A stretch of 63,216 nt of DNA, filler included, from Chrysochromulina tobinii (Eukaryota): the NCBI GenBank assembly GCA_001275005.1. It is 8 parts of 8 records of this genome, joined end to end, with 100 filler letters (N's around TTAATTAATTAA, not from the genome) between each part and the next. Parts side by side here need not be neighbours in the genome. Positions count along the whole stretch, not along the records: positions 35,615 to 48,508 come from JWZX01000206.1; 7 more parts are not named here. One strand, written 5' to 3'. This document shows, piece by piece, positions 1 through 63,216 of this stretch (position 1 is its first letter; the number at the start of each line of letters is the position of its first letter). The notes beneath the pieces are model-generated. The model did not search any database. It was not told the origin of the DNA and saw only the letters and a list, made by a program, of their open reading frames with translations. A program made the position numbers and the translations under genes.

Positions 1-1
1 C

Positions 2-642
2 ATGACGTCTACAACGCCACTCACGATGGTAGCGGTGGGGTCCGATCCGAAGCAGAGAGCCAAGGAAGAGACGACCAAAACAGCTGCAATAGCAGCAACC
101 TACGAGCTGCGCAAGTCAGGCAGGACCATAGGTTCGTGGCATGCGCGGGCAGCGCCGAAAGACCGCGAGCGATGGACCGAGGAGGTCCAAGAGAACATGC
201 GTACGGCGGCGCCGGTCATCCCGGCGTTCATTCTCAACGGTCCACCAACGATGGAACGAGTCTCGACTATCTACAAGGGCGCTTCACAAGAGGCGATCGC
301 TGCGCAGTACGCAGCAGCGATGCTGGAGTACCAGATGTACAACACAGCGTTCTGGGACGCCATCGAACCCTCTTTGAGGTTCGAAGGCGCGTGTACGAGG
401 CGATGGACCGCCTTCAGAAGAAGGAATTCATGAACAACGACTTGCGATATGGAGTAGGCCTGTACAACTACGTACGGGAGCTCACGAGCGTGAACGCCCA
501 ATCGATCGGCAGATCGTGATCGAAGCCATGCAGGCCCTGGCCTCGCATGGAATTGGAAAGCTGCCCAGTGGTGCCAAGGTGACCCTGGTGCAGGTCAACC
601 AGCACGCCAACGGGCTGCTCGCAAAGTGGCTCGCCGTGCAGC
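2..642 (+). pseudogene. Degenerate, frameshifted ORF resembling the gag region of an algal Ty1/copia-type LTR retrotransposon
   Basis: A protein-like reading continues across two frameshifts (~391, ~505): YNTAFWDAIEPSLRFEG / VYEAMDRLQKKEFMNNDLRYGVGLYNYVRELTSV / QIVIEAMQALASHGIGKLPSGAKVTLVQVNQHANGLLAKWLAVQ. The gag assignment is recalled resemblance only; no pol domains are visible. Confidence 0.35.
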
Positions 643-751
643 GATCCGATGCGCTTCCCCCCTAGAGCCTTCTAAAACCGGTACAGTATACTTCAAGAAT
701 CGAACCTCGAGGCTCACCGTGTCGCGCGACGCACGCGCGCGCGCGCGCGCA

Positions 752-803
752 GCACGGGCCACGCCAAGATACCGAACGCACGGGCCACGCCAAGATACCG
801 AAC
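752..803. repeat. Perfect 26-bp tandem duplication
   Basis: gcacgggccacgccaagataccgaac occurs at 752-777 and 778-803. Confidence 0.85.
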
Positions 804-1097
804 GCCGGTGCCCACACGTCGGCCGACTCAGAACAAGAGGCCGCCCCCCGCGAAGCCGATCCGGCCCCCGTCTTCCCCTCCCAGAGCGAAAAGCACCCCG
901 CGCCTGCTCAAAGGCGGTAGGCGAGATGAAGGCACGCGCCGCTGATGCGTTGCGGCCGGCGGCCCGCGGAACCCCCAAAGAGCTCGAGACGCGAGAGGCG
1001 GACGACGGGCGTGCGCCACGGCCGCGGCGAAGCCGACCACCTGGGAGCGCAACGTCGAGATGCAGATCAATCACTAGCGGTACAGCCCCCCCTCTCG

Positions 1098-1561
1098 CTA
1101 ACGCGGCCAACCAGACACTGCCTTCACCTCGAGGAACTCTCGGAGCCCAAACTCGCCGCCCTCGCGCCCGTTACCCGACGCCTTGACGCCGCCAAAAGGC
1201 GAGCGCGCGCTGCGCCGCTCGCCATTCACCTCAACCATTCCGGCCTTGAGCTGCGGCACGACGCGCCGGATGCGATCGGCTGAGCCTGTCTGGAGGTACG
1301 AGGTGAGACCATAGTTGCGCATCAAGTGGGAAACTCCGTGCTGGACAGCCTTTCCTAGCCCATCACCAAGGTCGGCAAAAAGCAGATTGGGGCCCTTTCC
1401 ACCCAATTCCAATGTGACGCGCTTGACGCTGGCGGCCGCGGCCTTGCTGACCGCTACGCCCGCGTGCGTCGAGCCTGTGAATGAGACCATGTCGACGTCT
1501 CGATGCGCTGCGAGCGCTGCGCCGACGGTCGCGCCCGCGCCGTTGACGAGGTTGAACGAGC
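1098..1561 (-). pseudogene. Aldehyde dehydrogenase fragment (5'-truncated, internally deleted)
   Basis: ALDH motifs FNLVNG..VG..L..H.DVDMVSFTGS, LELGGKG and PFGGVKASGNGREGG are present. An acceptor (cctaac...cacag) sits at 1562. The segment carrying the catalytic Cys is missing, and there is no room for N-terminal exons before the next gene. Confidence 0.8.
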
Positions 1562-1579
1562 CTGTGAGGTCAGGTTAGG

Positions 1580-1765
1580 ATGTGAGGTCCTGTGAGGTCA
1601 TCAGAGGTCATCAGAGGTCATCACAGGTCCTGTGAGGTCATCAGAGGTCATCAGAGGTCATCAGAGGTCATCAGAAGGTGCCTGAGAGGGAGATGAGGGA
1701 GAGCACACGGTGGTCATCAGAGGTCATCAGAGGTCATCAGAAGGTGCCTGAGAGGGAGATGAGAC
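1580..1765. repeat. Decamer minisatellite (ggtcatcaga)n in the ALDH intron/upstream region
   Basis: Repeated ggtcatcaga units, plus a duplicated block ending aaggtgcctgagagggagatgag. Confidence 0.85.
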
Positions 1766-1890
1766 TGTAGCGAGGCTGTCTCGAAACGAAAGAATCACTG
1801 TCTTGACAGTCTAGTATCGTGTTCTTTGCTTGGCAGTCTTGGGTGGCTAGGGTTTCGGCTTTGCCGGGCTTCTCGGACCCAGCAAGCGAG

Positions 1891-2817
1891 TCAATCAGGT
1901 CGCAAGGAGCGAGGACGAGCGTGTGGCACCTGGACAAGGCACGTGACCCAAGGGTCCGTCGGTGGATGCAGAGCTGAGTAATTCTTGCCACGAAGTTCTA
2001 GTTGTGCTTGGCACTTGTGCTCCATAGTCGCTTCCGAGACTTTCACACCTTTGCCCTTCTCTCTTACCGCGGCCCACGGACGAACCAAGGCACCCGCGAG
2101 CAAAGCCACAGCCGGGGCGACGGCGTCCGCCCATTTCATCGGCGCGCCGGCTTCACTGGCCGCTGCAACGCTTTCCTTGGTGAAGAGCGCAGGCGCCTGC
2201 TCCCTGAGCCCGAGCCAGAACTGCACTGTGAAGTAGCATCCCCCAGCGCAACCCCAAACTGGCGCGCGCTCCCGTCCGTACCTGTGTGTAGGCTTCCTCG
2301 AGACATTTGAAGCGTGCCGCAGAAAAGTCTCGTTAAACGTCGGCCAAGGCAAGCCTCCGACGACGGCACCGACTGGAGGCCGTTGTCGAATCGGCGAGTT
2401 CATGCATGTGTCATCCTCCATGTTGATCAGGTATTCACAAGCACAGCTCCGCATGGATCGTATCACACGATTCAGCCAGGTGAGACCCGACATGGTACTC
2501 GTGGCGGTTTGCCCATGCCCCGCGGCAGTCGTATAGGCTGTCCAATGGCAGCCAAAGCGAGCGCACGCGGAGCTGTAATTGAACCCGCCGTGGGTGTCGT
2601 AGCAGTTGTCCGTGGCAACAAAGATGAGCTCATGCTGATAAAAGGAGCGAATCGCATGTAGCAAGTGAACCACGGCCAATCCATTCCGGTGCGCCTGCAT
2701 GTGAAAGCCGTACACATGGCCTGGCTCTGCAACTTGGTGACGAACAGAAGCAGCGCGCTGTTCATCACCCCTTGTCGGGTACCCCTCCCACACGCTGAGT
2801 TGGCCGCCGTTGCACAT
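1891..2817 (-). CDS. Putative glycosyltransferase (GT-A fold-like)
   Basis: 308-aa ORF with LIFVATDN and CEYLINMEDD (DxD-like) motifs and WGCAGG. The start is uncertain. Confidence 0.45.
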   Translation of the reverse strand: MCNGGQLSVWEGYPTRGDEQRAASVRHQVAEPGHVYGFHMQAHRNGLAVVHLLHAIRSFYQHELIFVATDNCYDTHGGFNYSSACARFGCHWTAYTTAAGHGQTATSTMSGLTWLNRVIRSMRSCACEYLINMEDDTCMNSPIRQRPPVGAVVGGLPWPTFNETFLRHASNVSRKPTHRYGRERAPVWGCAGGCYFTVQFWLGLREQAPALFTKESVAAASEAGAPMKWADAVAPAVALLAGALVRPWAAVREKGKGVKVSEATMEHKCQAQLELRGKNYSALHPPTDPWVTCLVQVPHARPRSLRPD

Positions 2818-2874
2818 GTCTCGAGTAGGCGATTGGTCAGCACGCAGTGCGTCTCAACAAGAACCGCCCGTAAA

Positions 2875-3067
2875 ATACCGGTAAAAAGACACCGGGGGGA
2901 GCCGGGACACAGTACCGGTAAAAAGACACCGGGGGGAGCCGGGACACACACGGGACACACGGGACACGCGGACGCACAAAGGCACACGGACCACACAGAC
3001 GAACCTCACAACCATCCAAACCCACCAACAACACACAAGGTCCCGCACAAGGGTAGTCGACGGGGGT
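2875..3067. repeat. Direct repeat plus (gggacacac)-type units; possible non-autonomous transposon remnant
   Basis: taccggtaaaaagacaccggggggagccgggacac occurs twice (~2876 and ~2913), followed by gggacacac/ggac repeats. Confidence 0.55.
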
Positions 3068-3319
3068 GTAACGGCGACGGGGGTGCTCTCGCGTCAGCGG
3101 GGCAACTTGATTACCATCGTTAATATGTTTAGAGTGCTGTCGCCGGCTTCCCCACCCCCGTTTGTCGTTTTTTGGCGTGTGTCGTTTCGGTGGAGAGGAG
3201 CTCTTACTTCAGTCACTTTAGTTCTCTAGTCTCAGTCATGTTCAGGACATGTACATACACTGTCTCCTTACATGTACCACATTTGACGATGGTCCGGTCA
3301 AAGTCCGGACTCCGGTCCA

Positions 3320-3535
3320 CCTGCCGTGCTCGGCCGGGCGGAACTCCGAGCCGGGGCTGCAGTCGTTGCAATCGGCGTCGGCGAAGCCCAGTTGCACGTC
3401 TCGGCGCAGATGGGCGGTGGACGCGGGAAGCGCGGGCCGCAGTCGGCGCAGTCGGTGCCGTAGATGCAGTCTGCGCACTCGGTGCCGGGGCCGCCGTCGT
3501 CGCAGAGGGAGTCGGAGGTGTAGAGACGCGCCCGT
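3320..3535 (-). pseudogene. Degenerate Cys-rich CDDGGPG-repeat protein fragment
   Basis: SDSLCDDGGPGTECADCIYGTDCADCGPR...CAETCNWA, then a frameshift into DADCNDCSPGSEF. I recall this repeat type from haptophyte extracellular proteins. Confidence 0.55.
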
Positions 3536-3844
3536 TGGCGCGCCCCCCGAAGGGAACGCAAAAGAAGTCACTCGACGCCGCCGTCGCGTGTGACGACGGC
3601 GGCGTCGAGAGACGACAGTGTCGTGGCGCACGGCAGCTTGCCAGCTGCCTGGAGGGATTCAGGAGTGGCGGCGGCCGCACGGTGGCCATGGTGACTGCGC
3701 GAGCGCGCGTGCCGGCTATGGGCGCGTGCGTCGGTGCGCCCGCGGCCGGCCGGGGCGCGCGTCCGCGGCGCGATTTGCTGCATCTTCAACGGGCGCACCA
3801 TCGGCCGCGCGCATCGAGAGGCCTGCACCAAGAACGCGTGCACC

Positions 3845-3975
3845 AGAAACCCCCTGAACCAGAAACCCAAAACCCGTGGGGCTGAAAACTTAGCCCCCTG
3901 CAAGGGTTTCACAGGGGGTGGGCGAAACCCGAAACCCATGGGTTTCAGACCCAGGAGCCAAGCCTGAAACCCGAA
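3845..3975. repeat. GAAACCC-rich terminal repeat with palindrome at contig end
   Basis: Multiple (g)aaaccc units and a perfect palindrome gaaacccatgggtttc at 3931-3946. Confidence 0.6.
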
Positions 3976-4075
3976 NNNNNNNNNNNNNNNNNNNNNNNNN
4001 NNNNNNNNNNNNNNNNNNNTTAATTAATTAANNNNNNNNNNNNNNNNNNNNNNNNNNNNNNNNNNNNNNNNNNNN
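3976..4075. other. Artificial contig linker
   Basis: N-run + ttaattaattaa (stops in all six frames) + N-run, 100 nt. Confidence 0.99.
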
Positions 4076-4345
4076 AAGGGATCAGTGCAGAGCCTCGCCC
4101 TCGGTGGCTCGGTGCTGGTGAGCGGCGGAAGCGACGACAGGACGATCAAGGTCTGGTCGCTCCTCAAAGACGTCGACGCGAGCGAGTGCGCCACACTCGA
4201 CACACACCCTAGCGCTGTGAGGAGCGTGGCCATCTCGCCGTCGGGCGGCTTTGTCGCGAGCGTGATCAATGGCACTGGTGGAGTGAATGCTGATCAAGGC
4301 AAGGTCTTCGTGTGGAGGCCGGCCTATACAAAGAAGGCGAGGTAG
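4076..4345 (+). CDS. WD40-repeat protein, C-terminal fragment
   Basis: VLVSGGSDDRTIKVW and HPSAVRSVAISPSG; 5' end cut by the contig start. Confidence 0.8.
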   Translation, partial: KGSVQSLALGGSVLVSGGSDDRTIKVWSLLKDVDASECATLDTHPSAVRSVAISPSGGFVASVINGTGGVNADQGKVFVWRPAYTKKAR

Positions 4346-4723
4346 AGGAAGAGAGGGGCTGTGCATGTGCCCCTCTCGGGACCAACTCGGCGCCTCACAC
4401 GGCGTCTGGGCAACGCCAACGGGTCTGGGGGTAGAACTAGTTGTGGGGCCTTTCGTTGAGTGGGGGAGGTTCCGTCGCGGGCACTGCGAACGTGTGGCTG
4501 TGGGCAAACCGGAAGTCGGAACTCGTCTGGATATATATATGACATATGATGCGATTCTTACTCTTCCACACTCGACACTGACACACCACAGACGGATCAT
4601 GATCAGCTGATCTCACACGCCACCAAATCATGAAACGACGTGTACACGTGCGGCTGTACGCCGCCGCTTCATAGACCGCAAGGGCGAGCAAGCACCCGTG
4701 CCGTCGAAGAAGACGCGCACTCA

Positions 4724-7023
4724 TCACGCCAGCCCCACGCCGCGGCCGACGACCTGCAGCGCGTCATTCGAGTGCCCGTCGTAAAAGGTGACAGTGAGCT
4801 GCGAGCAGCCCCAAACGACGAGTCGTTCGAGCCCTTCACACGCGTCCACGAGCGCGCCGACCCCGTGATCACTCACGCCGCGGCACCAGGAGAGGTCGAG
4901 GACGCGGAGTGCGTCGGCGCAGTGGGTCTTGAGCGCCAGCAGAGCAACGTCCGACACGCCGGGCACCTTGTTGAGCGACAGGTGCGAGAGCCCGCGGCAG
5001 TTGGCGGCGAGCGCGCCAACGGCCTCGTCGGAGAGTTGGACGCATCCCTTGAGGGAGAGGCGCTCGAGGGCGGGCAAGCTCTCGGCGATCGCGTGGAGCG
5101 CCGTGTCGGTCACGAGCTCGACGCCCTCGAGATCGAGCTCGCGCAGCGTAGCGCACAGGCGGGCGACGGACACGATCGCTTCCGGGCTGAGCAGCGAGCA
5201 GCCGCGTAGCCCGAGGGAGGTCAGCCGAGGTGCGCAGCCGTCGATGAGCTCGAGGAGTCTCTCGTCCGTGAGGAGGCACAGGCCGCTCAGCGAGAGCGTC
5301 GTGAGCGCGCGCAGCCGGCGCAGCGGCGCGAGGCACTCGGACGGGAGCTGATCGCAATCCTCGAGGCGCAGCGTGCGCAGCGTGTCGCCGCAGTGCGCGC
5401 CGATGAGGCCGATCGAGTCCGCACCGAATTGCGAGTTGGAGCTGAGGACGAGCTCGGTGAGGCCGGCGCCGCGCGCGCCGAGGAGCGAGCGGAGGGCGGG
5501 CGTTGAGAGGCGATAGCAGCCGCGCAGCCGCAGCGTGTGCAGCTCGCTCAGACGCTCGAGCACTGCCACCGCCTCAGGGCCCATTGGCCGTCCACACAAG
5601 CCGAGATCGACGAGACGCAACGGGTGAGTTGCGTGGTCGGCGAGGCGGCTGAGGGCCTGCTTCATCGCGCCCTCGGTGAGCAAGGAGCAGTTGGGCAACA
5701 CGAGCTCCGTCGCGCCCGCATCCTCGGCGGTGAGCAGCCCGAGGGCGTGGTCGTCGAACTTGCGAACGCTCCCGAGCCTCTCGGCGATGGCGTGCTGTGT
5801 GCCGGGCGACAGGATGCCGAAGGAGGCGACCGCGTCGATGTTCTCGACCAAAAAGGCAACCGCGAGCTCCTGCAGCAAGGGCACGCGCGCGAAGCTCGAC
5901 CGGCGCGCCGTCGCGGTCGCCGGGTCGCGTCGCGGCTTCCACAGGACCAATGGCTCAACGGCCGTGCCCGCGGCGATCGCCTCCTCGCGGGCTGAGCGGG
6001 CTTGTTCCCGCTGCTCGATCAGACGGGTCGCTGTGGACCAGGGGCCGCACCAGCCCTCGCCACGCTCTTGCTCCGTCTCGCCGATGCCGCCGATACGGAA
6101 GCCTCGCATGCGCGGGTCGCGAACCGCGACGGCCGCCGCCGGCGCGCCCGCGGTGGCCTCGCCGCCGCCGCCGCCGCCGTCCGCATCCTCGGGGCCCTCG
6201 GGCGGCTGCATCGCGTCCAGAGCCGCTTCCCACGCACCGGACGCCTGCCGGCTCTTGCGCCCCCACTTGCTCGTCTGGTCGCCGCTCGCGCGGCCGCTCG
6301 CGCCGCCCGCGCCGCCCGCGCCGCCCTTGGCGCCAGTGCCGCCCGAGCCGCCCTTGCGGCCGCCTCCACCGCCGCCGTCCTCGCCGCCGCCTTCACCGGA
6401 GGTGGGCTCGCTCGCGCCAGCCGGACGCTTGCGGGCGGCCTTGGAACCGGCCGCCGGCGCGGCGGCCGCCGGCGCAGCGGCACCGACCTCTAGTGGTGCC
6501 CTCGATACTTGGGCCTCGGACATCGACACCTTCTTGGCTTTCTTGCCATTAGGTGCCTCGGGCTGCTCAGCAGATGCGGCGCCCGAGCGAGCGCGTTTTG
6601 CACCCGCGCCGGCAGAATCCGTGCCTGCAGAGGCGGCTGGCGTGCTGGACCCCGCCTTGGCGCTCGCCTTGCTGGCTATGGTGCCCGCAGTGTTGCTGCT
6701 GGATGCCGCTGTCTGAGGCACGCCTTCAAAGTCGTCATCGTCTGAAAGCTCCACGCGAACGGAAAGGTTCTCTTCGCGGAGCGCAAGCTTTTTGGGCTCG
6801 CCGTCTACCAAGACTGCGGCACATCGCACGCTCCTTGGGTGAGGCGAAAGGAATCGGAGGGGCAGTGTGTGGGGTGCATCAGGGCAGCCGTGCAACACAT
6901 ACCGTTCCAGCGATCACGCTTGACGTCTCGCGAGTGCACGGTGCCCGAGCGCCCGTTGAGGTCAGCGCGTGTGACAAGGCCGACGATGACGACGTTGGCG
7001 CCAAGAGCGAGGCACGCGCTCAT
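4724..7023 (-). CDS. RAD7: RAD7/rhp7-like LRR DNA-repair protein with an N-terminal SH3/KOW-like domain; intron 6814-6902
   Basis: WCGPWSTA..I..RE motif and VPLLQEL..FLVENID..ASFG, followed by Cys-containing LRRs. A GTATGT...CAG intron joins RWN|VLVDGEPKKLALREENL. Confidence 0.7.
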
Positions 7024-7223
7024 GGCTCGATGCGCTCGGGGGGTCGTCGCAGCCGCGCGCGCCGCGAAGGCCGCCGCGACGGCGCTTTTTCCTAGCCGCA
7101 AGGCCCAGCTTCGTCCACGAAACCCCACAAGCCCGTATCGTCGCGTTGCGGATCTCGCGCTCTCCTGGGCTGGCTTTGTGACCGATTCACAAAACTGGCG
7201 GGCCCGGCCACAGCCCCGTTGCG

Positions 7224-8918
7224 TTGATCATGGTCATCGTGACCGTCCACTTGGACAGGCGCGGCGGTTACAAGGAAGTACCCGTCTACCGGCCAGCTCC
7301 TCGTCGCACCTTGAGCCCGGATGAGCGCCAACGCCTGGAGGCGGAGCATCGCCGCTTAAACGCCGCTGCGGAGAAGCAAGCCGGCATCGCTAGACATCTT
7401 CGTGAAGTGCAGATGGTGCCGCCTGCTGATCTGCACCGCAAGCAGCAAGCCGTGAGGCTCGAACTTGCTCAGAGACGCGAAAAAAAGATTCGCTTCGCTG
7501 CACGTGAGAGCGCTGGGATAGCGAGACGCTATGGTACCGAGACGGCGTTGCTCAAGCTGTATGGTGACGCCGTGCACAACATCGCGAACAGCGCCGTCCA
7601 GCGGGTGCACGTGTCGCACGAAGCGCAGCCTCTAACGTCCGAGTGTGTGCACGCCCTCTTCCACAGGACGCCACCTGATGCGGCCGCGCCCAGGGTGCTC
7701 TCGCGTCCGTCTCCAAAGCGCCTTCAAGGCGACACAGAAGCCAGCGACTACTTCATGCCACACTTTGGTGCGCCCCCGATGCAGCCGGGGCTGCACGCGA
7801 CGCTCGCCTTGCAGCGAGCCTCATCAGCGGGGCGAGTGCGCCCCGGCACTTCGCGCAACGTCGAGCATCCCTACCAGCGTGGATCGGGACGGCCGAGCTC
7901 CAGGCCGAGCTCGGCGCCAGTAGTGTCCTCTTCTGGCGCCTTGGAGATGAAACCCACGCAATCGTGGCAGGAGTTGATTTTCCAACGAGGCCGCAAGGCC
8001 AAGGAGGAGTACAACAAGGCGTTCATAGGCAAGACGAGGCCTTCGTCTGCGGCCTCGGATCGCACTAGCGAGGCGGCAGCAGCTCTCGCTGCCCGCGAGG
8101 CGGCTATCGCTGCCCGAGCACAGGAGCTGAAGGAGAAGATGGCCGCGCTCAAGGCGGCCAAGGATGCGGGCGACATCTCCGTCGCAGAGTATGCGCAGGC
8201 GATCAGCAAGCTGCGGCAGGAGCACCAGGCGGCGGAGCAGGCGGCGGAAGCGGCGCGAAAGCTCGAGGAGACGACACAAGAGTATTTAGCGCGCGAGCAG
8301 GAGTTGGCCAAGCGGCTCAGCAAGGGTGGGAGCCCGCCGAGCGCGGGCGAGCTCGCACACGCGCGCGACGTGGCGCTGTGCGTGCGGCTCGAGGCGAAGC
8401 TTGGCCGGCCTCCGACGGAGGCGGAGATGGCGGCTGGCCGGCCATCCACAGAACATCCACGTGCGCGGCGCGCTCTGTACTTAGACGAAGAGCCGCCTCC
8501 GGCAGAGGCGAGGCCAGCAGCAACCGAGGCTACCCGGTCTCCGCCCTCCCGCCCCGCCTCCCGGTCCGAAGAGACGCGACAACAGACTTATGCAGAAATG
8601 ATGCTCGAAGACCAGCGTCGCGCCGAAGCCATGGTAAAGGCAGAGAAGCTGCGGATCCGGAACGAAAAGCGCAAAACCCTGGACATTATCGAGCTCCTCG
8701 CGCGCAAGTCGGCCGAGCGGGTGGCGGCCGCGCTCGTCGAGAAGCGCGCGCAAGAGTCGGCTGCTGAGGCAGCATTGAAGATGAAGGAGCAGCAGGCCGC
8801 CCGCAGGGTCGTGGCCGATGAGGCGGCCCGGATCGTGGGGATGGCGGTCATGAAAGCGTTGGAGCGTGCGGCAGGGCCGTGGCCCCAGTGCGCGGCGCCA
8901 AGAAGGCCGTACGCATGA
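7224..8918 (+). CDS. Hypothetical coiled-coil protein
   Basis: 564-aa ORF with Ala/Glu/Lys-rich helical segments; start uncertain. Confidence 0.55.
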   Translation: MIMVIVTVHLDRRGGYKEVPVYRPAPRRTLSPDERQRLEAEHRRLNAAAEKQAGIARHLREVQMVPPADLHRKQQAVRLELAQRREKKIRFAARESAGIARRYGTETALLKLYGDAVHNIANSAVQRVHVSHEAQPLTSECVHALFHRTPPDAAAPRVLSRPSPKRLQGDTEASDYFMPHFGAPPMQPGLHATLALQRASSAGRVRPGTSRNVEHPYQRGSGRPSSRPSSAPVVSSSGALEMKPTQSWQELIFQRGRKAKEEYNKAFIGKTRPSSAASDRTSEAAAALAAREAAIAARAQELKEKMAALKAAKDAGDISVAEYAQAISKLRQEHQAAEQAAEAARKLEETTQEYLAREQELAKRLSKGGSPPSAGELAHARDVALCVRLEAKLGRPPTEAEMAAGRPSTEHPRARRALYLDEEPPPAEARPAATEATRSPPSRPASRSEETRQQTYAEMMLEDQRRAEAMVKAEKLRIRNEKRKTLDIIELLARKSAERVAAALVEKRAQESAAEAALKMKEQQAARRVVADEAARIVGMAVMKALERAAGPWPQCAAPRRPYA

Positions 8919-9088
8919 GGATGAGCCGCTTAGCGAGTCCTGTTGACACAGTCATACGACACCTTCCTGCGACGGCGCCGCCTGTGAATTCTCGTAACGG
9001 CGTCCTGTGTGAATTCTCAACTGCACCTGCTCCAACTGCCTGCACGACCAAGGGGCTGCCAGCCCTTGGCACGACTCACGGACCCGCT

Positions 9089-10493
9089 ATGGCCGGGATT
9101 ATGAGGTCTCTCCGTGAGGGTGAGCGTGTCATGACCCTGTACAAGAGCGTGCAAATGAAGATGGCTGAGCTTGGTGACCTGACGGATCGCCTCCGTGAGG
9201 CGCCAGACGCTCTCGCGGCGGAAAAAGAGGCGCTGCAGGTGCAGCTGGGTTCGATGATTGCAGCGGAAGAGGCACGTCACTCCTGCTCTCTGGATGCAAC
9301 ATCCAGCTACTACGATCCCAAGGAGGCGGCACTCGTACGTGCTCACGAGGAGGCCGAGAAACGCGAGCGCCACATCGAACAGCTCGTCGCAGACCTGCGC
9401 GCCGCCAACCTGGAGGTCCAGGGCATCGCGCAAGCAGATCAGCGAGCTGCAGCATGAGCTCGCCGCCGAGCAACATGAGCTTCACAAGCTGCGGCTGGAG
9501 GCGCGCTTAACGCTGACACCCACGATGTCTGCTGCGCGCATGCCGCAAGGGCACACGTCACCACTGCCACCGTACTCACGACAGCTCGAGCACCCAGAGC
9601 TCGAGACCCCACGCCCACCAAGCACGCCGTCAGGCGCCGCCAGTGCGCGGCGCCCGCGCACTGCCGCGGCGTCGCGTGAACAGCAGCAGCGCACACCCGG
9701 CGGCAGCGCGCGCGGCGCGGGCCACAGCAGTGCACGGCCGGCGGCTCACAGCCACACCCCCGCCAAGGCGGCGGCCCGTATAGGTGCTCTCAACGGAAGC
9801 TCCATGCCGAGTACAGGTGCTCTCGGCGGAAGCTGCATGCCGGGCACCGGTACGGGCCGCGTGGCAGCAGGCGCGGCGGCGGCGGCGGCGCTCATGCTGG
9901 ACAGAGCCCCCAGCTTAATGCTCGAGGTGGCTCCCGATCTGAGCGCCCCGTTCTCCGAGTTTGCCAAGTACTATGGCGCGCTCGGTGGGCGACACAAAGG
10001 AGGCGCCACGTTCACAGGGGATGCGTTCACAGGGGATGCGTTCAACAGGGATGCGACACATAGCCTCGGCCGAAGCCCAGCGGCGAGCGTCTTGTCGAGC
10101 CGAAGCCTGGCGCCGCGCGACGCGGGCGTGCAGACAGACGACGAGCTGCTGACGCTGAGGACACATGCCGACGAGTTTGGGTGGAAGGAGCGCTGTGTTG
10201 AGCTCCAGAAGGCGAACTCACGGCTCCAGACTGCACTGCTCGCTGCAGCACTGGATGGCGGCAAGGACGTCGACCTTCGGACCGCCCTGAGCGCTGTCAA
10301 CCGCACCGGCAACGTCGGGGGGCCGGGGAGCACCAAGGTGCTGGGCAGCGCCGTGCTGGGCAGCCAGCCACGCCCCCACAGAGCCGGATCTGCCAGCGCA
10401 CGGCGTCCCACGTCCGCCGGCATAGGGTACACCCTGGATGGCATGCCCGCCGTGCCCAAGGTGGTACTCCACGAATGGCCGCCGATGGCGTAG
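9089..10493 (+). CDS. Hypothetical coiled-coil/disordered protein with an apparent single-base frameshift near 9421
   Basis: The coiled-coil reading ...LRAANLEVQ continues as ASRKQISELQHELAAEQ in another frame across caggg. Confidence 0.45.
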
Positions 10494-10787
10494 GCATGGG
10501 GCCTCGTGGGCGCGTAGCTTGGTTAGAAGTTAGAATAGAGTGGACACACTAGCCGTACCGATGGGAGCGACGCAGACTATTGCAACGGACGTCCCGCTAC
10601 ATGTACAACGAAGAACGAAGCCATCATACCCCCCGCCTCTACGGGGCTTGTGGGTGTGTGTCTGGCCGGTCGGGCCCTGAAACGACCTTCAATCCCGCTT
10701 CGCAATCCAATCGCACCCCGAGTTCCAGATCGAACCGAGGACAACGAGCGAGTGAGCTCCCTCCGACGCGGATGCCGTCGGCATAAC

Positions 10788-11870
10788 ATGATTGCGTTAC
10801 AGCTCGCGCTGACGCTGTGGCCCCTTGCGCTGCATCCGCTCGCTGCTGGATCGGCGGCTGACATCATAAGCCGTCGTACCTACGGTGTACAGCTCAGCGC
10901 CAAAGGCTTGCCTGTCGCAGTGTACACATCGGAAGCATGCGTCGGCCACGACCCGGGCTGGATGCATCCCGAGAAGCCGGAGCGCTTGATCACCTTGTTG
11001 AACGCGATGCGCGGCGAGTGGGCGCGTGCCTTTGGCGATAGGATGCGCGTGCACGAGCCAGAAGTCGAGGTGACGGATGAGCAGCTGCTGCGAGTGCACA
11101 CACCCGAGCACCTGAAGGTGGTCGAAGACGCTTACAAGCAACTCAACCTGATCCGGCGCCAGGTCAAGATCGATGCGGACACGGTTGTGAGCCCGGGCTC
11201 GGAGCTGGCCGCGAAGCGAGCCGCTGGGCTCGTCGTCGCGGCCGTCGACGACCTGATGTCCAGGTCGGTGGAGGTGAAGCGTGCGTTCGTCATGGTTCGT
11301 CCTCCGGGGCACCACGCCGAGGCAGATAAGCCTCAAGGCTTCTGCTTGTACAACAACGTCTTGGTGGGCGTGGCTCACGCGCAGGCCGTGCATGGCATCA
11401 AGCGGGTGGCGATTCTCGACTTTGATGTGCACCATGGCAACGGTGACGAGGCGATCGCTATGACGGACCGTTCGCGGCTCTACGCTTCCTCACATCAGTC
11501 GCCTTGCTACCCAGGCACGGGCTTGACGCCGGGTGCGTCGGGGCCGCACAAGAACATCTGGAACGTGCCGCTGGAGCCGGGTGCGGGCTCAGCCGAGTTC
11601 CGAGCGGCGTGGACGAAGACGCTGCTGCCCGCCGTACGTCGGTTCAAGCCAGACGCCATCTTCATCAGCGCGGGCTTCGACGCCCATGCAGAGGACCCGC
11701 TTGCTTCTGTCCAACTGTCCGATGAGGACTTCTCATGGATCACCAAGGAGATTGTGAGCACAGTCGGAAACGGCCGGCTGCCCATCATCTCCGTGCTCGA
11801 GGGCGGCTACAATGTGGTGTCGCTCGAGAGGGCCGTGCGGGCGCATTTGGAAGCGTTGATGAAGGCATGA
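10788..11870 (+). CDS. Histone deacetylase superfamily protein (class II/AcuC-like) with N-terminal signal peptide
   Basis: Motifs HPEKPERL, RPPGHHA, GFC, DFDVHHGNG, SAGFDAH and LEGGY; hydrophobic N-terminus MIALQLALTLWPLALHPLAAG. Confidence 0.92.
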   Translation: MIALQLALTLWPLALHPLAAGSAADIISRRTYGVQLSAKGLPVAVYTSEACVGHDPGWMHPEKPERLITLLNAMRGEWARAFGDRMRVHEPEVEVTDEQLLRVHTPEHLKVVEDAYKQLNLIRRQVKIDADTVVSPGSELAAKRAAGLVVAAVDDLMSRSVEVKRAFVMVRPPGHHAEADKPQGFCLYNNVLVGVAHAQAVHGIKRVAILDFDVHHGNGDEAIAMTDRSRLYASSHQSPCYPGTGLTPGASGPHKNIWNVPLEPGAGSAEFRAAWTKTLLPAVRRFKPDAIFISAGFDAHAEDPLASVQLSDEDFSWITKEIVSTVGNGRLPIISVLEGGYNVVSLERAVRAHLEALMKA

Positions 11871-11996
11871 CGAAGTTGCTGGTCCCCCCACGCGTTGTTC
11901 CTAATAGCCACGCATACTGAATTTGTCATGCCGCTTTCAAAAAAACCGCCGTAATGAGCGCGTTTCGTGTGAAAACCGTGCCCGCGAACTGAAATC

Positions 11997-12611
11997 ATGC
12001 GTTCCTTCGCCTCCAAAGATATCACAGCCCTCCAGCAGGAAGCGACCAAGCGCCTATGGGACGAAGATGCGGAGCTTCCATGCACCAACGGGTCGAATGC
12101 AAGTCCGCAACTCGAGAGAAAGGCTGCAAGTCCCTCAATAGCCAAGTCCCTCAAGATCCGGCATCCAGCGGGCGCAAGTGGAGCGGTCTTCCCTTCCATG
12201 CCCGAGAAGGAAAAACCTGCACGCCAGATGCCCGACTGGTTTGCCGAATCATCCCGTGCATTGCACGCTGGCAAGCGAGCCGTGGGCAGCCCGCGGCTCG
12301 CACGCCCGATCTCCCCAAGTACCACTCCAGTGATCCTTCCGGGCGAATTTGTGGGATTCCCGGCCGCGCGGTGCGATTTGATGCCAGAGCCGGTGTCGCC
12401 GAGGTCAACGTTAGCCAAAGCGTCGCCAAACAAAGCGGTGCAAGGCGCATCATCCGCAGTAGCAAGCGCGCCTAAAGCATCGAGGCTGAATGAGGCCTCG
12501 CTTCACGCACGGCACATCCTGATTCGCAGTCAGCGCATGGTGGACAAAGACTCACCTTTGAACAGATTGAGTCCACGCCCATCGCCTCGACCGCCGAAGC
12601 CGCCAGGATAG
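11997..12611 (+). CDS. Hypothetical Ser/Pro-rich protein
   Basis: 204-aa ATG-initiated ORF; no recognisable domain. Confidence 0.4.
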   Translation: MRSFASKDITALQQEATKRLWDEDAELPCTNGSNASPQLERKAASPSIAKSLKIRHPAGASGAVFPSMPEKEKPARQMPDWFAESSRALHAGKRAVGSPRLARPISPSTTPVILPGEFVGFPAARCDLMPEPVSPRSTLAKASPNKAVQGASSAVASAPKASRLNEASLHARHILIRSQRMVDKDSPLNRLSPRPSPRPPKPPG

Positions 12612-12941
12612 CGCGCATGTCCATGTTCGCTTTGAGACTTTAACGGATTAGCGCGGCGCCGCGATGACGCCCGAGCCCCGACAGGCGCGTTCAGAGCAAG
12701 AAGAAGAGCAAAAGGGTAGTATAGGTATAAATCAGATCATATGTCGAATCAAGAAGCGTCGAACTTTGAGAATTTTGCCGTATTACACGCACCGTTCTCT
12801 TTATTGATGCTCACCGTCACGAGCACCTCGCTAGCGCTGTAGCACTGTCCAGACCCGACCGAGCTGCGACTGCTCGCGCGCGTAACTCGCGCGGGACAGA
12901 TGCGCTCTACCCCGCTGCGCGCTTAAAGATACGCCGTCGTC

Positions 12942-13024
12942 CACTTGAGTCGCGGTCTCGTCATTGAGTCGCGGCTCGTCATCGAGTCGCCACTTGAGTC
13001 GCGGCCTCGTCATTGAGTCTCGCC
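12942..13024. repeat. Short tandem array of (t)tgagtcgc-based units
   Basis: About five gagtcgc/gagtctc units with ctcgtcat spacers, downstream of the translocator gene. Confidence 0.7.
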
Positions 13025-13038
13025 ATTGGGGCAGCTGC

Positions 13039-14178
13039 TTAGTCCTGTTCCATCCCCATCCGCATCCGCATCACCGCCCTCGCCACGAATGCGCGAGCGG
13101 CGAAGTCCACACGGTCAGCGACCTCTTGCACGGTCAGCGGGTTGCCCGAGGGCATCGCCGGTGAGAGCGGTGCGGAGACCGGGGCGCGGGTGGCGGAGAC
13201 GGTGGTGGCGCTAGCGGCGGAGAAGGCGGCGGAGAACGTAGCTCGCTGATGGTGCGTGATCGCGAGCGAGTAGCCCAGCGCGCCGAGGAGCGCCAGCGCG
13301 GCGCCCGCCCCCGCCTGCGGCGTGAGCCGCTGTCGAAAGAAGATGAGAGAAGCGGCCACGACGAAGCTGCGCTTGAGCGTGTTCGCGAGGGCATAGGTGA
13401 CCGGATGGATCAACGAGAGGGTGATGAAGGCGATCTCGTTGGAGAGGTACTGGAGGAGCCCCGTGCACACGAGCAGACCAACGAGCCGCCAGCCGCCGAG
13501 CGGCGCAAGGCTCGCGGCTGCCATCCGGGAGGTGCCGGCGCCACTCCATTCCATGACAGCAGCGACCGGCACGAGCACTAGGCAGCTCAGCATGGTGAGC
13601 AGCGCGTACGTGGTCTGCGCGTCGCGCGTCGCGAGGAGCCGCTTCGCGCCGATCGAGTACAGCGCGAACGCGGCGTTCGAGGTCATGCCCGCCATCAGCG
13701 AGAACGCGGAGAAATTCACGTCCCGAGCGGACACAAGCGCCACCCCGAGCACCACGAGCAGGAGAGAGAAGTAGACGGCGGGAGGGAAGGCGCGCTTGTA
13801 GAGGAGCGCGGCGAACAGGCAGGTGAAGAGCGGCTCGGCCGTCTTGACAATGTTCGAGAACGCCACAGTGCCGTAGGCCGGCGCAAGAGTCGACGTCACA
13901 TGACCAGTCGCGAGCAGAAGAACGACCGGCATGATCTGGCGCAAGTCGGCGGCGGTGAGCGAGGGTGCCTCACGGACCGGGCGCCAGGCGATGCGATCTC
14001 TCGATGGAGACGGTCGCGGGAGCGGCACCCAGAGCGGCAGCATGCACGCAGAGCCGACGGCCAGGTGAGTCGTCGCAAGTCCCCACGGATGCGGCCAGCT
14101 GTTGAGACACTGCTTGTTCGCGAGGTTGAAGAGCACGTTGAGCGACCACCAGAGTAGCAGGTTGATGCAGATGCGCAT
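13039..14178 (-). CDS. Triose-phosphate/phosphate translocator family (TPT/PPT/GPT-like) transporter
   Basis: WWSLNVLFNLANKQCLN, VAFSNIVKTAEPLF and IHPVTYALANTLKR motifs, with multiple TM helices. Confidence 0.88.
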   Translation of the reverse strand: MRICINLLLWWSLNVLFNLANKQCLNSWPHPWGLATTHLAVGSACMLPLWVPLPRPSPSRDRIAWRPVREAPSLTAADLRQIMPVVLLLATGHVTSTLAPAYGTVAFSNIVKTAEPLFTCLFAALLYKRAFPPAVYFSLLLVVLGVALVSARDVNFSAFSLMAGMTSNAAFALYSIGAKRLLATRDAQTTYALLTMLSCLVLVPVAAVMEWSGAGTSRMAAASLAPLGGWRLVGLLVCTGLLQYLSNEIAFITLSLIHPVTYALANTLKRSFVVAASLIFFRQRLTPQAGAGAALALLGALGYSLAITHHQRATFSAAFSAASATTVSATRAPVSAPLSPAMPSGNPLTVQEVADRVDFAARAFVARAVMRMRMGMEQD

Positions 14179-14218
14179 GACTGATTGAGGCGTGTCGCTG
14201 CTGCGACGGCTGCCAGCT

Positions 14219-14295
<77 letters not shown>

Positions 14296-15697
14296 GACCC
14301 TGCTGCCCCTGCTGCCCCTGCTGCCCAGCGTCCGCGAGTAGCTTGGGCCACGCCGCCATCGCCTTCGCCGCTGCCGCTGCGCCCGCAGCTGCCGCGGCCG
14401 TAGCTGCGGCCTCGGTCGCGGCGGCCGCCTCCGCCTCGGCCGCCTGTACTCTACGGGTGAGGCGTGCTGTCTCCTCGAGCGCGCGTCGCTCCGCAACGCG
14501 CTGCGCCTGCTCGGCCGCCGAGGTTGCCGCCGCCGCCGCCGCCGCCGCGCGCCGCTCGTCGTTGCAAGCAGCCTCGGCGCGTGCAACCCGAGCCCGTAAC
14601 GTCTCGATCTCGCGCGCCATCTCCGCCTTCTGCCCTTCGAGTTGAGCGCCGAGTTGAGCGCGCAGCTCGTCGGCGCGGCGCTCGGCGCGGCCTCGCTCGG
14701 TCTGATGGAGCTCCGATGAGGCGAGCGCCGCGGTGAGCTCAGATCTCGCACTCCGGAGCTCCGCCGCCAGCTGTGCGCTGACCGCGCCGCACCCGCCCTC
14801 TGCAGTCGCGCCGCCACCGACACTCAGCCGGCCGCCACCGACACTCAGACGGCCGCCGTCCATGGCGCTGGTACCGCTGATGCTCAGTCGTGCGTCGCCC
14901 GCTGCCACGGCGCTCTCCGCCGCCGCGCGCTCCGCAGTCGCGGCGGCAGCGCGCGCACGCTCGATCTCCGCCTTCGAACGCTCCAACGCAGCCGTGAGCG
15001 AGCTGCTCGTGGATGCCGCCGATGCCGCCTGCACTCGCGCCGCCGCGGCGTCGGCTCGCGCGCGGGTCGCCTCGGCCTCGGCCTCGGCCGCGCGGCGCAT
15101 CGCCGCCCGCGCCTGCTCACGTGCTCTATCGAGCTCGTGCCGCGTCTCGGCGAGCTGGGCGGCCGCCGACGCTGCCTCACTGCCGCTGCGCCCACGCGCG
15201 GCCTCGAGCTTCAGCCGTGCCTCCGCGGCCGTCGCCTCCGCCTCGCGCTGGGCGGAGCGGGCCGCCTTGAGATCGGCTCGCAGCGGTGCTGACGCCGCTG
15301 AGGCTTCGGCCGCTTCGCGCCGCGCTGCCAACACCTCGTCCTCCAGCGCCCTTACCTGGCTAGCGTGGCGCTGCCGCTCCTCTGCCGCGGAGGCCAAGGC
15401 GCCCGCGCGGCTGCTCGCGGCAGCCTCGGCGAGTGTCGCACGATCTCGTTCGCGGAGCGCCTCTTTTTTGGCCGCATCGACCTCGGCGCGCAGCTTCTGG
15501 TGATCTGCGACGGATGCCGTACGCAACTCCGAGAACGCGCCGGCCACCTCGCGCAGCTGCCGGTGGAGCGAGGCCCGCTCCTCGACCCATGCAGCCTCGT
15601 CGGCCGCATGCTGCGCCAGCTGTGCCTGCTGCTGCTCGATTGTCGCGTGTGCGACCGCGAGCGTCGACTGGTAGCGTTCGGCAAGCGACACCATCAT
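13970..15697 (-). CDS. Long coiled-coil protein with poly-Q tract
   Basis: 575-aa Ala/Glu/Arg heptad-rich ORF; its 3' end overlaps the translocator in another frame. Confidence 0.6.
14221..14292. repeat. (GCT/CAG)n microsatellite
   Basis: About 24 uninterrupted gct units. Confidence 0.97.
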
Positions 15698-16062
15698 TCA
15701 CAGGGGGTACGAAGACTTCACAAGACAAATCAAATCAAGTCACTCTCCCGTCCTCCCCTGCTGGCTTCTGGAGCACATTTGATAGGCTTCCGTATGGTTG
15801 TCTGTTGTTTCTGTACAGACTTGACTTAACTCTTCACAAGCCTGGGTCGAGTTCCCCAACCGATCCAATGAACCGATCTCATCTCAGGGCACGTACGATG
15901 GGCTTCCGTAATAGATTGCCTCTGTTGTTTTCTAAGAGTAGCTGGCTAACCTCACATGTGAGTGAATCCACGAGACATCGACGAGACGACACACGGGGAT
16001 CACTTGGATGATGTTTCGAGATGATGTTGACACACCGACGAGGCGAGGTGGCGTTTGGCATA

Positions 16063-17385
16063 TCAGGCCTCCACCGGCCGCAACGCGCGCATCAGGTCGG
16101 CGTACTCGCCAAAGGCCGTGTCCTCGACGACGCTCCCGTGCTGCATGATAGTGACCGGCGCCAGCCGGTCCGTGTAAAAGGTGACCGCCGCGTCGGCACC
16201 GTTGAGGCCGTAGAGCACATCGCTCGGCTCAAGCGCCTCCACGCGCACGTAGCCCCGAGCGCGCCCGCCCTCGGCCTCGCTGGCGGCCTCTGCTCCGGCG
16301 ACGAGCCGAAGCTTTTTGCCCGCTGCGAGCGCTGAAGCGACGGCGGCGGGTGTGACGCCTTCGATGCCACTCACGTCGACGTCGGAGAGAGCAAATGGTG
16401 CCTGGTGCTCGCCGCCGCCGCCCGACCGAGGTAGATCGAAGGAGGTCGAGGGAGATCGATGGAGGTCGAGGGCGAGGGCAAGGGCGACTACCTTCACAGC
16501 GGCGTCCATGCCCGAGGTATCGCCTGTCGGGTCAGCCTCGGCGATGCCGGCGTCCTGAGGGCAAACAGAGGAGGAGGAGGAGGTCATCAGAGGCCAACAA
16601 AGGCCATCAGAGGCACTAGCAAAGGCCATCAAGAGGCCATAACAAAGGCTATCAAGAGGCCATCGGAGGCTATCAGAGGCACGCACCTGCGCCGTCTTGA
16701 GCGCCTCTTGCATGCTCTGCCCGCGCTCCATACCCGAAAGTATGACGGAGGTCGTCGAGTTCAGCGCACCGCGAAAGCGGCGCAGCTTGGCACCGCCTGG
16801 CAAGAAGCCGGCGCGCCACGTGCTGAAGATGGGCACGCCGTCCATGACTGCGGATTCGTGCAGGTAGCGCACGCCGTGCTCCGACGCGAGCGCCAGCAGC
16901 GCGTCGCGATGGTGCACCACCGGCCCCTTGTTGGCGGAGACGGCATGGCAGCCGCGCGTGAGCGCATCGCGAATGTAGGTGGCCGCTGGCTCGCCAGCGC
17001 TGTAGTCGACGTCGATGGCCTCGACGATGGCACTCCTGGCGCCCGCCTCGGCGCACACGGGCATGCGGCCGATTATGGCGCGGATGGCGGCCTGCGTTGG
17101 CTCAGAAACTGCTTTGACGCCAGCCGGCACGTGTGTGCTGCCGTCGAGGCGCGCGCAGCCGGCTGCGACCGCATCGGCCAGCGTGGCAACTGCGGCCGCG
17201 GATAGCGGCGACTCTGACGCGTCCCAGGCGCCGTGACGAGCCACCACGGCGTGGTACACGACGCGGAGCTTATGCTCCTGCTCGAGCCTAGCGGCCTCCT
17301 GCGCAATAAGCCTGGCGAGCGCCCGATTAACGGAGCCGAAGCCGATGAGGGTGATGTGTACGGTCTTGGGCTTGCCGCTCGCCAT
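16063..17385 (-). CDS. Homoserine dehydrogenase; in-frame intron 16555-16686
   Basis: Motifs LIGFGSV, SANKGPV, HESAVMDGVPIF, LNSTT and GIAEADP..D.SGMDAAVK. Removing a GTGCGT...CAG intron of 132 nt restores KTAQ|DAGIAE. Confidence 0.9.
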   Translation of the reverse strand: MASGKPKTVHITLIGFGSVNRALARLIAQEAARLEQEHKLRVVYHAVVARHGAWDASESPLSAAAVATLADAVAAGCARLDGSTHVPAGVKAVSEPTQAAIRAIIGRMPVCAEAGARSAIVEAIDVDYSAGEPAATYIRDALTRGCHAVSANKGPVVHHRDALLALASEHGVRYLHESAVMDGVPIFSTWRAGFLPGGAKLRRFRGALNSTTSVILSGMERGQSMQEALKTAQVRASDSLRWPLDSLCYGLLMAFASASDGLCWPLMTSSSSSVCPQDAGIAEADPTGDTSGMDAAVKVVALALALDLHRSPSTSFDLPRSGGGGEHQAPFALSDVDVSGIEGVTPAAVASALAAGKKLRLVAGAEAASEAEGGRARGYVRVEALEPSDVLYGLNGADAAVTFYTDRLAPVTIMQHGSVVEDTAFGEYADLMRALRPVEA

Positions 17386-17553
17386 TGATGTGTACGGTCT
17401 TGGGCTTGCCGCTCGCCATAAAAATACACAACCTTTGCGTTTCGTCACATCACGTTGAGGGGAGCCGACGACTCTATTCGCTCGCCAGGATGGACAATCC
17501 GTTTCCTACAAATAGGATATTTAGATTGATTCCATGTGAACAAGAAAGGGCAT

Positions 17554-18390
17554 ATGGTGATGTTGCTAGCTTTGCTCGTGCCAACGCTGGCGTTTGCGCC
17601 AGTTCTGCTGCATGCGAATCGAGAACTCTACAATACTGCGCTCGCAGGCGTGCGCATGCCTGTGCGCATGCCTGGGCGCACATACAATGAGCGATCGGTG
17701 AGCATCCTCGCTCTCGAGGCCCCACCTACCAAGCAGGCGTGGCGCAATGCCGTAATTGGCATTCTCAGGCGACCGTGGAACGCTATCCTGCGGCGGCGTG
17801 CCGGTGTTGAGGCTAGGCGACTCCAATGTGGTGGCACCAAGTATGGTTGCGACCCACGCACGGCCCAGTTCGCGCTGAGTGCCCCGACAGTCGTGCTGGA
17901 CCCTAGCGGTGCAGTGGTGCCCGACGAGCTGCCGCTCGCAAACCCCGGCGTGGTCGGCGAACTGACCGGTGGCGTCGAGCATCTCAACGCCCTCCTCGCG
18001 GATGCCGCGACTGAGGATCGCGCCGTCATCCTTAAGTTCAAGCGAGATGGCTGCTCTGCATGCAACTCGACCGTGGTGCCACTCGCCACCGCCGCCGCAG
18101 CTTACGCTGGCCGCGCCGACTTCTTCACGGTCGATTTCAACCGCAATCGGGACTTCTGCAGGCAGGCTGGGATCGCGGTGGTGCCATCCGCGCACCTCTA
18201 CATGGGTGGCAAGATCGTCGACGCCATGCCGCTCGGCCCGTCCAAGTGGGCAGAGTTCCAAGCGCGCCTCTACCAGTTGCTCGGCGCGCCTGATGGCCAA
18301 CTGGTCGCTCCGGTGGCCCCGCAGAAGAAGGAGGAGGATTTTGACGATTCCACGTTGAAGATGGCTGGCCTCTTTATGGACTTGAGATGA
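17554..18390 (+). CDS. Thioredoxin-like protein, probably plastid-targeted
   Basis: Signal peptide + AFAP at the N-terminus; Trx fold with ILKFKRDGCSAC (CxxC) and the VVP cis-Pro motif. Confidence 0.75.
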   Translation: MVMLLALLVPTLAFAPVLLHANRELYNTALAGVRMPVRMPGRTYNERSVSILALEAPPTKQAWRNAVIGILRRPWNAILRRRAGVEARRLQCGGTKYGCDPRTAQFALSAPTVVLDPSGAVVPDELPLANPGVVGELTGGVEHLNALLADAATEDRAVILKFKRDGCSACNSTVVPLATAAAAYAGRADFFTVDFNRNRDFCRQAGIAVVPSAHLYMGGKIVDAMPLGPSKWAEFQARLYQLLGAPDGQLVAPVAPQKKEEDFDDSTLKMAGLFMDLR

Positions 18391-18566
18391 AGGAAGAGGA
18401 GAGCGATAGGGACGTTCTCACATTTTATAAAGTTTACGCTCTTTATACACTTTAAGTAGAAAGTACCCAACGATTTAAATTAAGGTAGTCCGCTCATGGT
18501 GTACATGGGGCAAAAACTGATCTCCAAAAGTACTGAAGGGATTTGAACGAAACTCAAGCCAGAGGT

Positions 18567-18666
18567 NNNNNNNNNNNNNNNNNNNNNNNNNNNNNNNNNN
18601 NNNNNNNNNNTTAATTAATTAANNNNNNNNNNNNNNNNNNNNNNNNNNNNNNNNNNNNNNNNNNNN
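18567..18666. other. Artificial contig linker
   Basis: N-run + ttaattaattaa + N-run. Confidence 0.99.
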
Positions 18667-19090
18667 TCAATGCAGCCTCTACAAGGGTATCGTCACGGAT
18701 GAAGCCAGGCCCAGGGTTGAGCTCGACTGTCGCCGCGGATGCGGACGGCCCACTAGCCAAATTTGCCCAAGTCGCAAACACATAGTGATGGGGCGCCATC
18801 CGCGACACAGATAGCAGGTGCAGACGCAGTCCATCGGGTGCAATCCGCCTCGTCCGACTGCCATCATCCAGCAGTGTTGAGTTTGGAGAAGCAGGAACAG
18901 GAGCGGAACCATCACCAGTAGCCCAAGCTTGCACACGGCGTTGCCGTTCGTTCCGCCACCTCGCGAGCGTCTGATCCAGCATGGCATGCTCTGTGGCCTT
19001 CGTGCGAAGGTACACGCTCAGCTTGGCCCCGTCGGGAGGCGATAGGTAGGCTTTCCAAGGAGGTCGCTCCATCCGAGGCTCGCCCTCCAC
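18667..19090 (-). CDS. Hypothetical protein, 3'-truncated
   Basis: Protein-like ORF running into the linker; no family recognised. Confidence 0.3.
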
Positions 19091-19263
19091 GCCTCCAGTG
19101 CGGCGCGGTGTTTGAAAGTTTCATTGCGTCGAGGCCATTTGCATGCAGTACATGTACTGCCATTTGCATGCAACTGAGAACCGCGGCTGTTCGAGCTCTT
19201 TCGTAGCAGAAGGGTTTCACGACGAGATCCATCCAGCGAATTGTTTGCTGTGCGCCGTCGTCG

Positions 19264-22200
19264 ATGGCGAGCCACCGCGAAGGCTCGCCGTGCGTCACGT
19301 CCTTCCCGAAAGACGCTACGGTCGCCGAGTGCCAACCCTTTTGCAGCTTCGCCGAGGCGTCTCACCACTGCCCATGGTGCAAGTGCAAAGCGTGCGCCTT
19401 TTGCACGCCGACCTCTGAGATTACCCACATCTATGCGTCTGCTGGGGTCCGCATGGTCGCCTGCACAGAAGGCATAAGCGTGCCATATCAAAATCCACGC
19501 GGCGGCACGACGCTCCAGCAATGCAAGGAGGCGTGCGATGCGGCGTCCGCCACGTGTCGCTCATTTTCGTATAGTGGTGCATTGAAGAGCTGCAAGCTGT
19601 GGAGGAGCGGGGGCGAGCCACTCTCCTTTTGCGACCGGCAAGACTGGAGCACCTACTGGCGCGTCGAGATCCCGATGAGGAGCGTGAGCGGCGGCGGCAG
19701 CACTAGCAGCAGTAGCAGCAGTAGCAGCAGTAGCAGCGCCGCCGCGCCGCCGCCCGCTGCGGCACTGCTCGGCCCGATAGGGCTGCCTCGGCGCGCCATT
19801 GTGCAGGGGCAACAGCTGGTCGACTCAGCGAGCGGTGCGGCGCTGCAGCTGCACGGCTTGAACATCTATCTGGACTACGTGCACTACGACGATATGGCGC
19901 TCATGCGGCAGCTGCTGCCCTCGGCCAACCTGGTGCGCCTCGTCGGCATCTTCTGGCACGATGCCGAGCGCCTCGCCGACTGCACGTGCTGCACGGACGA
20001 CATCACGCAGGTGCGCCACCTGCGCCGCCGAGTGACGCCGAGTGCCGCAGAGTGCCGCCGAGTGACGCCGAGTGCCGCCGAGTGCCGCCGAGTGCCTCTC
20101 TGGTTGTCTCTCTGGTTGTCTCTCTCGTGACAGCATTGAGTGTCGGGGCACGGATGGCACGTGCCGCAGGGCTATTTTGCACCGAGCTGCCTCGAGAAAC
20201 TGCTGACGGCTGTGCGGGCGATCACGAGCCGGGGCATCTGGGTGGTCGTGGCGGCCAAAGCGCGCTACGCTGCCGGTGAGGACACAAAGCCCGACGCGTC
20301 CCCGAAGCCGTGGCGAGCACCTTCTGAATTTGGTACGCCCCTTGCGCCGCACAGGTGAGAAGCCGGAGGTACATCCCGACGTCTTCCACAGCGCTGAGCT
20401 CGCGCGCCGTTTCCGCGAGCTCTGGCGATACGTGGCGCGCGCTCTCAAGCCGTTGCCGATGCTCGCGGGCATCGAGCCCATGTCCGAGCCGCGCAACAAG
20501 CAGGTGGCGCAGACGGAGGTGGCTCGCTTTTATGAGGGCGTGTGCGGCGCGGTGTACTCGGTCGACGACCGCATGCCGTGCATAGTGGGTCCGACGCCGT
20601 ATTACAAGGTCTGGCAGCTGAACTCGTCGATGCTGCTGCACTGGCCCGACGGTCGTCTGATGGAGCACATCGTGTACACCTTCGACTTTTTCGAGCCGTG
20701 GGAATACGTGACCTCGGAGGACGGGCAGCAGCTCAGCGCGGATGGGTACCCCGCCCTCTACCCGTGCGCCGTCGCGCACAAGGGGTGGGCGTCCCTCTTC
20801 TGCCCGCACGGCGCTGAGGCGCCTGTGATGGTGGACAAGCAGTGGTTACTCGGCCTGCTCGAGCGTTTCCCGCTGCAGCTGATGCGTCAGTACAACGTGC
20901 CCGTGCTGGCGAACCAGTGGGGGGTCAAGCGCTCGGTGGGGGAGGCGCGCGGTCGGCTGCGGTACGCAGAGGATGTGGCGACGCTCTTCGAAGCACACGG
21001 CGTGCACTCGGCACTGTGGATCTGGCGCTCCTATTCCAAAGATACGTGGGGCTTTGAGCTCGTGCACGAGGACGAGGCGCAGCGCGAGACGGTCGACGTG
21101 AAGCTCATGAGCACGCTCGATCGCGTCTGGCGCTCCACCAGTGCGCCCCGGCTCCTCCCACTCACGACGGCGCCTACCTTGGTCAGTACGGTTGTCAGTA
21201 CGGTCAGCGCGGCTAGCGCAGCTAGCGCGGTCAGCATAGGCGCGGCCAGGCAGCCCACCGCCAGCCACCTCACTGCCAGCCACTTGCCGCCCTCACCGTT
21301 GCCGCCGCCGCCGCCGCCCTCACCGCAGCCTTCGCCGGCGCCGCCGCCGCCGCCATCGCGCCCGCCGCCGCTCGCGCCACCGCCTAACCGGCCACAAGTG
21401 ACTGAGGCAGCCCTCGCCGGCGGCCGATCGCGCTGCGCCACCTCGCTTCCAGAGAGCAGTAGCTGTTGGGCGGAGCGCTGCTGCAACGACGCGGCGTTCA
21501 CGTGCTTCGTCAAGTTCCCGGCCGTTGCACACTGTCGGCCATCGGCATTGGGCTGCCCGTCTGGCTGGGCTTGCGGTTTCGACACAGTGCATGCGCCGTC
21601 GCTGCCGCCGCTGCCGCCGCCGCCGCCGCCGCCGCCTGCGCAGCCGCCTCCGCCGCCGCCCTCGCTGCCACTGCCGCCGCCGCGGCCGCTGCCGCCACCG
21701 CCGCTGCCCCCACCACCGCTGCCCCCACAGCCGATGCCACCACCGCCCCCGCCGCTCGGGCGCTCTCCGAGCGCCGTGCCGAGCGCCATGCCGAGCGCCG
21801 TACCGAGCGCCATGCCGAGCGCCGTGCCGAGCGCCATGCCGAGCGCCGTGCCGAGCGCCATGCCGAGCGACGCAGAGGACGGCGGCCCCACGTTGCCATC
21901 GGAGCGCTCGGGCGGTGCGGCGCGCGGCTTCGGCAGTCTAGTCGCCTTGGCGCGCTCGCACCTCCCCCCGACGCTCAACACGGCGCTGGGCTCGGCGAGC
22001 CCCGACGAGCTTCTAACCGTCGGTGCGCCCGCGCTGCTCGTGCTCATGCTCGGCGTGCTCATGCTCGGCAGACGGCTGAGCCGCTGCGGCGAGCACGGCG
22101 CGCGCTTCTCGCGCGTGGCAGCCGGTGAGGTGGACGGGGCGAGTGGTGTGGCCGGCGAGGACGGCGAGGACGACGACGTGGAGGAGGACGATGATGATGA

Positions 22201-22414
22201 CGATGAGTACGGAGGCAACCCGGCGGCGTCCTTGGCTGTGAGCGCGCGGCGTCTCGATGAGAGGGAGCGCCGCATACTCGATGCATGCAGCAGCCGTGGG
22301 CCAGCCGGAAAGACGGGCGGCCGTGGGCCTCCGCGAGCTCGGCACGTCATGGCCAAGCCGCAGCACCAGCCGCACCGAGGCACAGGCGGCCGCCGGTCCT
22401 CGGGAGGATGGTGA
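19264..22414 (+). CDS. Membrane-anchored GH5-like protein: Cys-rich module + PAN/apple-like + GH5 barrel + Pro-rich stalk + Cys-rich (CBM-like) module + TM; introns 20011-20169 and 20276-20354
   Basis: LHGLN, NLVRL, LAGIEPMSEP, YTFDFFEP and PVLANQWG motifs. Splicing gives DDITQ|GYFAPSC and RYAAG|EKPEVHPD. Confidence 0.78.
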
Positions 22415-22633
22415 CACACGCATCGTTGCGTCTCCCCGGGTGAGGGGTGTGTGGTTGCTACAGTTCCGAGCGTACGCAGTATATAATCTCCTCAAATACG
22501 CTGCGGAGACTGTGTGCTGCGCGTCAGTTCGGTCTACTTATAGTCGATTAAGATTCTCTGACATAACGGAATGCGGCGCGCGATGCGCCGCAAGACCACT
22601 CACAGACGCAAGCACCTCGATCTCCCTTAGGTC

Positions 22634-24538
22634 TCAGATCTCCGAGACATCGAAATCATCGTCGTCGAGCACATCATCCAGGTTGTGTCCCTCGGTTTGC
22701 ACGGGGCTCTTTGGCCTCCACTCCGTCTGGATCGACGGCTTTGTAAACTTCTTGGGTGCCTTGAGGGCACGTGTCGAAGCTTTCGCAACGTCGGGATGCT
22801 CGGTCTGAACGGAGGTATAGCGTCCACGCCGGACATGATGCACGATGGCGAGGAGCGCGAGCCCTACCGCACTCAGTGAAGCGGCCGCCATCAGGGTGGG
22901 GCCGGACATTGCGAGGGCTACGAACCCTAGCGGATGGTCTGGCGGAGGGGCCAGCGGTGGCAGCGGCGATGGGGGAGGCGGCAGCGGCGATGGGAGAGGC
23001 GACGGCGGCGGCAATGGCGGCGGCGGCAACGGCGGAGGCGGCGCCGGTGAGGGGGACGGCGGTGGCGATGATGACACCGGCAGCGGCGGAGGTGGTTGTG
23101 GTACGGGATTGCTTGGCGCCGGGTGCGTGGGCGGGCTCGCGCCTAAACTCCGTGCACGCGCCGCAAGGATATCAGTCGACTGCAGCTGAGAGAGGAGCTC
23201 GAGCTTGGATGCGACCGGAGTGTTCCAATCCTGTTCCAGCAGACCCCCGGTGTCGACAGAGTTTGGGTTGAGAGCGAAATAGAAGAGGCCGATCTCGTGC
23301 TCAGCCATGAAGGCAATCGCCCAGTCCTGCCAGGTCTTATCACGCATCTGCGGGTCGTGCCCTGACGGATTGCCCGGGGTGTCGTAGAAGCCACCCATCT
23401 CACCGATCACCACGGGTGCCAGCTGCTGCTGGGCGATGAACGCAAAGCGAGCGCTCCAGATGCTTGCCATGTTGGCAGGGAACGTCGCGTCCTTAAAGTA
23501 CCATTGCTCATAGACAGCTGGCCCGTATGTATGCGGCGAGTACACGAGTTTCGTCGGATCCGAGAGGCGCACAGGCTGCTTGTGCACTCCGGCAAGGTTC
23601 TCCCCCCACCAGATCCCAGCGCCGCCACTATCCATGCCGGGCGCCCCTGGGCTGTAGCCCACCCCTTCGACCATGATCATCCATCGTGAGCAACTCGAGA
23701 GGACTTGGTTGCCCAGCCGCTCGGCCGCCTGGCCCCAGTCCGTGCCTGGATCACCCTTGCCCCAGGAGGCGGCGTGCGGCTCGTTCTGCAGGTCCGCGGC
23801 GAACACGTTCCACTGCGGGCACAGCTTCGCCGCGACCTTCTCCCATGAGGTCTTGACGCGCACCTCCGGCGTGGCAGCATCGAACCACAAGCCGTCGCCA
23901 GGCCACGCGTCCGCGCGCAGACGGTGGGCGGCGATCATGACGAGGATGCCATGCTCTGCCGCTACCTGCGCGAGTTTCAAGAACATGTCCAGGTACGAGT
24001 AATGGGCAAGCTCCGGAGCCTCCCAAGGCGCTCCCACGCCGTACACCTTCTCGTTGGGCGCCTCGAGCATAGCATCGCCCAAGACGGAATCGTGATTGAA
24101 CAGGAAGCGGATTGCATTAAAGCCGTGGCGCTTGAGGAACTCCATGTACCATGAAATAGGGTGTTTGTCCAACCCTAATGGCGGGCCAGAGCGGCCCTCG
24201 GAGCCGAACCAATTGACACCCTTGATGTGCAGTCTTTCGCCGTTGGCGAACAGATGCGCGCCGACTGCCGCGACGTGGAAGGTCTCAGTCCCGAGTGCAC
24301 GGTTCCACGGTGGCAGCGATGGCAGGGGCGGGGGCGGTGGCAGTGATGGAGAGTGCGCCGGGCAGCCGACTTCAGGACCGCAGCCTGGACACTCGGGATG
24401 CATGCACGTCCATCTGTTGCAGAAGGCGGAGCAGCCGTACTCCTGGCAGCGCTTGTCGCCGTCGCCGCACGTTATGGATCGGATCGGAAGCGCATTGAGA
24501 ATGATTACAGACACCAGCGCCCGACTCGTTCGCCACAT
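22634..24538 (-). CDS. GH5 endoglucanase (subfamily 1-like) with Pro-rich stalk and TM anchor
   Basis: KGVNWFGSE, FNAIRF, DLQNEPH, WWGENL, LVYSPHTYGP, PVVIGEMGG and ALNPNSVDTGGLL; both catalytic Glu residues are present. Confidence 0.92.
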   Translation of the reverse strand: MWRTSRALVSVIILNALPIRSITCGDGDKRCQEYGCSAFCNRWTCMHPECPGCGPEVGCPAHSPSLPPPPPLPSLPPWNRALGTETFHVAAVGAHLFANGERLHIKGVNWFGSEGRSGPPLGLDKHPISWYMEFLKRHGFNAIRFLFNHDSVLGDAMLEAPNEKVYGVGAPWEAPELAHYSYLDMFLKLAQVAAEHGILVMIAAHRLRADAWPGDGLWFDAATPEVRVKTSWEKVAAKLCPQWNVFAADLQNEPHAASWGKGDPGTDWGQAAERLGNQVLSSCSRWMIMVEGVGYSPGAPGMDSGGAGIWWGENLAGVHKQPVRLSDPTKLVYSPHTYGPAVYEQWYFKDATFPANMASIWSARFAFIAQQQLAPVVIGEMGGFYDTPGNPSGHDPQMRDKTWQDWAIAFMAEHEIGLFYFALNPNSVDTGGLLEQDWNTPVASKLELLSQLQSTDILAARARSLGASPPTHPAPSNPVPQPPPPLPVSSSPPPSPSPAPPPPLPPPPLPPPSPLPSPLPPPPSPLPPLAPPPDHPLGFVALAMSGPTLMAAASLSAVGLALLAIVHHVRRGRYTSVQTEHPDVAKASTRALKAPKKFTKPSIQTEWRPKSPVQTEGHNLDDVLDDDDFDVSEI

Positions 24539-25017
24539 GAGCACGTAGTGTGCCACGTCAGGCGATACCACACCTAAGTGCAATTCTGTCCGTTGCGGGC
24601 CCAACGGGTGCATGCACGTTGTCATAAAAGTCAAGTCAAAAGACAAGCTTTTCTAGCACGAGCCAAGCTGTGGACTGTTCGCACTCACGATTTGTCTGTG
24701 TGACTTCTAACACGATTTGCGATGACCTGGCTTTTCGTGAACGTTAACACGACAGACGCGACAACCGGTGCTACGGCACTGTTACTGCCCGCTCAGAATA
24801 CACACACCTTACATGACCCCAAATGAGACGCGGAGCATGCGCGCGCTGGCGGCGTTGAGGACGGTTTGGGCGTCGGCGGCTTGGATGGCGGTGGAGATGT
24901 CGGCAACGTGGTGCGTGAGGAAGCTGCGGGGGGACGCGCGGCCCTCGCCGTGAGAAAAACGGGTTCACACATGTCACCTCCTCAAACCACCTCGCTCGCA
25001 AAAAGCTCGCTCGCAAG

Positions 25018-26235
25018 ATGGAGGACTCCCTCGCGGACCCGCTGATTGACGCCATCGCGACGGCGCGCGTGCCGACCGACCGTCCTTGCCCGACGCGGCA
25101 CCTCGCAATCGCCCCGCCATACGATTGGAGCCGCACCTACATGGCTGCAAAGGACATGGAAGAGTACCTGCCCGGCGTGCCGCTCGCTGAGACACTCGTT
25201 GAGGCGACCGAGGATGGCTTCAACGTCCTCGCGTCCGACGGCGTGACCTCGCTCGTCCACGTCGTGGTGGAGCGGCGGCGCCACCAGCCGCTGCAGCCAG
25301 GCGATCCTGTCGTCGCCACCGTCGCCGGTGTCGGCCTGGAGGGCGACCTTCTGCGCGAGGGCCGGCCGGGCGAGTGGGTCGTTCGAGCCAGGACTGGCGG
25401 GCGACAAGGACACGGTTCCCGGCTCACGGTTCCGGATCGCCTAAAGGAGTTACTTCTAAGCTGTCCGAGGCTCGCGGCGGCACACCAGGCAGTCATGTTT
25501 GACATGCAGCAGGCGGCAGCTAAGGCGGCAGCGGCAGTGGAGGAAATCACAGTGCCAGCTTCCGACGTCACATACTCGTGGAGAGTGGGCCGCGACATGT
25601 GGATGAAGGCGGTGCGCCTGGCACCGCTGCGGCTAGTGGCGCGCAAGGCCAACTGGCTCGGAATCGGTTCGCTCGAGCCCGAGAATAAGGATGCGACGGC
25701 AGCTCGGAGGGCGCTCTCCGCCGGTGACCCGGCCGCACTGTGGGGCGTCACAGACGAGCCGGAGCTCAACGGCCAGGTGCGTGGACAAGGTTCGAGAGTC
25801 TCCACTCCCTTATTGGACACCAGCATTCAATGTGCGCTGAACGCGCGTGCGTCCCTCTGTGCTTGCCATACAGGGTGTCACACTCCTCGAGAAGCTCGCT
25901 GGGAGTCGGGTGCGGGTTCATGGACTCGCGAGCAAGCCCGAGCTCAACGGAAGCGTCGGTGAGGTCGAAGGGCCTGCCCTGGACGAGCGCGTGTTCGTTC
26001 GTCTCGATGCGCCGCTCAGCAAGACTGTCTCGCTCAAGTCATCCAATCTCGAGAAGCTCGGATCTTCCGACGGGCGGTGGCGCGTCCGCCTCGAGCGGCT
26101 CGGCGGCGACGAAGCGCCGAAAGAGTGCGTGGTGTCTGCTGCGGCCATCGGTGCGCTGCCCAACTGGCCGTTTCTCGGCGTGTCGGTCGCGTGCCTGCGC
26201 GCATTCGCTCGGGCACACGAGGCGCTGCTCGTCGA
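25018..26235 (+). CDS. Hypothetical protein with nested SH3/KOW-like domains, 3'-truncated; intron 25777-25873
   Basis: A GTGCGT...CAG intron joins PELNGQ|GVTLLEKL. VRVHGLASKPELNG motif; the ORF ends in LGVSVACLRAF at the contig edge. Confidence 0.6.
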
Positions 26236-26335
26236 NNNNNNNNNNNNNNNNNNNNNNNNNNNNNNNNNNNNNNNNNNNNTTAATTAATTAANNNNNNNNN
26301 NNNNNNNNNNNNNNNNNNNNNNNNNNNNNNNNNNN
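26236..26335. other. Artificial contig linker
   Basis: N-run + ttaattaattaa + N-run. Confidence 0.99.
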
Positions 26336-26440
26336 TACACGCAGGATACATCACGATACATCAGGATACGTATCCTGATAACAACCCCCCCCAAACTCGA
26401 TAACAAACCCCCCCGCAGCCGTAAAACCAAGGGGGTAAAT
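26336..26440. repeat. GATAC-repeat/palindrome element end, possibly a DNA-transposon subterminal region
   Basis: gatac(a) repeats, a 20-bp palindrome atcaggatacgtatcctgat (26360-26379), and two gataacaa(a)cccccc units. Confidence 0.55.
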
Positions 26441-26978
26441 CTGCAAAGACCGTTCGTGCCGTATCCATAATGGGCAGGCGTTCGCTTGTCGTTCTGAGCT
26501 GACCTTTTCGCAAAAGAGAAGTGGCCGGGGGTGACGGGCGGTGCGCCGCTCATGCGTGTGGGCTCTTGCTGGTGTGCGTGCCGTGCGCGTCATATTGTTC
26601 CTGAGGCTGAGCTGAATCCTGAAACGCTTTGGCTTTGCGCATATCTGGCGTCTCTCTGGCGTGGGATGCGCTGTCTTCTCTGTGCATCACACTTGTTAGG
26701 GATGTTAAGTAATAATCAGCCCCGAGAGCTGGCCTTGTGAGGCCGAGCTCTGAGTCCCTGTGAGTGTGAGGCGCCGAGAGACGGCGGTTAGGACGGAGGT
26801 TAAGGTGGTCGGGCGGTGTCGTGCGGTCACTGGTTTGAATCCCCCCATGGGTGGGTGGGTGGTTGTTTGTGGGCAGCTGGTGTAGTCCAAGCCTGCCATT
26901 TGAAGACGAGGTTAAGACGAGGTGCCGCAGTTGCCCTCGTGCTGGTAAGGGTGCTGCTCCTCTGCCGAGAGCAAGATA

Positions 26979-28895
26979 AGCAGCGTTGATCGAGAGAGCG
27001 TTGCCGCGCAGCTGCGGCGGCGAGCGTCACACCCGACAGGGCGATCAGCGGTGCACACGCGAGCAGCGAGCGGCCTGTGCCGCTCAAGCTTCCGAGAGCG
27101 AGAGCAGCAGCTTCATCGAGAGCGTTGCCGACGCAGCTGCGCACACCCGACAGGGAGATGAGCCGTGCAGACACCGAGCACCGAGCGGCCTGTGCCGCTC
27201 AAGCTTCCGAGAGCGAGAGCAGCAGCGTTGATCGAGAGCGTGGCCGACGCAGCTTCGGCGGCGAGCGTCACACCCGACAGGGCGATCAGCGGTGCAGACA
27301 CCGAGCAGCGAGCGGCCTGTGCCGCCCAAGCCTCCGAGGGTGAGAGCAGCAGCTTTGATCGGGAGCGTTGCCGATGCAGCTGCGGCGCGGCGAAGCGGCA
27401 TTGATCGAGACTGTTGCCGACGCAGCTGCGGCGGCGAAGCGGCGTTGATCGAGAGCGTTGCCGACGCAGCTGCGTCGGTGAGCTTCACATCCGACAGGGC
27501 GATCAGCGGTGCAGACACCGAGCAGCGGGGAGCGAGAGCAGCAGCGTTGATAGAGAGCGTTGCCGACGCAGCTGCGGCGGCGAGCGTCACACCCGACAGG
27601 GCGATCAGTGGTGCAGACACCGAGCAGCGAGCGGCCTGTGCCGCCCAAGCCTCCGAGGGCGAGAGCAGCAGCTTTGATCGGGAGCGTTGCCGACGCAGCT
27701 GCGGCGCGGCGAAGCGGCATTGATCGAGAGTGTTGCCGCCGCAGCTGCGGCGGCGAGCGCCACACCCGACAGGGCGATCAGCGGTGCAGACACCGAGCAG
27801 CGAGCGGCCTGTGCCGCCCATGCTTCCGAGAGAGAGAAAAGCAGCGTTGATCGAGAGCGTTGCCGACGCAGCTGCGTCGGTGAGCTTCACATCCGACAGG
27901 GCGATCAGCGGTGCAGACACCGAGCAGCGGGGAGCGAGAGCAGCAGCGTTGATAGAGAGCGTTGCCGACGGAACTGCGGCGGCGAGCGTCACACCCGACA
28001 GGGCGATCAGCGGTGCAGACACCGAGCAGCGAGCGGCCTGTGCCGCCCAAGCCTCCGAGGGCGAGAGCAGCAGCTTTGATCGGGAGCGTTGCCGACGCAG
28101 CTGCGGCGCGGCGAACCGGCATTGATCGAGAGTGTTGCCGACGCAGCTGCGGCGGCGAGCGCCACACCCGACAGGGCGATCAGCGGTGCAGACACCGAGC
28201 AGCGAGCGGCCTGTGCCGCCCAAGCCTCCGAGAGCGAGAGCAGCAGCTTTGATCGAGAGCGTTGCCGACGCAGCTGCGGCGGCGAAGCGGCGTTGATCGA
28301 GAGCGTTGCCGACGAAGCTGCGTCGGCGAGCGTCACACCCGACAGGGCGAACAGCGGTGCAGACACCGAGCGGCGAGCGGCCTGTGCCGCCCAAGGTTCC
28401 GAGAGCGAGAGAAGCAGCGTGGATCGAAAGTGTTGCCGACGCAGCTGCGGCGGCGAGCGTCACACCCGACACGGCGATCAGCGGTGCACATGCCGAGCGG
28501 CGAGAGGCCTATGCAGCTCAAGCTTCCGAGAGCGAGAGCAGCAGCGTTGATCGAGAGCTTATCGAGAGCGTTGCCGACGCATCTGCGGCGGCGAGCGTCA
28601 TACCCGACAAGGCGATCAGCGGTGCAGACGCCGAGCAGCGAGCGGCCTGTGCCGCCCAAGCTTCCGATAGCGAGAGCAGCAGCGTTGATCGAGAGCGTAG
28701 CCGATGCAGCTGCGGCGGCGAGCGTCACATCCGACTGGGCGATCAGCGGTGCAGACACCGAGCAGCGAGCGGCCTGTGCCGCCCAAGCTTCCGATAGCGA
28801 GAGCAGCAGCGTTGATCGAGAGCGTAGCCGATGCAGCTGCGCGGCAGTGAGCGTCACACCCGACAAGGCGAACAGCGGTGCACACGCCGAGCAGA
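26979..28895. repeat. ~127-bp GC-rich satellite, block 1 (with short variants and a ~402-bp higher-order unit)
   Basis: Unit begins gcagcgttgatcgagagcgttgccgacgcagctgcggcggcgagcgtcacacccgacagggcgatcagcggtgcagacaccgagc. Equivalent ORF starts recur at 27560/27962 and 27687/28089. Confidence 0.95.
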
Positions 28896-29644
28896 GGGTT
28901 ACGCCAGCCACCGAGAGTGGTGAGAGCGACTGTTGCGCCACGGCGAGGTCGCGCGGAACATCCGCGCCAACCGCGAGGATTGGGGGGGCTCGTCATTTGT
29001 CATGACGCAATCAGCAGCAGGGGCAGAATCAGCGGAGCCCTGCGCTTTTCGGACACGCGTCGACGAGAGCGCAGGCGACGACAGAAGCCGCCGGTCGGGG
29101 ACGCTCGAGTGCCGGGCAGGCACAGAATCAGTGGTAACGTCGTGAGTCGAAAGAGGCCGAGACGCCGCCTCTGTGCTACGCCCCTCTTCCGTGCCCATGT
29201 ATCCATGGCGCGACAGAGTGCGAGAAGGCGATAGAGGCAGGACGCTCGCCGAGCCCTGCGCTTCTCGGACACGCGTCGACGAGAGCGCAGGCGACGACAA
29301 AAGTCGCCGGTCAGGGACGCTCGAGTGCAGGGCGGCCCTGGACACACCATCCCCTTCGGGTTCACCACCTCCGCGGGTGCGCGTCATCCGCGAGTCACCA
29401 GGCCGAGATGATGAGCCGGCGAGCGCAGAGCTCGGGCCGGCGAGCGCGGAGCCCACGAGCCGAAGGGGAACCACGTGGGACTGCGCCGCGAGTGCACGAT
29501 CCGCGGGGATCGCAGCCCGAGGGCCGCCGCCAGCTCGCAGAGCCGACGGCACACGTGCTCGCCGTGCAGTCGACGTCGGGGATCGAGAGATAAGATCAGA
29601 GAGATGAGAGATGAGGTATCGAGAGACAAGATACCAAGAGATAA

Positions 29645-31567
29645 GGCAGCTAGTGGCCTGTGCCGCTCGAGCTTCCGAGAGCGAGAGTAGCAGCGTGGAT
29701 CGAGAGCGTTGCCGACGCAGCTGCGGCGGCGAGCGTCACACCCGACACGGCTGCAGCGGTGCACATGTCGAGCAGAGAGAGGCCTATGCAGCTCCAGCTT
29801 CCGAGAGCGAGAGCAACAGCGTTGATCGAGAGTGTTGCCGACGCAGCTGCGGCGGCGAGCGTCGCACCCGACAGGGCGATCAGCGGTGCAGACACCGAGC
29901 AGCGAGCGTCCTGTGCCGCCCAAGCCTCCGAGAGCGGGAGAAACAGCGTTGATGGAGAGCGTTGCCGACGCAGCTGCGGCGGCGAGCGTCACACCCGACT
30001 AGGCGATCAGCGGTGCAGACACCGAGCAGTAACCGAGCAGCGAGCGGCCTGTGCCGCCCAAGCTTCCGAGAACGAGAGCAGCAGCGTTGATCGAGAGCGT
30101 TGCCGACGCAGCTGCGCCGGCGAGCGTCACATCCGACCGGGCGATCAGCGGTGCAGACACCGAGCGGCGAGCGGCCTGTGCCGCTCAAGCTTCCGAGAGC
30201 GAGAGCAGCAGCGTTGATCGAGAGCGTTGCCGACGCAGCTGCGGCGGCGAGCGTCACACCCGACAGGGCGATCAGCGGTGCAGACACCGAGCGGCGAGCG
30301 GCCTATGCCGCCCAAGCCTCCGAGAGCGAGAGCAGCAGCTTTGATAGGGAGCGTTGCCGACGCAGCTGCGGCGGCGAGCGTCACACCCGAAAGGGCGATC
30401 AGCGGTGCAGACACCGAGCGGCGAGAGTCCTGTGCCGCTCAAGCTTCCGAGAGCGAGAGCAGCAGCTTTGATCAGGAGCGTTGCCGACGCACCTGCGGCG
30501 CAACGAAGCGGCATTGATCGAGAGTGTTGCCGACGCAGCTGCGGCGGCGAGCGTCACACCCAACAGGGCGATCAGCGGTGCAGACACCGAGCACCTAGCG
30601 GCCTGTGCCGCTCAAGCTTCCGAGAGCGAGAGCAACAGCGTTGATCGAGAGCGTGTCCGACGCAGCTTCGGCGGCGAGCGTCACACCCGACAGGGCGATC
30701 AGCAGTGCAGACACCGAGCGGCGAGTGGCCTGTGCCGCCCAAGCTTCCGAGAGAGAGAAAAGCAGCGTTGATCGAGAGCGTTGCCGACGCAGCTGCAGCG
30801 GCGAGCGTCACATCCGACAGGGCGATCAGCGGAGCAGACAACGAGCAGCGAGCGGCCTGTGCCGCCCAAGCTTCCGAGAGCGAGAGCAGCAGCTTGATCG
30901 AGAGCGTTGCTGACGCAGCTGCGGCGGCGAGCGTCACATCCGGCACGGCGATCAGCGATGCAGACACCGAGCGGTTAACCGAGCGGCGAGCGGCCTATGC
31001 CGCCCAAGCTTCCGGGGGCGTGAGCAGCAGCTTTGATTGGGAGCGTTGCTGACGCAGCTCTTGCGGCGAAGCGGCGTTGATCGAGAGCGTTGCGGACGCG
31101 GCGGGGGCGGCGAAGCGGCGTTGATCGAGAGTGTTGCAGACGCAGCTGCGACGGCGAGCGTCACACCCGACAGGGCGATCAGCGGTGCAGACACTGAGCA
31201 GCGAGCGGCCTGTGCCGCCCAAGTTTCCGAGAGCGAGAGAAAGAGCGTTGATGGAGAGCGTTGCCGACGCAGCCGCGGCGGCGAGCGTCACACCCAAAAG
31301 GGCGATCAGCGGCGCGCGCGCCGAGCAGCGCGCGGCCTGTGCCGCTCAAGCTTCCGAGGGCGAGAGCAGCAGCTTCGATCGAGAGCGTTGCCGATGCTGC
31401 TGTGGCGGCGAGCGTCACACCCGACAGGGCGATCAGCGGTGCAGCCGCCGAGCAGCGAGCGGCCTGTGCCGCCCAAGCTTCCGAGAGCGAGAGAGGCAGC
31501 GTTGATCGAGAGCGTTGCCAACGCAGCTGCGGAGGCGAGCGTCACACCCGACACAGTGATCAGCAGT
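29645..31567. repeat. ~127-bp satellite, block 2
   Basis: Same unit; equivalent positions at 30100, 30227 and 30354 give a 127-bp period. Confidence 0.95.
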
Positions 31568-31667
31568 NNNNNNNNNNNNNNNNNNNNNNNNNNNNNNNNN
31601 NNNNNNNNNNNTTAATTAATTAANNNNNNNNNNNNNNNNNNNNNNNNNNNNNNNNNNNNNNNNNNNN
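31568..31667. other. Artificial contig linker
   Basis: N-run + ttaattaattaa + N-run. Confidence 0.99.
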
Positions 31668-32679
31668 TGCAGCACCGTGCTTCGGTGAAGCGAATTTACG
31701 CACGATTTCGAGGCCAGCTTGCAACGTCTTCGGCACCCGACTCCGCGTGACAGAGTATAGTCGACGTGCCGAGCGCTGCAGGCAGACGGTGCGGATGCGC
31801 ATCGCGAGCATCGACGGTGACCAGCGTGAAGCGATGTGGGTGACAAACTGACAGTCGAGTCCGCGAAAAATGAGACTTGTGACACGTTCTGATGACTCTC
31901 GATTGCCAAAAGAACGAGTCCAGGCGCGTTTCAATCTTTGGAATTTGCTGAGACTGTTCCAGTGAAACAGCGTTCAAGCTTGGAACACTTCAAACCAAAT
32001 ATCAACTTAATCATGCAACTTCCGCGCGGTTGCATCTATAGTTTGGAGTCTCTCGATGGAAGACGAAGTTTCCTTTATCTCATCGCTGGAAGTCGGAGCA
32101 ACGGAAGCGTTCCGCCGCACGCTGGTAATTTGGTCACATACATACTAGCGACGGCCGTGTGTAAATTGCGCGACGCTTTTTGCCGACGTTTTTCCGTTCA
32201 GGAGGGCCGAGGGCGCCCCACACAACACACTCTTGGCGATGGCGTCACTTCGTTGTGACGGGTTCTTGTGGGGCCCCTTGCTAAAAAAAGAGTTTGGCTT
32301 CTCTTGCAATCGCTTCCTCCGCAGCGCGGGGGGGTCAGCATTTTCGTCATTAGTGTGAGGTGGTGGTTCTATTGGAATCCGCTCACTGTATGGAGCGAGC
32401 TTGATGGTTCCCTCAATTCACTGGCGATGCGGTCGTGGTTGATGGTCGAGGTACGAGGATCCTCTCCCTGACGCGCCGCCTCCTCGGGACGTGTAGCTGT
32501 AGGCCAAGAGAAGGTGCCTGAAGAAGCAGGCCTGAAGACCCTGTCTGAGGATCACGGAGTTCGAAAGGGAGCTCGACCGCTAACTAACCACTGACTCGGA
32601 CCCGCGTTACATGTACCTCATGCACCCACAGAACCCCATGTGTCAGCATTCATGCTCTCGCGACGACATCTCGCTCGCT

Positions 32680-33546
32680 TCATTTGCGCCCCATGAGGAA
32701 AGCGAGGCCCGCGGCGAGGGCGAAGCCGGTTGCGAGGCCGACGGCAAAGGTCGAGCTCTGGGCAGTTCCACCCATATCGGGCGCCTGGCGTGGCGCGTCT
32801 TCCGGGAAGTACCCAAAGTCGTAGGCCATGTGCGAGACCATCTGCCAGTCTACGAGCGAATCGAGCTCGACGAACGTGTGCTCGGCCATCTCATACAGCA
32901 CGAGCTTGCCGCCGAGCCGGCAGCCCGTCGCGTCCCAGTGTGCCTTGGTGTAGTAGTAGAAGGCGCCATTCTCGACGAGCTCCCCCTCCCAGTCCTGACG
33001 GCGCGGCCGCTTGAGCGGCTCGTAGTTCTTGGCCTTGGCGACCTTCGTGGTCGGATCCACGGACCACAGGAAGCGGTGTGCGCGCACGGCCGTGACGAGC
33101 GAGTCGGCCTTCTGGTCGCGCATGATGCGCATCGCCTCCACAAAGTCCTCTGGGCGAATCAGCGGCGAGGTCGCCTGGATCAGGCACATGTACTCATAGT
33201 CCGGGTGCGCGTCCGCAAAGTCCTTGAGTGCCGACTCGGTGGAGGCGGTCGAGGTGGCGGTGTGCGCCGCGCGCCGGTGAACGAGCGCGCCGCACTTGAT
33301 TGCGCTCGCTGCGATCAGGTCGTCGTCGGTCGAGACCCAAATCTCTGCGAAGATCTTGCTGTCACGGGCCGCCTTGATCACCCAATCGATGAGCGGCCGG
33401 CCGAGAAGCAACTTGATGTTCTTTTTCGGGATGGAGACGGAGCCGCCGCGGGCGGGGATGACAGCCACGATTTTGGGCATCGGCTCAGAAGTGTTGACCA
33501 CCTTGCCCGCACGCGGCGTGAGCACCGGTGGCGGCGACTTGGTCAT
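32680..33546 (-). CDS. CMAS: N-acylneuraminate (CMP-sialic acid/KDN) cytidylyltransferase with hydrophobic C-terminal tail
   Basis: VIPARGGSVSIPKKNIK, VSTDD, QATSP, RPRRQDW and ENGAFY motifs. Confidence 0.92.
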   Translation of the reverse strand: MTKSPPPVLTPRAGKVVNTSEPMPKIVAVIPARGGSVSIPKKNIKLLLGRPLIDWVIKAARDSKIFAEIWVSTDDDLIAASAIKCGALVHRRAAHTATSTASTESALKDFADAHPDYEYMCLIQATSPLIRPEDFVEAMRIMRDQKADSLVTAVRAHRFLWSVDPTTKVAKAKNYEPLKRPRRQDWEGELVENGAFYYYTKAHWDATGCRLGGKLVLYEMAEHTFVELDSLVDWQMVSHMAYDFGYFPEDAPRQAPDMGGTAQSSTFAVGLATGFALAAGLAFLMGRK

Positions 33547-33737
33547 CTTCGCGACGAGGGAACGCGATGTGTGAACAAGGATCGAGAACAGGAGCGTGAA
33601 AATTCCGAAAATTACCCTCAACAGGGAGCTTAGGAGCGGTTCGGAGGCTTTTTCCCTCACCGGACTGATGCCGAAAGCGGAAGTTTGGCCGAGAAAGGTT
33701 GCTTTAATTAAGGGGGTAGGTCAGTCGTCGGGGAGCG

Positions 33738-35514
33738 ATGTTCACGGTCCGGCGCTGGTTGTCGGCGGCGGCGGCGGGCGGCGGCAGCGCAGCGGCGCGC
33801 GGCGGCAGCGCAGCGGCGCGTGGCGGCAGCGGAGCGGTGCGCGGCGGCAGGGTGCCGCGCATCGGTGAGCTGCGCACGGCGCGCGACGTGCTGCAGGCCC
33901 ACGAGCGCCACGCACTCCAGATGCGCCCGGTGGACGTCAGCATCTGCTGGAGCACTCTAGGCAAGCTGGTACGCCAAAGCCGCGAGGAGTGTGAGTGGAT
34001 GAAAGCAGAGCTGCGTCGGAGCAAAGCGCTCGCGCCGTTGCTCGACTCCATGCTGCAGAAGCTGCCTCTCTTCGAGCCTCGGTCGGTCGCGACCGCAGTG
34101 TACGGGCTTGCGAGTGTGATGAGCGCCACCAGATTCGCACCAGACAAGCGCGTCTGGAAGGCGCTGGCGGAAACGAGCGCGGACGTCGCAACAAAATTCA
34201 ATCCGCAGGAACTGTCGAACACGGCGAATGCGTTCGTAAAGGCAAAGCATCCGTCACCGGCGCTGCTCGATGCGATCGCGGCGGAGGCGGCGCCGCGCGT
34301 GCGCGACTTCAATGAGCAGAACCTTGCGAACACGGCGTGGGCGTACGCGACGGCGCAGCACGCGGCGCCGGCGCTGCTCGATGCGATCGCGTCGGAGGCG
34401 GGGCCGCGCGTGCGCGACTTCAAGCCGCAGGACTTTGCGAACACGGCGTGGGCGTACGCGACGGCGCAGCACGCGGCGCCGGCGCTGCTCGATGCGATCG
34501 CGGCGGAGGCGGCGCCGCGCGTGCGCGACTTCAATGCGCAAGAGCTTGCGAACACGGCGTGGGCATATGCGACGGCGCAGCACGCGGCGCCGGCGCTGCT
34601 CGATGCGATCGCGGCGGAGGCGGCGCCGCGCGTGCGCGACTTCAATGCGCAGGGGCTTGCGAACACGGCGTGGGCATATGCGACGGCGCAGCACGCGGCG
34701 CCGGCGCTGCTCGATGCGATCGCGTCGGAGGCGGCGCCGCGCGTGCGCGACTTCAATGCGCAGGACTTTGCGAACACGGCGTGGGCGTACGCGACGGCGC
34801 AGCACGCGGCGCCGGCGCTGCTCGATGCGATCGCGGCGGAGGCGGCGCCGCGCGTGCGCAACTTCAATGCGCAGAACCTTGCGAACACGGCGTGGGCGTA
34901 CGCGACGGCGCAGCACGCGGCGCCGGCGCTGCTCGATGCGATCGCGGCGGAGGCGGCACCGCGCGTGCGCGACTTCACGCCGCAGGGCCTTGCGAACACG
35001 GCGTGGGCGTACGCGACGGCGCAGCACGCGGCGCCGGCGCTGCTCGACGCGATCGCGGCGGAGGCGGCACCGCGCGTGCGCAACTTCACGCCGCAGGGCC
35101 TTGCGAACACGACGTGGGCGTACGCGACGGCGCAGCACGCGGCGCCGGCGCTGCTCGACGCGATCGCGGCGGAGGCGGCGGCGCGCGTGCGCGACTTCAA
35201 GCCGCAGGAGCTTGGGAGCACGGCGTGGGCGTACGCGGCCGCCGATCACAGCTCATGTGAGCTGCTTTTTGGCAGCTCAGCCTTTGTAGCCCATTGCGAA
35301 GCAACGCAAGCTGCCTTCCCGCCAGAGGCCTTGTGCCAGCTGCACCAGTGGCAGCTTTGGGTGGAGGAGCGCAGCGCCCCGTGGCCGCGGCTACCTTTAC
35401 CGCTCGCTGAGCGATGCCATGCGGCTTTTGTGGCCGAAGAAGGTCGACCCTCCCGCCTGCAGCGGCAGGTGGTCGCGGCGCTCAAGGCGCTCGGCCACGA
35501 GCCCCGTGAGGAGG
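33738..35514 (+). CDS. 37-aa helical-repeat (HPR/FASTK/RAP-type) organellar RNA-binding protein, 3'-truncated
   Basis: Ten 111-bp repeats from 34197 (FxxQxLANTAWAYAT...ALLDAIAAEAAPRVRD). LCQLHQWQLW and PSRLQRQV..AL typically precede a RAP domain. The N-terminus MFTVRRWLS resembles a mitochondrial presequence. Confidence 0.85.
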
Positions 35515-35614
35515 NNNNNNNNNNNNNNNNNNNNNNNNNNNNNNNNNNNNNNNNNNNNTTAATTAATTAANNNNNNNNNNNNNNNNNNNNNNNNNNNNNN
35601 NNNNNNNNNNNNNN
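35515..35614. other. Artificial contig linker
   Basis: N-run + ttaattaattaa + N-run. Confidence 0.99.
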
Positions 35615-36260
35615 CGAGGGCGGCGGCGGCGAGGGCGAGGGCGGCGGCGGCGAGGGTGGCGAGGGCGGCGGAGGTGATGGCGAGGGTGGCGGCTGTGACG
35701 GGGGCAGTCGCGGAGGAGGTGACGGCAGAGTGTACGTGCCGATCGGGAAGCGTGTCGCACACGCCGTATTGTTCGTGCAGCTCGCGAGCGCCAGATTGCC
35801 CGAGTATCGGAAACTACCCAGCTGCCAAATCGCCGAAGGTCTAGTGCCTGAGACACGGTACGCCCAGCCGTCGGTGTAGTGCCAGGGCTGCACCGCGCTC
35901 GCATTGTTCGGCTCACCTAGCCGGTCGACCACCACTCCGTTATGATAGAGCTCAAGGGCGTCGTTGCCATCCACATTGAGTACGCTGCTGGTGCCGAGGA
36001 GGTTGGGGGCTCCCGCGCCAAACCAGTTGGCGAAGTTCGTCGTCGCGCTCGCGATGTAGAGATAGGTGCTCGCGCCCACCGCGCCGAAGGGCAGGCTGTA
36101 TGCAAGGCCACCCGAGCCAAGCCCATTCGTAGAGCGGCCCAGGCCGTACGCGCTCAAGTCGAGGATCTCACAGAGCGTGTACAGCTCGAGCGCCTTGGGC
36201 GTCCCACCAGGCAACGGTCCGTCGATGATACCGGTCAGGAGGAGACACATCTGCATTGAG

Positions 36261-36291
<31 letters not shown>

Positions 36292-37102
36292 AGGGCGGCG
36301 AGGGCGGCGCGTTGATGCACACGCCCGCGAAGATGCAGCTCACCCACTCCGGACGGTCGACGAACGGGTTGCGGTTGTGCTGGTACGTGGTGCAGATGCG
36401 CGCATTGCGAGCTGATTCTTTGGGGCTCACGGGGTCGAGTTCGTTCCATCGCAGCAGCGCACTCAAATTGCCCATCAAGCCCGCCGTCACGTTGGGCTGC
36501 GAGCTCAGCTCGAGGTCGACCGTGTTTGGGTCCCAGTTCGTGTTGCCGTCGTACCGCACGGCCATGTAGAACATGCTACGCGCGAGGTCACCCCGCTGGC
36601 TCTCTGGCGGCTGGAAGCGGTCGGAGTCTTTGGCGGTCGAGGGCGCCGCCTCCACGTGCGCCGGCTGTTGGCACCCGTTGTACGGGCTGCAATAGTCAAA
36701 GAAGAGGTTGTTGCGTGCGCTGTTCACATTCCAATCGGCAGGGTACAGGTGGTGCAGATCAGAGAAGTCAGGCCCAGTGTAGCCAACACCGTACGACTTT
36801 GGCCAGGAGTGCTCGCGATTCCAGCCCTTCGAATCACGGCTTGACACCGAGAGTGTGTGGTCCGAGTAGATGAGCGAAACATTACCCGGGGCGAGTGGCG
36901 CCGCGTCGTGCAGGTCACCCAGCGCGTTCCACGCATCATCATAGGAGACGATGGTGTGATTTGCGATGCGTGCGCGGAGCGCCGACTTCAGGCCCGCGGG
37001 ACCCAGCGTGATGTGGTCGATGCCCGTGTAATAGGCGGTCGGGTTGGCACAGGCCCACGAAGACATCCCGTCCCCCTCGTTGTCGGAAGGTGGCACAACC
37101 AA
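35615..37102 (-). CDS. Endonuclease I (Bsn/EndA-type His-Me finger) + Pro-rich linker + lamin-tail-like domain, 3'-truncated
   Basis: WNREHSWPKS, DLHHLYPAD..VNSARNN, RGDLARSMFYMAVRY and QHNRNPFVD; second domain DGPLPGGTPKALELY...DGNDALEL. Start uncertain. Confidence 0.88.
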
Positions 37103-37205
37103 CCTGGGTCACCCTCTCCGTTCGTGGACGCGCCGACGGCCGAATCAACTTCTGGAACGCGATTCCCAAATCCAGTGAGTTTCTTTCACGTCGCTCGACT
37201 TTCAC

Positions 37206-37565
37206 GTGCTCACACTCCAAATGCTATTTGTAAGCCAGACCTTCGCGGGTGTTTCACAGCCAAAAGATCTTCCCTCGTCCCAACGCTGCGCCCGCCACAT
37301 GCCCGCAGACTCCACGAGCGACTCGTGGTACTCGGGCGGCGCTTCGTCATTCTTCGGCGTGGATCTCAACGGCGATGGCGAGGACGACGGCATGCTGCGT
37401 GTGGCGGTCATCACAGTGAGGGAGTATCTGGACTCATTAACTGAGGATGAACGCACTCGCATCATGGGCCTGTTTGTGGTCAGCTTTATCGGTCTGCTTG
37501 CTTGCGTTGCTGCGCGAATATTCAAACGCTGCTGCTGTCCTCATGCGGACAAGCTCTTGTTGTGA
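37206..37565 (+). CDS. Small hypothetical single-pass membrane protein
   Basis: 119-aa ORF with DLNGDGEDD and a hydrophobic helix followed by KRCCC. Confidence 0.4.
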   Translation: MLTLQMLFVSQTFAGVSQPKDLPSSQRCARHMPADSTSDSWYSGGASSFFGVDLNGDGEDDGMLRVAVITVREYLDSLTEDERTRIMGLFVVSFIGLLACVAARIFKRCCCPHADKLLL

Positions 37566-38269
37566 TCTGGTGCACCTGGACCTCACCTTGCGAAATCTCC
37601 ATTCTGCTGGTCGCTCACTCTCGCCAAATGTTGGTGCTGCATTGAACGGCGACGCCTAGTCATTTCAAAGTTGCCATCACGTTCGAGTCATTGCTGGCGA
37701 AGTTGCACGGTATGCCCGGGTGCTCTGCGCGATACTCTGTGCATCAGCAGAGCGAGGACGGCGACATCGCCGCTGTCCACCCTTGGCGAAATCGCCGCTG
37801 TCCACCCTTGTCCCGCTTGCAGCGAGGAGTTGGACACCGGACAGCGGTGTCAGTCTCAGAGCACTCCTCGTCGCGAACGGCCGGCGCGGGTTGGAGCCTT
37901 TCGCGCTCGCTTCTTGCGAGCGCCGCCAGCACCACTCGCTCGGCGCTCGTTCGCGCGCCTAGCATCAGCAGCTGCTTTGAGGACCTCCACGTGTGTACAG
38001 GCAGCGTACAGCCGTAGGCCGTACACATCTCTGACTTGGCAACCGAACATATACTGAAGCATATGCACGTCTGATTGTTTCCGAGTTTTAGCTTCTAATT
38101 TGTACCCATAGGGAGTTCATTCACAAATCAAACGCTACAATTCATCAAACGCTACCATTCAGAGGGATGGGCGGTGATAATTTGCCGGCGCCGGTAGAGC
38201 GGCAGCGCCTGCGGCGTGGAGGGATCGTGGCGAGACTCGAGGGAGGTACAGCTGAAGGTAGCTCCGGTC

Positions 38270-39484
38270 TCACAGCCGTCCTAGCTCGTGAACATCAGTC
38301 GAGACGATTCCATTGTTGGCTCCGATGCGCACAAGCTCGTCATACAGCCTCTCGTCGTAGCCCACGGGGACGACAAGCTGCATGGTGAAGGTCGGATTCT
38401 CCCGCTCGTACCGCGTGCGGATCTGTTGAATGGTCGGGCCGCGCCCATGGTGAAGGTCCCATTCGCACATCAGGTTCTGTGTCGCCGTGTAGACGGGAGC
38501 GAGGTCGTTGTAGCGTATTTCCTGCGTTTGATCGTCATCCACGGTGTACATGCCCAAATAGAGGGCCTTCTTTGCCGCATCCTTGCCATGCCAGGCGCTG
38601 TGTGGCATCTTGAGCTTGTGATCGGTGCAATGGCGAAAGAGGTGGAAGTGGGTCTGCCCAGTCTTCTTGAGCTCCGAAGCAAGGTCCCAGAACATGTACA
38701 GCCCGCTGTCGCCCGCGAACGAGGGTGCCCATGGATTCCAGTCCGCTAGACCCCACAGGTAGAACTCGCCCTTGCGGATGAGCACGTGGCCGTCCGGTAA
38801 GATGTGATCCTCCTGTACGAGCCGGAAGTCGTCGGTACCGACCCCGCCCAAGACTTGAGTCAGGCAGCGGGGATGGCAGCCTGCGCGGAAGACGGCGCGC
38901 GGAAGGCCCTCTGGCGTTGTCTGGAGCTTTGCGCGAAGTGCTTCCTGGCTCAACGTCTGGGCATTCTTGGCCGTTGTGACGTCCCCAGAGTTTTGCACGT
39001 ACTCGAGCTTGACGCGGATCGGGTCGGGGAGTGATGGCGCCGACGCCTGCATCTCCTGACTGCGCTTCACCTTCGCTTCCGTCTTCGCCTCCGTCTTTGC
39101 CTCCGTCATTGCCTCCGTCGTCGCCTCTAGCTTTACCTCTCCCTTTACCACCTCCATTGTGACATCTGTCTTAGCGTCCACCCTCCCCTTCTTGCTGCTT
39201 GGCTCGGAAACTTTGCACATGAACTCTTCAAAGTCAAGGCCCTCCCGCTGGATGCACTTGCGAATCTGGTCAAGTGTTACGTAGGATGGATCTCTGTCAC
39301 CATCTGGATGCACCATGAGCATGGGCGGAGAACCCCGTTCCTCCTTGTGCGCGAGCACAGAGCACCAAGTTTGCGTCCCGTCCGTGCGTGGAGTCAGTAC
39401 ACACGAGTGTCCCGGAGGGAACATGTCGAGCGTAAGAGGCAACTCCACGGGCACGGCTCGCTTCGGCCGAGGCGTCGCCGACAT
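38270..39484 (-). CDS. Hypothetical protein
   Basis: 404-aa ATG-initiated ORF with EAKT repeats and a globular, aromatic-rich C-terminal half. Confidence 0.6.
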   Translation of the reverse strand: MSATPRPKRAVPVELPLTLDMFPPGHSCVLTPRTDGTQTWCSVLAHKEERGSPPMLMVHPDGDRDPSYVTLDQIRKCIQREGLDFEEFMCKVSEPSSKKGRVDAKTDVTMEVVKGEVKLEATTEAMTEAKTEAKTEAKVKRSQEMQASAPSLPDPIRVKLEYVQNSGDVTTAKNAQTLSQEALRAKLQTTPEGLPRAVFRAGCHPRCLTQVLGGVGTDDFRLVQEDHILPDGHVLIRKGEFYLWGLADWNPWAPSFAGDSGLYMFWDLASELKKTGQTHFHLFRHCTDHKLKMPHSAWHGKDAAKKALYLGMYTVDDDQTQEIRYNDLAPVYTATQNLMCEWDLHHGRGPTIQQIRTRYERENPTFTMQLVVPVGYDERLYDELVRIGANNGIVSTDVHELGRL

Positions 39485-39723
39485 GTTTTGTAGCGCCTAT
39501 GTGGCGCGTCGGCGTCTGGCGGAGTGCAGGAGCGAGCTCGTGAGCGCTCGTGCGACGCTCTCGAGGACTTGGCTTGTGGGGAATCCTCCTCTGAAGCTTG
39601 AGCTTCTGTGAATGTGACAATTCGACGATCGGTGAGGACCGGCTGTATGCTTCGATTGAGCAGACCGGTGTTAATTGGCGCATCTCGCTGAGCGACGGTG
39701 TCAACAAGGGGTGTCAATAGGCG

Positions 39724-39822
39724 CACTCACTCACTCACTCACTCACTCACTCACTCTGTCTCTGGGTCGTCACCCCTCTGTCTCTCAGTATTCATATCTC
39801 TCTGTCACTCACTCACTCACTC
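39724..39822. repeat. (CACT)n microsatellite in a divergent intergenic region
   Basis: cact units at 39724-39755 and ~39806-39822. Confidence 0.9.
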
Positions 39823-39951
39823 ACAAACTCTGAGCGAGCGGTGGCCGTCCCAAATGGCAAAACGACGCCTGTGAAGCGACGACGCCTGTGAAGAAAAAAC
39901 AGGGCGGTGCACATCATTATTGTCGCGCTGCCTGCCGTACATTGAGAGAAC

Positions 39952-40941
39952 ATGGCCGACGAGGCGGCCATGGTGGCACTAGAGAAGCAGGCGATAGTGG
40001 ACGTGGCGGCATCGCCCAACGAAGCCGCCACGGCCGAGATGGCGTACATGGCGGCGACGACCGCAGCCATCGAGGTGGCAGCCACGGCTGCGGCGACCGT
40101 AGAATCGACCTTGGTGGCGATGGCCACGGCCAACGGGGACGCGATGCACCCGATGACAATCGTCGCCGAAATTGCCGGCGGCGAGGACGGCGAGGAGGAA
40201 GGCGAGGACGGCGCCGGCCAAAAGCGTCGGCGCAATCGTCAGAGCTTCAGCCGAGGCCAGGTTCAGATGCTCGAGCACATCTTCACCACTACTCCCATGC
40301 CACGGCAAGCCCTGCTCAACGAGCTCTCGCAGCGGCTAGACATCCCGACGCGCTCGGTGCGCGTATGGTTCCAGAATCGGCGCCAGCGCGTCAAGGCGAT
40401 GCACCAGCAGCAGGGCATGGCGCCGCCCGTGCTCCGCAACGCCGAGGATCGACTCACGTCGCTAGAGAAGCTGCTGCCCGATCTGACGCCCCCGGGGATG
40501 TTGAGCGCCATGGTGGGCATCCCGCAGCACTTTGCGTATGGGGGCGCCGTAATGGGCGCGGCAGGGCCCCACACGGGAGCGCCGTCAGGCTCCATGGCGG
40601 GCTCCATGGCGGGCGCCGTGCCGGCCGCCGGCGCCTATCGGGCAGTGAGGCTGGTCGGAGTCCACGGGAAGCAGCCGGTCTTCCGCATGGAAGAGCTCTC
40701 GCAGGTGCCCAACCTGATGCGCAGCATCGCGACGGGCAACCTGCTCAAGGCGCTGCCCGGCGGCGCCTATGCGGAGTACGCTCCACTCCTTGTCCCTGCC
40801 GCCAGCGAGGCGCCCGCCTCTCGCGAGGCAGCGGCTCATGAGGAGACTGCGGACGTGCTGCTGCTGCCGGAAGGCGTCCAGGACGACGCGGCGAGGCCCT
40901 ATCGCGAAGCGGCTGAGGCGCAGGCGTCGCCCGAACCCTAA
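39952..40941 (+). CDS. Homeodomain transcription factor
   Basis: KRRRNRQSFSRGQVQMLEHIF...VRVWFQNRRQR. A cctaac...ccag acceptor at 40947 suggests a spliced C-terminal extension. Confidence 0.9.
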   Translation: MADEAAMVALEKQAIVDVAASPNEAATAEMAYMAATTAAIEVAATAAATVESTLVAMATANGDAMHPMTIVAEIAGGEDGEEEGEDGAGQKRRRNRQSFSRGQVQMLEHIFTTTPMPRQALLNELSQRLDIPTRSVRVWFQNRRQRVKAMHQQQGMAPPVLRNAEDRLTSLEKLLPDLTPPGMLSAMVGIPQHFAYGGAVMGAAGPHTGAPSGSMAGSMAGAVPAAGAYRAVRLVGVHGKQPVFRMEELSQVPNLMRSIATGNLLKALPGGAYAEYAPLLVPAASEAPASREAAAHEETADVLLLPEGVQDDAARPYREAAEAQASPEP

Positions 40942-41562
40942 CTCCAGGTGCCCACCACGACGCGTGCCCCGGTCCTTCGGAAGGCGGCTGAGGCGCAGGG
41001 CTACGCTGGTGTCGCCGCGCCGCCCGCGCATTTGAGTGCTGCGCGCGCGCCGCCAGCGCCCGCCGTGGCGCCCACTATCGACCGATGTGCCCACCATGGC
41101 GCCCACCATGCCTGCCGCTCTCGTTGCCGCGCTCGGTGTCGTCGCGCGCGCGCCTACAGCGAGCGTTGCGCTTGGCGTGAATGCCGGCGGGGCTGAAAAG
41201 CTCGATCACCATATGTGTGTGCACATCTCTACAGACGAGAGTGCGTGCTCATTTCAACGCGGCGCGCGCGTGGGCGATGAAGCCAGCTGAAATTCGGCTG
41301 TAGTGAGGCACGCGCGGGACGCGGTTGCCCTTTTGATGTGCGCGATTTCACGTGATGCGCAGTAATTGATCACGTGATACTATACTCTTACCGTTACGCC
41401 ATGCCCCCACACGACCCCTACCGCCCAATCCGACTCGACAGCTCACTCGTCTGACACAATTTTGGTGGTTTAACCTCCCATGGTTAAGCCTACTAATAAC
41501 TGCCCATGGTTCCGTCGACGACGCAAACGCGGGGCGATCCGGGTGCGCTCACGCCTGTGCGT

Positions 41563-42757
41563 TCAAACGACCTTCTGGCGCTTCGCATCGGCGCTGGCGG
41601 GCGGGTGCCATGTCCACGGCGCCCCGTCCGCCCAGCACTGCTTGATCGCGGGCACGAGCATATCCGCGAGCGTGAGGGCGTCGATGGCCCCCTCGAGTCC
41701 GACGACGCCGTCCGGGATGCCAGCCTTGCCGGAGCCGATGTGCGAGAGGAAGGTGTTCTTGAGCCTCTCGTAGTCGGGCGCCTGCTGCAGAAAGTAGGGC
41801 CTGATGAGCGGGTCCGCCTTCTGAGCCTTCATGATCCAAGCCTCATGCTCTGGGCTGGGTAGACGAAACTCTGACGTCGCGCGGCCAGAGCTCGCGTCCG
41901 TGAGGACGATCTTCGAAAAGTTGCCTCCGCACCGATCGGCGCTGAACGTGAGCTCGTCCACGCGTACGCTGCCCGGCGGCGGCGGCGGCGCGTCCGCCGG
42001 CATCTCCGCCAGCTTGAGCGTGAAAGTCACACGGCTCCAGTCACTTCGGCCATCCCCGAGGTCGATGAGCTCGGAGGCGTTCGGATCGAGCACGATGGAG
42101 GTGACGCGGTCGGCCGAGACGCCGAATAAGGTGCACGCGAGGGCGAGCTCGTGGCAGCACATGTTGTGCAGCATGCCCTCGCCGCCCGGGCCGCGCAGGA
42201 AGGCGAGCAGCGGCTCTCCCGGCACGAACTCATTGCAGTGCAGGAGAGTGACGCGCGGCAGCGGCGCGCCGTCACCGACGGCAAGGAGCGCGGCGAGAGC
42301 GTCGCGCGTGTACGCGGCGACGTTCTTGTTGTAGCCCACGACCACCGACACGTTGCGCGCGTCCGCGGCGGCCTTCATCTCGCGTAGCTGCGCGGCACTT
42401 TCGCCAGCTGGCTTCTCGATGTAGATGTGCGTCGCACCTGCCTCGAGCGCCTCCATGAAGAGGCGCTTGGCGTCGCATGTGCGGCCGGCGATCAGGAAGA
42501 GGCGCGGCGCGCCCGCGTCGCCCGTGGCCGCGGGCACCTCGCCGATCGAGGCGCAGAACACGACCTCTGGATTAGCCTTGACCAGCTCGTCAAAGCTTTC
42601 CGAGCCGGACTTGCCGTGGCCCGGCCCCATGAAGTAGGGCTCGACGACGGCGCTCACGGTGACCGCCTCGTGCTCGAGCAGCTGGGTCAAGTGGAACCAG
42701 CCCATCGAGACCTTGGGACGCGCCGCAGCACACGACGACGACGTCTGTCTTGGCCAT
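41563..42757 (-). CDS. Gfo/Idh/MocA-family oxidoreductase with an apparent frameshift near 42720
   Basis: MAKTDVVVVCCG / PKVSMGWFH (two frames), HIYIEKP, VGYNK and NMCCHELAL. Confidence 0.78.
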
Positions 42758-42966
42758 TTGCAGTTCCCGAAAACTCCTTTTCGGCGACGAGCGGCAAAGG
42801 CGGGTTGTGAACGTAGGGAGTCCCGCACCTGCCATTAACGCCCGACACGGCGCCGCGAGGCTCGTCAGGGCCATATCTACATGTATGCGCGTGATGCTGC
42901 GCCATGTCAATCTGGAACATGTACCCACTTACCCCGACTTTCCCTCCCTATTCGCTATTGCCCTAT

Positions 42967-44196
42967 TCAGTGCGCGGAGCGCACCTCTGACCTCAAGTAA
43001 GAGTCGTCCCACTCCAGTGGCGCCTGCTCCGAGCACATCGCCGAACAAGAGTCGGTGGAGTTCGCCTTGCAGCCGCAGTGCGGATCACGGATGTGCAGCT
43101 TTGCCATCTGAGCGGCGGAGGCGCGCACGCACAGCTGGCTCGTGGCGGCTGGCGTGCTGTACTTGCCGCAGGCGGCATCGGCGATGGCGGCGGACACTAC
43201 TGACGGGATCACTGACGAACCTGGAGACTCAATCACGGAAGGAAAGATTGCTATGCCTATGGGCTGAGCCGCGGCTGAGCCGGCTATGGACTGGGCGGCG
43301 GCTGACAACGGACTCGGATTCGGATCGGCTCCGCTTCCCCGACGTGTGAACTGGTACTCTGTGAACGGATCGGCTCCGCTTCCCCGACGAGAAGGCGCAA
43401 AGATCCAGTTCATGAGCCCGGTCGTATTCGAAGGCAGCAGCCAGCACGCGACGCTGTGAATGCTCGCCCCTGAGAATCGTGTGAACTGGTACTCTGTGAA
43501 CCGCAGCCGACCGCCATCCGCTTCACGGGCTAGCACCGTCTGCAAGCCCTGGGCACCAATGGAGAGGGACACGCGACGCTTCGGAGCGGGCAGCGACGCC
43601 ACGGCACCGGCGAACATGTTGCGGCTCGCCGCCACGTTGACAATCGGATCGGTGCGCGCATGGAAGGCCCAGATCTTCATGGAAGGCCCAAACCGCCCGG
43701 CTTGAGAAGGGTCACCACCGCCGCACATGGGCAGCGCGACGTCGACGAGGCGTGGGTGGCGCGAGATGAGATCCCACGTGGCGTACCCGCCCATGGATGC
43801 TCCGCCAACGATCAGTAGACCGCGTCGTGCCGATGGCAAGGCAGTGCCCCGCACGTGTTCTATCAACTGCACCAGCTGCTTCATCAGAGGCGTCACCGGC
43901 TCATCAAAGCGCCGCACCACGCCTGGGTGGTTGCGATAGTAGCCAAGCCAATTCACGCCAGCCGGCGCGATCGGGTGCAGGACGTAACAATTGTCGAGCG
44001 CTGCAAACGTGTGAGCCATGAGATCAAGTCGCTGCTTCGCTGGGCCGCTGCTGAAGATGCCGCCGTGCAACCAGGTGACGAGATGCACACTATCAAGCGC
44101 ACGACTGGGAGTGTAGAGGTAGTACGGCAAAGTCGACAGCGTCGTCCCGATCGCAGCATCGTGGTGCGTCAGGTTGCTCCATGGCATCGGCCCCAC
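42967..44196 (-). CDS. Alpha/beta-hydrolase (phospholipase/carboxylesterase-like)
   Basis: WLHGG, GASMGG nucleophile elbow, PMCGGGD and IWAFHARTDPIV; Cys-rich tail. Confidence 0.8.
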   Translation of the reverse strand: MGPMPWSNLTHHDAAIGTTLSTLPYYLYTPSRALDSVHLVTWLHGGIFSSGPAKQRLDLMAHTFAALDNCYVLHPIAPAGVNWLGYYRNHPGVVRRFDEPVTPLMKQLVQLIEHVRGTALPSARRGLLIVGGASMGGYATWDLISRHPRLVDVALPMCGGGDPSQAGRFGPSMKIWAFHARTDPIVNVAASRNMFAGAVASLPAPKRRVSLSIGAQGLQTVLAREADGGRLRFTEYQFTRFSGASIHSVACWLLPSNTTGLMNWIFAPSRRGSGADPFTEYQFTRRGSGADPNPSPLSAAAQSIAGSAAAQPIGIAIFPSVIESPGSSVIPSVVSAAIADAACGKYSTPAATSQLCVRASAAQMAKLHIRDPHCGCKANSTDSCSAMCSEQAPLEWDDSYLRSEVRSAH

Positions 44197-44928
44197 AAGT
44201 AGGATTCACCAGAGGCGCGCGAGACGGGGCGTGAGAACTGGCGTGAGCGCGAGACGGGGGCGAGGTGCCCACGGAGGCGCGCGCGCGTCGCTGGGAGGCC
44301 ACTGGAGAGGAGAAATTTGTAATCCCATTTCGGAACATTTCTCACGCTCGCGCCCGCGACGGGCTGACGCGCAAAATCGGCGTCCTTCCCCCGACAAAAG
44401 CGCAAGGAGCGCTGTACACGCTCACGCGCTACTGCTACGCGCTCCCTCGCTCGCCGTGCTCAACGTGTGCGCCGGTCGGGTGCGATCGCTGCACGCGCAC
44501 ACCGCACCGCCCTCGCACACGGAATCCATCGAGTCCGCTCAGGTGCTTTCCTCCATGGTGCCCTGCTGGCATTCCGGGAGCACACGTGCGTCTCTCTCAT
44601 GAATGTGATTTTTTCCGCGTGCCTTTCCGCAGTCGCGCGCCGCCGCCGACCAGTACGCCTCCCTCCTCGCCACCCCCGCGTGCTTTTCACTGCCACGTGA
44701 CTGCCCAATCCTGAGGCCCCGAGCTGTGGGCTGCCTCTCTCGAGCGGAGGGCATGCGACTCCGTTCGCGATGAGCTTCGGAGCCACACGCCGCACGCGAT
44801 CCCCCTCCGGCATGCTGTGGGCTGTTGCATGCCTACGTCGAGACCCTTCAAGCGCCCTTCGAGCTTGCAGCCGCTCGTGGTCCCATATCTCCATGCTGCC
44901 GAATACACACACGTCTCTTGTTCGCAGG

Positions 44929-46378
44929 ATGTTCGCGATGCTCATCAACTGTGTAGCGGAGAAGACGAATGCCCACAGCAACTACATGAGGTCGGTGGCG
45001 TTTTCCCCGGACGGGACCAAGATTGTGTCGGGATCAAACGACGGGACGATCAAAGTCTGGGATTTGGGTGCGCTTCTGCCCCTCAAATCACTTCTCCTTG
45101 GTCAAAACTGACGCTTGCTGGCTTGTCTGGCAGGCACAATGGTGCAGTTGAGCGAGAAGACGAACGCCCACAGCGGCAGCATCTACTCGGTCGCGTTTTC
45201 CCCGGATGGGACCAAGATTGTATCCGGATCGGACGACAAGACGATCAAAGTATGGGATTCGGGTGCGCTGCGAGCTCATAATCGCCCTCCTTGGCCAAAA
45301 CTAACGCCTGTTGGCTTGTCTGGCAGGCGTGCTGGGGCTGTTGAGCGAGAAGACGAACGCCCACAGCGACTACATCAGGTCGGTCGCCTTCTCCCCGGAC
45401 GGGACCAAGATTGTGTCTGGATCGTACGACAAGACGATCAAAGTCTGGGATTCCGGTGCGCCGAAGATATCAAAATCGCCCCTCCTTGGCCAAAACTGAC
45501 GCTTGTTGGCTTGTCTGGCAGACAAGCTGGAGCTGCTGAGCGAGAAGACGAACGCCCACAGCAACGTCGTCATGTCGGTGGCGTTTTCCCCGGACGGGAC
45601 CAAGATTGTGTCGGGATCTGACGACAAGACGATCAAAGTCTGGGAATCGGGTGCGCCGAAGCCCTCAAATCGCCTTTCCTTGGCCGAAACTGACGCTTGC
45701 TGGCTTGTCTGGCAGGCAAATTGGAGCTGCTGAGCGAGAAGACCAACGCCCACAGCGACTTGATCGCGTCGGTTGCGTTTTCCCCGGACGGGACCAAGAT
45801 CGTGTCTGGATCGGACGACAAGACGATCAAAGTCTGGGATTTTGGTGCGCCTGAGCCTCGAATTCGCCCCTCCTTGGCCAAGACTGACGCCATTTGGCTT
45901 GCCTGGCAGACAAACTGGAGCTGTTGAGCGAGAAGACGAACGCCCACAGCGACTGGGTCATGTCGGTGGCGTTTTCCCCGGACGGGTCCAAGATCGTGTC
46001 CGGATCGAAAGACAAGACGATCAAAGTCTGGGATTCGGGTGCGCCGCGAGCTCAAAATCGCCCCTTCTTGGCCAAGACTGACGCGATTTGGCTTGCCTGG
46101 CAGACAAACTGGAGCTGTTGAGCGAGAAGACAAACGCCCACAGCAGCAGCATCTCGTCGGTGACGTTTTCCCCGGACGGGACCAAGATCGTGTCGGGATC
46201 GTGGGACAAGACGATCAAAGTCTGGGATCTGGTCAATTGGTCTCGCAAAGATCATTTGATGTTCAATCATACCACACAGGGATTCGTCTTGCTGCTGCTG
46301 TGGCTGAACAAATACAGCATGAAGTTTCCTGATGATGTGCTTGATCTGCTCATTGAAGCTTGCTTGAAAAGCAGGTGA
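44929..46378 (+). CDS. Seven-repeat WD40 protein, one repeat per exon; introns 45068-45133, 45263-45326, 45456-45521, 45651-45715, 45845-45909, 46039-46103
   Basis: Seven [35 protein letters not shown] repeats. Five internal exons of exactly 129 nt. GTGCG...CTRAC...TGGCAG phase-1 introns. An acceptor at 44927 implies a possible upstream exon. Confidence 0.92.
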
Positions 46379-46870
46379 GGCATGATTCACAGAAACAACT
46401 CTTCGGGCCATGTTTCGGCAACCATACTTGGGGCCTGTATCCATGGGGGTGTCACATTTTCGCGCGATGATCAACGTTGTGCGACATGTTGGAACTCGTT
46501 GGAACCACACGACGGTCGGACCGTAGTCACTAGTCAGGAGTCACGTCTTCACGAGCGAGGAGGTGGGTGGGCCAGGAGCGACCGACCCGTTCGTGGGGGT
46601 AGTTATTCACGCCGCGAAGAGTGGCCGACTGTCGTGGAAACTCTGGAAATCTCCTCTGGGCACATATTACATGATGAGCCAAGACATGAGGGAGGCTAAT
46701 AACATTTCTCCCCCCGCCCCAGGACTCCCGTATCGCAACCCGACACGATATCATCAGAGTGAGGTTCCGGCCTTATTTATCCAGCCTAGTACACTGCGAT
46801 GTAAAGCGCACGGGTATCACAGTATTCGCTCTGCTGAAATTCGAATGCTCGCCCGGGTCATCACTGTTTT

Positions 46871-48084
46871 TCAGACTCCCTCGCTCACGTGAGCTGCATT
46901 CTGCGCGCGCATCGCGGCCGCCTCCGCTGCCTCGGCCGCCTGCGCCGCCTGCGCTACCTCAGCTTCGGCCGCCGCTGCCGCCACTGCCGCCTCCATGTCC
47001 ACCGCCTCCTTGTCGGCCGTCGCCGCCGCCGCCGCCGCTCCCTCTGCTATGATGCTAAGCGGTGGGTGCGACATGGCCTGGCCGGTATCAGCCGCCGCCG
47101 CCACATGTGCCGCCGCCCCTGAGGCCACCGTCGAGCTGTTGCTCTTTGAGTGAGGAGGCCAGCTGTCGAGCGCCGCTTCGGGCGCCTCCAACGGCTCCAT
47201 CCCATCGGCAGGCCTCAGCGTCTCCAGGGGTGGAGGTGGACTCAAGCTGTGACTCGCTCGTGCGGCCAAAGCGGCCGCATGGTGTCTCGCCGCGGTCACC
47301 ACGGCGGCATCGTCCTCCACCGCGTCAGCGGCGGCCGCCGCGCCGCCCGTCGCCGCACCACCAGACGCCTGGAGCGTGTCGAGGACCTTCTGCACCTGTG
47401 GAAAAGGGAGCAAGGCGCCGTAGTGAGCACATGCATGCTGAGGTGCACCGTCGAGTCCATCCGCACCTGTCCCCAGCGCTCCAGCTCGCGCGCATCCGCG
47501 GTGCGCTCGCGCTCCGCGAGCTGCTCGATCTGCTTTGTGAGTGTCGACTGCAGCGACGTCTGGAGAGCGAAGAGCTGTCCGAGCTGCTCGTGGTTCTCCT
47601 TCGTCGACTGTGTCACCACGTCTTTCGCGGCGGCTGCAACGGCGGCGTCCACGGCGGCTGCAACGGCGGCGTCCACGGCGGCCTTCTGCTGCTGCTGGCA
47701 GCGCTCCACGACAGCCGCGGGCACGCCGGACGCCTGCTTGAGGCCGTCCTCGACCTGCCGTGCGTGCTGTGCGAGGCTGGTCGTAATGTGCGTCTTCAAC
47801 TCGGCGATGGCGTCGTCGTCGTTGCCCGCTTGTCTGGGAAGCTGCGACTTCAAGAAGATATCGTGAAGCTGGCGCTGCGACTTGAGCACCTCCTTCAGCT
47901 CTGCGTCCACCTCGGCAAACTTGGCGGCGAGCGTCTGCACCTGCTCGGCGGTGTTGCTCGCCTGCGACTGGGCCTTGTGCAGAAACCAGAGGCCGGCGAG
48001 GACGGCGGCGCCGCTCAGGAGGCGCCATGCTAGCGGCGTCGGCGTCTGACTGTGGCGCTTTTTGCCGTCACCCGAGGGCAACAT
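46871..48084 (-). CDS. Hypothetical TM + coiled-coil protein; intron 47396-47466
   Basis: LLSGAAVLAGLWFL TM helix followed by a coiled coil. A GTGCGG...CAG intron joins ERWGQ|VQKVLD. Confidence 0.6.
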
Positions 48085-48417
48085 GCTCGGTGACCAGCGA
48101 CTATCGTCGGAGGTCGCCCGTCGTCGTTCTGGAACCCCGACGATCGCGCAAGAAAGAATGACGTTTGCAATCATCGCAAATCATTCATGGCCAGTCCCCC
48201 CCCTCTTCCTCGCTGAACGCTTAGCCTGAAGGTCCCCGTCGACGCGCTCCGTGAAAGAGTGACGTTATCGTAAAGTGTGAACTGCTACTAATACATGTAA
48301 TCGGCCGTCAACTTAGAATCTAGTACGGAACGCAAAGCGCAAGTCGAAGGGATCGTGGAATCCTTGATTTTGGAACTCTTGGGGGAACATGGCGTATTAA
48401 AACAACTTGCTTAAAAC

Positions 48418-48505
48418 CTCCATCCCATCGACAGGCCTCAGCGTCTCCAGGGGTGGAGGTGGACTCAAGCCGCTGCTCGCTCGTGCGGCCAAGGCGGCCG
48501 CATGG
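48418..48505 (-). repeat. Near-identical copy of 47195-47282; probable 3' end of a tandem paralog
   Basis: ctccatcccatcg(a/g)caggcctcagcgtctccaggggtggaggtggactcaagc... is shared with few differences. Confidence 0.8.
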
Positions 48506-48508
48506 ACG

Positions 48509-48608
48509 NNNNNNNNNNNNNNNNNNNNNNNNNNNNNNNNNNNNNNNNNNNNTTAATTAATTAANNNNNNNNNNNNNNNNNNNNNNNNNNNNNNNNNNNN
48601 NNNNNNNN
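48509..48608. other. Artificial contig linker
   Basis: N-run + ttaattaattaa + N-run. Confidence 0.99.
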
Positions 48609-49296
48609 ATGACCTTGGAGACAAAGGGCGCCTTGTTCTTGTACGTGTTGAGGGGGATGTTCGTCTGGTCCCAGTACGGGTCCGCCTCGAGGAAGTCCTG
48701 GCAGGAGAGCACGCGGCGCGTTCGCTTGTCAGGCAGACGAACATGCAATTGATTGCGTGCTTGCTACTGCTGCTGTTGCTGCTGCTGCTCTTCTCTGCAG
48801 CACCAGCAGCTGCTATCGTACCTGCTTCTTGCCACCGAAGACGTTCTTAACAGCGTCGACGAGGCCCATCTGGACATTGGCAGTGCTGCGTGCACCAACG
48901 GCAGCAGGCACCACATGTGAATTTTGGGAGCCGAGGCGGCTTTGTGGGGATACACAGTCCGTTGGCAATTGTGAGCAGCGCCTGGACTTGAAGGCGGCGT
49001 GCTGTATCGCTGCGCCATGCCATCACCTCTGACGGTTCCATACGCGCATTTGGTGGCGCGCCAGCCAGCCGCAGCCACTGCTAGTGCACTGGCAGGCATC
49101 ACACGCACCTGGACTGAACGTTGGTGATGCGCAACGCTGGGCGGACAACGTAAGCACCGCTGCGAGAACGGCACGCACAGCGCTTGAATCAGCAATTCAG
49201 AAGCTTTGCAGTTGACCATGGTTCCTGCTAGCTTTGTGTGGGCTCGGCGAAGGCAGGCGGGACGTGCCTGACAGCAAGGCCGATCACGGCGAGCAT
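48609..49296 (-). CDS. petH: Second ferredoxin-NADP+ reductase gene, 5' part (exons 49296-49268, 49159-49109, 48885-48822, 48697-48609)
   Basis: Splicing (first donor GC) gives [78 protein letters not shown], with consistent exon phases. Confidence 0.8.
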
Positions 49297-49415
49297 TTTC
49301 TGGGAGATTCTGCGGATTCGTCACGTGAAGTGGAAGTCAAGTTTTCCAAGGGGCCGGGAGTTTACGTTTCTAATTTAGCGATGTGGGGAAAAGTAAATCA
49401 ACCCAGGTGCAAAGG

Positions 49416-50390
49416 TTACTGTTCGCGTTCGCGCTGCTGCTGCCGCTGCTGCTGCCTCTCAACGGTGCCCACGACGGAGCACCCCTCGGGCGGCCCGTCG
49501 AGCTCGTCGCGCTGCACGAGGTTGATGAGCGTGCGCCAGTGCTCACCTTCGTCGTCGCGTACCTCGCAGAAGACGTCGTAGAGCGACTCAAGCGAGCGGC
49601 GGCCGCGGCCCGTGCGCATGAACGTTTCGAGCACATCGTCACCCGAGTAGTACTCGCGCGCGATGGAGGGCACAGGCGCCGCTTTGAGCATCGCCTCGCG
49701 CTCAGTCACGAAGGCGTCGTAAGTGTGGTACGCGTGCTCTTCGACGAGCTCGGAGAGATGGTAGGCGGCACGCGGGTGCAAGAGGTAGAGCAGCACGCAG
49801 TACCAGAAGTAGCCGAAGGCGAGGTGCTGCGCCAGGAAACGGTCGGCGAAAGCTTCGCTGCCACCGAGATGCTCCATGATGAGCAGGTGATGAAGCTCGT
49901 TGTCGGCCTCTGCATAGTGGGTGCGCATGCGCCGGACCTGATCGCGCGCGCCGAGGCTCTCATACATGTGAAGGCACGAGAGATAGGAGAAGTACGGTAC
50001 GCGCGCGATCGTCTCGAGCACATAGAAGCGTTGGAAGTCGCGGCCGGCGTAAAGTGCATCGATGGCACCCTTCATCACACCGATCAGGTGGCGATTGAAG
50101 TTGACGACGCCGTCCTCGAGAGGAGGCACATTCGTTGTGCATGAGTCGTCGACGGGCTGCGCGATGGCCTCGCGAGCGGTCATCATGAGCTCTGCATCCA
50201 ATACAACGTCAGCACTCGGTGCTGTCATCTTGAAGTCGGCTGATACCATACGGAGCCGCGAGGTGCAGCACCGCACATTCGAGCCGTGTGTCATCGTTCC
50301 TCGTACGACGGCCATGCCTGCGACGCACACCGCGTGCGAGACCACGGCTAGGACCAGGACCTTCATCAGCGTCTGAGCGTCTGATGACAT
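49416..50390 (-). CDS. PTOX: Plastid terminal oxidase (alternative oxidase family)
   Basis: RFYVLETIARVPYFSY, NELHHLLIME, ELVEEHAY and RDDEGEH di-iron motifs; N-terminal signal peptide. Confidence 0.93.
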   Translation of the reverse strand: MSSDAQTLMKVLVLAVVSHAVCVAGMAVVRGTMTHGSNVRCCTSRLRMVSADFKMTAPSADVVLDAELMMTAREAIAQPVDDSCTTNVPPLEDGVVNFNRHLIGVMKGAIDALYAGRDFQRFYVLETIARVPYFSYLSCLHMYESLGARDQVRRMRTHYAEADNELHHLLIMEHLGGSEAFADRFLAQHLAFGYFWYCVLLYLLHPRAAYHLSELVEEHAYHTYDAFVTEREAMLKAAPVPSIAREYYSGDDVLETFMRTGRGRRSLESLYDVFCEVRDDEGEHWRTLINLVQRDELDGPPEGCSVVGTVERQQQRQQQREREQ

Positions 50391-50731
50391 TTGTAATTCA
50401 CAGCCAATTATAAAACTCCGGTAACCCCCCCCACAAGACCCCACACCGCCCCGCCCCCGAACTTCCAGAGAATTGGTCAGAGAACCTTGACAAAGTCCGA
50501 CGCACCATACTCAGACTGTAACGAGTCACCCATCCTGCATCGCAGACCCCGCCCATACAGTTAATTCGCGGCGCTGAGAGTCGCGCGCGCGCCAGCCGCG
50601 ATGCAATGGCACAACCTACGGCGTTACAAACTGCCAACTGCGGGTACTGCGCACGCACAGGCCGTGCGCGACGAGCCTTATGCCAGGCCGCGCATTCCCT
50701 ACGTTGCCTTCAGCTCGAGTGGGTTGCACGC

Positions 50732-51989
50732 TTAATAGACCTCGACGTGCCACTGGCCCTTCTCCTTCCACTCCTTGAGCTTGTCCTCCCAGACGAGGCC
50801 CTTCTTGGACGAGACCTCCTCAAGCATCTCGGTGATGCCGGGCATCATGCCCTTGAGGCCGCAGAAGTACATGTGCGCGCCGTTGTCCATGCGGGTGAAG
50901 ACCTCGTCGGCGTACTCCTTGACCTTGTCCTGGATGTACATCTTGCCGCCGTCGACGTTTTTCTGCTCGCGCGAGAGCGCGTAGTCGACCTTGAAGTTCT
51001 TCGGGTACTTCTTGAGCACCTCCTGCCACTCGTCATCGTACAGGAGCGCGTCCGCGTTGGCGACGCCGAGGAAGAGCCACGCGAGGCCCTTGTACACCTC
51101 GCCGTAGGGCGTCTTCTCGACGAAGAGGCGGCGGATGAAGCTGCGGTACGGCGCAATGCCAGTGCCGGTCGCGACCATGATCAGGTCGACGTTCGGGTCC
51201 TTCTCGGGGATGAGCATCACCTTGCCCGACGGGCCGGTGAGCATGAGCTCATCGCCGGGCTTCGCGTCGCACAGGAAGTTGGAGCAGACGCCCTTCTTCG
51301 CGGGGTCGTCCGCCTTGAGCTCGGGGCACCAGTACGTGGCGCGGCGCACGCAGAGCGAGGTGGTCGTGCCGGTCATGTCATCGCCGTAGCGCGACGAGGC
51401 GATCGAGTAGAGGCGCACCGTGTTGGGCTTGCCGTTCTTCGGGTTGATGCCCGGGGGGATGACGCCGTACGACTGGCCCTCCCAGTACGGCATCTTGCCG
51501 CCATGGTTCATGATGATGTGGCACGTCTCGCCGGTCGCCTGCGGGCCAACGATGCGCTTGACCGAGATGACCTTGGAGACAAAGGGCGCCTTGTTCTTGT
51601 ACGTGTTGAGGGGGATGTTCGTCTGGTCCCAGTACGGGTCCGCCTCGAGGAAGTTCTGGGTGCCCTTGCCAGTGCCCGGCACGATGGCATACTCACCCGA
51701 GGGCGCAGCGGCGGCGGCGACGCCGCCCTTGCCGTCGTACGAGCGGCGCCAGGCGTTCTCGTCCATGCTGCGCACGCGCGCGAGCAACACCCCAGATTCG
51801 TCTCAGTGTGGGTGGAACCATGGGAAAGCGGGAGGTGGCAACAGGAAAATGCATGGTAGCGTGCGCTTTTCGAGTGGGCACGCTTTCGAACCTGACGCCC
51901 TGCACGCGCGACATGCGGCCCTGCACGATCGGGGCAGCCCCCGGCTGCAGGTAGGCGGTGAACGCGGCGGCGGTCGCGAGTGCGAGCAT
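50732..51989 (-). CDS. petH: Ferredoxin-NADP+ reductase, plastid-targeted; intron 51768-51891
   Basis: [38 protein letters not shown] and C-terminal WHVEVY; presequence [13 protein letters not shown]. Confidence 0.96.
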
Positions 51990-52277
51990 CGTGAGGTGAA
52001 GATCGGCGTCGGGAGCTCGAGTCGAGCTCACCTCGTTGAACCAGCTCATGCGACGAGACGAAGCCAAAACAAGACTCGTCGCACGCCCAAAAGAAAAGGA
52101 CGTGACTAGACACACTCATACAAGGTCCCGCATGCTCTGATTCCCGCCTCCTTTTGATCCGAGTTCCGGCGCTGTGGGGAATTGATACAGAAACGGGCGA
52201 AGTGTCGTTTTTGCGTCCAGGAAATTCGAGCACTTTTGCACCTGCTCGCTATTCCGCCCCACTCCTTCTGCTTGCAC

Positions 52278-52805
52278 ATGCCCGCCGCCTCGACGACCAA
52301 CGTGGCGCAGTTCGACGAGCACGTCAACTGGCTGCGCACGCTGCGCTCCCAGTACGAGCAGCAGGTCGTTGACGCCGCGCGCTCGCCCAGTTCGCGGCCG
52401 GTCGGCTTCGGTGCCTCGCCATTTTCCTCGCCCTCCTCGTCGCCGCGCTCACAGGCGCACGCGAGCCCGGACGTTGCGGCGGCCGCGCTCCCCGAGGCTC
52501 CGATGGCGTGGGGCCACAACTACGAGATCAGTAACGATCCCTACAGCCACGCCGTCGACGTCGACGTTGATGGTGAGGTTCTTGCCTACCGTTCATTTGG
52601 CTTCATCCCCAGCGCCGAGTTCGTCGACGACCCGTCGTACGTGGACGACTATGACTTGCCGCCCACGCGCAGCGGCCTGGGGAGCGTCTTTGCCTCGCGG
52701 ATGAGCGACCCCATGGTCGACGCGGACTCGGAGTCCAGATGGCTCCAGACAATGCCCCCCCTCATCCGTCGACAGAACGCAATTCAGGTCGGTCCGCCCT
52801 TTTAG
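52278..52805 (+). CDS. Hypothetical Ser/Asp-rich protein
   Basis: ATG-initiated ORF ending PPLIRRQNA; divergent from FNR. Confidence 0.55.
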   Translation: MPAASTTNVAQFDEHVNWLRTLRSQYEQQVVDAARSPSSRPVGFGASPFSSPSSSPRSQAHASPDVAAAALPEAPMAWGHNYEISNDPYSHAVDVDVDGEVLAYRSFGFIPSAEFVDDPSYVDDYDLPPTRSGLGSVFASRMSDPMVDADSESRWLQTMPPLIRRQNAIQVGPPF

Positions 52806-53281
52806 GCAAGGGCGCGGCACGGGAACGATAATGAGCGTCGCTAGAGCTCTGTTCGCGGGCTTGCTCCGCCCCGGCGCGCGGGGCGGCATCAACTTTGTGT
52901 TGCCGGCACGAGAGGTTCAGTACAGGTCCTCAGGTCGGGTGGGTACCGCGTACCGACAGTATCGATGGCTGTTCTGCTGAGAACTAGGCAACTAGGGCCC
53001 TGAGATGCGAGAATACACAATCTACCTACTTAGGCAAGCAAAGTCACCCAGCCTTAAACACAACCACATGCGCGAGCGAACATATGCGCCTTTAATATAT
53101 GCGCAAGAACTACACATTTCGGTCACGGGGTTCGACGCTCAGACGCGATATCCGGTAATATGTAGTTCTCAGAACACATGAGGTTCTGCGCAAAAGCACT
53201 TGTTAGACACTTGTCTTGTCAAGACTCAGCGTGTCGCACAACGCACCGTTTCGTCTGCATCTTTCGCGAGTCGAGAGCCTC

Positions 53282-56104
53282 ATGAACGCGGGGGCGGAGC
53301 TCTCGAGCGGCGCCGACGAGATCGAGGCATCGCGTCGCGCGCTGCAGGCGGAGCTTAAGGCGGCAGGTGCACACATCGACGAGGTTGGGCGCTCCAAAGG
53401 CGCGCAGGCGCGAATGGAGAAGATTGCGGAGGATGCTGCCGCTCACAGTGCCCAGCTCTCGTTTGCGGCGTTTCAGCAGCATCAGCGTCAAGCGAAAAAG
53501 GCAGGGCGTGCCTCCGCCAAGACGCTGGCAGGCGACTCGGGGTCCGCCGGCTCGGGCTATCCGACGATCGTCCTTGACAAACTCAAGGAGAGTGAGACGG
53601 AGGCGAAGCGGCGCATAGCCGAGCTGCAGCGCCAGCTCGACCAGAAGCGCATCAAGGCGCGGATGAGCGAGGTGGAGCGGCGCAACCTCGCCGTGGGCGA
53701 GGCGATCCGCGCGCACGCGCGCAACGACCGGCTCAAGCAGATCCTCGAGGGCGCAACGCCGGCGAGCGAGGAGGAGATGCGCGTGCTGTCTGAGTCGTTC
53801 AACGAGTCCATGTGCGACTTGCTTGAGGAGTCGACGACGCCCGAGTCGTGGGTGAAGCTGTTCCGGCTGGTCGACGCCGACGGCTCCGGCCAGATCTCCT
53901 TCGACGAGCTCTGCCTCATGGCGCGCGAGGAGCTCGGCCTCCTACCGGCCGACATCGCAGACGAGCAGCTGAAGGCTATCTGGCTCTATCTCGATAGCGA
54001 CCAGAACGGGTTCATCTCGACTGGCGAGTTCGGCAACTTTATGCGCAAGGGCGCGCACGTTCTCATCAAGCACAAGGAGTCGTGGCGTGAGCGCCTCGAA
54101 GCGCGAAACCACGCCGCCGCCGACAATTTGCGCGCCAATCGCGATCGGCTGCTCGAGCGCGACATGGTGAGGAGGCTGGAGGGCGCGATCGCGGCGCCCG
54201 AGGGCGACGTGGCGCTGCTGGCGCGGCTGTGCCAGCAGCGGATGAGCACGGTCAACGAGGAGGACGAGGCGCCCTCGCGCTCGTGGTACAACCTCTTCAA
54301 GCGCGTCGATGAGGACGATTCCGGTCGCGTCACCTTTGCCGAATTCCGCAGGCTCGTGCGGGCGGAGCTCGGCGTGCCGACAGCGGACATGGAGGAGGTG
54401 AAGCTGAAGGGCGTGTGGCTCGCGCTCGACAGCGACCAGAATGGGTTCATTACGGCGGCCGAGTTTGCAGCCTTCATGCGCAAGGCGGAGCCGCAGGCTA
54501 AGGACCAGCGGCTTCGCAGCTTGCTCGCACGTCGGCGCAAGGCGGAAGCGGGCAAGCAGCACGACGAGCAGATCAAGCTGGCGGCTAAGGAGATGATCCG
54601 GCAGGCGGTCGAGCGCAAGCGCGAGAACGTGCGCCAGGCGCGCGAGGAGAACCAGCTCAGGCGCAAGGAGGATGCGGCCAAGCGCGAGGCAGCCAGCAAG
54701 GAGGCAGCCGAGTTGATACGAGCCAACTCGCGGATGGACTTTTTGACGACCGAGCTGGTGGGGGTGCCGAGCGCGAGTGAGGCTGAGGTGCGCGAGCTCT
54801 CGGAGGCATGCAACGCACGCATGCTCGAGCTCGTCGGGTACGACGAGAAGAAGGCCGCCTGGTTCAAATTTTACCGGCGCGTCGACTCCGATGACAGCGG
54901 CCGCATCGACTTTAAAGAGTTTCGTCACATGCTTCGGGTCGAGCTGCAGCTGAGTGCGAAGGCCATGGACGATTACCGGCTGAAGACGGCGTGGGTCGCG
55001 CTCGACGTCGACAGCTCGGGCTACATCTCCGCGGGCGAGTTTGGCTCCTTCATGCGCCGTGGCGAGCGCGTCCTCAACGAGGCCAAGGAGGAGCGCCCGT
55101 GGAAGGAGCGCCGTCTCGAGCGCGCCAAGGCGGCCCACGCGGCGCGGCTGGCGGAGCGCGACGCTCTCTTCCACAGAGACATCGCCAAGCAGCTTGAGGG
55201 GGCGCCGCCCGCGTCCGACGAAGAAGTGCGACGTTTGTCCGAGGCCTTCAACGCGAGGCTGCAACTGCTCGAGGCTGAGAACGAGCTTCAGCGCCAAGCC
55301 ACCAGCGGCGCCAGGAGCGACCCTGGGGGCAGCGGCGCCCTCTCCGACGGGCTGGACGCCGACGGGCTGCCGCCCATGCCCGCCGCCGCGCGCTCGTGCG
55401 GCTGGTACACGCTCTTCAAGCACGTCGATGAGAATGAGTCGGGCACGATCTCGTACCGCGAGCTCAAGGTGATCGTGCGCGACGAGCTGCAGCTGACGCC
55501 CAAGGACGTGCCCGAGCACGAACTCCAGGCAGTGTACCTCGCCCTCGATAAGGATAAGTCCGGCTTCATCACGGCCGGCGAGTTTGGGCAGTTCATGCGG
55601 CTGGGCGCGCCCGACCGGGTGCAGGGCTACAAGAAGGGCGCGATGCTCGAGCGCAGGCGTGCGATCGCACTGCGCGAGCGCGCCATCTTCGAAATGGGGG
55701 CAGCGCAGGTGCATCGGCGCCATGCCGAGCAGCTCGCGCGCCAGAAGCAGGAGTACGACCGGCGCGTTCAGGTCCTCGAGAGGGAGCTGCAGGAGATGGA
55801 GGGAGCTGGAGACACCGGTGGCGGCGCGAGCGGCTCACATGACCCGGCGCGTGTGAGCGTCGAGCCGGTTCCGTCAGTTCCGTCAGGCGAGGAGCTTAGC
55901 CGGCAGCGCAGGCTCACGATGGCCAAGCTGCGAGGCGCGCCGCCGCCGCCCAGCAGCCCCGCGTCCGGCTTGCTCTCAGCCTATGCCTCCAAGAGCACGC
56001 CGATCCTGCCCGCCTCGCAGCGCAATCGAACGGCCAGAGCTGGCCGTGACCGTGGCGCGGCCTCGGAGGGCAAACTCAAGCTGCCAGCCATCCAGTCCCG
56101 ATAG
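53282..56104 (+). CDS. Multi-EF-hand calcium-binding protein (four EF-hand pairs)
   Basis: DADGSGQISFDE/DSDQNGFISTGE, DEDDSGRVTFAE/DSDQNGFITAAE, DSDDSGRIDFKE/DVDSSGYISAGE and DENESGTISYRE/DKDKSGFITAGE. Confidence 0.9.
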   Translation: MNAGAELSSGADEIEASRRALQAELKAAGAHIDEVGRSKGAQARMEKIAEDAAAHSAQLSFAAFQQHQRQAKKAGRASAKTLAGDSGSAGSGYPTIVLDKLKESETEAKRRIAELQRQLDQKRIKARMSEVERRNLAVGEAIRAHARNDRLKQILEGATPASEEEMRVLSESFNESMCDLLEESTTPESWVKLFRLVDADGSGQISFDELCLMAREELGLLPADIADEQLKAIWLYLDSDQNGFISTGEFGNFMRKGAHVLIKHKESWRERLEARNHAAADNLRANRDRLLERDMVRRLEGAIAAPEGDVALLARLCQQRMSTVNEEDEAPSRSWYNLFKRVDEDDSGRVTFAEFRRLVRAELGVPTADMEEVKLKGVWLALDSDQNGFITAAEFAAFMRKAEPQAKDQRLRSLLARRRKAEAGKQHDEQIKLAAKEMIRQAVERKRENVRQAREENQLRRKEDAAKREAASKEAAELIRANSRMDFLTTELVGVPSASEAEVRELSEACNARMLELVGYDEKKAAWFKFYRRVDSDDSGRIDFKEFRHMLRVELQLSAKAMDDYRLKTAWVALDVDSSGYISAGEFGSFMRRGERVLNEAKEERPWKERRLERAKAAHAARLAERDALFHRDIAKQLEGAPPASDEEVRRLSEAFNARLQLLEAENELQRQATSGARSDPGGSGALSDGLDADGLPPMPAAARSCGWYTLFKHVDENESGTISYRELKVIVRDELQLTPKDVPEHELQAVYLALDKDKSGFITAGEFGQFMRLGAPDRVQGYKKGAMLERRRAIALRERAIFEMGAAQVHRRHAEQLARQKQEYDRRVQVLERELQEMEGAGDTGGGASGSHDPARVSVEPVPSVPSGEELSRQRRLTMAKLRGAPPPPSSPASGLLSAYASKSTPILPASQRNRTARAGRDRGAASEGKLKLPAIQSR

Positions 56105-56479
56105 GCGATGAGGGGCGGATGCGGCCGGTGACGGTTAAGCCAGATGCAGGTTATATCATTACGGCTATATCCGCGGGCCGCGGAGCGCGCGCGCGCGCGC
56201 GGCGTGCCTCGACGTGAGGGGCTGAGCATCGCCATGGGCTCGCTGCCTTGCGCGCGCCGCGCCTTCATCGCCGCACGTCAAGTCTTCGCGCACTGCGTGC
56301 CGCGCGGTGCGCGTGCACAGGTTGTTTTTCACAGTTTTTAATCATCATCCCGTCACAGCATGTGCCTTGATACGAGCGAGCGGGGAACTACGTTATACAC
56401 TACGTAGCTCAATGGGCTCGTGGTACGCGGAGTCCGCCCACGCCCGCGCCGCCCGCCGGCCCGCGCCGCGTTCGCTCTC

Positions 56480-57043
56480 TTAACGCCGCTTGCCAAGGAA
56501 ATTCTTATCGAAGTTCTTCTGCTCCCTGGCGCGCTTCACCTTGATCATCTGCGCTTTGTTCATGATCGTCGCGCGGAACGGCTCACGGGCCGTGCGATGC
56601 GTTGACTTCTTAAGGTCGAAGTCGTGAACCTTCGATCTGCCGTTCGGGAGCCCGAGAAGCTTCATGAGCATTTGCTCGTCTGTGGCAGACTTCTCGTCCT
56701 TGCGCATGGCAACCTTGTTCTTGACTGCCTGGTACACGGAGACAAGATCCTTGGCGAGTTTGGCATCCTCATCCATCGAGACTGCGACCAGGCAGCCGCA
56801 CGCGCCAAACTGGGCCTGCACGTCAGAGCAAACACGGAATGGGAATCCCTTGCACTGGCCGCAATCCGCCGAGGCGGCATGCCACAGCTCGGCTCTTTCG
56901 AACTGCTCACACTCGTGGAGCAGTCCGCAGGCGCGATCGAAGTCGATGGCGGAAAGCATGAGAGGTGCCGACGATGATTTTCCAGACAAGCGCTTGTGAC
57001 TTGACGGATCGGCTGCGCGAAGCAAGGCTCCGGCAATGACCAA
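56480..57043 (-). CDS. Hypothetical basic protein (possibly the spliced 3' part of the upstream gene)
   Basis: Protein-like Lys-rich C-terminal half; 5' structure unclear. Confidence 0.35.
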   Translation of the reverse strand: MVIAGALLRAADPSSHKRLSGKSSSAPLMLSAIDFDRACGLLHECEQFERAELWHAASADCGQCKGFPFRVCSDVQAQFGACGCLVAVSMDEDAKLAKDLVSVYQAVKNKVAMRKDEKSATDEQMLMKLLGLPNGRSKVHDFDLKKSTHRTAREPFRATIMNKAQMIKVKRAREQKNFDKNFLGKRR

Positions 57044-57113
57044 TGTTTAGTGGAGTGTCCGCCTTGTGACGAATTTTGATCTTTGACGAATTCGTACATT
57101 GTCGACACGGAGC

Positions 57114-57589
57114 TCAATACGCAAACTCCGCGACGGCCTCGCCCTGTGGCTGCACCGAAGTGGCCTCTGCGGACGCGCCATCCTGGCGATCTGCTCGATC
57201 GCGATGCCGCGGCTTACGCTGCTTCGGCGGCGCCGGCTCTGCTGCAGCATCGTGATGTGCGTGTGCCTGCTTGGGCTGCCGTTGCCGTTGCTGCTGCTGT
57301 AGCAAGAGCTGCTGCATGCGCACCTCCGGCGGTGCGTCCGCACTTGCCGCAGTCGCCCTCGCCGTCACGGCCTCCTCCTTTTCAGCCTTCTGCTGCTCGA
57401 GCGCTTCAATCTCCAGCTGCGCGAGATCGATCAGCCTGAGCGCCTCCGCGATCGCCTCCGCTGTCGTACACGTGGGCCGCCCATCAAAGGTGCCGCCGCA
57501 GCCAGCGCCGGCCGCCTCGCTACGCATGCCCGGCGCCTCGGCGCCCGTCATCTCCGCGCTCTCTGGAGCGCCTGCCACAAGCCCACCTG

Positions 57590-57674
<85 letters not shown>

Positions 57675-58319
57675 GTGCTCTGAGTCAAGACGCGCCAGCA
57701 GCGCCATGCTTTCATCGAGCCACGCGTCCTGCGGCTTGATGGGCGGGCCTGCGTCCCGCTCGACACGCGTCACGGCCACGGCGCGCCACTTGCTGTTCCC
57801 ACCACTGTTCTTGACCCGTGCGCCTATGATGCGGTCGCCTTCAAATACTGGACGCCAGCGGGCCACGAGCGTCGCCTGCACGTAGGTGTCGCGGCCCGCG
57901 ATGACGAACTGCTCGGCTCGGCCCGCAAACGAGATGAGCTCGGAGAAGGGCTCCCCACGTGGCGCTGCAGCGGGGTTGCGGCTGTGCGCGCTCGGTGCGC
58001 TCGGTGCCTCGACGCTGCGCACGGCCGTTGCACGCCACTTGGCCTTGCCTTCGCCTGTGTTGAGCGAGCGCGCGCCAGTGACCACGGCGCCCTCCACGAG
58101 CGCGTTCTCAGGCCATGCCTGGTAGAGCCGTGAGTGAATCCATGTGTCGTGTGCAACCACAAAGTGCTCCAACTTGCCTGCAAAGGTGATTCTCTCCACA
58201 AAATTGCTCTCATCTGCATGTGCGGATGCGCCGTTCCCGCGCCCTCCCTTTGCACCGCGCGAAGGTGCGTCCGCGCCGCCACTGCGCCCGCCACGACCGC
58301 TACCCTTGGCTGATGGCAT
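57114..58319 (-). CDS. Hypothetical protein with two tandem S1/OB-like repeats and poly-Q
   Basis: Duplicated I.FAG..E.FV.A..DT....L.......EG..+.GAR..N.G...KWRA.AV module. Confidence 0.55.
57591..57672. repeat. (CTG/CAG)n microsatellite
   Basis: About 27 uninterrupted ctg units. Confidence 0.97.
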
Positions 58320-58772
58320 GCCGCCGGACTTTCTATTGTATGTCAAGACAAGTGTGAATACTGTGTGAATGGTCAATGGTCAATCGAATCATCCTTGTGA
58401 AAACACTGAGGCGTTCCAACTCGCGGACCACGATTGTAACACTGCGAACGAGACAGTCCCCTTGTTCCAGAACCATTACAATGTACCACACCGGGGGGCC
58501 GCACCGCGCACGCGCGGCAGCTTGAAGCTTCAAGCTAAGGGCACATTAGGAGCACAAGACATTTCTCGTTCGGATGTTTCGATCGCGTTCGGGTCACGTT
58601 CCCCATCTCTAGCTACTATACATGTAACTGTGTAGTTGCAGGAACCAGGATTAGCTTGCAGCTTGCAGGGACGAGCGAGTCCGGACCCCTCGCTGTGGTA
58701 TGATTAGGTGTGCGCCGCAGCCCAAGCTTCAGCAAAGCTGTCTGACGAGCCGTTCACGAGTTCACGAGTTCA

Positions 58773-59868
58773 CTAAGCACTGAATTTGAGCCCATCGCGT
58801 TCAAGTAACCGAATTTCAACTAGGCATACGAGTCTGCGAGCACGGGTTTCGAGGCAGTAATTGTGTGAGCTCTGGGGGTCGGTAGTGACGCTGCAGCAAG
58901 GCACGTCGCGTGTGCAGGCCTGCGGTTGTAGGAGTACAACCCAGAGGTCGTGAAGTCGAGATCAGCCAGCGCACAGGTCAGCTCCGAGATCGGCCTTGGT
59001 CACGGCCGCCACCACGTTCTTCATTTCCTTGCCCTTGATGCGATACGACAGAAGGAGGGCCGGCAAAACGTCCTTGGCGCCTGCGACGACACCGCGGCAC
59101 GAGACTGTCTGACGAAGCCCGTTAATCTTGTGAGCATGATAGTCTGTGGGCACCCCGTGGCTGTCGACGAGCCCCAAATGCCTCGCAGCTCTTTCGGTGA
59201 TCAGCGTGCACCCTGCGTTGCCCGTATCGAGTACGGCTTGCAGCCCTGCTTGGAAGCGCCCCGTGTCATCCTTGACTTCTGCGCTCTCGTGCACGCCGAT
59301 CTGCTCGTGCTGCGGCAAGGCACTCGGCAGGGCACTCGGCAGGTAACGAGGCGGATTGACCAATGAGAACCCGCCGCCGCCGCTGTAGCCGCCGCCGCCG
59401 CCGCTGGAGCCACCACCACCGCTGCTGTAGCCGCCGCCGCCGCCCGTATGGCTACCCGTATGGGGGGGCGGCTGGCCGTAGTAGGACTTGGCGGCGGGCG
59501 CGGGCGACTTGGCCGCACGCTTCGGCTTACTGCTCGAGGCGGCGGCAGGTGCGGCGGGCGCAGCTGCAATGGGTGTGGGCGCTGCAGCGGCCGGCGTCGA
59601 CTTATTGGCCTCCTTAAAGATGAGCATGGCGACAAGGGCGACCACGATGACCACTGTGACGATCAAGGGGGCCCACATGACGCCGAGCACAATGCCGTAG
59701 ATGACGGCGGCGGTGACGACGTGCTTCTCGAGCGCGTCGAGAGGCACGTCGTCGCGTGCCTTTCGGTCATCACGGCGCCCCCGCCGCAGCCCTTCCGGCG
59801 CGCCGCCGAAAAGGCTGAGGTGATGGAGAAGGCGGCGGAGGCTGAATGTAGCCTGGGCCCACAGCATC
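58773..59868 (-). CDS. Membrane-anchored retropepsin-like aspartic protease
   Basis: N-terminal TM helices, AVLDTGNAGCTLIT catalytic motif and GADL. Probable last exon EIRLLERDGLKFSA* ending at 58773; start and splicing uncertain. Confidence 0.6.
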
Positions 59869-59994
59869 GATGACTTGTTGCTGCTGTGTGAACACGGCGG
59901 GAAATGTGTCACGCCGCGCTCCGCGCGCCGTACCAGGCGTTCACACAACACACACTCGGGTAGCTCACTGAGCTCTTCCTCACTAAGAGGGGAT

Positions 59995-60094
59995 NNNNNN
60001 NNNNNNNNNNNNNNNNNNNNNNNNNNNNNNNNNNNNNNTTAATTAATTAANNNNNNNNNNNNNNNNNNNNNNNNNNNNNNNNNNNNNNNNNNNN
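59995..60094. other. Artificial contig linker
   Basis: N-run + ttaattaattaa + N-run. Confidence 0.99.
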
Positions 60095-60139
60095 CGGCGG
60101 AGCCGCTGACCAGGATCAGAATGCGCGCTTTGGGCGACG

Positions 60140-60273
60140 TCTCAGGAGAATCTCAGGAGACCTTTCTGGGTCAATGACCCAGGAGACCTTTCTGGGTCAA
60201 TGACCCAGAAAGGCGACCTTTCTGGGTCAATAGTATTGACCCTTTCTGGGTCAATAGTATTGACCCAGAAAGG
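60140..60273. repeat. Array of palindromic cctttctgggtca units
   Basis: Inverted repeats cctttctgggtca-a-tgacccagaaagg (60187-60213) and cctttctgggtcaata-g-tattgacccagaaagg (60241-60273). Confidence 0.85.
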
Positions 60274-60802
60274 CATTCCTGGGCCACACAATTACGGATC
60301 TCGCTTCGCCAGATTTGGTAAGCACAGTATGCTTCTGTATATTCATGGGATGCATGCATGCATGCACGTTGCACGCATGTTACATTGTATAGTTTCACCC
60401 GCCCGCGGGCGCTCCGGGCTCGACAGTACGGGTCGAGGTGTTGCGCCTGCCGCCCTTAACGTTGTTCGCTCTGGAAGACAACCAATCTAGCGCAAGCGCT
60501 AGAACCCACCAGATTCGGGTTGTTTTGAAGATGGCCGAGGAAAGCAACTAACGGGGACGGTAGGGCGCTCGCTCCGGCGCTGAGGCCTGAGCGACGCGCA
60601 CACAGCGGGCGGGCAAAAGCATGCATGCATACTTCGAATTTCAACAACAAAACTTTTGAAATGCACATGCTTTTCACAGATGCGCTGCATAGAGAATACT
60701 ACATATGCACCCGTCAATCGAATGAATGACGACGTGTGACCAATCTTGCATACATCTACTCGGCAGGGGTTCTCAGCTGCGCCCGATTGCATGGTATGTA
60801 AC

Positions 60803-63216
60803 TTAGATGCGCAGGCGTTCTTCTGTTGCGCGCTCAAGCGCCTCAGACCCAACCAGGCTCGAACTTTGTTGTTGACGACGCATGGGAGATGACTCTCTTG
60901 GGCGCGTTGAGCGACGACCAGTAAGAAGTAAAGTAGCGGTCTTCATCTTCTCCTCGAGCATCAGAGCCTGGGCAGGTGGAAGCGTCTTCAGCCACTTTTC
61001 GCACTGCGTGTACAGCCTGAGCGCCTCGGCGGGTGCTCCCAGCTTCAGATGCATATTGCCAGCGCTCAGCAGGAAGCTTGGGCGCTCAGGCTCAACCGAG
61101 AGGGCCTGCGTGAAGAAATCCAGAGCACGCCCTGAGTCGCCCTCCGCGTTCGCCTCGAGCCCTGCACCATACCATACCTGGGCTTGCTCCGTCGCAGACA
61201 GGGTCGTCTTGGCCGCCACGGGCGGCGAGGAGGAGCTCCCAGGCGCCGGCGGCTCCAGCTGCTGCTGCTGTACATGTTGCTGCAGGCGGGCCTGAAAGCT
61301 GTCGAGACCAAAGACTGTAAGACCGCTGCCAGGCTCCAAGCTGAACTGCTGCTGCTCGCGTCCAAAGGAGCGAGCTTGCCGGAGATTGAGCCGATACGCC
61401 GCGATCGCCTTCGCCTCTGCCCACGCCGCCTGAGCCTTCATGTCAGCAGCCTTGGCCCTGGCAGCTTTTCCCCTCTCGATAGCCTGTAGCTTCGTGGCTG
61501 CCTCCTGCTGTGCAATCGCCTCAGCCGCCGCCTCATCTGCCGCCGCCGCCGCTGCTGCCGCCGCTGATGCCGCTGCTGCCGCCGCCTTCATGTCAGCCGC
61601 CTTGGCCCTGGCAGCTTTTCCCCTCTCGATAGCCTGTAGCTTCGTGGCTGCCTCCTGTTGTGCAATCGCCTCAGCCGCCGCCTCATCTGCCGCCGCCGCC
61701 GCTGCTGCCGCCGCTGCCGGCGCCGCCTTCATGTCAGCAGCCTTGGCCCTGGCAGCTTTTCCCCTCTCGATAGCCTGTAGCTTCGTGGCTGCCTCCTGCG
61801 GACGAGCCTCTGCTGCAGCCGCTTCCGCTTTCGCCGCCTCCGCTGCTGCAATTATGAAGGCTGCTGCACGGGCCTCTGCCTGAGCCTTTATTGCTGCCAC
61901 CTTTTCCGCCTGAGCCTCCTCCAACGGCGCGGCCAACGTATCAGCGCGCTGCTTACGTTCGAAAGAGAGAGATCGCTTGAGAATGAGCTTGTTCAAGTGC
62001 TGTTGCTCCTCTTCCGCAGTCGCCTCCTCTTCCTCCTCCGGCGGTGCGGCCGGCGTAACTATGAACTTCTTGCGTTCAAAAGAGAGTGCTCGCTTGAGAC
62101 GAGCGTACGGTGTTTCAGGCGCATCAGACGGTGTATCCGTCGGGGAAGTCGGCATCATCAGCTCCGCACGCTGCAGCCACTTTGCACTCGCCGCCACCGC
62201 CTCGCTCGGCGCTGCGGCACCCGGTGCCACAGCCTCCCCCGGCGGCACGATGTACGAGCTGCTGCGCCTGGGGACTGGCCTCGAGCAAGAGGCACCCACA
62301 AAGGACTGCGTCACGGGGATGTTCGGGAGGTATGTAATCTGGCGCCCCAGAGCAGCCATCTGTGAGGCGTAGCGATCTGGCGTAGCGGTCTGTGAGGCGA
62401 CGATCTGAGAGGCGCCTACTGAGGCACCTGAGTAGGATTGCTTTGGTATGAGCCGGACCCGAGAGAGCGGAGAGACGCCCATGGATTGTGCCGGACTGAG
62501 CGGCTTGGATCGTGTGGGAGTCGACTGGACGTCGAGTGCGGGGGAAGTCGGGGGAAGTCGAGGGGAGTTGGGGGACGGCGTCTGGACTTTGGGGGAAGTG
62601 GAGGAGGCGCTTGCGTGCCAATCATCCTCCTCGGCGGTGATCAGAAGCGGAGGTGCGGCCACGGCGGGCTGCTTGACGTTGCCTACGATTACCATGGCTC
62701 CGGTCGACAACGGTTGGGGGCTGCCGCTTGGTCTGCCGAGGAGATCTCCCGCAATTGAAGGTGCCTTGGGCATCTTCACCAGCGCCTGCTCGACCTTCTT
62801 ACGCAGATAGATCTTAGAGAACCCGAGGCGCTTGAGCTCCTCTGTTAGCGCCGAATGATCGGTGCGAGCATATGTTGCCAAGCTCTCGAGTGATCCACCG
62901 TGGCTGTGAAGGGCGGCGCTCAGTTCTTCAACGGATGGCTCCGCTCCGTTGATGGAGATAAGCACATCACCCAGCTCTCGCCACAGCTCCAAAGGTGCAA
63001 CAGCCGCCTCGGCAGCCGCCTCGATGGCCTTGAGCTCGCATGCCTTGCGCTCTTCCTCGGCTCTTTGCAACTCGCGCTGACGCCGTATCCGTAGACGTAG
63101 CTGCGTTGGCGCTGCGGCGATACGGGCAGCCTCCGCTGCTGAAGCCGCCTCGGCGGCCTCGAGGTCGTTCGCCTTGCGCTCTGTCTCGGCTCGTTGCCGC
63201 CGCCGCCGGAGCAGGT
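60803..63216 (-). CDS. Large protein with three IQ calmodulin-binding motifs and C-terminal TPRs, 5'-truncated
   Basis: AATKLQAIERGKAAR occurs three times in near-identical DNA repeats; TPR-like ALDFFTQAL..EPERPSFLLSAGNMHLKLG. Confidence 0.7.
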   Translation of the reverse strand, partial: LLRRRRQRAETERKANDLEAAEAASAAEAARIAAAPTQLRLRIRRQRELQRAEEERKACELKAIEAAAEAAVAPLELWRELGDVLISINGAEPSVEELSAALHSHGGSLESLATYARTDHSALTEELKRLGFSKIYLRKKVEQALVKMPKAPSIAGDLLGRPSGSPQPLSTGAMVIVGNVKQPAVAAPPLLITAEEDDWHASASSTSPKVQTPSPNSPRLPPTSPALDVQSTPTRSKPLSPAQSMGVSPLSRVRLIPKQSYSGASVGASQIVASQTATPDRYASQMAALGRQITYLPNIPVTQSFVGASCSRPVPRRSSSYIVPPGEAVAPGAAAPSEAVAASAKWLQRAELMMPTSPTDTPSDAPETPYARLKRALSFERKKFIVTPAAPPEEEEEATAEEEQQHLNKLILKRSLSFERKQRADTLAAPLEEAQAEKVAAIKAQAEARAAAFIIAAAEAAKAEAAAAEARPQEAATKLQAIERGKAARAKAADMKAAPAAAAAAAAAADEAAAEAIAQQEAATKLQAIERGKAARAKAADMKAAAAAASAAAAAAAAADEAAAEAIAQQEAATKLQAIERGKAARAKAADMKAQAAWAEAKAIAAYRLNLRQARSFGREQQQFSLEPGSGLTVFGLDSFQARLQQHVQQQQLEPPAPGSSSSPPVAAKTTLSATEQAQVWYGAGLEANAEGDSGRALDFFTQALSVEPERPSFLLSAGNMHLKLGAPAEALRLYTQCEKWLKTLPPAQALMLEEKMKTATLLLTGRRSTRPRESSPMRRQQQSSSLVGSEALERATEERLRI

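Follow-up and report, generated by a model that had tools for sequence, protein, structure and literature searches.

A haptophyte WD40 gene with one repeat per exon, a member of a multi-locus family with five hypervariable codons per repeat: a candidate module for non-self sensing

A gene of the haptophyte Chrysochromulina tobinii, located on the plus strand at positions 44929 to 46378 of the window (the whole stretch of 63,216 nucleotides that was analysed, filler included), raises the question of why a protein should consist of seven WD40 repeats, each encoded by an exon of its own, in which a near-invariant scaffold carries a few residues that differ from repeat to repeat. The original prediction took this gene for an exon-shuffled recognition or immune receptor.

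The seven-exon gene and its product

The seven exons are separated by six introns of 66, 64, 66, 65, 65 and 65 nt (donors at 45068, 45263, 45456, 45651, 45845 and 46039), all six with GT..AG ends and all six in phase 1, and each of the five internal exons is exactly 129 nt long. This layout, which had been predicted, is confirmed by the splice parse, which yields an open frame of 1059 nt (352 aa), with all three unspliced plus-strand frames broken. Coding exon 1 (44928-45067), with the ATG at 44929, encodes a family-fixed N-terminal strand and repeat 1, and the same start is found in the paralogs of the class to which this gene belongs (class A, below) and in P0097, a homolog from Chrysochromulina parva. 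It is followed by intron 1 (45068-45133), exon 2 (45134-45262), in which the hypervariable codons discussed below begin at 45175, 45178, 45184, 45232 and 45238, intron 2 (45263-45326), exon 3 (45327-45455), intron 3 (45456-45521), exon 4 (45522-45650), intron 4 (45651-45715), exon 5 (45716-45844), intron 5 (45845-45909), exon 6 (45910-46038), intron 6 (46039-46103) and exon 7 (46104-46378), which contains repeat 7, a C-terminal tail and the stop codon; exons 3 and 7 are placed by the domain search as well as by the splice parse. The Pfam WD40 profile PF00400 matches single exons with E values of 7e-14 and 1e-12, and 7 occurrences of the exon motif are seen across the window, where 0.01 would be expected. 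TRF finds in the array a period of 194 (6.5 copies, 85% matches), in agreement with the predicted exon-plus-intron unit of about 194 bp. The introns had been described as near-identical, an overstatement given that they are 73-89% identical within the gene, compared to 83-90% for the exons. Since two contigs from two other assemblies, L039 (3651 nt) and L103 (1592 nt), reproduce the locus at 100% identity, the array is not an assembly artefact.

In the WD40 fold, one sequence repeat comprises strand d of one blade and strands a-c of the next. Thus, the description of the gene as having an exon per blade is valid insofar as each exon encodes one WD repeat, but such an exon does not correspond to one structural blade. 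The model of P0097, which matches at 66% identity over 98% coverage and, among the matches listed, is the only one that covers the last exon and the tail, is a seven-bladed propeller with three C-terminal helices (pLDDT 86.9), and the Foldseek matches agree with a WD40 propeller. Judging from this model, the product of the window gene is predicted to be a WD40 protein forming a closed seven-bladed propeller.

The tail (46238-46375), which the original prediction omitted, consists of 46 aa on the last exon and is predicted to form three helices. It is conserved, with pN of 0.061 versus pS of 0.217 among 23 tails, always stands C-terminal to the propeller and, among the examined loci, is found in the stand-alone class only, the NACHT-WD genes being devoid of it. 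The tail is present also in more distant proteins, with 17 matches in a representative library, 15 of them with the same tail and 2 being unrelated repeat proteins. A search with the tail region retrieved P0097 itself only; no match was detected in Pfam, NCBIfam, Foldseek or the Atlas, the only match among PDB sequences was Im7 at E 0.07, and the VIA comparison of the fold gave no relevant match among the 50 matches listed (best Z 5.4, unrelated). A helical module of about 50 residues is hard to place.

The N-terminus is short, the frame beginning 10 residues ahead of repeat 1. By homology to the first 115 nt of the spliced paralog contig L067, the 5' UTR of this copy would comprise exon 1 (44417-44542, approximate start), a 90-nt GT-AG intron (44543-44632) that is spliced in the paralog (L063/L067) and, as placed from the paralog transcript, a 20-nt exon 2 (44633-44652) and a 275-nt GT-AG intron (44653-44927). 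Because these UTR introns are mapped and the inferred 5' UTR contains no upstream ATG, the gene appears to start 10 residues before repeat 1 rather than to be part of a longer receptor. The N-terminal sequence shows no evident signal peptide or membrane anchor, the domain search detected no NACHT domain in the window, and the frame of the gene includes no N-terminal HET or other effector domain.

The evidence on splicing and exon skipping comes from three transcript-like contigs, L067, L121 and L088. Of these, L067 and L121 match the genomic paralog L063 at 99-100%, the former lacking its repeat introns 1, 3 and 4 and the latter its introns 3 to 6, with two 5' UTR introns spliced out as well, which shows for a paralog the splicing that had been predicted for these exons. 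In L063, the AG acceptor of intron 2 is lost and, according to L067 and L121, the 60 nt of this intron stay in the message without a frame break and encode an extra loop of 20 residues. Another protein of C. parva, the source of the closest named relatives, is 80% identical to this spliced paralog. Exon skipping, also part of the original prediction, found no support: the sole skip-like contig, L088, switches genes inside a stretch of 48 shared nt and is best read as an assembly chimera, so both exon skipping and trans-splicing were rejected as explanations for it.

Several other features of the window deserve mention in their own right: a complex 4.5-kb array of 44-, 127- and 173-bp units (27024-31564, TRF), a 111-bp (37-aa) coding repeat in 9.4 copies with DUF1601/FAST_1 matches (34197-35237), and a 965-aa open frame with many EF-hand repeats (53207-56104). 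An 88-bp segment is present in two copies (47195-47282 and 48418-48505, spanning 47195-48505), and L039 repeats 47361-48143; the local duplication may differ between assemblies.

A multi-locus family with two architectures

The gene belongs to a multi-locus family, as had been surmised. A scan of 36 of the 64 parts of a metagenome collection, the counts from which are a lower bound, found 129 loci, with 643 unit matches in 124 of 131 sequences and a spacing mode of 194-195 nt. In the long-contig assemblies, these loci collapse to about 33 gene clusters, which presumably belong to the same genotype as the window, and many clusters recur in 2-4 assemblies. The family size is a lower bound also for the host genome because the counts were made in other assemblies.

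Two classes of genes stand out. Class A, which includes the window gene, consists of stand-alone propellers with a fixed N-terminus, mostly seven repeats and the conserved helical tail; among the complete genes, 15 of 24 parse as intact 7-exon frames, and the remaining 9 are not clean 7-exon frames, in part due to automatic boundary calls, with some that look broken or shortened. In class B, NPHP3_N/NACHT and APAF1_C domains precede 4-11 of the WD exon units, an NLR-like architecture; upstream of the WD exons in L017, L021 and L023, these domains are recognized with E values from 1e-27 to 4e-29. The term receptor is not supported for the window gene alone, which has neither NACHT nor a known signalling domain. 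Within 216 kb around 23 stand-alone loci, no NACHT genes were found beside the class A genes.

Inside the NACHT module of class B, behind the P-loop core, there is a RelA/SpoT-like segment (Pfam E 0.044, below the cut-off; Tas1 in PDB, E 1e-5). This Tas1-like segment was observed at L017:1571-2080 and also in L008, L021, L023, L047, L048 and L072; from its sequence, it could possibly be a built-in effector that produces a nucleotide signal or depletes nucleotides.

The same exon units occur in other contexts as well. One gene (L007:2372-4774 and downstream) combines a U-box, a dynamin GTPase and armadillo repeats, with seven WD exon units built in and an armadillo-like end. A second, unrelated NACHT-type protein uses the same WD exons (L061:1859-5743); its N-terminal domain may resemble fungal HET/TIR-like domains, and the HET-like assignment was dropped as neither Pfam nor NCBIfam nor any usable Atlas match backed it. 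Inverted and orphan WD units are located just downstream of the NACHT-WD gene of L017 (7500-7900) and are absent from the same-flank copy L021; possibly, these are a reservoir of spare units or the scar of a rearrangement. L015, L081 and L006 contain arrays of a more remote repeat type, intron-free or spliced and with an NLR-type C-terminus, each either a transcript or an intron-less gene. Two pattern matches on viral contigs, neither with an exon-profile match, were treated as chance. Around the stand-alone genes, inspection by eye revealed no fixed termini of mobile elements, and homology is lost soon past the stop codon and close to the start of the transcript.

Selection at five codons and a common pool of repeat units

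The variable residues were examined in 271 non-redundant exons. Removed beforehand were 80 of 532 acceptor-bearing units, on account of an indel, an edge, a stop or the lack of a core residue, and 7 loci that were transcript-like or divergent. Exon positions 14, 15, 17, 33 and 35 each accommodate 14-19 different residues, with entropies of 3.1, 3.8, 3.4, 3.5 and 2.2 bits, respectively, and 243 distinct five-site combinations occur in the 271 exons. Position 16 is I or V in 268 of the 271 exons, position 34 is Asp, and the other exposed positions stay conserved. The residues originally listed for the seven repeats of the window gene, namely, NYMR, GSIY, DYIR, NVVM, DLIA, DWVM and SSIS after HS, and N, D, Y, D, D, K and W in GSxD, are as reported, and these sites are variable indeed, except for the third one of the quartet, which is held to I/V; a fifth variable site, not included in that list, follows GSxD.

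The variation at the five codons bears the mark of selection. Over all pairs, with recombination ignored in the pN/pS estimates, pN/pS is 0.58/0.34 at these codons versus 0.058/0.265 in the scaffold. In 51 disjoint close pairs chosen without the use of the five codons, pN is 0.32 versus pS of 0.18 (Fisher p 0.0014), and the held-out scaffold of the same pairs shows pS of 0.06-0.15 and pN of 0.011, so that pN at the five codons is 2-5 times the held-out synonymous divergence. The held-out scaffold codons served as the yardstick because the introns are more conserved than synonymous sites (pi 0.14 against 0.27) and were rejected as a neutral reference. None of the 233 distinct 129-nt exons contains a stop, which argues against blind hypermutation, and of 260 internal exons, 256 have a length divisible by 3.

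Reportedly, the top-face hotspots of WD40 propellers are the subject of a published study. Each of the pairs 15/17 and 33/35 brackets a conserved residue, and these two residues are 18 apart; the same holds for codons 7/9 and 25/27 of the Podospora HNWD repeats, which are placed on the propeller top by homology modelling (PMC1805685). The five sites match positions 11, 12, 14, 30 and 32 of PMC12222747, with the register derived from spacing; the counterpart of HNWD position 10 is conserved in the haptophyte exons. Thus, the predicted selection at HNWD-equivalent sites is supported: five codons are under selection to vary, pN exceeding pS among family pairs. The five residues are predicted to form the binding face at the top of the propeller, the face being taken from the HNWD homology model.

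In the analysis of 161 repeat units, where L083 and L104 were assigned to class A by default for distances and the tree, units of one gene are separated by a scaffold distance of 0.106, those of different genes by 0.110 and those of classes A and B by 0.110, with no dependence on position in the gene (0.1066 for the same position, 0.1070 for different ones); there is a mild excess of nearest neighbours from the same gene (12 of 161 versus 4.7 expected). On the exon tree, which is poorly resolved, with 20 of 155 branches starred, the class label needs 45 changes compared to 46.9 after shuffling, and the starred branches require no fewer than 9. Different genes are joined by seven exact tracts of 192-232 nt (about 190-232 nt), which derive from about two events, and one exact unit is common to the NLR-like L008 (two assemblies) and the stand-alone L042 (four), L078 (two) and L065. 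Hence the repeat units of the stand-alone and NACHT-WD genes comprise one intermixed pool, and recent exact copies have moved between genes. The original prediction that units are swapped between loci is borne out by the tree, the distances and the tracts, and the inclusion of the NACHT-WD genes in the pool goes beyond it.

With regard to the window gene itself, the tree groups exon 2, in a starred clade, with exons from two NACHT-WD genes and with class A exons at other positions. For exons 2-7, the nearest exon elsewhere shows 5-10 differences per 120 and the nearest in the same gene 12-19, although there are many more candidates elsewhere. Because no exact tract of 70 nt or longer connects the window gene with another gene, and the copies of its locus that were found (L039, L103) are identical, recent exchange and polymorphism pertain to the family rather than to the window copy. 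Repeat number and order appear to differ, as predicted, between same-flank copies: L031 and L062 differ by one missing repeat, L017 and L021 have 10 versus 4 repeats, L035 and L056 differ in all seven repeats (86-92% on the diagonal), and L003 and L049 by point changes only. Most of these allele pairs include a short-read environmental contig, and short-read assemblies are known to misbuild the Podospora HNWD arrays (PMC12222747).

The exact tracts begin just behind the last variable codon, cross the intron and stop near the end of the next exon. These boundaries fit homologous exchange of an intron with its following exon, with crossovers in the conserved stretch of exon end and donor. Symmetric introns had been credited with the preservation of the reading frame, but the tracts begin and end near the exon end and donor, so in-register homologous recombination would keep the frame with or without introns.

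Possible function and relation to known systems

The window gene probably encodes a variable module for sensing non-self, one of a multi-locus family that is part of the same system as the haptophyte NLR-like ATPases; the immune function is what we infer from the evolution of the family. Under this scheme, 194-bp units would be exchanged between loci, the intron travelling with the next exon, by in-register homologous recombination, that is, gene conversion or unequal crossing-over, probably with crossovers near the conserved exon end and donor. Point changes would be favoured, as the family data show, at codons 14, 15, 17, 33 and 35, with the scaffold, the intervening I/V and the tail conserved, so that each gene could present a new seven-site surface for catching fast-evolving foreign proteins, be it from a virus, a bacterium, a parasite or a non-kin cell. 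Most tentatively, the tail of the stand-alone class, which has no NACHT domain, might act as an adaptor to a constant host partner, passing a signal on or disposing of the ligand, and this class might also supply the NLR-like genes with repeat variants, serving as their reservoir.

A bolder version of this proposal is possible, if tentative: a unicellular alga would maintain a genome-wide combinatorial library of WD40 exons feeding two immune arms, namely, NLR-like sensors with a RelA/SpoT-like nucleotide-signal enzyme and NACHT-free propellers, the tail of which would hand captured foreign proteins, for example, those of giant viruses, to a host complex for degradation or signalling, and the movement of units would be sufficiently fast to shift specificity within populations.

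Among the alternatives, the one that fares best, although we consider it rather doubtful, is that the stand-alone proteins are substrate receptors of ubiquitin ligases in which the propeller picks the target and the tail docks a cullin adaptor in the manner of an F-box, SOCS/VHL-box or PRANC-like module, as in fast-evolving F-box families. The three-helix tail, under purifying selection, C-terminal to the propeller and absent in the NACHT-WD genes, is compatible with such a role, and so is the weak U-box match (E 3e-4) in the family member L007; the last helix of the tail opens with a hydrophobic-Pro-x-x-hydrophobic pattern that, presumably, recalls helix 1 of the F-box and cullin boxes. However, no F-box, SOCS or PRANC match was obtained in Pfam (to E 10), PDB sequences, Foldseek, the Atlas or the 50 VIA matches listed, and the cysteine pattern of the BC-box is not evident in the tail alignment.

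It is unlikely that the partner comes from the alga's own kind or from among its prey, with a role in allorecognition, mate choice or prey sensing instead of pathogen defence. The evolutionary signature cannot tell the partner, and the best-matched system, het-d/het-e of Podospora, was discovered through allorecognition (PMC1805685). However, there is no evident signal peptide or membrane anchor, and therefore a cytosolic role is likelier, and the pool shared with the NACHT proteins points to intracellular sensing. Furthermore, vegetative fusion is not known in haptophytes, which counts against this alternative.

A neutral origin, in which an ordinary WD40 scaffold expanded in tandem and was homogenised, with surface residues that vary only for want of constraint, is disfavoured and appears quite improbable. 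Tandem units do recombine by themselves, surface loops tolerate change, and the broken or shortened appearance of some of the 9 copies among 24 that are not clean frames, partly owing to automatic boundaries, would be expected under neutrality; yet relaxation predicts pN close to pS, as opposed to the excess of pN at the five codons, and both the conservation of the other exposed positions and the lack of stops speak against it.

The look-alike introns could, in principle, be copies of an active introner, the exon-per-repeat layout being a by-product of insertion, and the match between the intron start and the next-exon start, at 6 of 15 positions in the mode and up to 11 of 15, is a faint trace of target duplication. 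Against this scenario, which we regard as very improbable, in 642 kb the intron body turns up 538 times, always next to a WD exon (the 2 exceptions belong to a single site in L023, adjacent to a degenerate WD exon), all 6 of its matches in the window fall in the array, and the intron always resides at the same codon position. Conceivably, one old intron insertion spread by repeat homogenisation, which would leave the selection unexplained. Finally, assembly error as the source of the array, or of its diversity, is exceedingly improbable, notwithstanding the misbuilt Podospora arrays (PMC12222747) and the likely chimera L088, given that the window gene is exact in two other assemblies, that clusters recur in 2-4 assemblies and transcripts match a genomic paralog, and that chimeras could fake blade order but not an amino-acid excess at specific codons.

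The family bears on the recognition of viruses and other non-self by unicellular algae, which is largely an open question, by supplying haptophyte candidates that can be named and counted and that carry a strong arms-race signature. It extends the HNWD codon pattern to a lineage far from fungi and bacteria, in combination with an exon-per-repeat layout, and the pool common to NLR-like proteins and NACHT-free propellers makes a reservoir, decoy or adaptor role testable. In addition, a near-invariant scaffold with five variable sites per repeat amounts to a natural binder library. Searches of the open-access literature found no description of this exon-per-repeat WD40 family of haptophytes; subscription papers and supplements on haptophyte genomes could list such genes.

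Several known systems invite comparison. The WD40 substrate receptors of cullin-RING ligases (WSB1/2, FBXW, DCAF) join a seven-blade propeller with a short helical module, as the window gene does, and their repeats are old and divergent; the tail of the window gene gave no match to any such box in Pfam, PDB sequences, Foldseek or the VIA matches listed. The best match is with the NACHT-WD40 NLRs of Podospora anserina (HNWD/NWD: het-d, het-e, het-r), in which WD40 repeats of high identity (>80%) are likewise pooled across loci, the selected codons are in the same register, flanking the strand-a hydrophobe and the b-c Asp, and repeat number varies, as it appears to among the same-flank haptophyte copies; NACHT-WD members exist in the haptophyte family too. 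Unlike in HNWD, each haptophyte repeat occupies a separate exon accompanied by a homologous intron, the majority of members are stand-alone seven-repeat propellers with a novel tail and without HET or NACHT, position 10 is conserved, and the NACHT members carry a RelA/SpoT-like insert in place of an N-terminal HET domain, in a unicellular haptophyte host. Among fungal NLRs more broadly, about 22% of the WD domains are internally conserved, and RELA_SPOT-NACHT-WD40 architectures are listed (PMC4986451); both the internally conserved repeats and the junction of RelA/SpoT with NACHT-WD have fungal parallels. The haptophyte segment, however, follows the P-loop core within the NACHT module, and the available text of that survey makes no mention of an exon-per-repeat layout.

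Such a layout has been described for the LRR and TPR genes of brown algae, the ROCO-LRR and NB-ARC-TPR genes of Ectocarpus and Saccharina (PMC3341825, PMC11378527), which likewise devote an exon to each repeat, keep to a single intron phase and show diversifying selection and shuffling between paralogs, also in an algal host. LRR or TPR repeats are joined there to ROC-COR or NB-ARC, in contrast to the stand-alone WD40 gene, and the introns are in phase 2 rather than phase 1; those of the window gene are short (64-66 nt), mutually homologous and part of a strict 194-bp unit, with no spare exons inside them, and its repeats make a closed propeller with a preferred count of seven. A member of neither group, having no NACHT, HET, LRR or TPR domain, the window gene would work like HNWD and is laid out like the genes of brown algae, ROCO as well as NB-ARC-TPR.
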